In this document: positions 1 to 64,000 of the stretch, piece by piece
Numbering within the stretch: the first letter of the stretch is position 1
Layout: each line of letters begins with the position of its first letter
From: Promethearchaeota archaeon Loki_b32
GTDB lineage: Archaea > Asgardarchaeota > Lokiarchaeia > Sigyniarchaeales > SOKP01
Length of the DNA: 64,000 nucleotides
Direction: 5' to 3'
Assembly: GCA_005223125.1 (NCBI GenBank)
Contig: NJBH01000001.1
Span: 160,001 to 224,000 of the forward strand
Notes under the pieces: model-generated
The model's database searches: none
Seen by the model: the letters and a program-made list of their open reading frames with translations, nothing else
Told to the model about the DNA's origin: nothing
Translations under genes and position numbers: made by a program

Positions 1-48
1 TAGTTCCATATCAAAAACAAAAAAAGAAAATAAATAAGAAAAATTAGA

Positions 49-2394
49 TTAAGTTCTACATAATCTTTTTAATAAGGTTGGATCTACTATTTCTTTTGGC
101 TCCCAGCCCTTTTCCTTCAGATACTCATGTATTTCATCTTTTATGTTAATAGGAATGTCTGCTTCAAGACGAATAAATTTCTCTAAATCGTTAGGGAATT
201 TAACACCTTTATATTTCCGTTCCAAATCAATCCAATGAGAAAGTTTTATCATTCGGCCCTTAGAGTTATCAGCAGGTCTTATTGCCAATTTAGCAACTAA
301 GCAGATAGCTTGTTCAATACTTTCGGCAGTTGTTAATAAGTGTTCTGGACCGGGTCCAACTAGATGATCAGCTGTTCCATCTCTAGCGTTAAATATTTTC
401 CATATATTTTCATCATCAGAGCGCCCAATATACATTCTTCTATATTCTGCAGCGTGTGGCCCGCATACTGCTGGAACCCCTAACCCGTTCGCCATACTGG
501 CAATACTTGCAGCTTTCTGAGACATAGCGCCCCATGCAACACCCACTGCACCTACTCGGTTTAAAACATAATCTGCTATTTCTTCGAAATTACCCCGCAG
601 TGGTCTTCGGGCAAAAATATTGGCAACTTTAATTGCTGCTCCAGTAATATGAGGATTACTTACACAACTCCCAACATTTACTAAACCTCCTCGATCAAAA
701 TCACCAGGGAATCTATCATATAAAGTCTTTCCTTCCTCATCTTTTACTAAACCAATATCCATTGCTCCGCAACCAGATACAACAACAATGTAATTTCTGA
801 TTAAGAATTCTTCAGCCATTATATAGAGTTCTTGAATTTCTTTAGCATAACTCGCACATCCGATAATTGCTACTATACCTGGAATTTCTCCTAATACTAT
901 TGGAGCACCTACATTTCTTATCTCCGTATCCATAATTGGCCCGCGTCCTACCCGACAATTAAATTTCTCATTTCTAATCTTTTCTCTAGCAGCATATTGT
1001 AATAAAGTTAAAGGAGATACATCTTTCATACAATCTCCTTCACATCGTCCGCATCCTAGACAGTCATCAAATACTCCCGCTAATACTGAAAAATCCCCGT
1101 CCTTGGCTAAATTTACCCCTTCCACAAGAGGTAAATCGTTTGGACAATTTCGTTGGCAATTACCACATCCATTACAATTCATTGCCATATCAATGCAACC
1201 TTGTTCATCAGGAACTCCACTTTTTGCTTTTCTAATTGGTTTGACTTTTATTGCGGTCTCTGCAGCAACTTCACCTGCTTTTATTGGATCCAAAATAAGA
1301 ACTCCTGATTCTTTCCCACTTATTAGATCATCAACAATTTCATTGACAGGATCAGCTGTTCTATCAGGATGCCCTCCCATGTTCTTTTCGTTTGTTGCAA
1401 TAAAAGGGGCACCTATTAATTGGGCTTGCTCAAAGGATCTTAGATTTACACATTGTTCGTCGACCATAACAACATCTGGTATTCCTGATCGAATAACATG
1501 AAGTTGTCGCGACATTGATCCTACAATTTTGGCTCCGTCATAATATCTGGTTAAGTCATGGGCAGTACAGCAAATTGCTCCCACATCAACTTGATCTTCA
1601 ATTCCTTTTTCTCTTATATAATCTACTAATTCAACTCCAGGAGCAACGTTATGACCAATCATCAAAATAACAGCTTTACTTGTATCTAATGTACCCATAC
1701 CAAGTTCTACAATAGGAACATCAGGATCTCCCATAGGAAATCCGTAAGCGGCCATTTGAACAGCATCAGAAATTTCCATACCAACTGAATCTGCTAACCC
1801 AGCTAAAAAGCTTTTAGCTTCATAATCTAAATAAGAACTCTCTTGTCCCGTATGTCCAGCGGCTAAGAGATGTGTTATTGTAAAATGAACCCATTCCATT
1901 GCAGTTTCTAAATCTTCTAAGGTTTCAGGCTTCATACCAACAACTAAACGTGTGTGAGGCATCTCAACGGCTATATTATTACCAAAATTAATAGGAACAT
2001 TACCATATTTTTCTTTAAGCCAATGTAATAGATGATCACCATGGGCTGAATGGCACGCAGCGCCAATACAACAAGCAATCTCTACTATACGTGCTTGCTG
2101 TGTTTCCATGTTAATTCCACAAGCACCAGTCCGGCCTTTAGAGAGATTACATTTCCCATACGTACACAAACAGCACATATCACAGATTGGCATATAAAAT
2201 GGTTTATATCGTTCCATCAGTTTAAAAAACCAGCTTCTTAAAGTAGGGATGTGTGGCATTGGATGTGGTCCCATTGGTTCCCACTCTGTCTCATCTCCGT
2301 AGGAAATTTTACCAGTAGTTAACTCAAATCCTTTAATTGTACCGAGTGGACCTTTATATTCATCAATTTTTATTTTAGCTCCTCTCTTTTCCAA
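49..2394 (-). CDS. cdhA: CO dehydrogenase/acetyl-CoA synthase complex alpha subunit
   Basis: 781 aa; CDMCCLCTYGKC and ACGI Fe-S motifs, AACHSAHGDH, ICCTAH, DEQC, two internal ferredoxin motifs (CNGCGNC..C, CLGCGRC..C), VGSCVSN; TTG start. Confidence 0.95.
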   Translation of the reverse strand: MEKRGAKIKIDEYKGPLGTIKGFELTTGKISYGDETEWEPMGPHPMPHIPTLRSWFFKLMERYKPFYMPICDMCCLCTYGKCNLSKGRTGACGINMETQQARIVEIACCIGAACHSAHGDHLLHWLKEKYGNVPINFGNNIAVEMPHTRLVVGMKPETLEDLETAMEWVHFTITHLLAAGHTGQESSYLDYEAKSFLAGLADSVGMEISDAVQMAAYGFPMGDPDVPIVELGMGTLDTSKAVILMIGHNVAPGVELVDYIREKGIEDQVDVGAICCTAHDLTRYYDGAKIVGSMSRQLHVIRSGIPDVVMVDEQCVNLRSFEQAQLIGAPFIATNEKNMGGHPDRTADPVNEIVDDLISGKESGVLILDPIKAGEVAAETAIKVKPIRKAKSGVPDEQGCIDMAMNCNGCGNCQRNCPNDLPLVEGVNLAKDGDFSVLAGVFDDCLGCGRCEGDCMKDVSPLTLLQYAAREKIRNEKFNCRVGRGPIMDTEIRNVGAPIVLGEIPGIVAIIGCASYAKEIQELYIMAEEFLIRNYIVVVSGCGAMDIGLVKDEEGKTLYDRFPGDFDRGGLVNVGSCVSNPHITGAAIKVANIFARRPLRGNFEEIADYVLNRVGAVGVAWGAMSQKAASIASMANGLGVPAVCGPHAAEYRRMYIGRSDDENIWKIFNARDGTADHLVGPGPEHLLTTAESIEQAICLVAKLAIRPADNSKGRMIKLSHWIDLERKYKGVKFPNDLEKFIRLEADIPINIKDEIHEYLKEKGWEPKEIVDPTLLKRLCRT

Positions 2395-2528
2395 AGGTTT
2401 TTCACATCAATTTTTATTTTTAAATTTTTGATTTTTTGATATTTGATTATATTTAGAGTTATATTAGATTTTATTTTAATTATTATATTCCAAAACTCAA
2501 AATCTAATCTAAATTAATTGAAAAAAGT

Positions 2529-2540
2529 GTGAAATTTCAC
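2529..2540. promoter_or_regulatory. perfect 12-bp palindrome GTGAAATTTCAC upstream of cdhA, possible operator
   Basis: palindrome seen directly about 135 bp upstream of cdhA start; function inferred. Confidence 0.25.
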
Positions 2541-2595
2541 TTACTCAAATTTTATTAGATTTTGTATTTTCAAATAATTTGTTGGAATTAGTAAC

Positions 2596-3132
2596 TTACC
2601 GTTTGACTTTATATTCACAAGCTGGTGCACCTTTCATGCTGCACTCTTCTGAAAAGTGTTTAATAAATGTAATTGATCCATCTTTTCTAAACTTGTTCAT
2701 AAAAGCTTCTATTATTCCCATATCAAATGAACAAGGATATGGAGTATTTATTTTCATAATTCCTTCGCTTTTTCCTACTTTTTCGAATTTATAGTGACCA
2801 CAATCCCCACCTTGATGATTCGTATTATAAATTCTGTCAATTGAATATAAAATTTGTTCAGTAGTTTCGATACCTAGAGGTAATTGAGCTTTTTAAGGTA
2901 TTTTCATTCCTCTTACTTTAATAGTAACATCTCCTAATTTCTCATAAATGACTTTAAATGAATTCAAAAATTTTTGTTGAGAATACAAACCATTTTGTTT
3001 TATATTTGTTATCCCATTTTCTTCTAATATTTTCAGTGCACTGTTCTTAAAAGCCCCCATGCCATCCACCATTGATAAAATACTAGTGCCTAAAATTACA
3101 ACTCCAGGAGTGGGTGATTTAAACAAAGGCAT
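2596..3132 (-). pseudogene. V4R/HNOB-like ligand-binding protein interrupted by an in-frame TAA
   Basis: frame continues past TAA at 2893-2895 (KIP*KAQLPLGIETTEQILYSIDRIYNTNHQGGDCGHYKF...NTPYPCSFDMGII...ECSMKGAPACEYKVKR*); 537 nt, in frame; C-terminal PC...C..G...C pattern typical of V4R. Confidence 0.8.
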
Positions 3133-3307
3133 TTATTTTTATCCTCATTAATTAAAGTTTAGATTGTAGGTTAATAATCTAAAATTGCCTATATATAGAT
3201 GAGTAAAAAACACGAATGTGACATTTAAGCTCACGTTTAAACCTTAAACTCATTAACAAGTTATATAAGATTGCTAAAAATTAGATAAAACAACAAAATA
3301 TTTATCT

Positions 3308-3901
3308 TTAAATTGTAGATAAAAAATCTGAAACCTTTTCTTCGGAACCCTCATCTACAAGACGGTCTTCCAGTTCTTCTGCTATCAAATCAAATTTAAA
3401 TACACATTGCTCATTTCCTAGTAAAACACATTTGATCTCCTCGCCATCAGCATCAATTTGTAGAGTCTCAAGCATCCCACTAAAAAGCCCTTGATAAAGG
3501 AGACATAAGTTTTTTGCCATAATATTCTCTTTTTCCTCAGAGGCTAAAGAATCTGAGACTTTAAACAATATATGATTCTTCTTAAACACTCCTGTTATTT
3601 CTCCAAATCCCATAAGTTCTAAAGCTTCAAGATTACCAAGAGCAACTTCTTTTCTAGTTGCCATTGGGACTGTACTCCAGTCTTTACTATCAAAGAATTT
3701 ATCCATGTACGATCTACCAAGCGTTTTCCCAACCCAGACTAAAATATCATCGGCATTTGCACCGGCGAATTCGGAGAATTCTATCAAATCAATAGGTCTT
3801 AACATCAGCAAACGCAAATCCTTCTTTTTCTCACCAAAAAAGAGTTGTCCTAATTTCTCATCAATCGTAACTTGTAGTTCTTTTTTGAGTCTTTTTGACA
3901 A
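3308..3901 (-). CDS. V4R domain protein
   Basis: GFG, LC...G.F.G, EIKCVLLGNEQCVF V4R signature; N-terminal VGKTLGRS helix. Confidence 0.8.
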   Translation of the reverse strand: MSKRLKKELQVTIDEKLGQLFFGEKKKDLRLLMLRPIDLIEFSEFAGANADDILVWVGKTLGRSYMDKFFDSKDWSTVPMATRKEVALGNLEALELMGFGEITGVFKKNHILFKVSDSLASEEKENIMAKNLCLLYQGLFSGMLETLQIDADGEEIKCVLLGNEQCVFKFDLIAEELEDRLVDEGSEEKVSDFLSTI

Positions 3902-4064
3902 AATTTATCCCCAATTTAATATATATAGAGAAATATAAAGTTTTTATTTCATATAATAGAAATTTAAATAGCTAGATATTTAAATTTAATGTTTAATGCA
4001 TGAAAACTCAATAATTATTAAGACTGAGAGTTTAATTGTTTTGTAATATATTAAAAATCACATT

Positions 4065-5063
4065 TTAAGAAGAGAGCAAATCAAAAATCGCTGGGATTAC
4101 ACTATCAATGTTAAAATTAGTTTTAACTGATGTGAATAAGAAATTCCATTTTCGCTTTTTCATTTTATTAAAATTGTAAAAAGTTGAAAGTTCTTCTTCA
4201 AGGTTCTGGATTTGCTCAGCAAAATTCTCCTTAGAAAGCTTAATTAAATCAGTTTTATTCCCTACAATAAGTAAAGGAATATCATTTAGTTCATTCTTGT
4301 TTAATACATTCCAAAATTCATTTCTTGATTCCTCAAATCTTCTTTGATTAGCAACATCAATCATATAAATAATAATATTGGAATCTTGAAGTCCTTTTAG
4401 CCATTTTGATCTAAAGGCTTTTTGTCCAGGCATATCCCATACAGCAAATAATCCTTTTTCTTCTACAGGAATATATTCAATATTGAATTTCCTTGTTGGA
4501 GTAAAATAATTATCATTAAACTCACCGGTTTTTAATCTTCTCACTAAACTTGATTTACCCACTTCGTCAATACCAAAAAGGAAAATCTTGAAAAATGTTT
4601 CCCGTTGATAATAATATTCCATTTCAAGAGGTTTTTCGATAACTTCGTCTCCAAATCTTCGAATATCAATAAACATAGAAATCAAAAAATTATCAACTTC
4701 AGTTTCATCATCAAAGCTGTATCCATTACCATTATTCAACAGCTCGCTCAGTAATTCTTTAAATATTACTTTATAATCATAAGGGTTATCTTCATTATCA
4801 AAAATTAAACCAATAATGATTTTTCCATTAATACAACAAGAATATATATTTAAATCGCTGATAAATTGAGCTATGGGTTCAGCAATTTTAAAATGGTTTG
4901 AATTTGTTTGTTGACAGATTTCTTCCTTATCATGTCTTTTTACGATATTATTAACAAGTAATTTATCATTAATACTAACAATTTCATTCGGGTAACAATA
5001 AATATTAAGATCTTCTAAATCTCGGATTTTCTTTCCTTTAAATAAAAAAATGTTATGTAGCAA
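4065..5063 (-). CDS. small GTPase (Arf/Rag-like) with ~150-aa N-terminal domain, possibly longin/uDENN-like
   Basis: G1 GIDEVGKSS, G2 PT, G3 WDMPGQ, G4 NKTD, G5 TSVK; N-domain with IIIGLIFD strand followed by a helix. Confidence 0.85.
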   Translation of the reverse strand: MLHNIFLFKGKKIRDLEDLNIYCYPNEIVSINDKLLVNNIVKRHDKEEICQQTNSNHFKIAEPIAQFISDLNIYSCCINGKIIIGLIFDNEDNPYDYKVIFKELLSELLNNGNGYSFDDETEVDNFLISMFIDIRRFGDEVIEKPLEMEYYYQRETFFKIFLFGIDEVGKSSLVRRLKTGEFNDNYFTPTRKFNIEYIPVEEKGLFAVWDMPGQKAFRSKWLKGLQDSNIIIYMIDVANQRRFEESRNEFWNVLNKNELNDIPLLIVGNKTDLIKLSKENFAEQIQNLEEELSTFYNFNKMKKRKWNFLFTSVKTNFNIDSVIPAIFDLLSS

Positions 5064-5243
5064 CTATGTATCCTAATGGCTTAAATTGATATATGTTTGA
5101 AAATAAAAGTAACTTAAAAAAAGTTTGGAATCTTGCGGTTTTTATTTACTTTTAAAGTTTTTGGTTTAATAAATGAAAGACATTCCTTCTCTTGTCATTT
5201 ATAAAGGAAACTAAATACAAAACTTTAAAAAATGGATTAATTA

Positions 5244-6680
5244 TTATTCTTCTTCTTTTTCTTCCTTCACTTCTTCTAAAGGTTCTTCTTTAGGCTCTTC
5301 AGTATCTACTCCTTTAGATTCTTCCATAAGTTCCTCTTTAGGCACTTCAGAAACTTCTTCTTTAGTTTTTTCTATTGGTTCTAGTTCTGGTTTAGTACCT
5401 ACTGGAGTTTCGCATACAGGACAACGACTCCATCCAGGTCTTAAGCTATATCCACATTTAACACATCCTTTCATGCTTTCATCTTCTTTCCATTCTGGTA
5501 TATCTAAGCCTCCCTGTCTTTTACGGGTTAATTTTTGTAATTCATCCTCAGTCCAAACCTCCATTCCTTCAGGTATTCCAGATCCACGTTCTGCAGCAAA
5601 TTTACTTAACTCTTCTTCCGACCAAGTTGGCGTATCTGGCTGAGTAGTCATACGTTTTTGTGCTTCTTCAGCTAACTCTTCAGCAGTCCATATTTTGAGT
5701 TCTTGTCCTCCTGGTGTTCTTACCGCACCAGGCTGCTGAGGAGCCATTTGTACAGGAGCATGAGGTTGTTGGGAGGGTACATTGCAACATTCAGCAGAAA
5801 ATCTTAAAAGAGCTTCAAAACATCTTGAGAATTTATTGGGATCCTTACCTTCGTCTGTGACTAATACTAAAGTGGTTTTATCAGCGACTTGGGGAAATGC
5901 TATGCTACAAACAGCGATATCTGAAGATAATCGATCTGATTCGATGCCAGTAGTAATTCTTTCCATTGAATTCATCAATTCATTATCTTTTATTAAGAAA
6001 TCACAAATTGGATCACCATGTCTTTGATACCCTTCATGATATTTGGCGAGATGGTTTTTTGTTATTGCAGAATCGAAGGAATTTATAATGGCACTTACGT
6101 AGGAAAATATTTGAGATTTTGGCATTTTCTGAGATTCATCGAGTTTGTAGCCTCCCAAGTCAAGAGTTCCCATAATTGGGGCAAATAGAGGTTGTTCACC
6201 TTTCATTTTCCCAAAGATCATTGAACGTGAAAGTACACATTTAATTTCTCCATAAAAAGCAATAGCATTATCTAACACCTCTAATTTTTTATCAAAAGTT
6301 ATACGAGGGACCGTTCGAAATAAGATATCAACCCAAGGCATCTCTTTTACAGGGATGATTACAACACAAGTTTTTTCAATTAATTCTCGTAGTTTTTTGG
6401 TATAATTCTTCAATTCTTTTTTAATATCTTCGTATTCTTCATTTTGTAATTCTTCATTTGCACTGTTTTCAAGTTCTTTGAATTTTTCATCATTTACTTT
6501 TAGATTCCCTCCAAAGGATTTAATTTCCCCTATGATGTTATCTTTCATAATAGATGTTGCACTTTCAATCATTTTCTTCTGAAAATCAGTAAGTTCATGT
6601 TCTTCACCTGAAACTAAATAATCAGCAAGATCGAATTCTAATTTATTAATAAAAACTTGAAACAATTTCTGTTCTGACAA
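5244..6680 (-). CDS. hypothetical protein with W[TS]xEEL repeats, Zn ribbon and acidic tail
   Basis: 478-aa ORF; CVKC..CPVC; repeats WTAEEL/WSEEEL/WTEDEL/WKEDES. Confidence 0.75.
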   Translation of the reverse strand: MSEQKLFQVFINKLEFDLADYLVSGEEHELTDFQKKMIESATSIMKDNIIGEIKSFGGNLKVNDEKFKELENSANEELQNEEYEDIKKELKNYTKKLRELIEKTCVVIIPVKEMPWVDILFRTVPRITFDKKLEVLDNAIAFYGEIKCVLSRSMIFGKMKGEQPLFAPIMGTLDLGGYKLDESQKMPKSQIFSYVSAIINSFDSAITKNHLAKYHEGYQRHGDPICDFLIKDNELMNSMERITTGIESDRLSSDIAVCSIAFPQVADKTTLVLVTDEGKDPNKFSRCFEALLRFSAECCNVPSQQPHAPVQMAPQQPGAVRTPGGQELKIWTAEELAEEAQKRMTTQPDTPTWSEEELSKFAAERGSGIPEGMEVWTEDELQKLTRKRQGGLDIPEWKEDESMKGCVKCGYSLRPGWSRCPVCETPVGTKPELEPIEKTKEEVSEVPKEELMEESKGVDTEEPKEEPLEEVKEEKEEE

Positions 6681-6841
6681 TTGCTTTCCCTTCTTTTCCT
6701 TAATATTTTTGAATCATAAATATTTATAAATATAGCAACTGAATGAATATAAAAATTTATTTGAATTAAATTGGAATTATTGGAAATATGTAATAAATAG
6801 TTTTCATTTTTTATTGAATAAATTAAAGCTTATTTAAAATT

Positions 6842-7105
6842 ATGAATGAATCTGAGAATCGTGTAAAGAATTTTGATAAAAATATAACAGTATGTTTTAT
6901 ATCTCCAGAAAGCAATGAAGAAGGAAAAAAATATCCTTTTCATTTTCCTTTCCATACTTTAGATAATATTATACTCTCACCACATAGAGGATATTCACCA
7001 TTTAATGATTTATTAAGATGGAATGAAGTGATTGAAAATATAACTTGGTTGGCTCAGAGACGTACGGATTTTATTAATGTAGTAAACTTGGATGAAGAAT
7101 ATTGA
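6842..7105 (+). pseudogene. internally deleted remnant of a D-isomer-specific 2-hydroxyacid dehydrogenase
   Basis: 87 aa carrying the family C-terminal LDNIILSPHRG...VVNLDEEY; no GxGxxG NAD-binding domain. Confidence 0.65.
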
Positions 7106-7597
7106 AAAAACTAAGTTTAATTACTAACTAATCTAATTACTCGAAGGTAAAGCAATAAGGTCTTATTTTATTTGATATTTGTTTAAATGATTGATTATTT
7201 AATTTGACAATCTGTTTAGGATTATTTAAAGAAATAAAAAATTTTTATTGAATTTCAAGTTTTTTTCAAATTATTTTAACTTAAGTTTGAACTTGAATAA
7301 AAAATTTTTAACCAATTTTTATATAAATCAAAAGCACTGAAATGTCATTAAATTTGATGTGTAGAGCAGTGTTTTAAAAATTAATGCATTAATAACCAAT
7401 TTGGAATATTTAAGAGATGACAAAATAGTATTTCTTTAAATATATTAATCCAATAAAAATAAACATTTATATATTAATGTGTAATAAAATAACTTGTAAA
7501 AAAATTTGTGGTTTAAGGCGATAGTTTTTAAAAGAGCTTTAGTCATTTTGCCGCTTTTTGAAATAGGCAAATCTAAGTAATGGTATGGTGTGATAAT

Positions 7598-7888
7598 ATG
7601 AAAATAGTAACTGTCAATATTCCTGAATCCTTTCTCGATAGTATTGAAAAATTAGTGGGGAATAATGGGCTATATCCATCTAGATCCGAGTTAATTCGGG
7701 TAGCTGTAAGAGACTTCTTAATTCGAGAATTAAAGATGGCCGACAATATGGCTAAATATAAAGAGACTGAAATTGAAGATTTTGATGATGAGAATTATGT
7801 AAGAGTACCAATTGAACGTTTAAATGAGAAAGATGAGCCTGTTCGCGAGTTTAAAACATATAAGATTATTAAGCGATTAGAATATTAA
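7598..7888 (+). CDS. ribbon-helix-helix (CopG/NikR-like) transcriptional regulator
   Basis: MKIVTVNIPE...YPSRSELIRVAVRDFL; start moved to ATG 7598, which follows a GGTG SD. Confidence 0.85.
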   Translation: MKIVTVNIPESFLDSIEKLVGNNGLYPSRSELIRVAVRDFLIRELKMADNMAKYKETEIEDFDDENYVRVPIERLNEKDEPVREFKTYKIIKRLEY

Positions 7889-7935
7889 GAAATTTTCAAA
7901 AACAGCATATATAAGATTTAGCAGAAGTTGGTTAG

Positions 7936-7963
7936 AAAAAGGTTTTACCTTTTTTTTTTTTTT
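7936..7963 (+). terminator. hairpin plus T14 tract, probable terminator
   Basis: AAAAAGGT-TTT-ACCTTTTT followed by poly-T, about 50 bp after the RHH stop. Confidence 0.5.
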
Positions 7964-8110
7964 AACCTTTCAATAAACCGTACGTTTACTCACTGGAGTA
8001 AAAATTAAATAGCATTGAAATAATATTTATAAAATCTATGGTAAAATAGACTAGAGGTAATTTTTATTTCTGACGAAAATGAAAGTTTAAATCATTATAG
8101 CCCTAAATTT

Positions 8111-9349
8111 ATGGAATGGGGGATAATAACTAAAGACAATTTTAAGGATAAAACTTCATATGATGTCCCAATAAAAAGGTGGGACCCATTATCAACAGTG
8201 AGTATACATACTGATGATTTTGGTCTTCGAAAAGGGCGTAAAAGATATTATGGACATTACTCTTACATTTCACCAATTAGGAGTAAAAGACCAAAAGGAT
8301 TTAAGACTAGTGAGGAGGAAAAACAATTTCTGGATTGCTCAAAAAAAATTATGAGTAAATACAAAGATGTTTTCAGTTCTGTAACAGAGGGTAAGATTGC
8401 TTATGATGATTGGGGGATTTCTCTTAGTGATGGCTTTACGTTGATCATTACTCAAGATGAAATGAGGCGAGATAATCCATTTTCAGAAACACCACATCGA
8501 ATAGAAAGAATTCCAGACGCTTGCAAGGCTCTAACTCTAATAAATCGGTATCCTTCAATGGCTCGGATTATAGATCCAGATATAAATGAACATATAGTAA
8601 AAGCTCTTCCTTCTCATTTAAAACTTTCACGAGGAATTAATTTAGTAACGATTTCTCGAGAATTTTATCCTTCTTTGTGTTTCAATTTAATTCCAGAAGA
8701 TGTGTTAGCAGGAATATTTCTTTCAATGAGAACATCAATCCTATATTGTATTGAGGAAGCTATAAATAGAGATTACTACGATATTCCTGTAATGCCATTT
8801 TTTAATATAGGAACGAAAGTTGGGGGTTCTCAACCAAGAATACATAGTCAAATTTATATAGATCTAAATATGGATGGTCATGGAAGTAGATTGGAGGGTT
8901 ATCTTGAAGCATTTAAAGAAATGGGAAATAAATGTCATCTTTGCAAAACAACTCATGGTGGCTCTGATCGAATAATATTGGAAACCGAATTCTGGACATT
9001 TTACAATACAGGAAGTCCTGTAAGAAATTATCACATAAGATTTCATCCAAATGAACATATACGAAGATTTGCCCAGTTAAAAGTCAATCAAATTGAAGAT
9101 TTAGCCATATCATTAAAAATGATTTTTCAAGCATTAGATGACTTAGGAATTGATAAAAACCGTAATATTCTATTTAATTGCTGTCCATATGGCTATGATG
9201 CTGATTTCCATATGTTTGCTGATATTATTCCACATGAGGTAATTGGTGGTGCTGAAATGGCTGATGATATGCGAGTTGCTAGAAAATTACCTCACATTGC
9301 AGCTAAAGAAATTAGAAATTCATTAGAAAAATACTTAACATTAAGGTAA
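8111..9349 (+). CDS. GalT/HIT-family nucleotidyltransferase (galactose-1-P uridylyltransferase-like)
   Basis: NRYPS, FFNIG..GGSQPRIHSQ, CHLC, FHMFADIIP; true start may be ATT at 8066. Confidence 0.7.
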   Translation: MEWGIITKDNFKDKTSYDVPIKRWDPLSTVSIHTDDFGLRKGRKRYYGHYSYISPIRSKRPKGFKTSEEEKQFLDCSKKIMSKYKDVFSSVTEGKIAYDDWGISLSDGFTLIITQDEMRRDNPFSETPHRIERIPDACKALTLINRYPSMARIIDPDINEHIVKALPSHLKLSRGINLVTISREFYPSLCFNLIPEDVLAGIFLSMRTSILYCIEEAINRDYYDIPVMPFFNIGTKVGGSQPRIHSQIYIDLNMDGHGSRLEGYLEAFKEMGNKCHLCKTTHGGSDRIILETEFWTFYNTGSPVRNYHIRFHPNEHIRRFAQLKVNQIEDLAISLKMIFQALDDLGIDKNRNILFNCCPYGYDADFHMFADIIPHEVIGGAEMADDMRVARKLPHIAAKEIRNSLEKYLTLR

Positions 9350-9528
9350 TTTATTTAATCTTACAAGTTCGAGCATACTTTTAATTCTTGATAATTAACT
9401 AAAAATATCCAAGCTTAATTATAACCTAGTTTTGGTTTCAATAGATAAGTTTTAAATTTCAATTAAAATTAAATTTAAATCTATTAAATTTATTATAATA
9501 AATGAAAATTTTGTAAGAGATTTAAAAA

Positions 9529-10677
9529 TTGAGAGAATGGTCTGCGATTATCTTAGCAGGTGGTAAGGGTAAAAGATTAATGCCTTTGACTTCTTTAATT
9601 CCGAAACCACTTGTAAAGGTTACAAATGTTCCTATGGTTGATTACGCAATATCTCATTTAGTGTATGCTAACATAAAGCATATAATATTAGCATTAGCAT
9701 ACATGGGAAAGGAAATGAAAGATCATATCAAAAAGACATGGACTCCAGACAAATTGGGTGATGTACAGTTAGAATGTGAAGTTCAAGATAGCAGAGGGAC
9801 TGCTGATGCTTATAGGCTCTTAACTGACCATTTAGATTCTGAAAAGATAGTTGTATCAATGGCAGACATTGTAACAAACCTTCCAATGAAGCGTTTCATG
9901 GATTTCCACTCTGAAAAGGGGGGAATAGCAACAATTTCAATGAAAACTGTTGAAAGTCACATTTCTCAATATGGAGTTGTATTATTAGATAAAAATCGAA
10001 AAATTTATCTTTTCTTAGAAAAACCTGCTCCAATGGAATTATATTTAAGCAGTATAGCTCAAAGAGAAGATCTATTTTTACATACCAATATTATTAATAC
10101 AGGTATTTACTGTTTTCGAAAAGAGATTGGAAATATCCTTCATGATACGGGATTAATGGATTTTGGTAGTGAAGTTTTTCCGTATCTTCTTGAAAACACA
10201 TTTAATCTATACGGTTTTGTTGAAAATTATTATTGGATGGATGCAGGAAATTCTACTACTTATTTATGGGCAAATTGGGATTTATTACGGAAATATGTTT
10301 GGCCAATTTTACCTAATGGGGTTGATTATGACGGTATTTATGTAATGGGAATTTTAAACTCAGGGCAAAATATAAGAATCGATAAACCAACTTGTTTTGG
10401 AGAATTTGTTAAGTTGGAGAACAGAGTTAAAATCAAGGAGTTAACCTCAATAGGCCAAAATGTTACAATCGGAGAAGATACTTCAATTGAGAAGAGTGTT
10501 ATATGGGATGAGATTAAAATTGGTGCGGGCTGTATAATAACGGAGAGTATAATATGTAATAATTGTGAAATTGGAGATAATGTAGTTTTGGAAAAAGCGA
10601 TAATCGCTCCAAATTGTAAAATTAGCAGTAATTCACAAATTCGTGATCGAACATTAGAGCTTGGACAAGAGATATAA
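9529..10677 (+). CDS. NDP-sugar pyrophosphorylase (mannose-1-P guanylyltransferase-like) with LbH domain
   Basis: ILAGGKGKRLMPLT..PKPL, GTAD, FLEKP, YWMDAG, C-terminal hexapeptide repeats. Confidence 0.9.
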   Translation: MREWSAIILAGGKGKRLMPLTSLIPKPLVKVTNVPMVDYAISHLVYANIKHIILALAYMGKEMKDHIKKTWTPDKLGDVQLECEVQDSRGTADAYRLLTDHLDSEKIVVSMADIVTNLPMKRFMDFHSEKGGIATISMKTVESHISQYGVVLLDKNRKIYLFLEKPAPMELYLSSIAQREDLFLHTNIINTGIYCFRKEIGNILHDTGLMDFGSEVFPYLLENTFNLYGFVENYYWMDAGNSTTYLWANWDLLRKYVWPILPNGVDYDGIYVMGILNSGQNIRIDKPTCFGEFVKLENRVKIKELTSIGQNVTIGEDTSIEKSVIWDEIKIGAGCIITESIICNNCEIGDNVVLEKAIIAPNCKISSNSQIRDRTLELGQEI

Positions 10678-10789
10678 TGTGAATTTGTTAATGTTTATCA
10701 GTAATCTTCGATACACTCAATAAATATTATTGAAATATATTTAAAAAAATGTAAAATTTATATTGAGGATATTCATAAATTAAATTATT

Positions 10790-11236
10790 ATGAGTTCATT
10801 TTGTACAAATTGCGGTCGTGATCTAGAGGAGTCTTGGAAAATATGTCCAGACTGCGGGAAAATTTTGGGGGAAGGAACTGTCCCACAAACTCATCCAACG
10901 ACACAACCACAAATACGATTAACAACTCAGCCAACACCACAACCTCATCGCGTCCAGCCTTACCAATATAAGTATGCTAAAGTAGCAGGAGAAAATAAAC
11001 TTGGAACAGCTAGTTTAGTGTGTGGTATATTAGGTCTTATTTTTGGTTTTACTTTTACTTTTAGGATATTAGGTTTTCCGGTTCTAAGAGTAGCAGCAAT
11101 AATATTAGGGGGAGTAGGAATAAGTAAGGATGATAATAGATCTATGGCAATAGCAGGATTAGTTTTAGGTATTATAGGTCTTGTTATATTCTTCATTGGT
11201 GGTGTTCCAGGGTTGTTTAATTGGTATTATTGGTGA
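10790..11236 (+). CDS. Zn-ribbon + DUF4190-like membrane protein
   Basis: CTNCG..CPDCG, P/Q/T-rich linker, ASLVCGILG and MAIAGLVLGII TM helices. Confidence 0.75.
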   Translation: MSSFCTNCGRDLEESWKICPDCGKILGEGTVPQTHPTTQPQIRLTTQPTPQPHRVQPYQYKYAKVAGENKLGTASLVCGILGLIFGFTFTFRILGFPVLRVAAIILGGVGISKDDNRSMAIAGLVLGIIGLVIFFIGGVPGLFNWYYW

Positions 11237-11241
11237 TTGGG

Positions 11242-11327
11242 TAATATTAAGTGAGAGTTGTAAGAATTGATCTAAAAATGAAGATCACAGATAAGTAATT
11301 GCTCAATTTCTCTCTCATCTAATATTG
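11242..11327. repeat. imperfect inverted repeat between convergent genes, possible bidirectional terminator
   Basis: AATATTAAGTGAGAG..AAGAATTGA pairs with TCAATTTCT.CTCTCATCTAATATT; inner GATCT/AGATC. Confidence 0.4.
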
Positions 11328-11378
11328 AATTAATGATTTAATAATTTTAATAAATATTAGAAAGAAAATGAAAAAAAA

Positions 11379-12254
11379 TTATTTTATGTAAAAATGTAAG
11401 AATTCAGGCTTTGATTTATTTAAAATTCCTTTTTTTGGCACTTTTCTTTTAGTGGAAGCCTTTTCTATATTAGTAACGGTTAATTTAATTTTTAAATCTT
11501 CAGCTAAATTGCCGAGTTTATTAGCTGTTGCCGAAATTTCTTCCATAGAGGCCGTTTGTTGTTCTGCTGATGCGTTTATTCCTTCCATAGAACTGAATGA
11601 ATTATTAATTTTATTAACTACATCGGTAATGTCTTTATTTGTTTCAAAAACAGCCATTTTTGATTCTTCTGCTAATTTTCGGACTTCATCTGCAACAACC
11701 GCAAAACCTCTACCTTGTTCACCTGCCCTACCTGCTTCAATACTGGCATTTAAAGCTAATAAATTTGTTTGATCCGCAATATTGGTAATAAGTCCTATAA
11801 CATTTCGTATATTATTAGTAGCGTTTATAGCCTCTTGCGTCTCCGCCGTTATGATTTGAGTAGATGTTGCGATTTCTTCTGAAGCAGCATTCACTTCACT
11901 GGCACTTGCAGCCAATTCAGTAGCCATATTTGAAACATGTATAGATGCTTCCGAACTATCTTTTAATATAGTAGATATCTTCAATTCTTGTCTCTGGAAT
12001 AACCTGAGTAAATAGTAAATAGCGAAAACAACATAAGAAAACGAAGATAAAATCATTATCATTCTAGGGATTGAATCATCAAATATTCTATAGGCAAACG
12101 CAGTACAGGCAATTGTAATTGTTGTGGATAACAAAATATGCACTAAAATTTTAAAGCCTATCGAATTTTTTGTTAATTTGAATTTCCTTTGAAAAAATAT
12201 AAATGCACTCCCAATGACAATTATTATTACTACGAAAATTGTTCCAGTAGACAT
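11379..12254 (-). CDS. methyl-accepting chemotaxis-type protein with short signalling hairpin
   Basis: [40 protein letters not shown]; three N-terminal TM segments; start may be ATT at 12275. Confidence 0.9.
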
Positions 12255-12454
12255 TGAACCTGCTTGAAAAATAATATTTTCCCCCCTAAGATATTCTTTT
12301 GTGTTTTTTTATGAATAATAACACAAATCTTATTTAAATTTACAGTTTACGATCATTGTTACACTGATTGAAGAGATAATTAAAAAATAAAAATATACAA
12401 GAAGTTGTAATATATACAATTCTATAATGGTATAACTATTAATTGAAATAACAT

Positions 12455-12512
12455 TTACTTTTTGGCAAAAGGTTCAAGATCTAAAGCTTCAAATAATCCA
12501 TCATTAGCTTCA
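12455..12512 (-). repeat. 58-bp duplicate of the GH57 gene 3' end (direct repeat of 14026-14083)
   Basis: 55/58 identical; both copies encode EANDGLFEALDLEPFAKK*. Confidence 0.95.
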
Positions 12513-12525
12513 CTGATAAGTAGTA

Positions 12526-13929
12526 TCAAAGCCTATGATAAAGATATCTATCATAAGTTACATATTCCACCTTTCCCGTCTTAGAATCTCTATGAAACTT
12601 AACTTTCTGAAGAGATGAAGGAATTGTAGAAAATAATTGGAATGTTAATTCATCAAAATCTTCAATAATAAGAGGAAAATTAAAAACTCCATCATCAGTT
12701 TCGACCTTAAGATGAATGGACCAGTTTTTAAAACTTATATCTAATTTATACAAACCTAGGGATGATTTATAGCTTCCGGCGATTTTTTCATAAACTTCTA
12801 AAAGTTTTATTCTCTCGTTAATTTTTTCAGGATCTTTACCAACCATTATTGTTAAAGCACAAATTCCAATTATTCCACAAATACCGCTATCATCATTTTC
12901 TGCAACACTCACCGCAATATTTAACTCAGGAATTAAACCAAAAAATGATGTACTCACCCCCAACCCTCCACCATGATGAATAAGTGTATGATTAAGAAAA
13001 TCTTCTTCCCGAATCCAACCAAGACAGTATTTCGGATCTTTACCATAGCCATATGGAGATTTAATTCTAGGAGTCCAGAGTAATTCTATAGAGTCTGATT
13101 TTATTATTTGATTGTTCTTGAAAACACCTTTTTGTAATAAACATGTAGCATAATTTACCATTTCATGCATAGAGGTATATATACCTCCTGGAGCCTGAAG
13201 ATATTTGGAAAAGGGTAACTTTGGTTTATCAAATTCCAATTTCTCTTCTGAACCTTTATGAATATAGCCAGTAATATAATCTTGTAATGGATCCTTTTCA
13301 AGTTGCTCTCGATTGACAGTAGCACGGGTCATTTCTAAAGGTTTTAATATATCTTCACTTAAAACTTCCTCAAAAGATTTTCCTGTTATCTTTTCTATAA
13401 TCATTCCTAGAAGTGTGAACATATCATTATTATAAAAAAATTTCTCGCCAGGCTTAAAGAAGATTTCATTTTTAGTTTCTGAGATATGAAACATGTAATC
13501 ATCAAGGGAAGATATCGGATATATACGTTGATAGTTGCCATAAGTAATCGCAATTGGGAGCCACTGTGCATCAACTGAAGGTATCCCGCTGCTATGTGAT
13601 AAGAGATGGATGATGTGAATATCAGGATTGCTTAAAAAGGGCTCAGAGTCTAAATACTTATTAACAGGATCGTCTAATTTCAATAAGCCTTTCTCACATA
13701 ACTTTAGTATTAAAAGGGCAGTAAAGGATTTCGAAATACTACCGATCCCAATTAATGAATTAGGTGTCATTGGAAGATTCTCCTCGAGGTTACGGGCACC
13801 AAATCCCTTCTCATAAACGATTTTTCCATTATGTAAAATACTAATTGCTAATCCTGGGACCTTTAATTTCCGCATTAATTTTGCAATTATTTTATGGAGT
13901 TGTTCGAATTGATCATTCATTCTAATCAA
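12526..13929 (-). CDS. serine hydrolase, beta-lactamase class C/AmpC-like family
   Basis: SISK (SxxK), LLSHSSG, FFYNN (YxN), HHGG. Confidence 0.9.
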   Translation of the reverse strand: MIRMNDQFEQLHKIIAKLMRKLKVPGLAISILHNGKIVYEKGFGARNLEENLPMTPNSLIGIGSISKSFTALLILKLCEKGLLKLDDPVNKYLDSEPFLSNPDIHIIHLLSHSSGIPSVDAQWLPIAITYGNYQRIYPISSLDDYMFHISETKNEIFFKPGEKFFYNNDMFTLLGMIIEKITGKSFEEVLSEDILKPLEMTRATVNREQLEKDPLQDYITGYIHKGSEEKLEFDKPKLPFSKYLQAPGGIYTSMHEMVNYATCLLQKGVFKNNQIIKSDSIELLWTPRIKSPYGYGKDPKYCLGWIREEDFLNHTLIHHGGGLGVSTSFFGLIPELNIAVSVAENDDSGICGIIGICALTIMVGKDPEKINERIKLLEVYEKIAGSYKSSLGLYKLDISFKNWSIHLKVETDDGVFNFPLIIEDFDELTFQLFSTIPSSLQKVKFHRDSKTGKVEYVTYDRYLYHRL

Positions 13930-14025
13930 TAATTTTGATATTTTTGCTTATTTAAACTCTCAAACATTATTAACTTTATTATTTGAAAAATTAAAATAGT
14001 TTTTAGAAAGAAAATAAAAAAAGAA

Positions 14026-15738
14026 TTATTTCTTGGCAAAAGGCTCAAGATCTAAAGCTTCAAATAATCCATCATTAGCTTCAATAGTACCCAAAAAGTG
14101 CCATTCACCCTCATCGACATTCTGTCCCGAACCGTACTTTGAAGCCATATTATACAGCCTGTTGAAGTTTTCATAGTGCAATGCAATTCTATTCTCAGCG
14201 TAATCCCTTGCTGACCAAGTTGTAATTAGAAATTGCCAATCACTACTCTCCAATAATAAAAGTTCTCGTGCCATTTGTTTGAGAATTTTGATTAAATTAG
14301 GATCATGAGATTCCTTATATTTTGCAATGATTTCTTCGCTTTTAGCCTCGCATTCATATATTCTCTCCCACGTCCAGGTTGTCCACTCGTTCAACCACAC
14401 CCAGTGAGAGGATGCTTGCCCCCACGACCCCTCAATCACCGAGACTATCTTATTTGGGGGATTTGCTTCAAGATATAACCTTGTGTTAGTCAGTTCGATC
14501 TCAGGATCATCTTCCATCCACCGGAGTACCCTAGCTATCCACCAATTTCCCTCGAACCACCAATGTCCAAATAATTCTGCGTCGTAAGGAGCTACAACAA
14601 TTCCATTTCGCCCATTTTTATCTTTATAATCTCTTAGGATATCTTTTACTAGGTTTACATAATGACCCGCATTTTCATCCAATTTTCCTGGTATATCTTC
14701 AGGCCAGTATAGCATTTTTTTCCCAAGATCGAGCTTTGGGCTTGTAACGCGCCAGTATCGTAAGCCACCAGGGTAATGTTTCTTGTGGAAATCTAAATAC
14801 TCTGCGCAACCAGGGTATCCATGTTCTCCACTCCATACCACAATTCCTGTTTTTTCATCTCTTGTAAAAAATCCAACAGGTCCAGGAGTGCTGGGATCAG
14901 TTGATACTAAATATGGTTCATATTGAGATTTTTCAAAAGAAGTAGGGATTTCTTCATATTGAGATTCAAATTGCTTCCAGAGTTCAGCAAGCAAAGGAAA
15001 TCGAGCTGCATAAACTCCTTGAGATTTTCCTCCCAACAATAAAGCAGTATCAATAAAAAAATACTTCAAACCATTTTTAGCAAGAAAGTATTCCACACCG
15101 GGTCTTTCAAATTCTTCCTCCGTTATAGGGTTTTTCCATCGATATCCAGGACGATATCCACATTCAGGTAACCAGGCGCCCGTAGGAGCTCTTCCAAAAT
15201 GTCTTTTATAATTATCAACTGCAGTTTTATATTGGGCATCGATTGATGTATCTTTAGAAAGTAATGGAGCATATCCATGAGTTGCCCCACATGTGATAAT
15301 ATCAATAAGTCCCCTATCTTGAAGGTTTTTAAATGCCCCTACGATGTCTTTATTGTATCTATGAACAAAATTATCTCTAACTCGGTCATAGAACTCCTGC
15401 CACCATTTAGTTAATTTGATTCGCCCGTCCTTATATTTATTTTCTGTAAAATCTTCAAAATCATATAAAGCAGCATTATATTTTTCTTCTAGATAACCTA
15501 AAAAGTTATCTATAAATCTAGGGTGACGAAGCATCTCACATAAAACAGGTGTAAGACCAATGGTAAGTTTTGGATGATATCCATCGTCTATTAGTTTATA
15601 TAATTCTATTAAAAGGGGAATATATGTCTCAGCAGCAGCTTCATTAACCCAATCCATACCATGGGGCCAAATTCCATGGCCTATTACCCATGGGAGGTGA
15701 CTGTGCAAAACTAAACAATAATTACCGATTTCACTCAT
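14026..15738 (-). CDS. GH57 1,4-alpha-glucan branching enzyme (DUF1957)
   Basis: LHSHLP, ETYIPL, ATHGY, WLPECGY, PYDAELFGHWWFEG, ESSDWQF. Confidence 0.92.
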   Translation of the reverse strand: MSEIGNYCLVLHSHLPWVIGHGIWPHGMDWVNEAAAETYIPLLIELYKLIDDGYHPKLTIGLTPVLCEMLRHPRFIDNFLGYLEEKYNAALYDFEDFTENKYKDGRIKLTKWWQEFYDRVRDNFVHRYNKDIVGAFKNLQDRGLIDIITCGATHGYAPLLSKDTSIDAQYKTAVDNYKRHFGRAPTGAWLPECGYRPGYRWKNPITEEEFERPGVEYFLAKNGLKYFFIDTALLLGGKSQGVYAARFPLLAELWKQFESQYEEIPTSFEKSQYEPYLVSTDPSTPGPVGFFTRDEKTGIVVWSGEHGYPGCAEYLDFHKKHYPGGLRYWRVTSPKLDLGKKMLYWPEDIPGKLDENAGHYVNLVKDILRDYKDKNGRNGIVVAPYDAELFGHWWFEGNWWIARVLRWMEDDPEIELTNTRLYLEANPPNKIVSVIEGSWGQASSHWVWLNEWTTWTWERIYECEAKSEEIIAKYKESHDPNLIKILKQMARELLLLESSDWQFLITTWSARDYAENRIALHYENFNRLYNMASKYGSGQNVDEGEWHFLGTIEANDGLFEALDLEPFAKK

Positions 15739-15919
15739 TTTTTAAATTTACTCTTTTGTTTAAATAAAGGAAATCTGTTAATTTATAATAAATTTTCATA
15801 TCTTAAATAGTGAGAAGATTAAAAAAATAATTTAAAAAAGATAAAGTTATATAGTTTTATTTAGCTTTTTATCATATATAATTTCCAATTGAAACGAGAT
15901 TTTGAAAAAGTAGTTTTTA

Positions 15920-17308
15920 ATGATTCATAATCCAATTAAAAATCTTAATGAGTTAAAAAAGAACGGTCGAATAATAGGGAAAGCAAATTATGTTTTCACT
16001 CCAGAGATTTCAAGCTCAATTGGTTCAATTCATGGTAGTTTATTCAAACAACGAGAATCAGTAGTAATGGGAAGGGATTATCATAACGATAGTCGTATGT
16101 TAAAAAGGGCTTACACATCAGGTTTGATGTCTACTGGAATAAATCTATTAAATCTTTCAGATTGCACTTTTCCATTATTACAATTTACAATTAGGCGCTT
16201 TGGGGCAAGTGGAGGTGTTTATTTCTCAGGCGGACATTTGTTTAGTGAAGATGTAGGAATTCGTTTCTTAGATGCTGGAGGAATTGAATTACCACAATCA
16301 GAAATTCAGAAAATAATTGAATCCTACAATAATTACCCTCAAAAAGTAAGGAGAGTTGATCCAAATGATATTGGGCAAATAACAGCAATACCTCAAACTA
16401 CAGACGTTTATATCAAATCTATTCAGCAGTTTGTTGGAAAAAAAAAAATAAAAAAGGCCAATTTAAAGATTGTAGTTGATTGTTCTTATGGACCTACTGG
16501 TAAAATAACACCGCTTTTAATCAATGATATTGGTGTTGAAGTAATTGCATTGAACACACATTATCGTGAAAGATCTTCCAGTCCAGTGCCTAGCATTAAT
16601 ACAATTAGAAATACGGCAGATATTGTAAAAGCTTCTAATAGCCATCTTGGAGTATGTTTTGATGTAGATGGCTCAAGAATATTAGTAATAGATGAAAATG
16701 GGTTAGAAATCAACTATGAAGATTTACTAATGCTTTTTGTAACCTTTGACAAAAGAATTCAAAAATCTAAAAGCAACACTATTATAACAACACCATCAAT
16801 CTCTCCTGTGGTGAAAAATTTTATAGAAGATGGTGGATTTCCTATAAAACAAGTAGAGAACCACCCTGGAGAGATCTCTAGGCAGATAAGAGAAGAACGT
16901 GCATGCTTTGCCGCAGCAGATACATTGAAATTTTATTTTCCAGAGTATGCTCCTTTTAGTGATGGAAATTTCATTCTACTGAAAATCTTAGAGATAATGA
17001 CCCTTCAAAATGATCTACTTGGTTCATTAACACGAGGATTTCCTAAAGGAACAAAAATTAATAAAACAATTCCAGTTTCGTCTGAATTAATTGAAAATGC
17101 TCATAATCGATTAATAGAACTAGCTGATGAAAAAGGGTATAAATATCATGATATAATAAATGAATTGAAGATAATTCAAGACGATATATTTACAGATATG
17201 AAAGTAGCATTATACAGAAATGCAATACTTTTATCCGCGGAATCTGATGAAAAAGAAAAAGCTCAGGAAATGATTCTTGAATTAGAAAAGATAATAAAAG
17301 AACTTTAA
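15920..17308 (+). CDS. phosphomannomutase/phosphoglucomutase-like protein with degenerate active site
   Basis: GRD, IVVDCSYG, FDVDGSR; phospho-Ser motif (TASHN) replaced by SGGHL. Confidence 0.8.
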   Translation: MIHNPIKNLNELKKNGRIIGKANYVFTPEISSSIGSIHGSLFKQRESVVMGRDYHNDSRMLKRAYTSGLMSTGINLLNLSDCTFPLLQFTIRRFGASGGVYFSGGHLFSEDVGIRFLDAGGIELPQSEIQKIIESYNNYPQKVRRVDPNDIGQITAIPQTTDVYIKSIQQFVGKKKIKKANLKIVVDCSYGPTGKITPLLINDIGVEVIALNTHYRERSSSPVPSINTIRNTADIVKASNSHLGVCFDVDGSRILVIDENGLEINYEDLLMLFVTFDKRIQKSKSNTIITTPSISPVVKNFIEDGGFPIKQVENHPGEISRQIREERACFAAADTLKFYFPEYAPFSDGNFILLKILEIMTLQNDLLGSLTRGFPKGTKINKTIPVSSELIENAHNRLIELADEKGYKYHDIINELKIIQDDIFTDMKVALYRNAILLSAESDEKEKAQEMILELEKIIKEL

Positions 17309-17462
17309 AATAATGATGAACCATAATTTCATAAATCTTAATTTAATTTTTGAGAAATTTATTATTTTTTATATGATAATCAATTAAAAATTTAAAAAAA
17401 AAGGACTAATTATATAATAATATAATTTTATCTTTAGAACCAAAAAAAAAGTTGATTTAATC

Positions 17463-18107
17463 ATGCAGTTTGATCCTACTTCAATAATAATACTAATAAC
17501 TTTATGTATAATTTTTGTGGTTTTTTTAATATTTGACTTATTCGAACGAAATGAGAAGGCCGGATATCTTGCTTATATAGTAGCTCTGGTACCAGTTAAT
17601 TATTTTTGGGGTATTGAAGGTGACCCACTTCTAGTATATATCATTCTCTTCAGCTTATGGATTCTTACATTATTACGGGATACGATAGGAGTATATCTTG
17701 ATAAAAATAAAGATATAAATGAAATACTTTTGTATCTTTTTCTAGCAATCATTATCCAATTGATCATTACCGCAATCATGCCAGAAGTTAATGAAGATTT
17801 ACAACTTACCACAGAAAAAATATTGTATTTCTGGGTACCAAATGTACATTCAGCGATTTTTGTTGATTTCGCTTTAGCTTTCAAAATTGTTGCTACGGTA
17901 TTTATATTATTAATAGTCGTTCCGTTAATCATTGATGTTAAAGATGAGGAAGCACCATTACCTATTGTAATAATATTTGTTGCTATTTTTATCATTCCCT
18001 TTCTGTATTTGAGCTATATCTGGGTTCCTGAAATAATGGGAGTACTAACATTTTTGTTTTCAGTGATTCTATTCATAATCTTATTAATGATAACAAAAAA
18101 AGAATGA
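17463..18107 (+). CDS. polytopic membrane protein of unknown function
   Basis: 214 aa with about 7 hydrophobic segments. Confidence 0.7.
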   Translation: MQFDPTSIIILITLCIIFVVFLIFDLFERNEKAGYLAYIVALVPVNYFWGIEGDPLLVYIILFSLWILTLLRDTIGVYLDKNKDINEILLYLFLAIIIQLIITAIMPEVNEDLQLTTEKILYFWVPNVHSAIFVDFALAFKIVATVFILLIVVPLIIDVKDEEAPLPIVIIFVAIFIIPFLYLSYIWVPEIMGVLTFLFSVILFIILLMITKKE

Positions 18108-18230
18108 AACTAAATAAAACAAATTTTAATTTTATTTTCTTATATTTACTTTTTCTTATTATTTTTATATGTATTTCAATATGAAATTTATAAGGAATTC
18201 ATATAAAAAGTTAACATTTAATATTATATA

Positions 18231-19229
18231 ATGGCAAAAAAAAAAGGACAGTCTGATGACACTAACGAGAAAGAAATTTCTAAATCCGAATCTTCTTATA
18301 CCCTAAAAGATTTACCAGGAGTCGGTGAAGCGACCGTAAAAAAATTGAAAGACACGGGAATTTTATCTATAAGAACTCTTGCTATGTATCCAATGAGTAA
18401 GTTAATGGATGAAGCAGGTATAGGTGAAAAAACCGCTGAAAAAATAATTAAGGTTGCCCAAGATATCGAAAAAATGGGATTCAAGTCTGCAGATAAAATT
18501 TGGGAAAAAAGAAAGATGTTAAACAAATTGTCCACAGGCAGTCAGAATTTGGACGATTTATTGTTAGGGGGAATTGAACCAGGAGCCGTTACAGAAATCT
18601 TTGGTGAATATCGAACCGGAAAAACACAAATAGCCCATCAACTATGTGTTAATGTACAATTATCTTATGAAGAAGGCGGACTTGAAGGGACTGCTTTATA
18701 CATAGATACTGAAGGAACTTTTAGACCGGAGAGAATAATACAAATGGCAGTAGCAAAAGATTTGGATCATAATAATGTTTTAAAAAAAATAACTATTGGA
18801 AGAGCTTATAACAGCGACCATCAAATTTTATTAGTTAAAGAATCTCCAAAAATTATATCAGAAAAAAATATAAAATTAATTGTAGTAGATTCACTCATAG
18901 GACACTTTCGTAGCGAATATATAGGACGTGGTACGTTAGCAATTCGTCAGCAAACCATAAATACTCATTTACATGATTTATTAAGATTAACTGAAATTTA
19001 TGATGAGTTAGCGGTTATATTTACAAATCAAGTCTCTGCAAGACCTGACGTGTTTTATGGTAATCCGTTAACGCATACAGGCGGGCATATTGTTGCTCAT
19101 GGTGCCACAATACGCATATTCCTAAGAAAAGGGAAGGGAGATCAACGAGTTGCTAAAGTTGTAGATGCTCCACATATACCAGAAAGTGATACTATTTTTT
19201 CGATTACGGAGGATGGCATTACTGATTAA
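18231..19229 (+). CDS. radA: DNA repair and recombination protein RadA
   Basis: N-terminal HhH LPGVG, GEYRTGKTQIAHQLCV, YIDTEGTFRPER, VVDS, GGHIVAH. Confidence 0.95.
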   Translation: MAKKKGQSDDTNEKEISKSESSYTLKDLPGVGEATVKKLKDTGILSIRTLAMYPMSKLMDEAGIGEKTAEKIIKVAQDIEKMGFKSADKIWEKRKMLNKLSTGSQNLDDLLLGGIEPGAVTEIFGEYRTGKTQIAHQLCVNVQLSYEEGGLEGTALYIDTEGTFRPERIIQMAVAKDLDHNNVLKKITIGRAYNSDHQILLVKESPKIISEKNIKLIVVDSLIGHFRSEYIGRGTLAIRQQTINTHLHDLLRLTEIYDELAVIFTNQVSARPDVFYGNPLTHTGGHIVAHGATIRIFLRKGKGDQRVAKVVDAPHIPESDTIFSITEDGITD

Positions 19230-19256
19230 ATAGTACAAAGGTCTTGTTAGAAAATC

Positions 19257-19736
19257 TTAAAGATTAAGATTAACGTTAACCTCGATCCCTGCCCTAACAC
19301 TTTGTGTAACTATACAGTATTGTTCGAAAAAGCTATAACCCTCTTTTACTTGTTTTAGACATAATTTTGCTCTTTTAAGGGTTTCCGGATCTCCTATTTT
19401 CGGTTCAATATCAACATCTATTTTCTTAATTCTCCAGAATCCTTTCTCATTTCTGGTAATAATAACCTCTGCTTCAGCTTTAAAGTCATCGACCTTAAAA
19501 TCTCTTTTTTTTAAACAAAATATAAAGCTTGCGCTCAAACAACCTGTGACACTCAGGGCAAGCATCCTTGAGGGGTTTGGTCCTAACATATCAACTTCTT
19601 TCTGATGTTCTTCATCGATATAGCAATCCTTAACCTTCATGTCACCTAAATCACATTTAAAAATCATTTGCGATTCAGATTCATCTAAATTTAAACTAAC
19701 CTTTGTTTTCATTTCATTCGAAATTTTAATCACCAA
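19257..19736 (-). CDS. OsmC/Ohr family protein
   Basis: GPNPSRMLALSVTGCLSAS and FEQYCIVTQSV (two catalytic Cys). Confidence 0.85.
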   Translation of the reverse strand: MVIKISNEMKTKVSLNLDESESQMIFKCDLGDMKVKDCYIDEEHQKEVDMLGPNPSRMLALSVTGCLSASFIFCLKKRDFKVDDFKAEAEVIITRNEKGFWRIKKIDVDIEPKIGDPETLKRAKLCLKQVKEGYSFFEQYCIVTQSVRAGIEVNVNLNL

Positions 19737-19763
19737 ATCAAATTAATTTTTGGAAAATCTCGT

Positions 19764-20291
19764 TTAATTATTGGAACCTATATTCCTAAAAAGTGAGAAT
19801 AGTTCTTCTTTTTTTGATTTATCATCTTTAATTTCTTGAAATAACTTATCTATTTCAAGTAATTTTACTTTATAGTACTTTAGGTCTTCCCTGGTTTCTG
19901 AATGGATAACCGACATTTGGATTGTATCAGTATAGCCACATGCCTTTTTGACAAATTTTAAACATTGATTAACTTTTTCAAATATTAAATTATCATCAAA
20001 TTCCTTATCAACAATTATATTAATTTGCTTAATAAGCCATTCTCCACTTTCACTTTTTTTAGTTTTTAATTGTACTTTAGGAAAATCTAATTCCGCTCTG
20101 TTATTTCTCAGACAAGTTACTAAGCTAGCATTAATACAATTAATAAATGTTTTATCGTTTATTATCTGAGATGAAGTCGAAATTGCGCTAATATCTTCTT
20201 CACCAATATCTTCAAGAATACATCTAAATAAATTAGAATCATTTAAATCACAATCAAAAATTCTTATTTCCTCTTCATTCATAGCGACCAA
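19764..20291 (-). CDS. divergent OsmC-like paralog
   Basis: CINASLVTCL..., GEWLIKQINI, QCLK..KKAC parallel the neighbouring OsmC. Confidence 0.55.
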   Translation of the reverse strand: MVAMNEEEIRIFDCDLNDSNLFRCILEDIGEEDISAISTSSQIINDKTFINCINASLVTCLRNNRAELDFPKVQLKTKKSESGEWLIKQINIIVDKEFDDNLIFEKVNQCLKFVKKACGYTDTIQMSVIHSETREDLKYYKVKLLEIDKLFQEIKDDKSKKEELFSLFRNIGSNN

Positions 20292-20362
20292 ATTCTAAAA
20301 ATGATAATTATATAATTTAAAATAATTAGTTATTGTTCTTTGAAAAAAGTTTTACCTATTAA

Positions 20363-20971
20363 TTAAAAACTAGATTTTTTATTATTATTTTCAATTCTTT
20401 TTAAGGTAAAGTGACGATGTAAATGAAAGTATAAGCCAAGAAAATATAGTAGGATCAAAAAAACATAGTTTAAGGCAAATATCCAAATAGAGATTAGCAT
20501 TAAAATAAAAAGAAGAGTCTCTATTGCTATAGATATCTTATTATTATAATATTTTTCGTCAAAAAAGTATTCAGGGACTTTGTATTCAGCTAAATATTTA
20601 GGAAGATTTTCAAATTCATCTTTTGAAATTAGAAATTTAAAACCTATTTGTTTTTTTTGGAAGTAAAAAAAGTTCGTTCCCCAATCAATAGTATCAATAA
20701 TTATATGTATAGAATAACTAAAACCGCAAATAATTAATACTGGCCACATTAAAATATAACCAATAATAATTACGATAATACTTGGGATTATTGAATGAGT
20801 AATTAATAATCTATGATTATGATCTTTAGCAAATTTAATGAATAAAACATCGAAATCACAAAAAAATGAGAACAAAACAATCAATGAAAATTCCAGAAGA
20901 GTAAACTTAAAAAAATAGTTCAAAATGGAAGCAATAATAACACCTACAGCAAAATGACTGTTGATATGCAT
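20363..20971 (-). CDS. membrane-bound metal-dependent hydrolase (YdjM-like)
   Basis: N-terminal H, DFD, HRLLITHS, HIIID motifs; TM helices. Confidence 0.75.
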   Translation of the reverse strand: MHINSHFAVGVIIASILNYFFKFTLLEFSLIVLFSFFCDFDVLFIKFAKDHNHRLLITHSIIPSIIVIIIGYILMWPVLIICGFSYSIHIIIDTIDWGTNFFYFQKKQIGFKFLISKDEFENLPKYLAEYKVPEYFFDEKYYNNKISIAIETLLFILMLISIWIFALNYVFLILLYFLGLYFHLHRHFTLKRIENNNKKSSF

Positions 20972-20981
20972 AGAAACTAAT

Positions 20982-21983
20982 TTACTCTAATTTTTGACTA
21001 TTTGATATATATTTTTTTTTTTTCAATCTTTTTAAAATTGCTTTTTTAGTTTCACAGCCAGCAGGTCCTTTTTTTTCAACTAAAAAAGAAGCAGCTGCAG
21101 ATGCTAAATAAGCCGATTTTTCAATTGATTTCCAAGATTTATCCAAATGAATAAATTCATATAGGAATATTGAAAAATACACATCTCCGGCACCGGTCTC
21201 ATCCACAACTCTTTTGGCTTTAAAAGCCGGAATTTTTAAGATGTTTTCACCTCTTTTAGTGAGCATAGAACCTTTTTCTCCCAATGTCATAATGTATATT
21301 CCGTTATTATTGTATTCATAACAGTGAGTTATTACTTCGTCAAAATCATCACATTCCCCTGCAATAAGTTTCATTTCTTCCTCTGAACCTTTCAATATCA
21401 ATCTATCACCTATTAAATCTATTATTTTTCGCATATTAGCTATGATTTCAGTATCATAAACATATTTAACTTTACCATCTTCATCAATTTTTCTAATAAA
21501 ACCTTGTAAATCTATACCTATGTATGCATCAGGAAATTTCTTTAAAATTTGAGATACATATTCATAAGAAATTTCATTACATAATGGTACAAGTACGAAA
21601 ACATCAGGAGGATTTTTAAGAAAATCTAAGGGAATATCATTAAAATCAAGATTAGGACTCCTAGATTTAAGAGTTAAAGTTCTCGTATGATCAAAGTAAT
21701 CTAAAACAAAATTTGTATTTTTTACCTTAGAATATTTAATTCCTCTCAAATTAATATTTTTGTTTTTTATTTTATCCAATAAAGAATTATTAAAATTTAA
21801 TTTACCAATATGAGAAATTATGCTTATTTTAGCGTCTCGAGTGTAAGTTCTTAAAGCTAAAGAGCAGTAGGAAACACTCCCGCCCAAACTTGGCTTGTTT
21901 ATACGCTTAAATCGTATTATATTGTCAACAGCAAAGTGGCCAGCAAAAAAAATAGAAGTATGATTTTTGTTTTGACTACTCAT
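20982..21983 (-). CDS. PfkB-family carbohydrate kinase
   Basis: GGS, TLGEKGS, DETGAGD. Confidence 0.9.
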   Translation of the reverse strand: MSSQNKNHTSIFFAGHFAVDNIIRFKRINKPSLGGSVSYCSLALRTYTRDAKISIISHIGKLNFNNSLLDKIKNKNINLRGIKYSKVKNTNFVLDYFDHTRTLTLKSRSPNLDFNDIPLDFLKNPPDVFVLVPLCNEISYEYVSQILKKFPDAYIGIDLQGFIRKIDEDGKVKYVYDTEIIANMRKIIDLIGDRLILKGSEEEMKLIAGECDDFDEVITHCYEYNNNGIYIMTLGEKGSMLTKRGENILKIPAFKAKRVVDETGAGDVYFSIFLYEFIHLDKSWKSIEKSAYLASAAASFLVEKKGPAGCETKKAILKRLKKKKYISNSQKLE

Positions 21984-23111
21984 TTATGAGGATTTTAATT
22001 CTTCAATGATTTTATTTTTTTCATTTATTGTTAACTTCAGCTTATTTATTTTATTTTGTAAGTCTTCAATTAACCCTGACATTGGTCCTTTATGAACAAT
22101 AGGCTGAGATTGCTGTTTCGCTTTTAGTTCTACAATTAAATGATCCTTTCCTTCTAATTGTTCTTGAAGATTTTTTATTTTTTTATCTGCCTCGTTAATT
22201 TGAGTTGTCCACGTGGCTTCTTGTGATTTATTTTGTAAGGATTTCTGTATCTGTGAAAGTTCATTTTTGAGTTCTTCATTATCTCTCTTAAGGATTTTTA
22301 ATTCCTCTGGTTCCAATTGGAATCCTCCGCTTTCAATGGTTTGTGCAAGCTCAGATTTCTCTTTATTTAATTTTTCCACTATTTTCTTATACTTATTTAA
22401 ATCTGATTGAAGATCTTGGCATAATATTTCTAATGTTTCTGATGAGGGTTTTGTCGATAGGGGTTTTATCACTGATGATTTTGGTTCTTCCACAGGAATT
22501 ACATAATCGATTGGTAATTTTTTCATCTTCTCTAATAATTCTTTGTTTAAAGATTCGTTTTCCTCAGTTAATTCACTAATTCTATTTTCTAATTCGTTAA
22601 CTTTTGTTTTCTTTTTAGATAATTCAGATTTCAAATTATCAATCAAAGCTGTCGTTATTTCAGAACCCTTCCCTGCAGTAGAACTCTCTATTTCTTTTGA
22701 TGTCGTTGAAGCTGCTTCTAATTTCATCTTTAAATCATTAATTTCGTTAATTTTAGATATTAGTTCTACTTCTTTTTCAGTTAGATTTTTTTCTAAGCTT
22801 ATTACTTTATTGTTAAGCATTTTATTTTCTTGTTGAATATCACTTACCTTTACGTTATCAACCATTCCTGCATTTTTTAATTGTTGTTTTAGACTTTTAT
22901 TTTCTTCAATAGTTTTTGTAATTATTACTTCAGTTTTGGTGATTAATTCAATGTTCTCTTTAATTTTATTTCTCAGTCGTTCATTCTCCTCTTCTACTTG
23001 TTTAATTCGCTCTATGGTTTCTCCAATAGCACTTGGTGTTTCTATTTCATTTTCCATCTTTTTTTTCCAAAGACTGATAAAATCCTCAACTTTTTCATTT
23101 TCTTCTGGCAT
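21984..23111 (-). CDS. long coiled-coil protein
   Basis: 375 aa, E/K-rich heptads. Confidence 0.7.
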   Translation of the reverse strand: MPEENEKVEDFISLWKKKMENEIETPSAIGETIERIKQVEEENERLRNKIKENIELITKTEVIITKTIEENKSLKQQLKNAGMVDNVKVSDIQQENKMLNNKVISLEKNLTEKEVELISKINEINDLKMKLEAASTTSKEIESSTAGKGSEITTALIDNLKSELSKKKTKVNELENRISELTEENESLNKELLEKMKKLPIDYVIPVEEPKSSVIKPLSTKPSSETLEILCQDLQSDLNKYKKIVEKLNKEKSELAQTIESGGFQLEPEELKILKRDNEELKNELSQIQKSLQNKSQEATWTTQINEADKKIKNLQEQLEGKDHLIVELKAKQQSQPIVHKGPMSGLIEDLQNKINKLKLTINEKNKIIEELKSS

Positions 23112-23168
23112 TTTACTTCAAACCATTTTTTATCGAAAACATTTAATATAGGAATTGTTTTATTTAAT

Positions 23169-24053
23169 TTATTTCATTAACACTCCTGAAAAATATCCCA
23201 CACAATATCCACTAATATTTCCAGTTTTTTCAGAACTTGTGTAATATTTTAATAATTTTCCTTTACTTGCATTTAAATTTTTACATATCATCAATAAAGA
23301 AGTTATAGTTTGAGATCCACATACAGTTGTTTTTGAAGCTGTTTCTAGCGTTTTTTCAGGGTTCATATTAACAAAAGCTTCAATTACTTGTTGATCTCTC
23401 TCCTTGAATTTTACTAATTGCTTTGTATCATATATCTCTTTATGGGTCATATCAGAAGATGCAACTATAACCACATCCTTATCGTATGATTCAATTGATT
23501 TCGCAATGTCGTTTGATATTATACTTAAAACATTAAAATCTTTAACAGCAACTTTTATTGGTATAAATTTAACACTTTTTTCTTGAGCACAGTATTTAAT
23601 AAAGGGTAACTGTACTTCGATATTATGTTCTCTTCCAAAAGGATGTCCAATGAATGCCGACTCATCGTTTATAATTTTATTACTATTATCTAATATTCTT
23701 TCAGATAATTCTTTATCAATAGATATATTCCCTAGAGGCGTTTCCCACTCTCCCTCACTCATTAAAGCAATTTTACCATAACCAATATGATCAGTGCCTA
23801 AAATAATAATCGTGTCAGGTATTTTTTCTTTAAATAAATTCAGAAAGGTATATGCTGCGGCACAACCAGAGTAAATATATCCAGCATGAGGGGACACACC
23901 ACCAATAATAGTTCTCTCGTCTTTATTTAAAGTTTTAAATTCCTCACCTGGACCAAATTCTTTATCTAAAAACGAATCTTTTATTATTTTTAGCAAATCT
24001 GGTTTGTAGCGTGGATAAAAGTGACCAGCCACAATAGCCTGTCGAGTGACCAT
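23169..24053 (-). CDS. MEMO1 family protein (AmmeMemoRadiSam protein B)
   Basis: AGHFYP, PHAGYIYSG, WETPLG, EHNIEVQLPF, SSDMTH, CG, VGY. Confidence 0.92.
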   Translation of the reverse strand: MVTRQAIVAGHFYPRYKPDLLKIIKDSFLDKEFGPGEEFKTLNKDERTIIGGVSPHAGYIYSGCAAAYTFLNLFKEKIPDTIIILGTDHIGYGKIALMSEGEWETPLGNISIDKELSERILDNSNKIINDESAFIGHPFGREHNIEVQLPFIKYCAQEKSVKFIPIKVAVKDFNVLSIISNDIAKSIESYDKDVVIVASSDMTHKEIYDTKQLVKFKERDQQVIEAFVNMNPEKTLETASKTTVCGSQTITSLLMICKNLNASKGKLLKYYTSSEKTGNISGYCVGYFSGVLMK

Positions 24054-24173
24054 TTTTTTAACCCATCTCTTTTTTAATAATGCTATTAAAATTATTAATG
24101 TTAAAAATTATATAATATCATCTAATCTAAGTAAAATTGAAAGATTTATTAAATTATTTTTAATACCTCTTTA

Positions 24174-24782
24174 TTGATGAACCAGATAAACGACAAACAA
24201 ATATCTCTTGATGATATCGAAGTACCAGAAAAAATTCCTACAAAATTCATAAATAACCGAGTGATTGTTTTTAACTCACTTTTTGCGTCTTATTTATATG
24301 TTAAAGGTATCAATGGACAACGTTTTTTTGGTTCCCCATTAGGGATTAGTAAGCCGCGATTGGAGTATTTCTCAAAACCATCAGAACTATCGTTAATTGA
24401 AGCATATTATTTATTACAAAGAGAAGCTATAACAATTTTTCACGTAAAAGAAAACAAATATTTAATATCTGAAGAATTCTATGAGATTGCAAAAAAAAAT
24501 CATCATAAGTTTAAAGAAAAATACATTATCTACAAAGATTTAAGAGATAGAGGATATATTCCTAGGCCTGGACTAAAGTTCGGAGCCGATTTTGTGATTT
24601 ATCGTCTTGGTCCAGGGCTTGAGCATTCTCTTTTTATGGTTCATGTTTTACCACATGATGCTGAAATTACTGCGATTGATATGGTCAGAGCTGGTCGTTT
24701 AGCAACCTCAGTGAGAAAAAAATTTGTAATTGCCAATCCTCTTACGTGCAGTTATTACTTTTTTGAGTGGTTCAAACCTTGA
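24174..24782 (+). CDS. endA: tRNA-intron endonuclease, catalytic subunit
   Basis: LSLIEAYYL, YKDLRDRGY, GLKFGADFVIY..GPG.EHS, RLATSVRKK (Tyr/His/Lys triad). Confidence 0.9.
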   Translation: MMNQINDKQISLDDIEVPEKIPTKFINNRVIVFNSLFASYLYVKGINGQRFFGSPLGISKPRLEYFSKPSELSLIEAYYLLQREAITIFHVKENKYLISEEFYEIAKKNHHKFKEKYIIYKDLRDRGYIPRPGLKFGADFVIYRLGPGLEHSLFMVHVLPHDAEITAIDMVRAGRLATSVRKKFVIANPLTCSYYFFEWFKP

Positions 24783-24806
24783 GAAATAAGATTGGTTAAT
24801 TTATAA

Positions 24807-26627
24807 TTAGATTGTTAGACTTCTTAATCTTTTCAGTAATTTATTCTTTAATTCTTCAATTAGGTAGAAATCATCATTTTTAACAGAATGTCTAATTCTT
24901 AAAATTTCATTAATAATCTCAGAATCTAAGAAATTTTCAATTAAAATACCTTGTTCTATAAGTAATTTCCCTTCATTATAAATTAAGAGAATGATTTTAA
25001 TTAGACCCAATAATTTTTTAATTTTAGTATAATTGTCGATATCATCAAAAGCACTCTGAATTAAAAAACCATTTTTAATTAATCTTGCGAGGAAAAGAAC
25101 TAGTTGTTGATCATCAGGTAAATTTTTTTCTCCTATGAGTTGAATAATATAAGTTAATTCTTTCTCTTCTGATAATATCTCATTTACTTGTTTTCGACAC
25201 TCAATCCAATCAATATCGATCTCGGGCCAATCAATATCCCTTTCATACCACCATTCAGCGATTAATGGAGCATAATTTGAATATGAATTCATCCAATTTA
25301 TTGCAGGATAGTGCTTTAAATAAGCCAATTTTTGGTCTAATGCCCAAAATGATTGTACTAATCGCTTAGTGGTTGCGGTAACAGGTTCACTAAAATCAGC
25401 TGCAGGAGGTGAAATTGTACCAATAATAGTTAATGATCCCTTTCTCCCAATTCCTTGATGATCTGTTCCAAGTGTTTTAACAACCCCAGCCCTTTCATAG
25501 AAATTTGAAAGCTTTGATGGCAAATAAGCAGGATACCCTTCTTCTGCGGGCATTTCTTCTAACAATCCAGAGATCTCTCTAAGAGATTCTGCCCATCTTG
25601 AGGTGCTGTCTGCGAGAACAGCAACATCATATCCCATATCTCGAAAATATTCTGCTATTGTTACTCCAGAGAATAAACTAGCCTCTCTTGCTGAAACGGG
25701 CATATTTGAAGTATTAGCTATTAGAACAATACGTTCTAATAAAGGACGTCCAGTTTGAGGATTTATTATTTCAGAAAATTGCTTTAGAATATTTGCAATC
25801 TCGTTCCCTGGTTCTCCACACCCTATAAATACAACAACATCAGCATTACTCCATTTAGCTAAAGATTGTTGTATTACTGTTTTTCCTGTCCCAAAACCGC
25901 CAGGTATTGCTGTAGTACCTCCTTTTGCTATTGGAAATAACAAATCTATAACTCGCATTCCTGTAATTAATGGTTCACTAGGGTTTTCTTTCCTGGCATA
26001 AGGGCGATTTACTGTAATTGGCCATTTTTGCATCATTGAAAATGATTTCTCTTGAGAATTTATTTTCAATTTATATATTTCATCTATAATTGTATAATCA
26101 CCCTCATCAGAGATAAATGAAAGAGTGCCTGAATGATATGGAGGAACCATAATATTATGCTCAAAGTTTTGTGTTTCTTGAACAGTACCTATGATATCAC
26201 CGCTATTAATTTTGTCTTTTATCTTTCTTAATGGAATAAAATGCCACTTTCTGGTCCTAGATAAAGGAGGAAATTTAATACCCCTTTCCAATCCTCCAGA
26301 GCCAAAATTTTTAAAAACTTCTTTTAGGGGTCTTTGAATCCCATCAAAAACATTAGATATTAATCCAGGAGCTAATTCCATTGATAGAGGCTCGTTTAAA
26401 TTGATAACCTCTTCATTTAATTTTACCCTTATTGTGTTTTCATAACATTGTGCTATGATATGGTCAGAATATATTTGTATTACTTCCCCCAATATTTGAT
26501 AGTTTGATATTTTCACAAGATCATGAAGCCGAACATGATTCTCTAATCCTTTAATTTTAATGAGAGATCCAATAATTGCTGATATATAGCCTGTATTGAA
26601 TCCTTTGTTAGATTCTTCCATATACAA
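24807..26627 (-). CDS. atpA: A/V-type ATPase subunit A, second copy (A') with GEPGNE in place of GERGNE
   Basis: [35 protein letters not shown]; closely similar to 31656-33500. Confidence 0.93.
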
Positions 26628-26648
26628 TTAATACCCCCTAAATTTCAA

Positions 26649-27089
26649 TTAATAAATAATTTGATGCTTACAAAATGGGCATGTGTCTACAAAATTTGGT
26701 ACTATATTACCACAATTTTCACATTTTTTAATTATTGATTTACGATATTTAAAATCAAGATTAACCGGTTTGAAGATTTTTGTTTGAGATTGCTGTAAGC
26801 CTTTTTTTCTTTTACTAGATATTTGTGCCTTTTGATTATTGATTTTTATTTTTCTTCGTCTGTCTGGAAACATTCTAGAATAAAGAGACCTTTTATTTCT
26901 CCTCAAGAAAGGTCCAATAGTAGTTAAGAAAACAAATACTACTAATAATGTTATTATTAAAGGATTGAAACCAAATTCAAGAAGGAGAAAATAGAAATAA
27001 AGTAATATACTTAAATATACAACCAGTATTATTGACCGAATAATTAGTTTTTTTCTATTTAACCTATTTTGAATTTCTTCATTAGACAT
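26649..27089 (-). CDS. 2-TM membrane protein with basic linker and C-terminal Zn ribbon
   Basis: two hydrophobic helices, K/R-rich linker, CENC..CPFC; lies inside the ATPase operon. Confidence 0.75.
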   Translation of the reverse strand: MSNEEIQNRLNRKKLIIRSIILVVYLSILLYFYFLLLEFGFNPLIITLLVVFVFLTTIGPFLRRNKRSLYSRMFPDRRRKIKINNQKAQISSKRKKGLQQSQTKIFKPVNLDFKYRKSIIKKCENCGNIVPNFVDTCPFCKHQIIY

Positions 27090-27118
27090 AATTCGTGGTT
27101 ATCACATTCACTTCAGTA

Positions 27119-29605
27119 TTATTGAAATTTTTTCAATATATACTTCTTAGCTTTATTAATTTCTTCTTTTACTGATTTGGTATCAATTTCTTTTTCGATC
27201 TCTTCAATAATAATATCCTTATCGATTTCTCCCCTAAAATTGATAATCGAATAATCATTATCTAAATAAAATGGAAAATATTCAATTCCTGCCCCCCGAT
27301 AGAACTTAAAGAAGAATTCGTAGAAGTGCAAACGAAGAGCATTGATAAAAACTAATAATCCTTCTAATAAGATTACAACTAAATTACCAAATATCGCCCC
27401 AATAAAATTTACAATCTCTACTCCAATACTCTCTCCCTCAATCAACGCTGACATGGCATTTATAGAATATAATAATGCTATATGAGCTAATGCCAATGCT
27501 AATAATCTGATATAAGATGCAACATTACTCATAATAGATAAAGCAGTGTCGAATGCTTCAATTGAACCTTCACCTAATAAACCTCCAAAAGATTCATTTT
27601 GTAAATATGAAATTTTAAATAATTTGCCAAAAGGTTTCGATATTAGCAAAAGAATTCCAGGAATTAAAACTAGTAATATAGGATATGGATCCGCGAACCA
27701 AGTATATATAGCAAAACCATATCCAAAAATTAAAACTGTTCCTCCTGTTAATAATAGAATTTTAATAAAGGAATCGCTAAATGCTAAATATTTTCTATGT
27801 TGTTTCCAGTAATTTAAAAATTGGATAAACCAACCCAAATTGATGTGAAAAACACCAATATATACAGCAAAGGTGAATACATTCATTATATTATTCAATG
27901 GATTAAATAGAGTGATATTAAAAATTCTTAAATCAAATATTCCTTGGAGGTTTAATAAGTACATAATTAAACTAAATAATGCCATACACACACCAAGACC
28001 AATAAATCTTTTCCCCAATCTACGCTTTATCGCAATAATTAGAACTCCAATAATAACTAATATTCCTCCAATGATTACTATATATCCCAAGAACTGTATA
28101 ACTAACAATGCAATCGAAGCAATGGATATCGGTTTAAGATGCCAAATTACATTTCCAAATATTTCTATTTCATGCATTCCAAAAAATTCTCCATATAAAA
28201 ATCCAACAAAAATGGCAGCCCAACCGCAAAAGAAAATTATCCAACATAGATTTACGACGTCTTTACTTCGTTTTCTTAATAATATCGCACCTAATATTCC
28301 AGAAATTATAAGAATTACTCCATGTCCAATATCACCAAACATCAAACCGAAAAGTATTGGAAAAGTTATAGCTATAATTGGAGTAGGATCTATTTCAGAA
28401 TAATTAGGTGTTCCATACATTTTGGTAATAGTTTCAAAAGGTTTTACCAGAAAGAAATTTTTCATAATAGTTGGCGCTTTTTCCCTCAAATCTTCTTTTT
28501 CTTCATGTTCTTCTATCTCTTCATCTACACTAATGTATTTTTCTTTAAGTTCTCCCTTTTTTTTCTTCTTATCAATTTTTTTTGTTTTTGAAATGGACGT
28601 TTCATATATTGGCTGTTTTTTAGATATATCAAACGTCTCAAAAATTATATTATCTTTAAAAGTTTTAAATAAAATCTGTAGTATTTCTTCTTTTTTTGAA
28701 ATTGGAACAAAAAATTTGAGTATTAAACGATTTGAAGATGATCGTTCGAATTGCTGTTCAACCCAATTATACTCTTCAATGTTTTGTACAATTTCATTAA
28801 TACCCACGATTTTTGCTAAATTATCTGATGTAATTCGATTTTGTTCTTTCCTATATCTTGATACTAAGTTTTCAATAAATTTAATCTCCTTATTTATTCT
28901 CGAAAAATTAATTCCCTCATTTGTTAAATATTTTTTTAATATTGGAACTTCTTCAGAATGAATTAATCGAATCCTTCCTCTAAATTCTTCTTCTTTATCT
29001 TTTGGATAAAGAATATAAAAACCAATTCGATCATCAGGAATTTCAAATACCTCATAAAAGTTAGGAAATTCTGAGAAATCAAGAAGATTTTGGAGATTAG
29101 TAAAATTTTTAGAAAATGTAGTAAAAACTCTAAACTTAAATTGTTTTAAGTCATCAATTTTATCTTTACTAAAATTTAATTTTTCTAAATATGTATAGCT
29201 CGCTTTTAGTGTACGAAGATTTTCTAATTCTATTATTCCTTGTGAAATATAATTATTTAGTTCGGTAAATCTATTTGCAAAAAAATCTATTTCTTCAAGG
29301 AGATGAGTAATTAATTCATGTAAATCTTTTGCTACAAATTCAGCTCTTTTATCCTTATCAACTTTCGTTTCTAAGAGCTCATATTCATTTAAATTAAGCC
29401 TTTTAAGTAAACTATTTAAATTTTTCCTTAAAGTCTTAATAGATTCTCTAATTGAATCTTTTTCCTCCAATTTTTCCTTAATTTCAGGTTTTTCTCTTTG
29501 TTTTATATGAACGGAGTTTATATTAGACAATACAACAAGAAATTGATCTTTAAAATTCTCGTTAAGTTCGGCTTTAATTAAACTAAATTCATCTTTCCTT
29601 ACCAT
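27119..29605 (-). CDS. atpI: A/V-type ATPase subunit I (a)
   Basis: PNYSEIDPT, FGLMFGDIGHG, SYIRLLALALAH (essential Arg), LRLHFYEFF. Confidence 0.95.
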   Translation of the reverse strand: MVRKDEFSLIKAELNENFKDQFLVVLSNINSVHIKQREKPEIKEKLEEKDSIRESIKTLRKNLNSLLKRLNLNEYELLETKVDKDKRAEFVAKDLHELITHLLEEIDFFANRFTELNNYISQGIIELENLRTLKASYTYLEKLNFSKDKIDDLKQFKFRVFTTFSKNFTNLQNLLDFSEFPNFYEVFEIPDDRIGFYILYPKDKEEEFRGRIRLIHSEEVPILKKYLTNEGINFSRINKEIKFIENLVSRYRKEQNRITSDNLAKIVGINEIVQNIEEYNWVEQQFERSSSNRLILKFFVPISKKEEILQILFKTFKDNIIFETFDISKKQPIYETSISKTKKIDKKKKKGELKEKYISVDEEIEEHEEKEDLREKAPTIMKNFFLVKPFETITKMYGTPNYSEIDPTPIIAITFPILFGLMFGDIGHGVILIISGILGAILLRKRSKDVVNLCWIIFFCGWAAIFVGFLYGEFFGMHEIEIFGNVIWHLKPISIASIALLVIQFLGYIVIIGGILVIIGVLIIAIKRRLGKRFIGLGVCMALFSLIMYLLNLQGIFDLRIFNITLFNPLNNIMNVFTFAVYIGVFHINLGWFIQFLNYWKQHRKYLAFSDSFIKILLLTGGTVLIFGYGFAIYTWFADPYPILLVLIPGILLLISKPFGKLFKISYLQNESFGGLLGEGSIEAFDTALSIMSNVASYIRLLALALAHIALLYSINAMSALIEGESIGVEIVNFIGAIFGNLVVILLEGLLVFINALRLHFYEFFFKFYRGAGIEYFPFYLDNDYSIINFRGEIDKDIIIEEIEKEIDTKSVKEEINKAKKYILKKFQ

Positions 29606-29616
29606 TTATAGCATAC

Positions 29617-30267
29617 TCAAATTGTTTTTTGTTTTTGGATAATTATATCTTTTGTTTTTTTTAATCTAATATAGTTTTCTCTTTCGATTTCTTCTAATAT
29701 CTCTCGAATTTTTTTAATATTAAATTTTAATCTTGGTATTATTAAATTTTTTAGACCATTTATCCTACGATTGATTTTTTTAAAATTTATAGCGTGTTTT
29801 AAAATCAGATCCTCAATTTCAGAAAATTGGATTAATTGTTCAAAAAATATTTTTAATACATTAATTAAATCATCCAAATAATGACTTGTGTTTTCGAATG
29901 TATAAGCAGGAAGTTTCTCTTCTTGAATTAATTCATATTTAATCTTTGGAATCATTATTCCTGCTTTTTTTTTATGTTGAATCTCAATTTTAGGTTTATA
30001 TTGGATCCTACTTAATTTACTAATTAAAAATAAATTATTCTTACCCATCTCTTCATAAGTGAGATTTAGCAATTTTAGTGATTTCTTAAATAGAGAGAGA
30101 AATTCTTTCCTATTTGTCTTATATTGTTTCCACAATTTTCTCAGTTCGAAAATTAATTGTTTTCTCCTGAATTCTAAAAAATTTTCTCCTTTGTCTGCAA
30201 ATGCTAACCTTTTTTGCAGTGCCATTAAATTCGATTTCGTTGGCTTAATCTCTCTAAAACTTATAAT
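29617..30267 (-). CDS. atpD: A/V-type ATPase subunit D
   Basis: NRRINGLKN.IIP, LEEIERENYIRLKK; conserved KPTKSNL lies upstream of ATG 30225, so the start is extended to ATT 30267 or ATA 30264. Confidence 0.88.
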   Translation of the reverse strand: MISFREIKPTKSNLMALQKRLAFADKGENFLEFRRKQLIFELRKLWKQYKTNRKEFLSLFKKSLKLLNLTYEEMGKNNLFLISKLSRIQYKPKIEIQHKKKAGIMIPKIKYELIQEEKLPAYTFENTSHYLDDLINVLKIFFEQLIQFSEIEDLILKHAINFKKINRRINGLKNLIIPRLKFNIKKIREILEEIERENYIRLKKTKDIIIQKQKTI

Positions 30268-31659
30268 CTACACCCTTGCTTGAAAGTATTTATCAATATA
30301 TTTTTGATGAATTCTCATTAATTGATTAGGATTTAAATTAGAAATCACATCCCACGCTATATTAAGAGTATTCTCAAAAGTTCGATTCTCATCTTCTTTT
30401 TGATTTAAAAACCGTTGTTCAAAATCGATCCCAAATTTTAATAAATTTTTTTGTTCATAATTTAAGCCATCTTCTCCTACAATTGAAATTAAATCCTTTA
30501 CTTCAAGATAGTTAGAATATGAAGATAATAATTGTGAGCTAATATCAGCATGATCTTCTCGTGTTTTCTCTGCTCCAATTGCATCTTTCATTAATCGTGA
30601 AATCGATGCTAAAACTTCGAAAGGAGGGTATACACCTTTCTTATGTAAATCTCGGCTAAGTACTAATTGTCCTTCAGTTATATAACCCGTAGTATCCGGT
30701 ATTGGATGAGAGATATCATCATTGGGCATTGTTAATATTGGTATTTGAGTTATCGATCCTTTCTTTCCTTTGATTTTACCAGTCCTTTCATAAAGAGATG
30801 CAAAATCAGAATATATATATCCCGGATATCCTTTTCTACTAGGAATTTCTTCTTTTGCAGTGCTTAATTCTCTCAATGCTTCAGCATAATTTGTCATATC
30901 AATTAAAATTACTAGAACATGCATATCTTTTTCAAAAGCAAAATATTCTGCTGTTGTTAATGCTATTCTTGGAATTATCAATCGTTCAATTATAGGATCG
31001 TCAGCAAAATTGATAAAAGAAATGATATTTTGTAAACTACCAGTTTCTTGAAAACGTTTTAAAAAATAAATTGCGTCATCATGAATTATTCCAATCCCAC
31101 AAAATATAATTACAAATGATTCCTCCGAAATAACTTTTGCCTGTGATGCTATTTGAGCCGCTAATTTATTGTGAGGTAATCCTTGAACACTAAAAATAGG
31201 AAGTTTTTGACCTCGTATTAAAGTAAACAAACCATCGATTACAGATATACCTGTTTGTATGATATCTACAGGATATTCTCTGGCAAATGGATTAATAGGA
31301 ACCCCATTTATATCTCTTTGAACCTCAGTTAAAATATCAGAATCTAAAGCGATTTTAGTTTTAATATCAATTGGTTTTCCTAATGAATTAAAGGTTTGCC
31401 CAAACATATCTTTAGAAATTTTTACTTGAAATGTATCTTCAGTAAATATGATTTCAGCGTTTTCTGAAGAGATTCCTGTAGTTTCTTCGAAAACTTCAAC
31501 AACAATTACTTGTTCATCCATCTTGACGACTTGTCCTGTGCGAGTTTTACCATCATTTGTTTTAATTTTTACTATCTCACCATACTGTGCATTGTGTTCA
31601 TTCTTGAGAAATATTAATGGTCCAATAATTTGTTGGATTTTTTTATATATTACACTCAT
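30268..31659 (-). CDS. atpB: A/V-type ATPase subunit B
   Basis: TGISVIDG, RGQKLPIFS, DMTNYAEALRE, GYPGYIYSD, HPIPDTTGYITEGQ, SRLM. Confidence 0.95.
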   Translation of the reverse strand: MSVIYKKIQQIIGPLIFLKNEHNAQYGEIVKIKTNDGKTRTGQVVKMDEQVIVVEVFEETTGISSENAEIIFTEDTFQVKISKDMFGQTFNSLGKPIDIKTKIALDSDILTEVQRDINGVPINPFAREYPVDIIQTGISVIDGLFTLIRGQKLPIFSVQGLPHNKLAAQIASQAKVISEESFVIIFCGIGIIHDDAIYFLKRFQETGSLQNIISFINFADDPIIERLIIPRIALTTAEYFAFEKDMHVLVILIDMTNYAEALRELSTAKEEIPSRKGYPGYIYSDFASLYERTGKIKGKKGSITQIPILTMPNDDISHPIPDTTGYITEGQLVLSRDLHKKGVYPPFEVLASISRLMKDAIGAEKTREDHADISSQLLSSYSNYLEVKDLISIVGEDGLNYEQKNLLKFGIDFEQRFLNQKEDENRTFENTLNIAWDVISNLNPNQLMRIHQKYIDKYFQARV

Positions 31660-33500
31660 AATTTTCTGAATACTCCATATGATATTTTCATAGATTCAAT
31701 CTCATTAATTAAATTATTTTTTATTTCTTCTATTTTATTGAAATCTTCATTACGAATTGAATGGTTAATTCTTAATATCTCAATTATAGTTTTAAGTTCT
31801 TTAATATCTTCCAGTAAAAATCCTTGCTTAAGTAGTTCCTTACCTTCTTTATACAACAATAGAATAATCTTTATCATTCCTAAAAGTTTCCTAACACCTG
31901 TATAATTATCTATGTCATCAAACGCATTTTGGATTAGAAATCCGTTTTTAATCAATTTTGCAATAAATAAAGTTAATTGCTGGCTTTCAGGTAAATTTTC
32001 TTCACCTATTAATTGAATAATATACTTCAATTCATTATCTTGAGATAAAATGTCGTTCACTTGTTTTCGGCAATCAAACCAATCAATATCGATTTCTGTC
32101 CAGGTAATATCTCTTTCATACCACCATTCTGAAATATAATCGGGGTAATTAGAATAAGAGGTCAACCAATTTATAGCGGGATAATGTTTTGAATAAGCTA
32201 ATCCCGCATCTAAAGCCCAGAACCCTTGAACAAAACTTTTCGTGGTTGTCGTCACTGGTTCGCTAAAATCACCCGCGGGAGGAGAAATTGATCCAATAAT
32301 GGTCAAAGAACCCGTTCTTTCCGTCCCAGATTCTGAATTACCAAACAACTTGACTATTCCAGCTCGTTCATAAAAACTTGAGAGTTTAGATGGTAAATAT
32401 GCAGGATACCCCTCTTCAGCAGGCATTTCTTCTAACAACCCGGAGATTTCTCTAAGAGATTCTGCCCATCTTGAGGTGCTATCTGCGAAAACAGCAACAT
32501 CATATCCCATATCTCGATAGTATTCAGCAATAGTCACACCAGAAAAAATACTGGCCTCTCTTGCTGAAACTGGCATGTTTGAAGTGTTTGCAATTAAAAT
32601 GATGCGATCTAATAAAGGATTACCAGATTTTGGATCGATTAATTCAGAGAATTGTTTTAAAACATCTGCAATCTCGTTTCCTCTTTCTCCACAACCAACA
32701 TATACGCAAACATCAGCATCACACCATTTAGCTAAGGATTGTTGTATAACTGTTTTACCAGTTCCAAAACCTCCGGGAACTCCAACTGTACCCCCCTTTG
32801 TAATGGGAAATAATAAATCAATAACACGTATCCCTGTAATTAAAGGTATATTGGAGATTGTTCTCTCCTTAAAAGGACGGGTTATAGTTATTGGCCATTT
32901 TTGTAACATAGAAAAAGATTTTTCTTTATTATTCTTTTTTAGCTTATATATCTCATCAATAATAGTATATTCGCCTTCGTCTGAGAGGAAAGACAATTTT
33001 CCTGAATTATTTGGAGGAACTAATATTTTATGTTCTATCATTGGAGTTTCTTGGACTACACCAATTAAATCTCCTTCATTTACATTATTTTCATTTTTAT
33101 TTTTAGGAGTAAAGTGCCACTTCTTTGAACGTGATAAGGGAGGCAATTCTAATCCTCTTTGTAGTCCTCCATCTTTAAAAAGACCGAAAGCTTTTTGTAA
33201 AGGTCTTTGGATACCGTCAAAAACATTTCCCAATAATCCTGGTGCTAATTCCATCGAAAGGGGTTCATTTAAATTAACAACCTTTTCATTAATCCGTAAA
33301 TTAGAAGTGCTTTCAAAACACTGAGCAACAATATAATCAGAATAAATTTGAATTACTTCTCCTAAAATATTATGTTTCGTAATTTTAATAAGGTCATGAA
33401 GACGAATCTGAGCTTCCAAACCTTTAATCTTAATTAATGATCCTGTGATTGCTGAAATATAACCTAATATAGAATTGGTTTCAGAATTGGATTTGTTCAT
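31656..33500 (-). CDS. atpA: A/V-type ATPase catalytic subunit A
   Basis: [16 protein letters not shown] intact, [16 protein letters not shown]. Confidence 0.95.
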   Translation of the reverse strand: MNKSNSETNSILGYISAITGSLIKIKGLEAQIRLHDLIKITKHNILGEVIQIYSDYIVAQCFESTSNLRINEKVVNLNEPLSMELAPGLLGNVFDGIQRPLQKAFGLFKDGGLQRGLELPPLSRSKKWHFTPKNKNENNVNEGDLIGVVQETPMIEHKILVPPNNSGKLSFLSDEGEYTIIDEIYKLKKNNKEKSFSMLQKWPITITRPFKERTISNIPLITGIRVIDLLFPITKGGTVGVPGGFGTGKTVIQQSLAKWCDADVCVYVGCGERGNEIADVLKQFSELIDPKSGNPLLDRIILIANTSNMPVSAREASIFSGVTIAEYYRDMGYDVAVFADSTSRWAESLREISGLLEEMPAEEGYPAYLPSKLSSFYERAGIVKLFGNSESGTERTGSLTIIGSISPPAGDFSEPVTTTTKSFVQGFWALDAGLAYSKHYPAINWLTSYSNYPDYISEWWYERDITWTEIDIDWFDCRKQVNDILSQDNELKYIIQLIGEENLPESQQLTLFIAKLIKNGFLIQNAFDDIDNYTGVRKLLGMIKIILLLYKEGKELLKQGFLLEDIKELKTIIEILRINHSIRNEDFNKIEEIKNNLINEIESMKISYGVFRKL

Positions 33501-34209
33501 AATACCTTAAATACTCTGAGATTTTTTCTTTTTGTTTTTGTATAAAATTCTCGAATTCATTTTCAATTCCTTTAATTTCTGCATCATTTATAATTTTTGA
33601 AATTTCCATTTGAATAAATGATGATTTCTTATCTATTAAATTATCAATTGTATAATCATAAGAGATAAACCCTCCTGTAAGTGATATTTTGAAACCACCT
33701 ATAAAATCATGTTGATCTTTATTAATTTCTACTGGATTCTTAAATAAATCAACAATTATATCAAAATTTTTAATGAAGTAATTGTAATCCTTACTGTTAA
33801 ATTTTAATTCTATTTCTTGAGGCTTATCTATGGCAAATTTGGCATTTTGTATAGATTTCAATAAATATGCAATATAATCAGAGTAATTGTTTTCAATTCT
33901 TTCTTTAATAAGAATATATAAATTTAACTTTAATTCTTTAATCAGTCTATTCTTTAAACTTAATAGAGTTTCTTTGCCCTTTAATAGGGTTGATGATAAG
34001 GATTGGTTTAAGAATTGTTCATAACTTTCTATAAGATGGCTTTTTAGTTTTATTGATCTCTCGCGCGATCTTTCTAAATATCTCTTTTTTATTTCCGCTT
34101 TATGAAATAATGTTTTTTGATTCAATTCTTTAATTTCTTTCTGTGCTTTCTCTATTAAATAAAGGCCTAAGTTTCCAAATTGTTTCCTTAATTCTTTTTC
34201 TTCTGAAAT
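33481..34209 (-). CDS. atpE: A/V-type ATPase subunit E
   Basis: N-terminal coiled coil, FIGGFKIS...YDYTID; frame open to ATT 34209 (annotated TTG at 34125). Confidence 0.8.
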   Translation of the reverse strand: MSEEKELRKQFGNLGLYLIEKAQKEIKELNQKTLFHKAEIKKRYLERSRERSIKLKSHLIESYEQFLNQSLSSTLLKGKETLLSLKNRLIKELKLNLYILIKERIENNYSDYIAYLLKSIQNAKFAIDKPQEIELKFNSKDYNYFIKNFDIIVDLFKNPVEINKDQHDFIGGFKISLTGGFISYDYTIDNLIDKKSSFIQMEISKIINDAEIKGIENEFENFIQKQKEKISEYLRYYEQIQF

Positions 34210-34220
34210 TTTAAATCATC

Positions 34221-34547
34221 TCATTTTATTAAAACAACATCACCTATAGCGTCAACAATTCTATCTAAAATAATACCTTCTTTCTCAATATTAAAATGGA
34301 AAATATCTGGTAAAATAAATATAAATGGATTTCTATTAGTTTGCTTGAAATCCAATAAATACTCAATAATTTCATTTGATAAAGGTAAAGCTATAATCAA
34401 CATGCCGATTGAATCTCTATTTGTTAATTCTGTGAATTTTTTTAAAAAGTCTTCTTCATTTTCAACAACACTACCATCTAAACCTAAAAGTCCTAACATT
34501 GATACAATTTCTTCTTCACCTAAGATATAAATATTTTGCTCAACCAT
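34221..34547 (-). CDS. atpF: A/V-type ATPase subunit F
   Basis: IYILGEEEIVSMLGLLGLDG, PFIFILP, DAIG; 108 aa; operon position. Confidence 0.85.
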   Translation of the reverse strand: MVEQNIYILGEEEIVSMLGLLGLDGSVVENEEDFLKKFTELTNRDSIGMLIIALPLSNEIIEYLLDFKQTNRNPFIFILPDIFHFNIEKEGIILDRIVDAIGDVVLIK

Positions 34548-34858
34548 TAGAAATCAAGTCCAACTTCTTCAATAATTAATTTTTGTAAATTTTCCAAATT
34601 TTTTTTAAATTCAGTTTCAATATTTTGAATTGCCTTATCTAATTTTTTCTCAAAAGTATTGGTTTTAATATCACTTTCTACTGTAATATTTCCTATAGCT
34701 GTATTTACAAGAACATTTATTTTTATAATGAAATCCTCAAATTTTTCATTTTGTTCTTTTCTATATTCTTCAATTTCGTTTAAATTAAGTTTTTTGGCAT
34801 TACCGATTAAATCTTCATAAACTTTTTCAATATCCTTTACCCATTCGAACAGATCCAT
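34547..34858 (-). CDS. probable ATPase peripheral-stalk subunit H/G
   Basis: 103-aa charged helical protein inside the operon. Confidence 0.6.
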   Translation of the reverse strand: MDLFEWVKDIEKVYEDLIGNAKKLNLNEIEEYRKEQNEKFEDFIIKINVLVNTAIGNITVESDIKTNTFEKKLDKAIQNIETEFKKNLENLQKLIIEEVGLDF

Positions 34859-34902
34859 CCTTCAATCAACGAACTTATTCTTTTTCATTATCTATAATTC
34901 TT

Positions 34903-35964
34903 TTATTTTAATAATTTATATTTCTCGTGAATAATATTAACTACTTTTGGTAACACAAATAAACGAATTTCATTATCTTTTTTAATTAAAACTTCAATAA
35001 TCTTAAAAATTGCTTGATAGTCAATATCATCAATCTTAATCTTAAATGTTTTAAAAAAAATATCCAAGTATAAGGTCTCAAGAGACCAAATTAAATGGGT
35101 CTCATCAAGTTTAAAGGTTTTTAGTTTTTTTTTAATTTCTTTTTTTTCATTTAAATATTGATTTAGCTTTAACATATAAGATTCTACATCTGGTTGATTC
35201 AATAAAGTTAACAATTTATTTTTATCTAGAAATAAATAAGTGTCAACTAGAAATTGTGATAATAATTTTCTCTCAATATTGTTTTTAATTCCCCTGTATA
35301 TTACATTTAAATTGTATATTTCTGAGATATTCTTCAGATACAATGATATCATAAATCTCTCTTTATGACCTAAAACTCTCATCTCATTTTTCAAATTTTC
35401 ATAATATATCTGATCCAAAAATGCTTCGAGAACAAAAATTTCGTTAGTATTTTTAAAGTATAGAATTCCCTCTCTTATTGCTATGTTATATTTTGTTTGT
35501 TTCATTAATAATTGAATCTTATCTAGGGATGATAATTCAATCAATTCATTCATAAATTCAGTGTTACCTAGATATTTTTCTACTAATTTATTAACCATTA
35601 ACGATTTTTCAGCAATGCTCATTCCTAAAATAGTGCCGAGAACAACGCGCTTTATATTCATTATTTCGTATTTTATTAGATAGTTTTTTAAAAAGATTCT
35701 CATAGTCCTCGGTGAAATTAAAATAATCTTTCCGATTAACTTAATATAAGTATGAAATAATTCTCTTTCAATTTCTTCAATTGTATAAGAACTAAGATTA
35801 AGACCAGGATAATAAATGCTAATAAACTCAATTAATTGCTTAATTTCATTTATTTCTTCTAATTTATTTAGCGTGATCTCATCCATCACTAATTGCTTCA
35901 AAAAGCCAATTCTTATGAAAGTGTACGCGTAACTTGGCACAGTGACACTCGTGGTATTCACCAA
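34903..35964 (-). CDS. atpC: A/V-type ATPase subunit C (d)
   Basis: YAYTFIRI, YEIMNIK, LEAFLDQIYY, EIYNL..IYRG; about 350 aa. Confidence 0.85.
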   Translation of the reverse strand: MVNTTSVTVPSYAYTFIRIGFLKQLVMDEITLNKLEEINEIKQLIEFISIYYPGLNLSSYTIEEIERELFHTYIKLIGKIILISPRTMRIFLKNYLIKYEIMNIKRVVLGTILGMSIAEKSLMVNKLVEKYLGNTEFMNELIELSSLDKIQLLMKQTKYNIAIREGILYFKNTNEIFVLEAFLDQIYYENLKNEMRVLGHKERFMISLYLKNISEIYNLNVIYRGIKNNIERKLLSQFLVDTYLFLDKNKLLTLLNQPDVESYMLKLNQYLNEKKEIKKKLKTFKLDETHLIWSLETLYLDIFFKTFKIKIDDIDYQAIFKIIEVLIKKDNEIRLFVLPKVVNIIHEKYKLLK

Positions 35965-36008
35965 TAAATTAAATTTATTTTAGTATGATTTATCGAAATG
36001 ATTATTAC

Positions 36009-36380
36009 TTAATTAGTAAGAGGTGTCGGTATTTTTGTCCAAAGTAAGATTGCTACTATCAATCCGTAAACTGCTAATGCTTCACAAAGAGCAACAACGA
36101 GAAAAGCTTTAAAGAACGCTTCTTCTCGTTCTGAAAGTGCTGAGATCGCAGCTGTTCCAACAGTTTTCATAGCCCAAGCACTCCCTAATACTGCAGCACT
36201 TACTGAAATTGCAACTGATAATCCTAATACCATAGTAGTCGCAGAATCATAATAATCAAAAGCATCAGGAACTTGAGCCGCTACGAAAGATATAATTCCA
36301 TTTGAAGTAAAAATTACTAAGAAAATCAAAATAAATTGGAAGATACTAAGTAATAAATAAAATTTATGTTTACCGTTCAT
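36009..36380 (-). CDS. atpK: A/V-type ATPase proteolipid subunit K (c) with N-terminal leader
   Basis: VGTAAISALSE..., ALCEALAVYGLIVAILL (ion-binding Glu); one hairpin plus an extra N-terminal hydrophobic segment. Confidence 0.9.
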   Translation of the reverse strand: MNGKHKFYLLLSIFQFILIFLVIFTSNGIISFVAAQVPDAFDYYDSATTMVLGLSVAISVSAAVLGSAWAMKTVGTAAISALSEREEAFFKAFLVVALCEALAVYGLIVAILLWTKIPTPLTN

Positions 36381-36578
36381 AACTTTTACATCTCAGTTTT
36401 TATTTATAAAAATAATTATTTTAATTGAAAGGAATATAGTTTTGCGTATAAATTTTCTTATTATAAACAAAAAGGTAATATTCTTTATTATTTTACGAAC
36501 GCATAATTTAAGAAAAAGACACTGAATTATATTTCATTAAATAATGAATATTATATTGTATTTTTAATAAAAACAGTC

Positions 36579-37214
36579 TTATTGATAAAGTAAAACCCGT
36601 ATTATGTCTGCAATATCATGAATTCGATCAGCTAATTGTTCTAATAATACAATACTATCTCGTAAACGCAAGAGTACTCTAATATTCAAATTCTCATTGG
36701 AATATATATACTCAAGAAATTGCCGATATATTGTATCAATTTCATTTTCAATCTCATGAATCGCTGTGGTATTTTTAAACACTACATCTGGTTTATCTCT
36801 TAGACTTTTAATCGTTGACTTCAAAACAGTAGCCATATTAATTGTTTTATTAATTAGTTTTTCATATCTCTTACCGATCTCCTTATTACTTTTACCATCC
36901 AATTTAATCTTAGGCAACATATCCACGAATTCTAAAGGATAGTTTATAACATTATCCATTTTTAAAATTAACGCTATAAAATCGCCTAAATCAGCTCCAG
37001 CTTCAGAATATTTCTGAATTAACTCAATTTTAATAACATCTGCATCCTCTTCAGATAATTGCATTTTGCTTTTCTTCTTGTCTAGAGAAGCTTTATTCTT
37101 CTCATAATCTTCAGCCCATCCGCTGTAAAAAACACCCATATCACTAAGAACAGAATAAATAATTCTAGAGTGTTCAATAAGCATTGAAATGATTTCGTCT
37201 CGAATTTTATTCAT
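36579..37214 (-). CDS. DUF47/PhoU-like phosphate transport regulator
   Basis: repeated E..AD / E.EID motifs, LEQLADRIHDIAD. Confidence 0.8.
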   Translation of the reverse strand: MNKIRDEIISMLIEHSRIIYSVLSDMGVFYSGWAEDYEKNKASLDKKKSKMQLSEEDADVIKIELIQKYSEAGADLGDFIALILKMDNVINYPLEFVDMLPKIKLDGKSNKEIGKRYEKLINKTINMATVLKSTIKSLRDKPDVVFKNTTAIHEIENEIDTIYRQFLEYIYSNENLNIRVLLRLRDSIVLLEQLADRIHDIADIIRVLLYQ

Positions 37215-37425
37215 GAAAATTCCATTTAAATATTTAATTAACTCCTATAAATATAAAAAATTAGATCAATAAAAAAATATTGGATTTAGAGAAATTTTAA
37301 TATATTCTTAATTTAATTTATAAGTAAATTCTAAATGAATTGAAAAGATCTTTTCAAAATAATAATATTATTGAGAATTGAATAATTTAGGTTTACAAAT
37401 AATAGAAAGGTGAAGAGAAGACTTA

Positions 37426-38070
37426 ATGAAATTAAATAAAACTATTCAGCAATGGAAGCAATATTCAAAAATGTCTGATTTGGGAGAAATTGCTCGACGT
37501 AAATTTTTTAATAATTGTTTTGATGGCGCTTTGACATGTTCAGGTATTGTTAGTGGAATATTTATTATTTTTCTCTCGGGTTCTTCTATTTTTATCCCAA
37601 GAAATGTTATTATAACAGGTTTTGCCACAGCTCTTGCAATTGGGATTTCTGGTTTATGGGGCGCATTTCTTTCTGAAGAAGCTGAAAGAAAGAAAAAAAT
37701 GTTGGATATGAAAAAAGAGATGGCAATTATAGAAGAAGAAGGGGATGAAAAAACGGGTAAACCTAAAAAGAATAATATACAAGATAAACCATTACTGGAG
37801 AGGGCTGAAAATTTTGCTACCATTATTGCTTCATTGGTAGATGGAGGTGCTCCAGTACTAGGAAGCTCACTTCCATTGATTCCATTTTTCTTTGGATCTT
37901 CTTTAACAATAGTTCATTTTATCTCCTCATACGTTATTCTTATCGGTTTACTTATATATTTAGGGATCTTTTTAGGAAAAATTTCAGGAGGCGGCCGTAT
38001 TAGATATGCACTTCATTTAGTGACCGCTGGTGGTGTTACCTTATTAGTCTCTTTAGCACTTGGAATTTAA
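37426..38070 (+). CDS. VIT1/CCC1-family transporter
   Basis: ARRKFFNNCFDG, GISGLWGAFLSEEAE, DGGAPVLGS.LPLIPFF. Confidence 0.8.
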   Translation: MKLNKTIQQWKQYSKMSDLGEIARRKFFNNCFDGALTCSGIVSGIFIIFLSGSSIFIPRNVIITGFATALAIGISGLWGAFLSEEAERKKKMLDMKKEMAIIEEEGDEKTGKPKKNNIQDKPLLERAENFATIIASLVDGGAPVLGSSLPLIPFFFGSSLTIVHFISSYVILIGLLIYLGIFLGKISGGGRIRYALHLVTAGGVTLLVSLALGI

Positions 38071-38194
38071 AATTTTGAGGAAAAACGATTTTTAACAAAA
38101 AGGCAAGGACGTGAAAGAATAGACAAAAATAAATTAGATTGAGAAGAATACAAGTATTCGTTCTTCTTAATAAAAGATTAATCTGCTAATTAAA

Positions 38195-38905
38195 ATGTTT
38201 GAAAGAGCTAAAACATACGCAAAAATTACAAATTTATGGGGAATTGCTCGGCGTTATTTTGTAAATAACTTCTATGATGGTATGCTAACAGTTCTAGGAA
38301 TCCTGCTAGGATTCTTGGTTTTAATTCTTAAGGAAGATCAAACTTCAATTGATAGTCATCTTGTGATTTTAACAGGGGTAGGGAGTTCGATATCAATGTT
38401 TATATCAGGATTAACTGGATCATATCTTTCAGAAAAGGCTGAACAAAAAAAAATGAAAGAGGAATTGGATCGAGCAATGGTAATAATTAAAAGTGAGGTG
38501 GAAGAAACACTAGAGAATTCTGCTGATATTAAGGAGATAGAAAAAGCTATGTTGATCAAAATAAATCATAATGTAAATTTAAAAGCTAAAAGAAGAATAG
38601 GGAAAAAAAAAAAAAAAATTAAAACTCTTCAAGAAAAAGCTGAGATTTTTGCAAGTATTATTGTCTCACTTATTAATGGCGGTTCTCCATTTTTAGGGGG
38701 TTTAGTACCTCTAATTCCCTTTTTTCTTGTATCGACCGCTAATTTATCAATTTTTCTGATATCTTTTTTAATAATTCTTATTTGTATAATATTACTTGGA
38801 ATCTTTTTAGGGGTAATTTCAAAGGAATCTATTCTTAAAAATGTGATTCAGATGACATTTGCATTTTTTATAACCATACTTATCTCAGTATTTTTGTTAA
38901 GATAA
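38195..38905 (+). CDS. VIT1/CCC1-family transporter, paralog
   Basis: ARRYFVNNFYDG, SGLTGSYLSEKAE, GGSPFLGGLVPLIPFF; contains an A16 tract. Confidence 0.8.
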   Translation: MFERAKTYAKITNLWGIARRYFVNNFYDGMLTVLGILLGFLVLILKEDQTSIDSHLVILTGVGSSISMFISGLTGSYLSEKAEQKKMKEELDRAMVIIKSEVEETLENSADIKEIEKAMLIKINHNVNLKAKRRIGKKKKKIKTLQEKAEIFASIIVSLINGGSPFLGGLVPLIPFFLVSTANLSIFLISFLIILICIILLGIFLGVISKESILKNVIQMTFAFFITILISVFLLR

Positions 38906-38981
38906 AGTATATCATAAATTTTAATTTCAGAGTTTCATTTTTCAAATTATTAAGTTTATATACTATAGGATGGATTGAAAA

Positions 38982-39773
38982 TTGAAGATATGTGGAGTGG
39001 ACATTGGTAGTCTTGAGACAAAAGTAGTGTTACTCGACGATAATAATATTATTGATTATCGTGTAGGCCGATCAACTTATGATTTCAAACGTGTTGGAAA
39101 TAATTTATTTAATGATCTATTAGAACACCATAATTTGAAGAAAAGTGATGTTTATATTATGAGTACAGGTTATGGGCGCAATACAATCGATATAGCAGAT
39201 GATAGAATAACAGAGATTACTGCACATGCGAGAGGAGCGCAATTTTTCTTTCCTGATGTGAATTCTGTTATAGACATTGGAGGTCAAGATAGTAAAGCGA
39301 TTGTAATTTCTAAAAAAACTGGTAATGTAATCGACTTCCAGATGAACGATAAGTGCGCTGCTGGAACAGGTCGTTTTATTGAGGTGATGTCAGGTGCTCT
39401 AGAGGTTCCCATCCAAGATATTGGAGATTTAGCACTTAAATCTAATAATCCTGCATCAATTAGTTCAACATGTACTGTATTTGCTGAATCTGAAGTAATC
39501 TCTCTTTTTGCAAAGGGAACAAAAAAAGAAGATATTGCTGCGGGAATTCATAAATCAATAGCAAGAAGGGTTGCGGGAATGGCTAAACGTATAGGAGTAG
39601 CACCTCTTTTAGTTTTTTGTGGTGGTGTTGCAAAAAATATTGCAGTAAAAGAATTTTTAGAACAAGAATTAGGATTTGAGATTGTTATTCCCGTAGATAA
39701 CGGAAAGAGTATTGCCCAACTTACTGGAGCGATAGGAGCGGCTCTAATTGCACAAGACCAAAATAACGGTTAA
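38982..39773 (+). CDS. 2-hydroxyacyl-CoA dehydratase activase (HgdC/BadF-type ATPase)
   Basis: GVDIGS, TGYGR, EITAH, DIGGQDSK, MNDKCAAGTGRF, CTVFAESEVIS, GGVAKN. Confidence 0.93.
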   Translation: MKICGVDIGSLETKVVLLDDNNIIDYRVGRSTYDFKRVGNNLFNDLLEHHNLKKSDVYIMSTGYGRNTIDIADDRITEITAHARGAQFFFPDVNSVIDIGGQDSKAIVISKKTGNVIDFQMNDKCAAGTGRFIEVMSGALEVPIQDIGDLALKSNNPASISSTCTVFAESEVISLFAKGTKKEDIAAGIHKSIARRVAGMAKRIGVAPLLVFCGGVAKNIAVKEFLEQELGFEIVIPVDNGKSIAQLTGAIGAALIAQDQNNG

Positions 39774-39882
39774 CTCTTTTTTAAAAATATTTTTAAGTTT
39801 TAAATTTTGTTTGATTATGATAAATTTTATGAAGAATTAACTATTTTTTGACTAATAATTCAAATTTTTTAATATCATTAAA

Positions 39883-41019
39883 ATGGATAATTTAGAGCTT
39901 TTATCTGAATACTCATTGTTTTTAAGAGAAAAAAAAGAAGAAGGAAAAAAAGTAGTAGCTTTTATTTCTCATGATAACATCCCAGAAGAATTACTAGATG
40001 CTGCTGGATTCGTACCTTTAAGATTAATGTTTGCAGGAAACGATGAATTAATGGATGCTAGCCATGATTATTTATCTCCTTCTACTTGTGCTTTTGCACA
40101 GTCTTGTATTGGGTTATTTTCAATAAAACCTAGCCATTATCGATTTTTAGATATAATAGACTATTTTATTATTTCAAATCATTGTGTAAGTGATATATGC
40201 GCATCGGAAATTATTTCTAAATATTTTAATATTCCTCGGTTGAATTTTTATATATCATATACTAAAAATGACAATAGTGGGAAATATTTTAAATTAGAAT
40301 TACTGGATTTTAAAGATCAATTGGAAAAAATTAGTGGAATTAAGATAAAAAATGAGGATTTAAAAGAAAGTATCCGAAACTATAATAATTTTAAGAAAAA
40401 AATATTTGAATTTAGTAATTTGAATATAATAGGGTCAGAAAAATTAAGAGTTCTTCAAAGAGCAATGCTGTATGGGCCCCCATTTTTACCCGAATTAGAA
40501 TCTCATATTCAAATGTTCAAGGAAAATCAAGTTCAAAAAACTGATAATTTAAAAGGAATATTAATTACAGGGGGTTCTATTTTTTTAAATGATTTTCTAA
40601 TTGATTTAATAGAAGAAGCAGGAGGGAATGTTATCTTTTTTGATACTTGGGTTGGATATAGCTATTATTCCCAAATTTTTGAAGATAACATTATTGATTC
40701 AATAGAAAATCCTCTTGATTTATTAGTGAATCGCTTTAAGAACAATATCTATGATGATCACTCTGTTCCTAATTTTTTAGAGAACAAAATATCTCAAATT
40801 GAGTTAGTTTACCAAGAATATTTCAAGAAAACTGGAAGAAAATTAGGGATTATAAATCATATTATAAAATTCTGTGATCATATTTCCCTAATGTCATCAC
40901 ATTTAAAAAATCGACTGCAGCAAAAAGGGATTTCAGTTTTAAATCTCGAGAGAGATTACTCAAAAGCAAATCGCGGTCAATTATCAACTAGAATAGAAGC
41001 ATTTTTGGAGATGATGTAA
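39883..41019 (+). CDS. 2-hydroxyacyl-CoA dehydratase subunit (HgdB-like)
   Basis: PEELLDAAG, C..., KFCD, GQLSTRIEAFLEM. Confidence 0.85.
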   Translation: MDNLELLSEYSLFLREKKEEGKKVVAFISHDNIPEELLDAAGFVPLRLMFAGNDELMDASHDYLSPSTCAFAQSCIGLFSIKPSHYRFLDIIDYFIISNHCVSDICASEIISKYFNIPRLNFYISYTKNDNSGKYFKLELLDFKDQLEKISGIKIKNEDLKESIRNYNNFKKKIFEFSNLNIIGSEKLRVLQRAMLYGPPFLPELESHIQMFKENQVQKTDNLKGILITGGSIFLNDFLIDLIEEAGGNVIFFDTWVGYSYYSQIFEDNIIDSIENPLDLLVNRFKNNIYDDHSVPNFLENKISQIELVYQEYFKKTGRKLGIINHIIKFCDHISLMSSHLKNRLQQKGISVLNLERDYSKANRGQLSTRIEAFLEMM

Positions 41020-41021
41020 AA

Positions 41022-42389
41022 ATGAGCCTTATTGCAGATGACATTGTTAGATTTAGTTCTGTCTTAAAGATAGCTTACAACCTCTTAACAGGTAGAGAAT
41101 ATTTAAAAAGAAAAAAATTTAGAGAAAAAAAGAAGCTAATTTCAGTAGCATTACCATTCTCCGATTTAGTTTATGGGTTTCCTGATTTAGTTCCTGTTTT
41201 TCCTATTAGAACGCACACATTTAAAATGCATAAATATCTAACGTATTTAGGTTCTGCTTCAAATATTTTTGGCTGGAAAAATGTAGCCAATTTTTTAGGT
41301 TATATAAAAAACATGGGTATTGGCGATGTAAGCAAAATTATTGATGAGATTATAGATAATGTGATAGATACTGTAAATGATAAATACAATGAAATGTACG
41401 ACATTGGAGTAGAAAATGGTATACCTACTGACTTTTGTTATGGAATAAAAATTCTCTATGGAATGCATGTTACAAAAGGGAAGAATTATGATGCTAATTT
41501 AAATTATACTATACGATGTAGTGCGTGGAATAAATATCTTGAATCTTTAAAAACAATTAATAACTCGCCAAAACAAATCTGGATTGATATACCACCTAGA
41601 AACGTTGGTAATGCACTAGAATTACTAATAGAAAATATTTATGATGGAATAAGAGAATTAGAAAAAGTTAGTGGGAACAGCTATGATAGAAACATTCTTA
41701 GAAATCATTTCCAGGTTGGTAATGAAATAAGGAAGGTATATAAAACAATCCTATATGAAATAAGCACGTCTGATTTTTATCCCTGTAATCCTGCCACATT
41801 TAGTGAAATATTAGTAATATTAAATAATAGTTTTCAAGATTATAATTCCAATGCAATTCGATATCGAGATAATATGAACTCTTTACTATATGAAATGAAA
41901 GAGAGAGTGAGAAAAAAAATTGGCATGGATGTTAGCAATATGCCAAAAATTTTATTTACTCCTATGTTTGGGGGGTGGGAACCAAAAACCCATGAAATAA
42001 TATATGAGCTCGGTGGACGAGTATTGTATGCTGACTGGGATCTGTTATTAACATTAGAGGAAATACCTATTAAAACAAAAACTGATCCTGTTGAAGCTTA
42101 TGCAAGTTATCTAATGAATATCACAACAAATGGTATAGGTTGTGATAATGATAAACTAACAGATTCTTATTTACGAATAGCAAAAAAATTAAATGTAGAT
42201 GGTCTTATATTTAACCAAGTTTTTGGTTGCCATTCAGTATCTAATTGTTTCACGATGCTAAAGGAAAAAATTCGTCGAGAACTTGAAATCCCTAGTATTG
42301 CTCTCACTTTTAATAGGATAGGGGAAAATATTGAGCAAGTTAAGACGCGTCTTGGAGCTTTTATGGAAATGTTTAGGAGTTTTAAATAG
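41022..42389 (+). CDS. 2-hydroxyacyl-CoA dehydratase subunit (HgdA-like)
   Basis: DFCY, RC, DGLIFNQVFGCH, QVKTRLGAFMEM. Confidence 0.8.
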   Translation: MSLIADDIVRFSSVLKIAYNLLTGREYLKRKKFREKKKLISVALPFSDLVYGFPDLVPVFPIRTHTFKMHKYLTYLGSASNIFGWKNVANFLGYIKNMGIGDVSKIIDEIIDNVIDTVNDKYNEMYDIGVENGIPTDFCYGIKILYGMHVTKGKNYDANLNYTIRCSAWNKYLESLKTINNSPKQIWIDIPPRNVGNALELLIENIYDGIRELEKVSGNSYDRNILRNHFQVGNEIRKVYKTILYEISTSDFYPCNPATFSEILVILNNSFQDYNSNAIRYRDNMNSLLYEMKERVRKKIGMDVSNMPKILFTPMFGGWEPKTHEIIYELGGRVLYADWDLLLTLEEIPIKTKTDPVEAYASYLMNITTNGIGCDNDKLTDSYLRIAKKLNVDGLIFNQVFGCHSVSNCFTMLKEKIRRELEIPSIALTFNRIGENIEQVKTRLGAFMEMFRSFK

Positions 42390-42396
42390 GACATAA

Positions 42397-42879
42397 TTAA
42401 GCTTTTTTTTTTGGGAAGAACATCTTTCTACTTGAATGGACTGCTTCGAAGTAGTCTTTATATTTTTCGATGTCATCATGAATTTCTTCTAATTCTTCAT
42501 TTTCTAACATATTAATAAAAATTCTTTTTAAGGATATATATAATTTAGGAATAAATGTATCTATTTGAGATAATTGGTAAGCTAGTTCTTTGATTGAAGA
42601 AAAATCCAATTTTAAGTTAATTTCTCTTAGTTTAATTTTTTCAATTATTTTATTCTCAATTTTTCTTCTAGAAACGTTACTCCATGTTATTTCATATGAA
42701 AAATAGAATAGACTTTGCACGAATTCAGTTAAAAGTGCGGTTCCTGTTGCTATAGCAAGGCTTCCTGTAATGATGTATGCTGTTAAAGTCCCTAGTATTA
42801 ATGTTATTGATCTATAAATTAAACTTTTAAAAAGACTTTGTTTCCACTCTATTTTCTGCAATTTTTTTTTTGATTTCAT
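42397..42879 (-). CDS. DUF2061-like membrane protein with C-terminal extension
   Basis: SLFKSLIYRSIT...AYIITG...YFSYEITW. Confidence 0.7.
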   Translation of the reverse strand: MKSKKKLQKIEWKQSLFKSLIYRSITLILGTLTAYIITGSLAIATGTALLTEFVQSLFYFSYEITWSNVSRRKIENKIIEKIKLREINLKLDFSSIKELAYQLSQIDTFIPKLYISLKRIFINMLENEELEEIHDDIEKYKDYFEAVHSSRKMFFPKKKA

Positions 42880-43238
42880 CTTAAGGTTTTTACCATTCTA
42901 ATTTTATAAGAATTTCAGTTATTATCTTTAATAATTTTTTGCATAAAAAAAAGAAATGGCATTAGAAGTTCTTCTCAAGGTTTTCTTAATTTCTCTTTTG
43001 TGTAACAATTAATATTTATCTCCCTTTTCTTTCTCAACTATTCAATTTTTAATTCTCTTTCTTTCACCTTAATAGAAATTAAGTGAAGTCTTTTTAAAAT
43101 AACGAACTAGACTAATTGAAAAACATTTTGTTAAATTTATTAATTCTCATAAATTTTATTAGAATTTTATGATTAAATTTAAATTGTAAATTTTTAAGTA
43201 TTAAAAATAATATTTTAATTTATTAAAGCCCTAGTAAA

Positions 43239-44594
43239 ATGAGTATATACGCAGATGATGTCGTAAACTTTACATCTGTTTTAAAAATTGCCTATAATTT
43301 TTTAACGGGTAGAGATTATTTACAGAAAAAGAAATCAAAAGAGAGAAAAACTTTAATTTCCGTGGCATCCGGTTTTCCTGATTTGGTATTTGCGGCAGAT
43401 TCAATCCCTGTTTTCCCTATTCGTATGGAAAAATTTAAACTTAATCTTTATTTGCTTGCTCTAAATTCTGCGACAAATCTTTTTGGTTGGAATCTTACAA
43501 CTAAATTATTAGGAATAGCACGACAAGTAGACTTTTTGAAAATAGTAGATAATGTTTTAAATGATGTGATTAGCACAATTAACAAAAGATATAATTTATT
43601 ATATGATTTAGCAGTTCAAAAGAATGTATCGCCAAATTTTTGTTTTGGTGTTAAATCTCTTTATGGAATGCATATTTCAGAATCAAATAATTGTGATTGT
43701 ACCTTAAATTTTACAATAAGATGTAATAAATATAATAATTATTTAAAATCCTTAAGAGCAATAGTTACAAACCAAGTGTGGGTAGATATCCCTTCAAAGG
43801 ATAAAGGAAATGAGAATGAAACCTTAGAAATTATGGTTAATAATATTAAAACTGCAATAACAGAGCTAGAAAATATAACCGGAAATATTGTTACTGATAA
43901 TAGTTTAAATAAACAATTTCGTATTGGAAATCAGGTAAAAAGATATTATAAAACAATTCTTTATGAAATAAGCACGTCAGATTTTTATCCTTGTAACCCT
44001 GCTACATTTTCAGAAATATTAGCATTATTGACGATATCTTTTCAAGATTATAACTCTAATGCTCAGAGATATTTAGAAAATATTAGTCAATTAGTAAAAG
44101 AAATGAGGGAACGTATAAATCAAGGCGTAGGAATGGAAGTTTCTAATAGACCAAGAATTTTATTAACTCCAATATTCAATGGCTGGGAACCTGAAGCTCA
44201 AGAAATTATATATAATTTAGGCGGGAGAGTGGTTTACTCAGATTGGGATTTACTTGGATTATTAGAAGAAATCCCCGTTTCAAAAGATTCTGATCCAATT
44301 GAAGAATATGCACGATTCCTTTTAAATAGCTCAAATAAAGGTTTGCTATGCTTAGATAATTGCGAAGCACTAATCAATTCTTACCAAAAATACGTTAAAA
44401 AGACAAGAGTAAATGGTCTTATAATTAATCAACTTGATGATTGTCATATAAGTTCCACTTGCTATGATTTAATGAAAAATAAAATCAGAACAGAAATAAG
44501 AATACCATCAATAGGAATTAACTTTAAGAAGATCGGCGAAAATATCGAACAAACAAAAGGTAAATTAATTCCTTTTATGGATCTTTTTAGTTAA
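43239..44594 (+). CDS. second HgdA-like dehydratase subunit (paralog of 41022-42389)
   Basis: shared SVLKIAYN.LTGR.YL and YEISTSDFYPCNPATFSEIL blocks. Confidence 0.8.
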   Translation: MSIYADDVVNFTSVLKIAYNFLTGRDYLQKKKSKERKTLISVASGFPDLVFAADSIPVFPIRMEKFKLNLYLLALNSATNLFGWNLTTKLLGIARQVDFLKIVDNVLNDVISTINKRYNLLYDLAVQKNVSPNFCFGVKSLYGMHISESNNCDCTLNFTIRCNKYNNYLKSLRAIVTNQVWVDIPSKDKGNENETLEIMVNNIKTAITELENITGNIVTDNSLNKQFRIGNQVKRYYKTILYEISTSDFYPCNPATFSEILALLTISFQDYNSNAQRYLENISQLVKEMRERINQGVGMEVSNRPRILLTPIFNGWEPEAQEIIYNLGGRVVYSDWDLLGLLEEIPVSKDSDPIEEYARFLLNSSNKGLLCLDNCEALINSYQKYVKKTRVNGLIINQLDDCHISSTCYDLMKNKIRTEIRIPSIGINFKKIGENIEQTKGKLIPFMDLFS

Positions 44595-44604
44595 ATTAAA
44601 AGGT

Positions 44605-45171
44605 TTACATGCCAAAAAAATCAGAAGGCTTTAATAAATGCGAGTCTTCATCTTCTTTCTTCTTTTTTTCTTTTTCATGTGGATCTACCCATTCTGGTTC
44701 TCCAGCAGCCTTTGCACCGCCAGGACCTTTTAATCCCTGTGGCTTTAAATTGATGTCGGCGGATATGGACTCTGGTTGTTGTCCTACGGCAATTGGTGCT
44801 GCCGGTACATATGTAATCCCTCCTGCTTTTAAAACTTTTAATTCACTTAATACTTTCTCTAAATTCATTGTTTGTACGCTTTTATTCATAGTGTCCATTA
44901 TTTCTTTTAATGATTTTGATGTTTCTCTTAATCCTCTTGGATTAATTCCTGTAAGTAGAGAATCTAAATTAACACTTATACTTTCATTTAAATCAGTTAG
45001 GGATTCTAATACAGTACTCCAATGTTTGTTCATTTGAGATTCAATTGCACTAATCATTTTAATTGTTTCGTTCATAAAATTGACGTGAGCCTCATAACGT
45101 TCTTCATCTTTTGCCCGAAGATCCGAGATGAGCATAATTAATTTCCTTAAAGCGTCTTTTTCTTCACTCAT
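44605..45171 (-). CDS. helical hypothetical protein with disordered C-terminal tail
   Basis: 188 aa; helical N-terminal ~115 aa, P/G/A linker, terminal LLKPSDFFGM. Confidence 0.75.
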   Translation of the reverse strand: MSEEKDALRKLIMLISDLRAKDEERYEAHVNFMNETIKMISAIESQMNKHWSTVLESLTDLNESISVNLDSLLTGINPRGLRETSKSLKEIMDTMNKSVQTMNLEKVLSELKVLKAGGITYVPAAPIAVGQQPESISADINLKPQGLKGPGGAKAAGEPEWVDPHEKEKKKKEDEDSHLLKPSDFFGM

Positions 45172-45306
45172 TTTTTACCAAAATATATATTATTTTTTCT
45201 ATTATAAATATGATTATAAATAAATTTATATGTATTCATTTAGTAAATAAACAAATCCATAATAATTCCATTAATTTATTTGAATAAATCTTTGTGAAAT
45301 ATTAAA

Positions 45307-46800
45307 ATGACAATTAAAAATTCCGAATGGATCAGAAATCCAAAAATATATGAAATTAATACATGGCCCTGGCTTCATTCATTATCTGAAATTTATAAGA
45401 AAACAATTTCTTTAAATAACATACCAGATGAAGTTTTTAACCAAGAGATAAAACATTTTGATGCTGTTTGGCTCATGGGTGTTTGGGAAAGAAGTCCTGC
45501 TAGCAAAAAAATAGCTCTCGACCATCCAGATCTACAGCAAGAGTATCACAAAGCTTTACATGATTTTAAGGACGAAGATGTAATCGGTTCGCCTTATGCT
45601 GTGTATTATTATCATGTAGATAACAATATTGGTGGAATTGATGGGTTAAAAAGTTTCAGAAAGAGATTGGCTGAACGAAATATTAAGTTAATATTAGATT
45701 ACGTCCCCAATCATGTTTCTGTTGATTCTTTATGGACTTTTGACTCAAACTTATTTATTGAAGGATTTTTGGATGATCTAATGACTCATCCTTATGATTT
45801 TTTCAGTGTTGGGGAAAAGGTATACGCAAATGGACGAGATCCAAATTTTCCTCCTTGGACTGACACAATACAAATTAATGCTTTCTCAGAAGAAGCTCGC
45901 CAAAAAACGATAAGTACTCTCCTTAACATTGCTGAACTCTCTGATGGAGTTCGATGTGATATGGCAATGTTAATGACAAATAATGTTTTTCGCAGAACCT
46001 GGGGTCAAAAAGCAGGTTCTACCCCAGATAAGGAGTTCTGGGAAGAAGTCATTCCAACTGTGAAAGAAAAATATCCAAATTTTTTATTTATAGCAGAAGT
46101 ATATTGGGATATGGAATGGGAACTTCAACAACAAGGATTTGATTTTTGTTATGATAAAAGGTTATATGAAAGATTAGCTCATGAAAATGCTAGTACGATT
46201 AGAGATCACCTCAAGGCGGAATGGGCATATCAGAGCAAGTTATTAAGATTTATTGAAAATCATGATGAAGTAAGGGTTTTAGAAAAATTCGGAGAAGAAA
46301 AATCAAAAGCAGCAGCTATGATAGCATTAACTTTACCCGGAGCAAGGTTAATTTATGAGGGGCAAACTTGTGGTTCTAAGATAAAATTACCAGTTCAATT
46401 AGGAAGATTTCCTTTCGAAGAACCTAATAAAAAAATTTTTGATTTTTATCAAGAATTATTAAAATCTATTCCTGGAAGAGAATACGGTAAAGGTAGTTGG
46501 TCTCTTTGTGAAGCGAAATTAGTAAATTTGAATAATTCTTCATTTTCGAATATAATTTCTTATTTATGGTGGGTTAATGATAATTATCGACTTATTGTTG
46601 TTAATTATAGCCCAAATCCTTCAAAAGCTCATATAAAAATAAGTCCTTTCCATTTCGATACAAATAGATGGATTTTCACTGATTTGGTGCTTAAAAAATC
46701 ATATATTTATAATGGTGAAGATTTGTATAAATATGGTTTATATGTTGATTTAAATGCTTGGAAAGGGCATATTTTTAATATAAAAAAAGAAAGTAACTAG
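45307..46800 (+). CDS. GH13 alpha-amylase family glycosidase
   Basis: LDYVPNH, DGVRCDMA, AEVYW, FIENHDE. Confidence 0.92.
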   Translation: MTIKNSEWIRNPKIYEINTWPWLHSLSEIYKKTISLNNIPDEVFNQEIKHFDAVWLMGVWERSPASKKIALDHPDLQQEYHKALHDFKDEDVIGSPYAVYYYHVDNNIGGIDGLKSFRKRLAERNIKLILDYVPNHVSVDSLWTFDSNLFIEGFLDDLMTHPYDFFSVGEKVYANGRDPNFPPWTDTIQINAFSEEARQKTISTLLNIAELSDGVRCDMAMLMTNNVFRRTWGQKAGSTPDKEFWEEVIPTVKEKYPNFLFIAEVYWDMEWELQQQGFDFCYDKRLYERLAHENASTIRDHLKAEWAYQSKLLRFIENHDEVRVLEKFGEEKSKAAAMIALTLPGARLIYEGQTCGSKIKLPVQLGRFPFEEPNKKIFDFYQELLKSIPGREYGKGSWSLCEAKLVNLNNSSFSNIISYLWWVNDNYRLIVVNYSPNPSKAHIKISPFHFDTNRWIFTDLVLKKSYIYNGEDLYKYGLYVDLNAWKGHIFNIKKESN

Positions 46801-46826
46801 CAAGGAAAAAAAAGGTAAAATAAATT

Positions 46827-47507
46827 ATGGATCCTCTTAATACAATTAAAATAACTACTGCATTAATTTCAGTTCTTATTGCATTTACTGCAGGATTTAT
46901 AGAGTTACGTTTAAATCCCGATTATTGGCTAAATAGATGGTTTGCAATTTTTTTTATTTCAACATCTTTAGGGTTTCTTACATACACAATTTATCATCTA
47001 ATATTAAATTTTTCTCAAATAATTATTCCCATTATGATAATAGCACAAATTATTTTCAATCTTGTTCCTGTTTCCGCGGTAATGACAGTATTCGTATTAG
47101 AAAAATTTAAAAAAGTAGCGATGAATCTTAAACATCTTGGTCTTATGATGGGATTGTTTGTAATAATGAGTATTGGATTTTTTATCTGGATTCCAGAATT
47201 AGATATGGTTCGTTATGGAGAAGGTATTGTTAATACTGACACACCCAAGGAATGGTTTCTTTTTGTGAATACTATGAGGTTGATTTTATGCATTTTTGTT
47301 GTTTACAAATATGCTATGATTATTCGAAAACTTGAAGGTGAAGCGAAAAAAAGAGTAATAAACTTCCTTATAGGAATAATCGTTGCTATTACAGGGGTGT
47401 TTATCAATGTACTTGGAGGGTTTCTCGATTTCATATTCCTCGAAATTTTTGCTTTAATTTTAATAGATATAGGTTTTGTAGTAGTCGTTAAGGGTTTTTT
47501 TATTTAG
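46827..47507 (+). CDS. 7-TM membrane protein (HisKA_7TM-like sensor, stand-alone)
   Basis: seven hydrophobic segments; LNRWFAIFF motif after TM1. Confidence 0.6.
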   Translation: MDPLNTIKITTALISVLIAFTAGFIELRLNPDYWLNRWFAIFFISTSLGFLTYTIYHLILNFSQIIIPIMIIAQIIFNLVPVSAVMTVFVLEKFKKVAMNLKHLGLMMGLFVIMSIGFFIWIPELDMVRYGEGIVNTDTPKEWFLFVNTMRLILCIFVVYKYAMIIRKLEGEAKKRVINFLIGIIVAITGVFINVLGGFLDFIFLEIFALILIDIGFVVVVKGFFI

Positions 47508-47643
47508 TCGAAGTTTTAATGCATAACAACTGTTTTTGCTAAGTTCTTAGGTAGATCTAGACTTCCTAAATAAGTTTTATTAAGAGTTAGAAATTTATTT
47601 TATTAAAAAAAAGAAATATGACCGAGAAAAGAGAAGAATTCAT

Positions 47644-48882
47644 ATGGCAAATAATAAAAACTCATTAATTAGTGCTTTAATTGAAAAGGGAGTCAAAATA
47701 CCGAATCCTTTATCTGTTGAGATAGGCGAGGATGTAAATATTAATCTGATATCATCTGACGATGTTACGATACACTCGGGTTGTAAAATTTTTGGCAAAA
47801 AGACGCTTATCATGCAGGGGGTTAAGCTGGGCAGTAGGTCTCCGGTTACTATTAAGAATTGTCAATTAGGTAGAAATGTTGAATTAAAAGGGGGTTATTT
47901 TGAGGAATCAACGTTTCTTGATTCTGCGAATATGGGTGATGGGGCTGAAGTCCGAGAAGGATGTCTCCTGGAAGAGGAGTCAAATGGTGCCCACACAGTA
48001 GGTCTTAAACAAACAATTCTTTTTCCTTTTGTTACATTAGGAAGCATTATTAATTTTTGTGATATTTTAATGGCCGGAGGGACGAGTAGAACAAATCATA
48101 GTGAGGTGGGTAGTTCGTATATTCATTTTAATTACACTCCTAATCAGGATAAAGCAACCGCATCTTTGATTGGGGATGTTGCTCAGGGTGTAATGCTCAA
48201 TCAACCTCCTATCTTTTTAGGAGGTCAAGGTGGACTAGTAGGACCAAGTCGGATAGGATATAATACAGTAATTGCAGCAGGAGTTATTTATCGTGAAGAT
48301 TGTCCTCAAGGACATAAGCTTTTATTGGGTAAAGAACCTCAAAAAGAGGATATGGATTTCTATCCTGGATTATACTGGAGTGTTAAAAGAAGAGTTATAA
48401 ATTCTATTGAATATATTGCAAATATAATAGCTCTTAGACAATGGTACCTAATTGTACGCTCTAAATTCTATCAAGGAAGTGATATGGAAAAATTACTATA
48501 CGAGAGTGCAATCGAAAAACTTGAGATCATTTTCAATGAGAGAATTAAAAGATTCAAACAACTAGCTAATAAGATGGAAAAATCAATAGAATTATATAAA
48601 TCAATTAAGAGCAATAATGTGTCAGAAGAGTTGATAAATCAAAAAAGAGAGCTTTTTGAGAATATCCAAAAACTAGAGGATGGTTTCAATGAGTGTCTGT
48701 CATATTTGGGGGATAAGAGAAAGAGAGATGAATTTTTAAAGAATATAGATACAAGTAAAATCTATATCAATGCAATAAAAAATTTAAATAAGCAAAATTT
48801 GGTCGTTGGAACTACTTGGCTTTTAGGTATAGTTGAATATACTCGAAATACTATAATGAAATTTCTTCCCTCTTTTATTTAA
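47644..48882 (+). CDS. GlmU-related left-handed beta-helix protein (acetyltransferase-like)
   Basis: LIEKGVKIPNP start, hexapeptide repeats, HTVGLKQT, HFNY; adjacent to glmS/nagB/glmM; no GxGxR pyrophosphorylase domain. Confidence 0.65.
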   Translation: MANNKNSLISALIEKGVKIPNPLSVEIGEDVNINLISSDDVTIHSGCKIFGKKTLIMQGVKLGSRSPVTIKNCQLGRNVELKGGYFEESTFLDSANMGDGAEVREGCLLEEESNGAHTVGLKQTILFPFVTLGSIINFCDILMAGGTSRTNHSEVGSSYIHFNYTPNQDKATASLIGDVAQGVMLNQPPIFLGGQGGLVGPSRIGYNTVIAAGVIYREDCPQGHKLLLGKEPQKEDMDFYPGLYWSVKRRVINSIEYIANIIALRQWYLIVRSKFYQGSDMEKLLYESAIEKLEIIFNERIKRFKQLANKMEKSIELYKSIKSNNVSEELINQKRELFENIQKLEDGFNECLSYLGDKRKRDEFLKNIDTSKIYINAIKNLNKQNLVVGTTWLLGIVEYTRNTIMKFLPSFI

Positions 48883-48930
48883 AAAAATTTTTTCATTGAT
48901 TACTACTGTTTTCGATTTTCAAAAAAAAAT

Positions 48931-50781
48931 TTAATGTACAGTAACAGTTTTTGAAAGATTAAGTGGTTTATCCGGGTCTAATCCATGAAGTAGAGAGGCA
49001 TAATATGCTAATAATTGCAAAGCAGGGGTAAATGTTATTGGACTGAAGATATTAAAATATTTATCACCCGGTTGGGGTATTTTAATTGTTAAATCACTTA
49101 ATTTCGAAATAGTCGTATCACTTTCAACAACAAGAGAAATAATTTTACCCCCTCTTGCCTTAAATTCCATAACATTTCCAATTAACCTTTGATATGTCTC
49201 ATCTGGAGGGGCTATAAATACAATAGGAAATCCCTCTCTAACTAAAGCAATTGGTCCATGTTTAGCATGTGCTGCCGAATAGCCTTCAATAAAACGGCAA
49301 GCGACTTCCTTTAGTTTTAAACCTCCTTCCTTTGCAGTGGCGATTGATATTCCCCTTGCTAAAAAGAAAAATTGTGCACTTTTTTCTAACGTGCTTACGA
49401 TATTTTTAATCCCATTGATATTTTCATTCAAAAAATTCTCAATAATTTGAGGGGTTGATTCTAAAGCCATTTCATACTTTTCAATATCAGATTCTAATTC
49501 AACTTTTCTTAGTTTTGCAATTTCTAATGCTATTAAAGCTAAAGTAAGTACCTGAGTACAATAAGTCTTAGTCGCTGCCACCCCAATCTCTGGTCCTGCC
49601 TGAGTTACTATCACATCATCCGAATATCTGGTAAGGGTGGATCCCACCACATTTGTAATTGTTAGTATTTTTATATTTTTTTTAGTTTTTGCCCATCTAA
49701 TTGCTTCAATTGTATCAATTGTTTCGCCTGATTGTGAGAGTGCAATTATAACGGAATTATTTTTTAATGAATTAGACAATTGTGTTTGGAATTCAGAACA
49801 TTCAATTGCTTGAATGTATTTACCTAAAAATCTCGAAATAATAAATTTTCCAGCTAAAGAAGCATAAAAAGATGTTCCTGCCGCGGTAATATAGATATTC
49901 TCTGCTGACCATAAAATATATGCAAAGATTCGTAAAGTATCTTTAGAAATTTTCAGAGTCCTTCTCATTGCAGTTGGCTCTTCATAAATTTCTTTTAGCA
50001 TAAAATGTTTATAGCCTCCTTTTTCTGCGGCATCAATATTCCATTCAATTATTTGCAATTCCTTATCAATTTTTTTATCATTTTTAATATCATAGAATTC
50101 AGCTTCCCCTGCTTTTAGAACAGCAAGTTCATCATCTTCCATAATATAACACTTTCTTGTTAATGGTAAAAAAGCAGGAATATCCGAGGCTAAATACGTA
50201 GTCTTCCCTTCTTCTATTCCAATTACTAAAGGAGATTCTTTTCTAACAACAATAATTAAGTCCGGGTTATCAACATGACAAACCGCCAACCCATATGCTC
50301 CTTTACATAATTTCAATGCTTCAACTACTGAATCTTTGAAATTTAAGCCTTCTTTCAATTTATTTTCAATTAAATGAGGAATTACTTCTGTATCTGTCTC
50401 TGATTTAAAGACATGACCTTCTTGCATAAGTTCTTTTCTTATTTCTATAAAATTTTCTATTATTCCGTTATGAACAACTGCAATTTTTTTAGAGCAATCT
50501 AAATGTGGATGACTATTGATTTTAGTGGGTGCTCCATGAGTCGCCCACCTTGTATGTGCAAGGGCAAGTTTAGAGTCATTTGGGATTTCTGCTAAATTTA
50601 TTTTTTTTTGAATTTCATCAATTTTTCCTGAATCTTTTTTAATAAATAATTTAGAATTAGATAAAGAAACTATTCCACATGAATCATATCCTCGATATTC
50701 TAAACGCTTAATTCCTTCAAGAACAACTTTTCCTAATAATATGTTTTTCTGATTAGTTATTATCCCAAATATACCACACAT
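48931..50781 (-). CDS. glmS: glutamine-fructose-6-phosphate transaminase
   Basis: MCGIFG, LEYRGYDS, HTRWATHG, HNGIIEN, SQSGET, KHGP, NLSKTVTV. Confidence 0.96.
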   Translation of the reverse strand: MCGIFGIITNQKNILLGKVVLEGIKRLEYRGYDSCGIVSLSNSKLFIKKDSGKIDEIQKKINLAEIPNDSKLALAHTRWATHGAPTKINSHPHLDCSKKIAVVHNGIIENFIEIRKELMQEGHVFKSETDTEVIPHLIENKLKEGLNFKDSVVEALKLCKGAYGLAVCHVDNPDLIIVVRKESPLVIGIEEGKTTYLASDIPAFLPLTRKCYIMEDDELAVLKAGEAEFYDIKNDKKIDKELQIIEWNIDAAEKGGYKHFMLKEIYEEPTAMRRTLKISKDTLRIFAYILWSAENIYITAAGTSFYASLAGKFIISRFLGKYIQAIECSEFQTQLSNSLKNNSVIIALSQSGETIDTIEAIRWAKTKKNIKILTITNVVGSTLTRYSDDVIVTQAGPEIGVAATKTYCTQVLTLALIALEIAKLRKVELESDIEKYEMALESTPQIIENFLNENINGIKNIVSTLEKSAQFFFLARGISIATAKEGGLKLKEVACRFIEGYSAAHAKHGPIALVREGFPIVFIAPPDETYQRLIGNVMEFKARGGKIISLVVESDTTISKLSDLTIKIPQPGDKYFNIFSPITFTPALQLLAYYASLLHGLDPDKPLNLSKTVTVH

Positions 50782-50986
50782 TTTGAAATAAAAGGATTGA
50801 AAGATATTTTAATTTTTCATTTATTATTTATTGGGTTTGAGTATATTTGAGGGAAAGTTACATGACAAATTTTTAATGTAAAATTTCTTCAAATGAGGTG
50901 AAATCCGTTTAGAATAATTTTAATATTGAAGTAACTTTTTTTTAGTTTAAATTTTGGTGAATAATACTTTAATTAGGTAATAAAAT

Positions 50987-51946
50987 ATGCCAATCAATGT
51001 TATTATAACAAAAGATTTTAATCATATGAGTGAAGTAGCAGCTGGAATAGTTGAAAAAAAGATTATCGCTGGATTAAAAGACCAGAAACAATTTGTTTTG
51101 GGATTAGCTACAGGAAATTCACCAACAGGGCTTTACAAACATCTAGCAAAATTAGTTAATTCAGGTAAACTTGATAGCACTCGGATTCGTAGTTTTAATC
51201 TTGATGAATATGTAGGGCTTCCTGGTGAAAACGCTCAACAACGAACTTTGCACCCTGAGAGTTATTGCTATTTTATGATTCAAGAGTTTTTTAGCCTTCT
51301 TGATAAAAAATTCATTGAGACATCTGTACCTTATGGATCTTTGATTGATCAACAACAATTAATAAATGAACTTGAAGCAAATCCTGAAGACTGGAAAGAG
51401 TTGGGTACAGAAGCAGGCAAATCAATTGTTATTAAAGAAAATCCAACTTCAGATTATTTAGAATGGATACGAAAGACTATATTAGAAGGGTATGCTCAAA
51501 AAATTTATAATGCTGACGGTATTGATTTACAAATAATAGGTGTCGGAGGTCGTGGTCATGTTGCTTTCCATGAATCGGGGATTCCTTTTGAAGATAGTAG
51601 TGTTTTGTTAGTAAAACTTGATGAGAATACTGTTGAAAATGCTGTGAAAGACGGACATTTCTTTTCAAAAGAAGAATCTCCCTGGTATGCGATCAGTATG
51701 GGCGCTGAATTAGTATATAAAGCAAAAACAGTAATATTGTTAGCTATAGGGGAACGAAAGGTTAAATCAATTACTAAATCGTTATTAAATGATCCGACAC
51801 CCCAGATCCCAATTTCTTATGGTCAGATATACTCAGAAAAAGGTGGTAACTTAATTTATATAATTGATAAAATTGCTGGTCGAGAACTTCTTTCTAACAA
51901 AAATTTATTAGAACAAAAAGGAATAGAAATTAATATCTTAGAATAA
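50987..51946 (+). CDS. nagB: glucosamine-6-phosphate deaminase-like protein
   Basis: LGLATGNSP, FNLDEYVGL, IDLQIIGVGGRGHVAFHESG, AISMG. Confidence 0.82.
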   Translation: MPINVIITKDFNHMSEVAAGIVEKKIIAGLKDQKQFVLGLATGNSPTGLYKHLAKLVNSGKLDSTRIRSFNLDEYVGLPGENAQQRTLHPESYCYFMIQEFFSLLDKKFIETSVPYGSLIDQQQLINELEANPEDWKELGTEAGKSIVIKENPTSDYLEWIRKTILEGYAQKIYNADGIDLQIIGVGGRGHVAFHESGIPFEDSSVLLVKLDENTVENAVKDGHFFSKEESPWYAISMGAELVYKAKTVILLAIGERKVKSITKSLLNDPTPQIPISYGQIYSEKGGNLIYIIDKIAGRELLSNKNLLEQKGIEINILE

Positions 51947-52046
51947 AGAGCTACATAGGCTAGTTTTTTGTTTATTTTATAAAGTTAATTATAAAACATA
52001 TTTAATCCATTAAAAAAAGTTAAAAAAATTAAAACATAGAAAATCT

Positions 52047-53471
52047 TTATATTAAATTTAATTTCCTCATTCTTTCTTGGGCGAGCTCGTTCAGTGCTTT
52101 CGAAGCTTCCAAACTAACGCTTGATTCTCCAGAAAGTCTCAAATACGGGCTTGTTCCTGAACGTCTGATCAAAATCCATCCATCATTATAATCAAACCTT
52201 ACACCATCCATCTTGTTGATGTTTTTTATTTGTTTTCCTTCGGAATCTAACACTTCTTGCATTTCATCAATGATTTTTTGATTTATATCCCTCGTAAATG
52301 GAATATCTTTTTTTAATTGAAAGTTTGTGGTACAATATGGATAAATTGGAATCTCTTTTAATAAATCTCGTAAAGTTTTTCCAGATTCAACGATCATTCT
52401 TAACACTTTAGCAATTGTGACTATTGAATCCGGTCCTAGATGAGTTCTAGGCCATATATATGTGCCAGAGGTTTCTCCTCCTAAAAAACCCCCTTGTTCT
52501 TTTAATGCTTGTGCAACTTTGATATCTCCTACTTCTGTATAAATAACCTCACATCCAAGAGGGTTTAATACATCTTCCAACAAGCTCGATGAGTTAATAG
52601 CAGTAGACACTTTCATGTTTTCCTTAGGAATTATACTTTTATATCGATTTAGATAATCAACCGCCATTAAGGACAAGAGACGAATTGGATCGACAATTTC
52701 TCCATCTTCATCTAAAAATATCACTCTGTCAGCGTCGCCATCAAGAGCTATTCCAATATCATTTTGTTCAGAAGATTTCAAAAATTTAGAAAGTTGAATT
52801 AGATTTTCCTTGCTAGGTTCCGAATTTCGCCCTGGGAATTTACCATCCATTTGTGCATTAATGGTCATAATTTTTACATTATAAGTACTTAGCAATTTTG
52901 GAGCTATATCACATCCAGCTCCATTCCCTGGATCAAGTATTACATTTAATGAACTTCCATCAAACATGATACGGTCATTAATGTCAGCAATGTGGATGTC
53001 GTTAATATCCTCAACATTAGTAACTTTTCCTACCTCGTCCCAATTAATATCTACAAATTTTTTATCGTTGTAAATCCTTTCAATTTCTTCTTCTTGCTCA
53101 GGTACATATCCCATTCCGGAGGGATTCCAAATTTTAAGACCTATATATTCTGGCGTATTATGTGATGCTGTAATCATAACACCACAATCTGCATTTAAAA
53201 ATTTTTGTGACATTGCTAATGTAGGAGTTGTAACTATGCCTAAAGTTTTCACGTTACATCCTGTACTTACTAGTCCAGAAATTAAGGCATATTCTATTGG
53301 TAAAGCAGAAATTCTTATATCTTTTCCGATAACCACGGTACCTTTTCCATTTAGATATGTCCCTAAAGAAAGACCAACATCTAAAGCCATTTGTGGAGTA
53401 AACATGACATCTGATTCGCTATAATTTTGAAATACGCGTCGTATACCTGAGGTACCAAAAAATTTTGTCAT
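52047..53471 (-). CDS. glmM: phosphoglucosamine mutase / phosphohexomutase
   Basis: FGTSGIR, ITASHN, DGDADR, GGETSG, RRSGT; start moved to ATG 53471. Confidence 0.85.
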   Translation of the reverse strand: MTKFFGTSGIRRVFQNYSESDVMFTPQMALDVGLSLGTYLNGKGTVVIGKDIRISALPIEYALISGLVSTGCNVKTLGIVTTPTLAMSQKFLNADCGVMITASHNTPEYIGLKIWNPSGMGYVPEQEEEIERIYNDKKFVDINWDEVGKVTNVEDINDIHIADINDRIMFDGSSLNVILDPGNGAGCDIAPKLLSTYNVKIMTINAQMDGKFPGRNSEPSKENLIQLSKFLKSSEQNDIGIALDGDADRVIFLDEDGEIVDPIRLLSLMAVDYLNRYKSIIPKENMKVSTAINSSSLLEDVLNPLGCEVIYTEVGDIKVAQALKEQGGFLGGETSGTYIWPRTHLGPDSIVTIAKVLRMIVESGKTLRDLLKEIPIYPYCTTNFQLKKDIPFTRDINQKIIDEMQEVLDSEGKQIKNINKMDGVRFDYNDGWILIRRSGTSPYLRLSGESSVSLEASKALNELAQERMRKLNLI

Positions 53472-53747
53472 TAAATCATTCACTCTAATTGTTATTCTTT
53501 TGTTAATCAATATTCTAAATTTAAGATAGATTGAAGTAATGAAGATTTTTAAATATATTTTCCGAATCTTCAGAAAATCTATTATAGAAAGATTAAAACA
53601 TTAAAATTGACTTCAAAAACATATTTATTTAGTTTGTCCATGCTTTTAAATATCAAACTTTGGATTTATTAAGAAAATTATTTAATTTTTTAAAATATAC
53701 TTTTATTAGCACTAATCAATGATAAATTTCTTCAGTGTGGTTAGTAT

Positions 53748-53888
53748 ATGATTTTTCAAGGATTATTTAACATGTTAGATTTATTTTTTAAAGAGACAGA
53801 TTTGTTTTATAATAATATAGATCAATATTTCAGGGATAAAATCATTAGTCACTTCGAAGATAGGCTTATAAATGAGAGTAATTCTTAA
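53748..53888 (+). pseudogene. truncated 5' fragment of a paralog of the 54167 gene
   Basis: MIFQGLFNMLDLFFKETDLFYNNIDQYFRDKIISHFEDRLINESNS* vs MIFQGLYNIFDLYFKEMDLFYNNIDHFFREKVNIHFEDSLVNESNI. Confidence 0.9.
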
Positions 53889-53889
53889 C

Positions 53890-53973
53890 CGAAAAGTTAT
53901 GCGATATGCTGGACCTCGAATGATATATACACACCCAATCATGGGTTTTCTATATTTATTAACAAAGTGTTGA
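53890..53973 (+). pseudogene. 3' fragment of a YgbA (nitrous-oxide-stimulated promoter family)-like gene
   Basis: RKVMRYAGPRMIYTHPIMGFLYL matches the remembered YgbA C-terminal VMRYxGPRMxxxHP motif. Confidence 0.65.
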
Positions 53974-54166
53974 GTCTTTTATCTTATCAAGTTTATTTTT
54001 AATTAACAATAAAGGGCAGATTTTAATTTCGAGAAACGTTAATATGATTTAACAATACTTTTTGACCTTTATTTCCAATTTAAAAGGATAAAGTATTAAT
54101 TTTGTTAGTATCATACTTTAGTTAATAATAAAAAAAAAGAGTTTTTAACCTCATCTCTCTTATACA

Positions 54167-55645
54167 ATGATCTTTCAAGGCTTGTATAACATTTTTGATT
54201 TATACTTTAAGGAAATGGATCTTTTTTACAATAATATTGATCATTTTTTTCGTGAAAAAGTCAATATTCATTTTGAAGATAGTCTTGTTAATGAGAGTAA
54301 TATAAGTCAAAAACTTAAAGAGCTTACAACTTACTTTATTGAAATATTCGATGATATTGGATTTGAAAAATCTGAAATAGAAAATGAATTTATGGATCCT
54401 TTTTTAGAATTACAAGATAAGGATAATGGAAAAATAAAATCAATGATTGAATTATACGAGAGTAAACTCGCACCTTTAATTTATGAAATTTTTTTAGAAA
54501 AAATTGTTGATTATCTGGTAGATGTAAAGGTTGCTCCTCTAATGTTAAAATTGAAAGCTGAAGGTTTTCTCACCATTGAATTCATTATGGAACTTAGGAA
54601 TTTTAAGAATACGATTGATGGGTCTTCTGAAAAAAGAGAAAATCTAAGGAAGTATATTCAAATTCAAGAGAAAATTATTGATAAATTTCAAAGAAATAAG
54701 CTAAAAATTGAAAGCTTGGAAGATTTACAAGAACCTGAATTTAAACTCCAATTATTATATTTACTTTATAGAATCATTCATTTCTTTCACCTTCAGAAGA
54801 CATTTGATTTTTCTCACATCAAATTGTATTTAGAAGAAAATATTGATGAGTGGTTAATAGATGTTCCTTTAGTAACTTTAAAAAACCCTGATATCTATTT
54901 TTGTGGAATTTATTTAGCTAAAAATCTAAATATTAACCTTGATGAGAAAAAAATTGTCGATTTTTTGTTAAATTTATATGAAGAAGCTACAGATAGATAT
55001 GAATCACTTATTATCGAAGCTACCGATGGAGCATATTATTTTATTAAATCCACGGAATTGATGAATTTTTCGCTTGATTTTGAACATATAAACAAGTTGA
55101 TCAAATCTGAACCTAAATTTTTCGAATCTAACTATTTGAAAACTTTAGAAACTTCTCAATTAGTTGTTATTTTAAAAATTTATCGCCAATTAGGGATTAG
55201 CAAATTAGAGCGTGAAATTAAAGCAATTTTAGAAGAGATTGAGTTAAGAATTGCTCCAGAAGGTATAAAACAATTCCGGGACGGTTTTGTTTCTTCAGAA
55301 GCTACATATTATGTCTTATTTAGTTATTTTATGAACAATTCACTTGAAAAGTTAAAAGATTATGACCTTTTGAGTAATATTGTATCTCGAATTTATAGAA
55401 ATCTAGAATTTCTCGATTTTTCAACTGATACGAATTATGATTTAGTTAGCGAATTGTTTTATTCAATTGAAAGTTTGAAATTATTTAATTGTATAGAAAC
55501 AAAAGAAATGATAATTCATTTAGCAAAATATTTGTTTCCACAAGAAATCGTTGATGCTATCTCAATCAGTAAAGAAACTATCAGAGAAAAGGCAAAATTT
55601 AGACATTTAAAGGTAAATCGAATAACAGGAGAGACTATTTATTAA
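54167..55645 (+). CDS. hypothetical alpha-helical protein, C-terminal half possibly prenyltransferase-like toroid
   Basis: 492-aa ORF; EATDGAYY and GIKQFRDGFVSSEATYYVL repeats. Confidence 0.7.
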   Translation: MIFQGLYNIFDLYFKEMDLFYNNIDHFFREKVNIHFEDSLVNESNISQKLKELTTYFIEIFDDIGFEKSEIENEFMDPFLELQDKDNGKIKSMIELYESKLAPLIYEIFLEKIVDYLVDVKVAPLMLKLKAEGFLTIEFIMELRNFKNTIDGSSEKRENLRKYIQIQEKIIDKFQRNKLKIESLEDLQEPEFKLQLLYLLYRIIHFFHLQKTFDFSHIKLYLEENIDEWLIDVPLVTLKNPDIYFCGIYLAKNLNINLDEKKIVDFLLNLYEEATDRYESLIIEATDGAYYFIKSTELMNFSLDFEHINKLIKSEPKFFESNYLKTLETSQLVVILKIYRQLGISKLEREIKAILEEIELRIAPEGIKQFRDGFVSSEATYYVLFSYFMNNSLEKLKDYDLLSNIVSRIYRNLEFLDFSTDTNYDLVSELFYSIESLKLFNCIETKEMIIHLAKYLFPQEIVDAISISKETIREKAKFRHLKVNRITGETIY

Positions 55646-55760
55646 TTAAGCTTAACCATTACATTTTTTGCTAAAATTTCTTATTGATATTAATAAGACT
55701 AAAAATTATAAATTAATCCTAATCATTTTACTAAGATAATAAAAAAAACTACTGATATTA

Positions 55761-57239
55761 ATGGATTTTAAAGAGTTTGAATTAATATATAAAGACAACC
55801 GATGTGAAATTAAAGATAAACAGAAGATAGAGTCAAAATTAAAGGAAATTGTAGGAGAGAATAATATTTCTACAAATGATGTTGATATTTTAGCGTATTC
55901 AAAAGATTCTACTTTAATTGGAATGAATTGGACAATCCAAGGAAAGATTGCGGGATTGCCAGATTTTATAACCTGGCCAGAAACTGTTGAACAAATATCA
56001 GAAATTTTGAAACTTGCTAACAAGGAAAAAATACCAATTATTCCATTTGGAGAAGGCTCTGGTGTTGTAGGAGGAGCTATAGCGATTTATGGCGGCATTA
56101 TTATTGATATGAAGAAATTTAATAAAATTCTAAAGATAAATGATAAAAATTTAACAGTTACTGCCCAAACTGGCATAAATGGAATGAATTTAGAAAGAAT
56201 ATTAAATTCTAAAGGCTATACAACTGGTCATATTCCACAATCTCTGTATATATCCTCTCTAGGTGGATGGATTGCTCATAGAGCGGCAGGACAATTTAGC
56301 ACTAAATATGGTAAAATTGAAGATATTGTGTTAGGGATGGAAGTAGTATTACCTCAAGGTGAAATCATTAATTTTAAAACTATCGCAAGAGCTTCAACAG
56401 GACCTCAACTTGACAAATTATTTATAGGAGGAGAAGGGACTCTTGGAATTGTCACTAAAGCCACACTAAAAATTTGGCCTTATCCCGCTAAAAGAACTTT
56501 AATCTCATATGTTTTTCCTTCAATTGAAGACTCTTTTGAGGCTATAAGACAAATATTAAGAGAACAAATTTACCCCGCAGTAGTGCGAATTTATGACCAA
56601 TTTGAGACTATGAGACATTTTCCAGATATAGATAAAGCAAAGGATAAGGTTATGGTTGTATTTATTTGCGAAGGGAATTCAAAGCTCGTTGATTTAGAAG
56701 AATCAATCACTAGAGAAAAATCTGAGAAAAATTCAGGCGTAGACTGTGGAGAGCATCCCGTAGAACATTGGCTTGAGTCTAGATTTAGAATAACAGAAAC
56801 TTCATCAATGCCTCCGTATAAAATAGTATTTGATACTATTGAAGTTGCTTCTCTATGGGAAAATGCATCAGATATCTATCATTCTGTTTTAAAATCAATG
56901 AAACAATTACAAGGAGTCATAATGATTACCGCACATGTTTCACATTTTTATCCAAATGGCGTAGGGATTTATTTTTCTTTTGGTGGAGTCCCAACAAAAG
57001 AACAATCAGATTTAGAGTTTTACCAAAAATGCTGGAATACTGTAGTTAAAGCTGTATTAGATGCTGGTGGCTCAATTGCCCACCATCATGGTATAGGAAT
57101 TAATAGAGCTCATTGGATGGAAAGTGAATGGGGTACTTCTATGAATACATTAAAAGAAATAAAAAAATTACTTGATCCAAACGATATTCTAAATCCTGGA
57201 AAAGTATATGTAGATACCTGGAAAGGAGGTGAAAAATAA
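55761..57239 (+). CDS. FAD-linked oxidase, alkyl-DHAP synthase (AGPS/YgcU)-like
   Basis: PFGEGSGVVGG, GHIPQS..SSLGGWIA..AAGQFSTKYGKIED, GEGTLGIVT, HHHGIG, DPNDILNPGK. Confidence 0.88.
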   Translation: MDFKEFELIYKDNRCEIKDKQKIESKLKEIVGENNISTNDVDILAYSKDSTLIGMNWTIQGKIAGLPDFITWPETVEQISEILKLANKEKIPIIPFGEGSGVVGGAIAIYGGIIIDMKKFNKILKINDKNLTVTAQTGINGMNLERILNSKGYTTGHIPQSLYISSLGGWIAHRAAGQFSTKYGKIEDIVLGMEVVLPQGEIINFKTIARASTGPQLDKLFIGGEGTLGIVTKATLKIWPYPAKRTLISYVFPSIEDSFEAIRQILREQIYPAVVRIYDQFETMRHFPDIDKAKDKVMVVFICEGNSKLVDLEESITREKSEKNSGVDCGEHPVEHWLESRFRITETSSMPPYKIVFDTIEVASLWENASDIYHSVLKSMKQLQGVIMITAHVSHFYPNGVGIYFSFGGVPTKEQSDLEFYQKCWNTVVKAVLDAGGSIAHHHGIGINRAHWMESEWGTSMNTLKEIKKLLDPNDILNPGKVYVDTWKGGEK

Positions 57240-58514
57240 ATGGGTGTCGAAGAAACATTAAAAAAGTACAGTTGGATTTTACCACTTATTCAAAAAGCTG
57301 ATAGAGCAACCAGAGCAGTGATAATGAAAAACTTTAGGCAAAAAAAGACGAATTTTTTTCCAGAAGGAGAATTTAATGCTGATGTAGAGAATCTAATTAA
57401 TTGCATGCTTTGCCCGAATATGTGTCGCTTCGATTGCGGAACTTTGGTTGCTTCACAAAACGAAAGTATGAGTCCAGCATATAAAGCCAGAATTGGATAT
57501 TATTTGACAATGGGGATAATTGATCCAGCTGATTCTGCTAATAAAGAGTTTATTAACTTGATGTATAAATGTACTAATGAGGAAAACTGCAAAATTTGGT
57601 GCCCATTTGACTTTTCAGTAGTTTCCTTACTAGAAACTGTCAGAGATGATTTAAATGATGAAGGTCTAATGCCAGATTACTGTAAACAGCAGATTTCTAA
57701 GTTAAATAAGACTAATACTATAGAAGATTACAATATATTCGAAACTTATAAAGAAAAAGGAATAGAAAATATAGAATCGGATGGTAATGACGATGTTTTC
57801 TATTATATTGGATGTCAATCAATGAAATTTCCTGAAGTTGTAAAAGCAAATATAGAAATTTTAAAAAAAGCTGGAATAAAATTTTCAACCAATCTTGACA
57901 AAAAGGTATGTTGTGGGGGTCCAGCGTTTAATATAAGAGAAATGGAAACCGCAAAAAAGTTTGCTAGGAAAAATAAAGAACTCATTGAATCCACAGGCGC
58001 TAAAATCATCATTTCAGATTGTCCTGGGTGTATTTTGACATTAACAGAGAGATATGAAAAAGCAGGAATTAAAATCGAAAAGGAAATTGTTCATATTGTT
58101 CAGTACTTTAGAAAATTAATTGATGAAGGCAAATTGAGATTTGAAAAAAGTATTCCAGAAGAATTTAGAAAGATAACAATACATGATCCTTGTCTTATAG
58201 CGAGAAACTTAAAAGACACTGAATCAATTAGGATGATTCTTAATAAAATTCCGGATTTAGAAATTATTGAACCTATGTATAATAAAGAATATGTTCATTG
58301 TTGCGGTTGGAGTGGTACTGCACACTGGGCAGATAAAGATTTAGCTATTAGAGAAGCACAGAATAGAATAAATGAATTAAAAGAAACTGGAGCAAATATT
58401 TTCATATCAGCATGTCCTCTCTGTGAATTAGGGCTAGCTTATGGAATAGATGAAACAGAAAAAGAAAAATATAATATACTGGATATATCTGAATTATTAA
58501 TAAAAGCATTATAA
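57240..58514 (+). CDS. Fe-S oxidoreductase with CCG domains (GlpC/HdrD-like)
   Basis: CMLCPNMC..C, CTNEENC..CP, two CCG motifs, HDPC, ACPLC; GGAGGTGA SD; abuts the preceding stop. Confidence 0.85.
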   Translation: MGVEETLKKYSWILPLIQKADRATRAVIMKNFRQKKTNFFPEGEFNADVENLINCMLCPNMCRFDCGTLVASQNESMSPAYKARIGYYLTMGIIDPADSANKEFINLMYKCTNEENCKIWCPFDFSVVSLLETVRDDLNDEGLMPDYCKQQISKLNKTNTIEDYNIFETYKEKGIENIESDGNDDVFYYIGCQSMKFPEVVKANIEILKKAGIKFSTNLDKKVCCGGPAFNIREMETAKKFARKNKELIESTGAKIIISDCPGCILTLTERYEKAGIKIEKEIVHIVQYFRKLIDEGKLRFEKSIPEEFRKITIHDPCLIARNLKDTESIRMILNKIPDLEIIEPMYNKEYVHCCGWSGTAHWADKDLAIREAQNRINELKETGANIFISACPLCELGLAYGIDETEKEKYNILDISELLIKAL

Positions 58515-58551
58515 AAAATAATAAATATATAAATTTCTATAGAGTGATTAT

Positions 58552-60009
58552 ATGAGTGATTTGATATGTGTGTTTGATGTTGGGACAACCGGAGCAAGAA
58601 CAATTATTTTTGATATTAATGGTAAAGAAATTGCCCGTGCTTATGAGGAATATCCTGTTGTGAAGGGTCCCGTTGGTATTTCAGAACAAGATCCAATAAT
58701 CTGGTGGAATGCTGTTAAAAATACTTGTAATAAGGTATCAAGAACTTTTAAAACTGAAGATATTATTGGGATATCAGCTTCATTTCTTCGTGGTACAATA
58801 ACGATTATTGATAAAAAAGGGGAGGTACTACATCCAGCTTTAACTTGGATGGATGAAAGACAAGAGACTACAGCATTAGAGTGGAAGAGAGAGGTAGATC
58901 TTAGAAGATCAATTCCTAAAATACTATGGCTTAAGAATAATAAACCAGATTTATTTAGTAAGGCAGATAAAATTATCCATCCGGATACTTATATATATAT
59001 GAAATTATGTGAAGAATGTGTTACGGACCCCACGAATGGAATTATGGGAATTTTAAATAAAAAAACACTTAATTGGGACAATGAGTTAGCAGAAACATTT
59101 GATTTGCCAATAGAATTATGGCCTGAATTACATACTCCAGGTGAAATTATTGGAGAATTATCTAGTTCGGCTGCAGATGCTTTAGGTTTAAAAAAAAATA
59201 TTCCAGTAATACTAGGCGGGGGAGATCAACAATGTTCGGCATTAGGCTTAGGTGTGATCAATAAAGGTCAAGCTAAAATCACTGTTGGAACTGGAACTTT
59301 CTTAGATTATGTAGTAGATGAACCTGTTGAACCTGCTGGAGATTTTCCTATTTTTTCATATCCTTCTGTGGTCAAGGGAAAATGGAATATTGAAGGTATC
59401 ACTCCGGGAACAGGCACGGCATTAAAATGGTTTACCGAAAATTTTTCACAATTACAAATTAAAGAGAGCCAAGAGAAAAATATCAATGTTTATGACATGT
59501 TAACAAAAGAAGCAGCAACAATACCTCCCGGAAGTGAAGGATTGTTATTTCTACCATTATATATCTTCCGAAAAGGGACCATTCATGGTTTAGGTTGGAA
59601 TCATACGAGGGGACATATGATACGAGCAATAATGGAATCTGCTGCGCTATCTGCCCAAATGTATCTTGGTTTTTTGGAAGGAATGGGCGGGGCTAAAACT
59701 ACTGAACTGAGGGTTGATGGCGGAGCGATGAATAGTGAGTTATGGGCTCAAATTTTTGCAGATGTTACATCAAAACGAATATTAATTCCAGAGATTAAAG
59801 ATGGTGCTGCTATGGGTGCTGCAATTTTAGGATTCATAGGGTGTAAAAGATATAATACATTTGAAGAAGCTATTGCAAAAATGGTTAGATTCCCTACAAT
59901 TAAAAGCCCAATTAAAGAAAATTCTAGGATCTACAAAAAACTAAATAGAATTTTCATGCCAGCATTATTAGATACATATAGCAAGAAGAGAGTAACAAAA
60001 GATCTCTAA
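58552..60009 (+). CDS. FGGY-family carbohydrate kinase (xylulokinase/glycerol kinase-like)
   Basis: DVGTTG, EQDP..WW, WMDER, GGGDQQC, GTG, DGGA. Confidence 0.9.
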   Translation: MSDLICVFDVGTTGARTIIFDINGKEIARAYEEYPVVKGPVGISEQDPIIWWNAVKNTCNKVSRTFKTEDIIGISASFLRGTITIIDKKGEVLHPALTWMDERQETTALEWKREVDLRRSIPKILWLKNNKPDLFSKADKIIHPDTYIYMKLCEECVTDPTNGIMGILNKKTLNWDNELAETFDLPIELWPELHTPGEIIGELSSSAADALGLKKNIPVILGGGDQQCSALGLGVINKGQAKITVGTGTFLDYVVDEPVEPAGDFPIFSYPSVVKGKWNIEGITPGTGTALKWFTENFSQLQIKESQEKNINVYDMLTKEAATIPPGSEGLLFLPLYIFRKGTIHGLGWNHTRGHMIRAIMESAALSAQMYLGFLEGMGGAKTTELRVDGGAMNSELWAQIFADVTSKRILIPEIKDGAAMGAAILGFIGCKRYNTFEEAIAKMVRFPTIKSPIKENSRIYKKLNRIFMPALLDTYSKKRVTKDL

Positions 60010-60190
60010 CTTTTCTTAGTTTTTTTTTTTAAATCTTAATCATGAAAATTATCTAATAGTACTAATAATTTTTAAATTGTGTAAAATTTTCATTGTAGAC
60101 TCCATATCTCCAATTATTTTTAAATTTAGAAAAGTATTTTTGGAATACTTAATTTCAAAATTTATAGAATATCATAAGGAACTATCTCAC

Positions 60191-61018
60191 ATGCCTTATT
60201 TTAAGAACCAAGAGGGTTACAATCTATATTATGAGAATATTAACCAAGATTCAAAAGCCTGTACTATTATTTTACTTCATGGATTTGCGTCCTCTGCTTC
60301 TTTTTTTAAGGCTCAAATAAAAATATTAAAAAATAATTATCGAATTATTGCTTTTGATGCATTAGGGCATGGGAGAAGTGATCACCCTAAAGAAATAAAC
60401 CTTTCAAAAAATCTTAGATATGATATTATTAGAGATTTAGAGAATCTTCTAGAACATTTGGAAGTAACCGAAAAGTATGGGATTATAGGGCATTCTCTAG
60501 TTGGCGGAATGATTGGACAATTATTTGCTGTAAAGCATCCTCAGAATATCAAATTTCTTATTCTGTTAAATTCAGGATACATCATGATTGATAATGTTAT
60601 AAGGAATATCTTTTATAATCTGCTCCCATATTTTATCCGAATGAATTTCCTGGATGTAGTAGCGAATTCTGTTGAGAAAATATTAGATAAGACAATTCCA
60701 TATATAATTACCGCGTTATCAGATACATTAGCAGGTTTAAACTTAACTAAAGATCAATTGCATATGCAAATTGAGGATCAAATTTTCCGTATGATACATG
60801 AAATAAAAGAATATGACCCATCAGGTATTAATTGCCCAACTTTAATAATAGGTGGAAGACTTGATAATTTTGCTCCAGAACAGATGTCAGAAAAATTACA
60901 TGATATGATTCCAAATTCCACATTAGAAATTATTGATATGGCAGGTCATTTTGCTCCAGCTCAGAGAAAAGAGGTAGTAAATGAATTAATTTGTAACTTT
61001 ATTAGAAAACTTTGGTGA
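60191..61018 (+). CDS. alpha/beta hydrolase
   Basis: LLHGF, DALGHGRS, GHSLVGG, GRLD, AGHF; start moved to ATG 60191. Confidence 0.88.
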   Translation: MPYFKNQEGYNLYYENINQDSKACTIILLHGFASSASFFKAQIKILKNNYRIIAFDALGHGRSDHPKEINLSKNLRYDIIRDLENLLEHLEVTEKYGIIGHSLVGGMIGQLFAVKHPQNIKFLILLNSGYIMIDNVIRNIFYNLLPYFIRMNFLDVVANSVEKILDKTIPYIITALSDTLAGLNLTKDQLHMQIEDQIFRMIHEIKEYDPSGINCPTLIIGGRLDNFAPEQMSEKLHDMIPNSTLEIIDMAGHFAPAQRKEVVNELICNFIRKLW

Positions 61019-61060
61019 AATTTACATATATTTCTCTTAATCATGTTATATTGATTTAAT

Positions 61061-61435
61061 ATGACCGAAAATAATAAGAATAATGATCTTGAAACCGTTA
61101 TTTCTTTTTTTAAAAAGGAAGTAAAAAAGTTTGTAGAAGCCCGTAATTGGACTGGTTATCATACCCCTAAGAATTTAATTCATGCAATAAATTGTGAAGC
61201 GGGAGAATTATCTCAACTATTTCTTTTTAAAGATTATAAGGTAGAGGAGATTTTGAATAACAAGAAGCTTCTTACTAACATTTCAGATGAAATTGCTGAT
61301 GTTTTTATTTACCTCATAAGTTTGATTAATGCTTTAGATTTGGATTTAAGCCAAATATTTATAAAAAAAATGGAAAAAAATAAAAAAAAATATTCAAGTA
61401 AAGAATTTAATAACGGAATATATTATAAAAAATAA
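61061..61435 (+). CDS. MazG-like / dCTP pyrophosphatase family nucleotide pyrophosphohydrolase
   Basis: RNW..YHTPKNL, EAGEL, DEIADVFIYL, KMEKN.KKY. Confidence 0.88.
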   Translation: MTENNKNNDLETVISFFKKEVKKFVEARNWTGYHTPKNLIHAINCEAGELSQLFLFKDYKVEEILNNKKLLTNISDEIADVFIYLISLINALDLDLSQIFIKKMEKNKKKYSSKEFNNGIYYKK

Positions 61436-61452
61436 AAATTTAAAAAACTATA

Positions 61453-61922
61453 ATGTCAGATATAAATAAAGCTATTTTAGCTCCATGTGGGTTATATTGT
61501 GGTGTATGTGCAATACATATCGCTGATAGAGACAATAATCTAAAGTTTAAAGAAAAACTTGTAGATGTCTATAAACCGTTTTCTAAAACTGTTGATGACA
61601 TCAAATGTAAAGGATGTCTCTCAGAAAATCAAGAGGATATTTTTGGATATTGTAAGATATGTCCAATAAGGGACTGTGTTAAAAGTAAAGGATTTGAGAG
61701 TTGTCATCAATGTGATGATTTTCCGTGTAAATTAATAGATCGTTTTCCTATCCCTGGGGGTAAAAAAGTTATTCTTAGAGCAATACCTCGATGGAAAGAA
61801 TTGGGACCGAAAAGTGGGTTGAAGAAGAGGAAAAAAGATACCATTGTCCTGAATGTGGTAACCCCTTGTTCCGAGGGGCAAAGAGATGCAATAAATGTGG
61901 AATCTCGGTTAATGTAGACTAA
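61453..61922 (+). pseudogene. DUF3795 Cys-rich protein with apparent 1-nt frameshift near 61805
   Basis: PCGLYCGVC, CKGC, CPIRDC, SCHQCDDFPC; the -1 frame continues TEKWVEEEEKRYHCPECGNPLFRGAKRCNKCGISVNVD*. Confidence 0.75.
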
Positions 61923-61984
61923 AGTAATTATTATTTCTTTATTAATAAGAAGAGTTTTTATGGATTTTTCTGGTATTATTTAAC

Positions 61985-62962
61985 ATGGTTGCTAAGAATA
62001 TTGATGACATAATTAAGGAACAATTAAACTACACCTTAAAAGAAACAGACTTTTCTAAATTGGGAGAATTATATCGAGGAAAAGTTAGAGATAACTATAT
62101 AAAAAAAGATAAAAGAATAATTATTGCAACAGACCGTCTGAGTGCTTTTGATAGGGTAATAACTACGATTCCATTTAAAGGACAAATGTTAAATCATGTT
62201 TCCTCCTTCTGGTTTGAAAAAACTAAAGATATTGTTAAAAATCATATTATAGATATTCCTGATCCGAATGTATCTGTAGTTCATCAATGTAAGACCGTCC
62301 CAGTTGAAGTGATTATAAGAGGTTATCTAACTGGAAATATGTGGCGCGATTATAATAAAGGAAAACCTACTTCAGGTATAATACCTCCAAAGGGAATGAA
62401 AAAGAATCAGAAATTTGATGAAATAATCATAACACCCTCTACAAAAGCAGAATCAGGACATGATATATACCTCTCTAAAGAAGAGATTCTTAAAAAAGGA
62501 ATGGTTGAGAAGGATGTTTATGAAAAGATGGAAGAAGCTGCACTTAAATTATTTAAATTCGGACAAGAGTTTTGTAAAAAGAACGGTCTTATCTTAGTTG
62601 ATACCAAATATGAATTTGGATTAAAAGAAGGTGAATTGATGGTTATTGACGAGATTCACACTCAAGATTCATCTCGATTCTGGATTCTCGATTCCTATCA
62701 AGAAAAATTTGAACAAGGAGTCAATCCTGAAATCTTAGATAAAGAAATCTTTAGAGGATGGCTTATGGAAACTTACCCAGAAATTTTTCCTGATATTAAG
62801 CCAGACGAAGATATTCCTCCAATCTCTGAAAATATAAAAGTAGAATTAGCAAAGAGATACATGCAGAGTTATGAAAAGATTACTGGGTTAGAATTTAATG
62901 GGGAAATTTCGGATGTAAAAAAGAGGATTTATGAAAATTTAAGGAAAGCCAACTATTTATAA
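61985..62962 (+). CDS. purC: SAICAR synthase
   Basis: YRGKVRD, TDRLSAFD, PVEVIIRGYLTG, LVDTKYEFG, DEIHT.DSSRFW. Confidence 0.95.
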   Translation: MVAKNIDDIIKEQLNYTLKETDFSKLGELYRGKVRDNYIKKDKRIIIATDRLSAFDRVITTIPFKGQMLNHVSSFWFEKTKDIVKNHIIDIPDPNVSVVHQCKTVPVEVIIRGYLTGNMWRDYNKGKPTSGIIPPKGMKKNQKFDEIIITPSTKAESGHDIYLSKEEILKKGMVEKDVYEKMEEAALKLFKFGQEFCKKNGLILVDTKYEFGLKEGELMVIDEIHTQDSSRFWILDSYQEKFEQGVNPEILDKEIFRGWLMETYPEIFPDIKPDEDIPPISENIKVELAKRYMQSYEKITGLEFNGEISDVKKRIYENLRKANYL

Positions 62963-63007
62963 CATTTAAGAAAAATTTAAATAATTACCACAGTATTTTT
63001 TCGTAAT

Positions 63008-63211
63008 ATGTTTGATTTAATTCTTTTATTTATTGATGCTGGATTATTTGTCCTTTCTTTCATATTTGTTATAATTGATTTTAAAAGCTATGTTGGAGAA
63101 AAAAATGAAACGTTAAAGGGGACTTTTATACCCAAACAAAGTCGTTATGCTTTATTATTTGGGCTTCTAGCAATTATAATTGCGGTACTTAATAGTTTAT
63201 TCTACGTATAG
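63008..63211 (+). CDS. small 2-TM hypothetical protein
   Basis: 67 aa with two hydrophobic segments. Confidence 0.5.
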   Translation: MFDLILLFIDAGLFVLSFIFVIIDFKSYVGEKNETLKGTFIPKQSRYALLFGLLAIIIAVLNSLFYV

Positions 63212-63438
63212 TTCATTAGCCCATCAGAAAGAATTAGTAATCTTAAGTATTTACTACTTTTTTAAGATATAAATTGATCATTTAATTTCTCATTTTTCTC
63301 GTAGAATTCTAGGATTTAGCTTGGTGTAATTACATAAATTAAATTGAGGAAAAACTAGCTCTTGTCGTTTTTGTCGATGCACATTATTTTTAAGTTAATA
63401 AGAATTAATAAAAATATACACAACTTCTTTTTTCGTAA

Positions 63439-63711
63439 ATGGCTCTTCAAGAATTTATTGTTGAAGTTATTATAACTAATAAAGAAAAGGCGCGCGACCC
63501 AGTAGGTGAAACCATAAAACGAGACCTACTTGCAAAAAAAGGTTATGATATGGTCTCAAATGTTAGAAGTGGCCAATATTTAAGGTTTAATCTTAATACT
63601 GAAAGTGAAGAGCGCGCTAAAAACATTGTTGAAGACTTGTTAAACAAGTTGAGAATTTATAACCCGGTAACTCAAAATTTCAGGATTTTAAAACTACAAA
63701 AAGAGTCTTAA
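63439..63711 (+). CDS. purS: FGAM synthase subunit PurS
   Basis: DPVGETI, VRSG, YNPVTQ; directly upstream of purQ. Confidence 0.9.
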   Translation: MALQEFIVEVIITNKEKARDPVGETIKRDLLAKKGYDMVSNVRSGQYLRFNLNTESEERAKNIVEDLLNKLRIYNPVTQNFRILKLQKES

Positions 63712-63717
63712 GAAATT

Positions 63718-64000
63718 ATGAGTATAAAAATAGCTGTAATCCAATTTCCGGGAGCTAATTGTGATTTGGACACTATTCATGTATTAAAAGATGTTATGCA
63801 TATTGATGTTGATTTAATCTGGCATAACTATTTTAAGGAGTCTAAGTATGACGGTGTTATTTTACCCGGTGGTTTTTCATTTGGTGATTATTTAAGAAGT
63901 GGAATTATTGCGGCTCATAGTCCTGCAATTGATGAGGCAAAAATAATGGTAAAAGACGGGAGACCTGTAATAGGTATTTGTAATGGATGTCAAATTTTAG
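63718..64000 (+). CDS. purQ: FGAM synthase glutaminase subunit PurQ (partial, runs off the window)
   Basis: translated by hand: MSIKIAVIQFPGANCD...LPGGFSFGDYLRSG...GICNGCQIL. Confidence 0.93.
   Translation, partial: MSIKIAVIQFPGANCDLDTIHVLKDVMHIDVDLIWHNYFKESKYDGVILPGGFSFGDYLRSGIIAAHSPAIDEAKIMVKDGRPVIGICNGCQIL

Follow-up and report, generated by a model that had tools for sequence, protein, structure and literature searches.

The window, a 64,000-nucleotide stretch of a Lokiarchaeia contig, carries an A/V-type ATPase operon with two genes for the A subunit, the second of which (A′) probably encodes a near-idle third kind of head subunit found in one large Lokiarchaeia family. We put the probability that A′ is both under selection and much impaired in catalysis at roughly 0.8. 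Minus-strand genes follow the order K-C-H-F-E-A-B-D-I-orfZ-A′ (Table 1), within which the arrangement of E, F, G/H, C, and K matches that of relatives, which are placed in Promethearchaeota (Lokiarchaeia) and include SOKP01 and Loki_b31 contigs. Because the gene adjoining A′ (24174 to 24782) lies convergent on the plus strand, the operon ends with A′. As rotary-ATPase head genes, the genome contains a single B, two A copies, and no others. The A′ reading frame, open for 606 codons, starts at a TTG (26627) just 3′ of an AGGGGG purine run; an alternative ATG at 26621 would give 604 aa. A promoter and terminator scan of the locus, of a type not suited to archaea, remained at chance level.

Several neighboring genes can be named by appearance. 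A PhoU/DUF47-like gene (36579 to 37214, minus strand) lies immediately 5′ of K, where it is kept in many relatives, and two VIT1-like membrane genes (37426 to 38070 and 38195 to 38905, plus strand) are divergent from it. At the other end, the gene convergent on A′ is tRNA-splicing-endonuclease-like, and beyond it are MEMO1-like (23169 to 24053), coiled-coil (21984 to 23111), and PfkB-like (20982 to 21983) genes on the minus strand. This block borders the operon in most relatives, with or without A′.

Table 1. Genes and A′ residues of the ATPase locus, in positions of the window
Feature	Position	Strand	Remarks
A′, second A/V-type ATPase A subunit	24807-26627	-	ORF, Pfam, predicted structure; predicted near-inactive
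Lys501 of A′	25125-25127	-	Charge reversal at first acid of DELSEED-like rotor-facing loop; aligns with E. hirae A D480
Ala410 of A′ (SPPAAD)	25398-25400	-	G in 69, A in 1 of 70 A′; outside A′ signature
Leu318 of A′	25674-25676	-	Second invariant A′-specific residue; L in 70/70 A′, I in 59/59 A and 11/11 outgroup
Asn279 of A′ (arm helix)	25791-25793	-	Asp in A (59/59); N in 60 and D in 3 of 70 A′
Pro273 of A′, codon CCA	25809-25811	-	Replaces gamma-phosphate/Pi-binding Arg (E. hirae A R262, T. thermophilus A R258, E. coli beta R182)
Walker A of A′, residues 243-250	25878-25901	-	Intact; K249 in 70/70, T250 in 67, S in 3
orfZ	26649-27089	-	Two hydrophobic helices and C-terminal CxxC-x10-CxxC ribbon
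Subunit I (a)	27119-29605	-	PF01496
Subunit D (rotor)	29617-30225	-	PF01813
Subunit B	30268-31659	-	Sole B of genome; SRLMK arginine finger motif intact
Canonical catalytic subunit A	31656-33500	-	Arg273 codon AGA at 32682-32684
Subunit E	33481-34125	-	Putative, by position
Subunit F	34221-34547	-	Pfam
Subunit G/H	34547-34858	-	Weak Pfam
Subunit C	34903-35964	-	Pfam
Subunit K	36009-36380	-	Putative, hairpin with Glu

Residues were compared between 70 A′ and 59 family A sequences. One defining feature of a catalytic A, the phosphate-binding Arg, fails in A′: position 273 is Pro in 70/70 A′ and Arg in 59/59 A, so the Arg-to-Pro change on which the first-pass annotation had built holds across orthologs. 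A′ is 71% identical to A at the protein level and about 31% identical to B. It retains the P-loop, the catalytic Glu272 (T. thermophilus E257; 70/70), and PF16886, with no degenerate P-loop or Glu loss of the kind seen in B and alpha. K249, E276, Q524, and loop 357 to 369 are likewise unchanged, and Phe245 is invariant, as are Asp340, Arg344, and Ser406 (70/70), which together with Y or F at position 440 (70/70) correspond to T. thermophilus D325 (Walker B Asp), R329 (second Pi Arg), S385 (Ser of the catalytic water), and F419 (adenine aromatic). Among the differences, position 423 is F in A and L, V, or I in 70/70 A′, S437L occurs in 68/70, and D279 is lost in 67/70. Position 501 is E in 58/59 A and basic in 56/70 A′ (K in 49, R in 7), with the later acids of this loop mostly kept. 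The DELSEED-like loop of E. hirae A begins at D480 (PMC3772951). Since F1 torque requires neither charge in the rotor loop nor residue-specific rotor contacts (PMC5380711), K501 is no proof of uncoupling. At position 451, equivalent to the arginine finger position going by known motifs, A′ has N (65), T (2), I (2), or H (1) and never Arg or Lys. A role for A′ as a substitute for B was rejected, as A′ cannot stand in for B without the finger; the SRLMK motif is kept in 53/53 family B.

All sequence facts in the first-pass annotation hold, namely, the two paralogous A subunits, the GER-to-GEP change with its CCA and AGA codons, the intact 606-codon frame, the Walker motif, and an insert shared by A and A′. 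The insert is less telling than had been suggested, being a family trait that also occurs in single-A genomes. SPPAAD in A′ versus SPPAGD in A is also a real difference, but its reading as a second lesion fails, because it is found in a single A′ sequence, that of this genome.

A′ has the four-domain A architecture of barrel, nonhomologous region, nucleotide-binding domain, and C-terminal helical domain (PF02874, PF16886, PF00006, and PF22919). Its structure, predicted from 85 sequences, has the A fold (pLDDT 86; pTM 0.89), and Foldseek comparison gave TM scores of 0.90 to 0.92 to the A subunits of E. hirae and T. thermophilus, with 0.92 for E. hirae A in 3VR4. Pro273 is placed at the start of the arm helix in this confident model, which suggests that the fold is intact. 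A′ shows raised variation in its N-terminal barrel, its rotor-facing loop, and its C-terminal domain. Invariant columns number 2 in the barrel of A′ versus 11 in that of A and 0 versus 8 in the C-terminal domain; constraint is also relaxed at crown residues G47 and E48, and the basic C-terminal tail that A carries is largely absent. Residues 301 to 400, which by homology hold the inter-subunit and rotor-sleeve loops, are nearly equally conserved in the two proteins (entropy of 0.44 in A′ versus 0.39 in A). Their conservation despite divergence of the synonymous sites in this region between A′ and A argues for ring assembly.

The likely effect of the Pro can be judged from published chemistry of the residue that it replaces. 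R262 of E. hirae A contacts the gamma-phosphate in the tight state (PMC5095293), and R258 of T. thermophilus A is equivalent to F1 beta R189, a Pi ligand (PMC2775895). In E. coli beta, loss of the Arg lowers ATPase activity about 2,000-fold, with 0.020 µmol/min/mg in R182Q and 0.25 in R182K versus 42, such that R182 mutants retain 0.05 to 0.6% activity; both lack Pi binding and ATP synthesis, and in R182Q the transition state is lost, while MgADP binding, for which the residue is unneeded, is spared (PMC3268026). By analogy, A′ should bind MgADP, hold ATP less tightly, and turn over very slowly, and the earlier proposal that A′ binds nucleotide but turns over poorly would thus follow from mutants of the same residue. 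It is unlikely, in our judgment, that A′ is instead a slow or retuned catalytic isoform, forming A′3B3 or mixed heads with altered kinetics or direction bias. Such an isoform would be in keeping with the residual activity of the E. coli mutants, with the fold predicted to be intact around the Pro, and with the equivalents of the other catalytic residues mutated in T. thermophilus A (E257, S385, F230, and F419 [PMC2775895]), which are invariant or conservatively kept in A′; it stays alive because Glu272 and Ser406 are invariant. However, among the 70 A′ sequences no basic residue that could compensate has become fixed at sequence positions close to the site, Pi binding and ATP synthesis are lost in E. 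coli even when the Arg is exchanged for Lys, and A′ was never the sole A in any contiguous operon examined.

Purifying selection acts on A′, a point that the first-pass annotation had proposed to check. In 13 disjoint genome pairs, the dN/dS of A′ ranged from 0.10 to 0.30 (median, 0.14) and that of A from 0.10 to 0.16 (median, 0.12), as estimated by the Nei-Gojobori method, which is only approximate when dS is high. Pro273 is encoded by all four Pro codons and Leu318 by all six Leu codons across A′. Two marks of a pseudoenzyme paralog, loss of a key catalytic residue and purifying selection on the gene, are thus found together. Fourfold synonymous sites of A and A′ in the source genome are near saturation (mismatch, 0.61), so that A′ can be explained neither as an echo of the assembly nor as a sequencing misread; both were rejected on these grounds together with residue invariance and dN/dS, and the earlier remark that the two-base change was unlikely to be a read error stands. 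Patchy loss within the family and an amino acid rate 1.4 to 1.5 times that of A in the core and C-terminal domains might suggest a decaying or neutral duplicate, but dozens of full-length open frames, the low dN/dS, two invariant A′-specific residues with free synonymous change, and survival of A′-specific residues through homogenization (see below) argue against decay or artifact so strongly that we count this reading as refuted. One outcome that the first-pass annotation had named as refuting its own proposal, A′ orthologs with a retained Arg or in decay, was accordingly not observed.

A′ forms one clade (support, 100/99; SH-aLRT of 97 when long branches and the g12 copies were excluded). 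In the unconstrained tree, this clade is nested among A copies, although monophyly of the family A copies, without the two deepest (G045 and G046), is not rejected (p-AU = 0.098). Groupings of the A tree and of the B+D+I tree are repeated in the A′ subtree. This fits one duplication early in the family with some later losses, on a poorly resolved backbone where the tree forces at least two changes. Two genomes, G043 (contig L193) and G042 (L223), have an A/A′ mismatch at 4-fold sites of 0.27 to 0.30 versus 0.54 to 0.68 in 31 other genomes, which points to gene conversion. The apparent homogenization runs along the whole gene, and positions 213, 279, and 432 of A′ have the residue of A, but P273, L318, T404, V423, L437, and K501 are retained. 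Resistance of these six residues to homogenization suggests that the A′-specific state is itself selected. Independent reduplication with six convergent changes is a less likely account of these two genomes.

The distribution of A′ was surveyed with the GEPG motif in genomes at least 80% complete. The motif was found in 42/49 genomes of the genus, in 73/117 genomes of the family other than the source genome, and in no ATPase of 214 other Asgard genomes, a count that paralogs inactivated otherwise would escape. Motif matches in 4/214 non-family Asgard genomes were at the level of the reversed control, none being an ATPase, and bacterial matches were all due to chance. With the middle codon left free, the matches listed (150 from 135 family genomes) contained only Arg (88) or Pro (62) codons by our own count. 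In the operons compared, the A copy after orfZ always has Pro and the A copy before B has Arg; since the split follows operon position, the grouping into A and A′ is not circular. The order I-orfZ-A′, to which the first-pass annotation had drawn attention, is conserved in these operons, and A′ is operon linked in nearly all genomes that have it. In 19 family genomes, I-orfZ is followed by another gene and no second A was found in the genome, which indicates that A′ is dispensable. No column of B or D in the family alignment tracks A′ presence cleanly, and no co-occurring partner gene was found. Contigs L102, L124, and L127 carry NCBI titles of Hermod-, Odin-, and Hodarchaeota, labels that look wrong since the genome set places them in the Lokiarchaeia family; they correspond to family genomes G069, G084, and G010, and spread to other Asgard phyla was rejected.

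The survey also brought up unusual head genes. Diverged A′ copies (55 to 58% identity) lie off-operon and without orfZ in G059 (L211:6072-7922) and G058 (L230:1238-3007); both keep the Pro, and the G059 copy also keeps Leu318. In G062 (genus g20; 97% complete), the sole A found (L217:11124-12977) carries Ile (ATA) in place of the catalytic Glu, and its P-loop is altered to GAVGTGKT. Subunit I of G062 differs around the essential Arg, and there is no orfZ; this operon may be degenerating. A subunits of 1,150 to 1,170 aa in G074, G054, and G049 (L219, L220, and L222) have a large insertion at or near the P-loop, probably an intein, and enlarged B frames of about 680 aa in G070, G101, G110, and G138 resemble the enlarged A. 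Some family genomes have a second, unrelated A-type ATPase cluster (L044 of G022 and L221 of G121), with an A about 45 to 48% identical and with I-K and A-B on opposite strands. Neither A nor B was found with the query used in G018, G066, and G148 (92 to 98% complete), which would reflect an assembly gap or a real loss of the ATP synthase.

The gene between I and A′, orfZ, had been proposed as a cotranscribed partner of A′. Its product has two hydrophobic helices and four Cys that are invariant in 53 homologs, and it falls in an Atlas cluster of 147 unnamed archaeal proteins. In genus g22 (L203, L224, L225, and L227 to L229), orfZ has a second Zn ribbon. The gene follows I in genomes with and without A′, and also in a neighboring family; it predates A′ and is retained after loss of A′, and in G058 and G059 an A′ persists at a distance from it. 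A dedicated partnership was therefore rejected on gene distribution, and orfZ is better regarded as a candidate accessory protein of the ATPase in general.

How a selected but impaired A subunit would act can be outlined as follows. A single duplication, of A alone and close to the root of one Lokiarchaeia family, would have given rise to A′, which became a third type of head subunit. A′ retains the fold of A together with its P-loop, its Mg and adenine residues, and the residues of its inter-subunit loops, and has a fixed Arg-to-Pro change at the phosphate site. From known chemistry, such a site would bind MgADP but poorly bind Pi or form the transition state. Conserved inter-subunit loops suggest that A′ still meets B, and the two A proteins would compete for the one B available. 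Most activity is lost in F1 hybrids that contain one dead catalytic subunit, and by this precedent a ring holding A′ could not complete three-site rotary catalysis and would idle. In this way A′ would limit ATP waste. Of the explanations considered, we favor this one, at even odds: A′ would be a parking or inhibitory subunit, pairing with B and leaving the head idle. A more specific version is tentative, namely, that heads are built from three P-loop subunits (A, A′, and B) and that A′, a young second loss of catalysis, parks the ring in an ADP-bound state. Several points count against inhibition. Equimolar free mixing would leave only 12.5% of heads as A3, a costly brake, so that A′ would have to be made at a low or regulated level or its exchange controlled; the invariant Glu272, Ser406, Phe245, Arg344, and Asp340 exceed the obvious needs of a dead enzyme; the relaxed G47, E48, and C-terminal domain could mean that A′ never completes a ring; and A′ is absent from many family members, with no B or D column following its presence cleanly.

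The relaxed regions would also suit an assembly placeholder or B buffer, that is, a transient nucleotide-stabilized A′B unit in which A′ is swapped for A and does not remain in the finished enzyme. The core interface region is conserved and the barrel, rotor loop, and C-terminal domain are not similarly constrained, the basic tail is mostly missing, the P-loop is kept, and ATP binding to A is crucial for V1 formation according to the title of Imamura 2006 (cited in PMC2775895). We regard this as rather unlikely, because many family members assemble the enzyme without A′ and the strict fixation of Pro273 is not obviously required for chaperoning. Less probable still is a role for A′ apart from the rotary enzyme, such as sensing of the ADP/ATP ratio together with a different partner. 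A site that lacks the Arg should be less able to tell ATP from ADP, and the diverged copies persist off-operon in G058 and G059, but the invariant inter-subunit loops, the operon linkage, and the failure to find a co-occurring partner gene speak against such a role.

If the inhibitory reading is true, an extra A without the Arg would add a third subunit type to the head and a different means of turning the enzyme off, by swapping in an idle subunit, which is plausible in slow-growing sediment archaea. It would also be a living replay of the ancient catalytic/noncatalytic split. The ancient A/B and beta/alpha pairs do not permit a direct test of the steps from catalytic to noncatalytic; here, these steps are directly testable because the duplication does not extend beyond one family and A′ still shares 71% identity with A. 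Where annotations and phylogenies list two atpA genes for these genomes, one of the two may be idle. No description of a GEP-type A paralog was found in the literature searched, which was mainly openly accessible, and none appears in the passages seen of an Asgard transporter survey (PMC7997004) and of two ATP synthase evolution papers. The present analysis contributes the set of residues resistant to conversion, the change in the rotor loop, the restriction of G410A to one genome, and the independence of orfZ.

The accepted picture of rotary ATPases is one of strict 3+3 rings in which three sites work; the brakes known for them are small, separate proteins. Compared with the catalytic A subunits of known structure (P. 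horikoshii 1VDZ/3M4Y, T. thermophilus 3GQB/7VAI, and E. hirae 3VR4), A′ has the same four-domain fold (TM score, 0.90 to 0.92; 42 to 44% identity) and keeps Walker A and B, the catalytic Glu, and the adenine pocket. It differs in having Pro for the arm Arg, mostly Asn for the arm Asp, mostly Lys or Arg for the first acid of the rotor loop, and a shorter C-terminal tail, and it sits beside a canonical A without a B of its own. E. coli F1 beta R182Q and R182K lack the same residue (PMC3268026) but are F-type laboratory mutants with Gln or Lys, whereas A′ is an extra A-type gene with a natural, selected Pro. Additional head-subunit paralogs are also known from extra gene sets (Mycoplasma F1-like, truncated cytoplasmic operons, and second A-ATPase operons). 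Those sets duplicate the catalytic and noncatalytic subunits as a pair; here, A alone is duplicated and appended to the main operon, with no noncatalytic partner gene beside A′ in the source genome, which has a single B, or in relatives. Epsilon, zeta, IF1, and V-ATPase subunit H are inhibitory regulators that stop wasteful ATP hydrolysis, the role proposed for A′, and do so as separate proteins that block the rotor or an interface; A′ would instead take the place of a catalytic subunit. Subunit B and F1 alpha are kept paralogs of the catalytic subunit that lost catalysis, a loss that is predicted for A′. Like alpha, A′ keeps Walker A, and unlike B and alpha, it keeps the catalytic Glu and has no arginine finger. 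Alpha lost the Glu and B lost the P-loop (10.64898/2026.10.01.756066); A′ lost the Arg instead and would most likely work in a manner like that of noncatalytic alpha or B, or of a dominant-negative pseudoenzyme.
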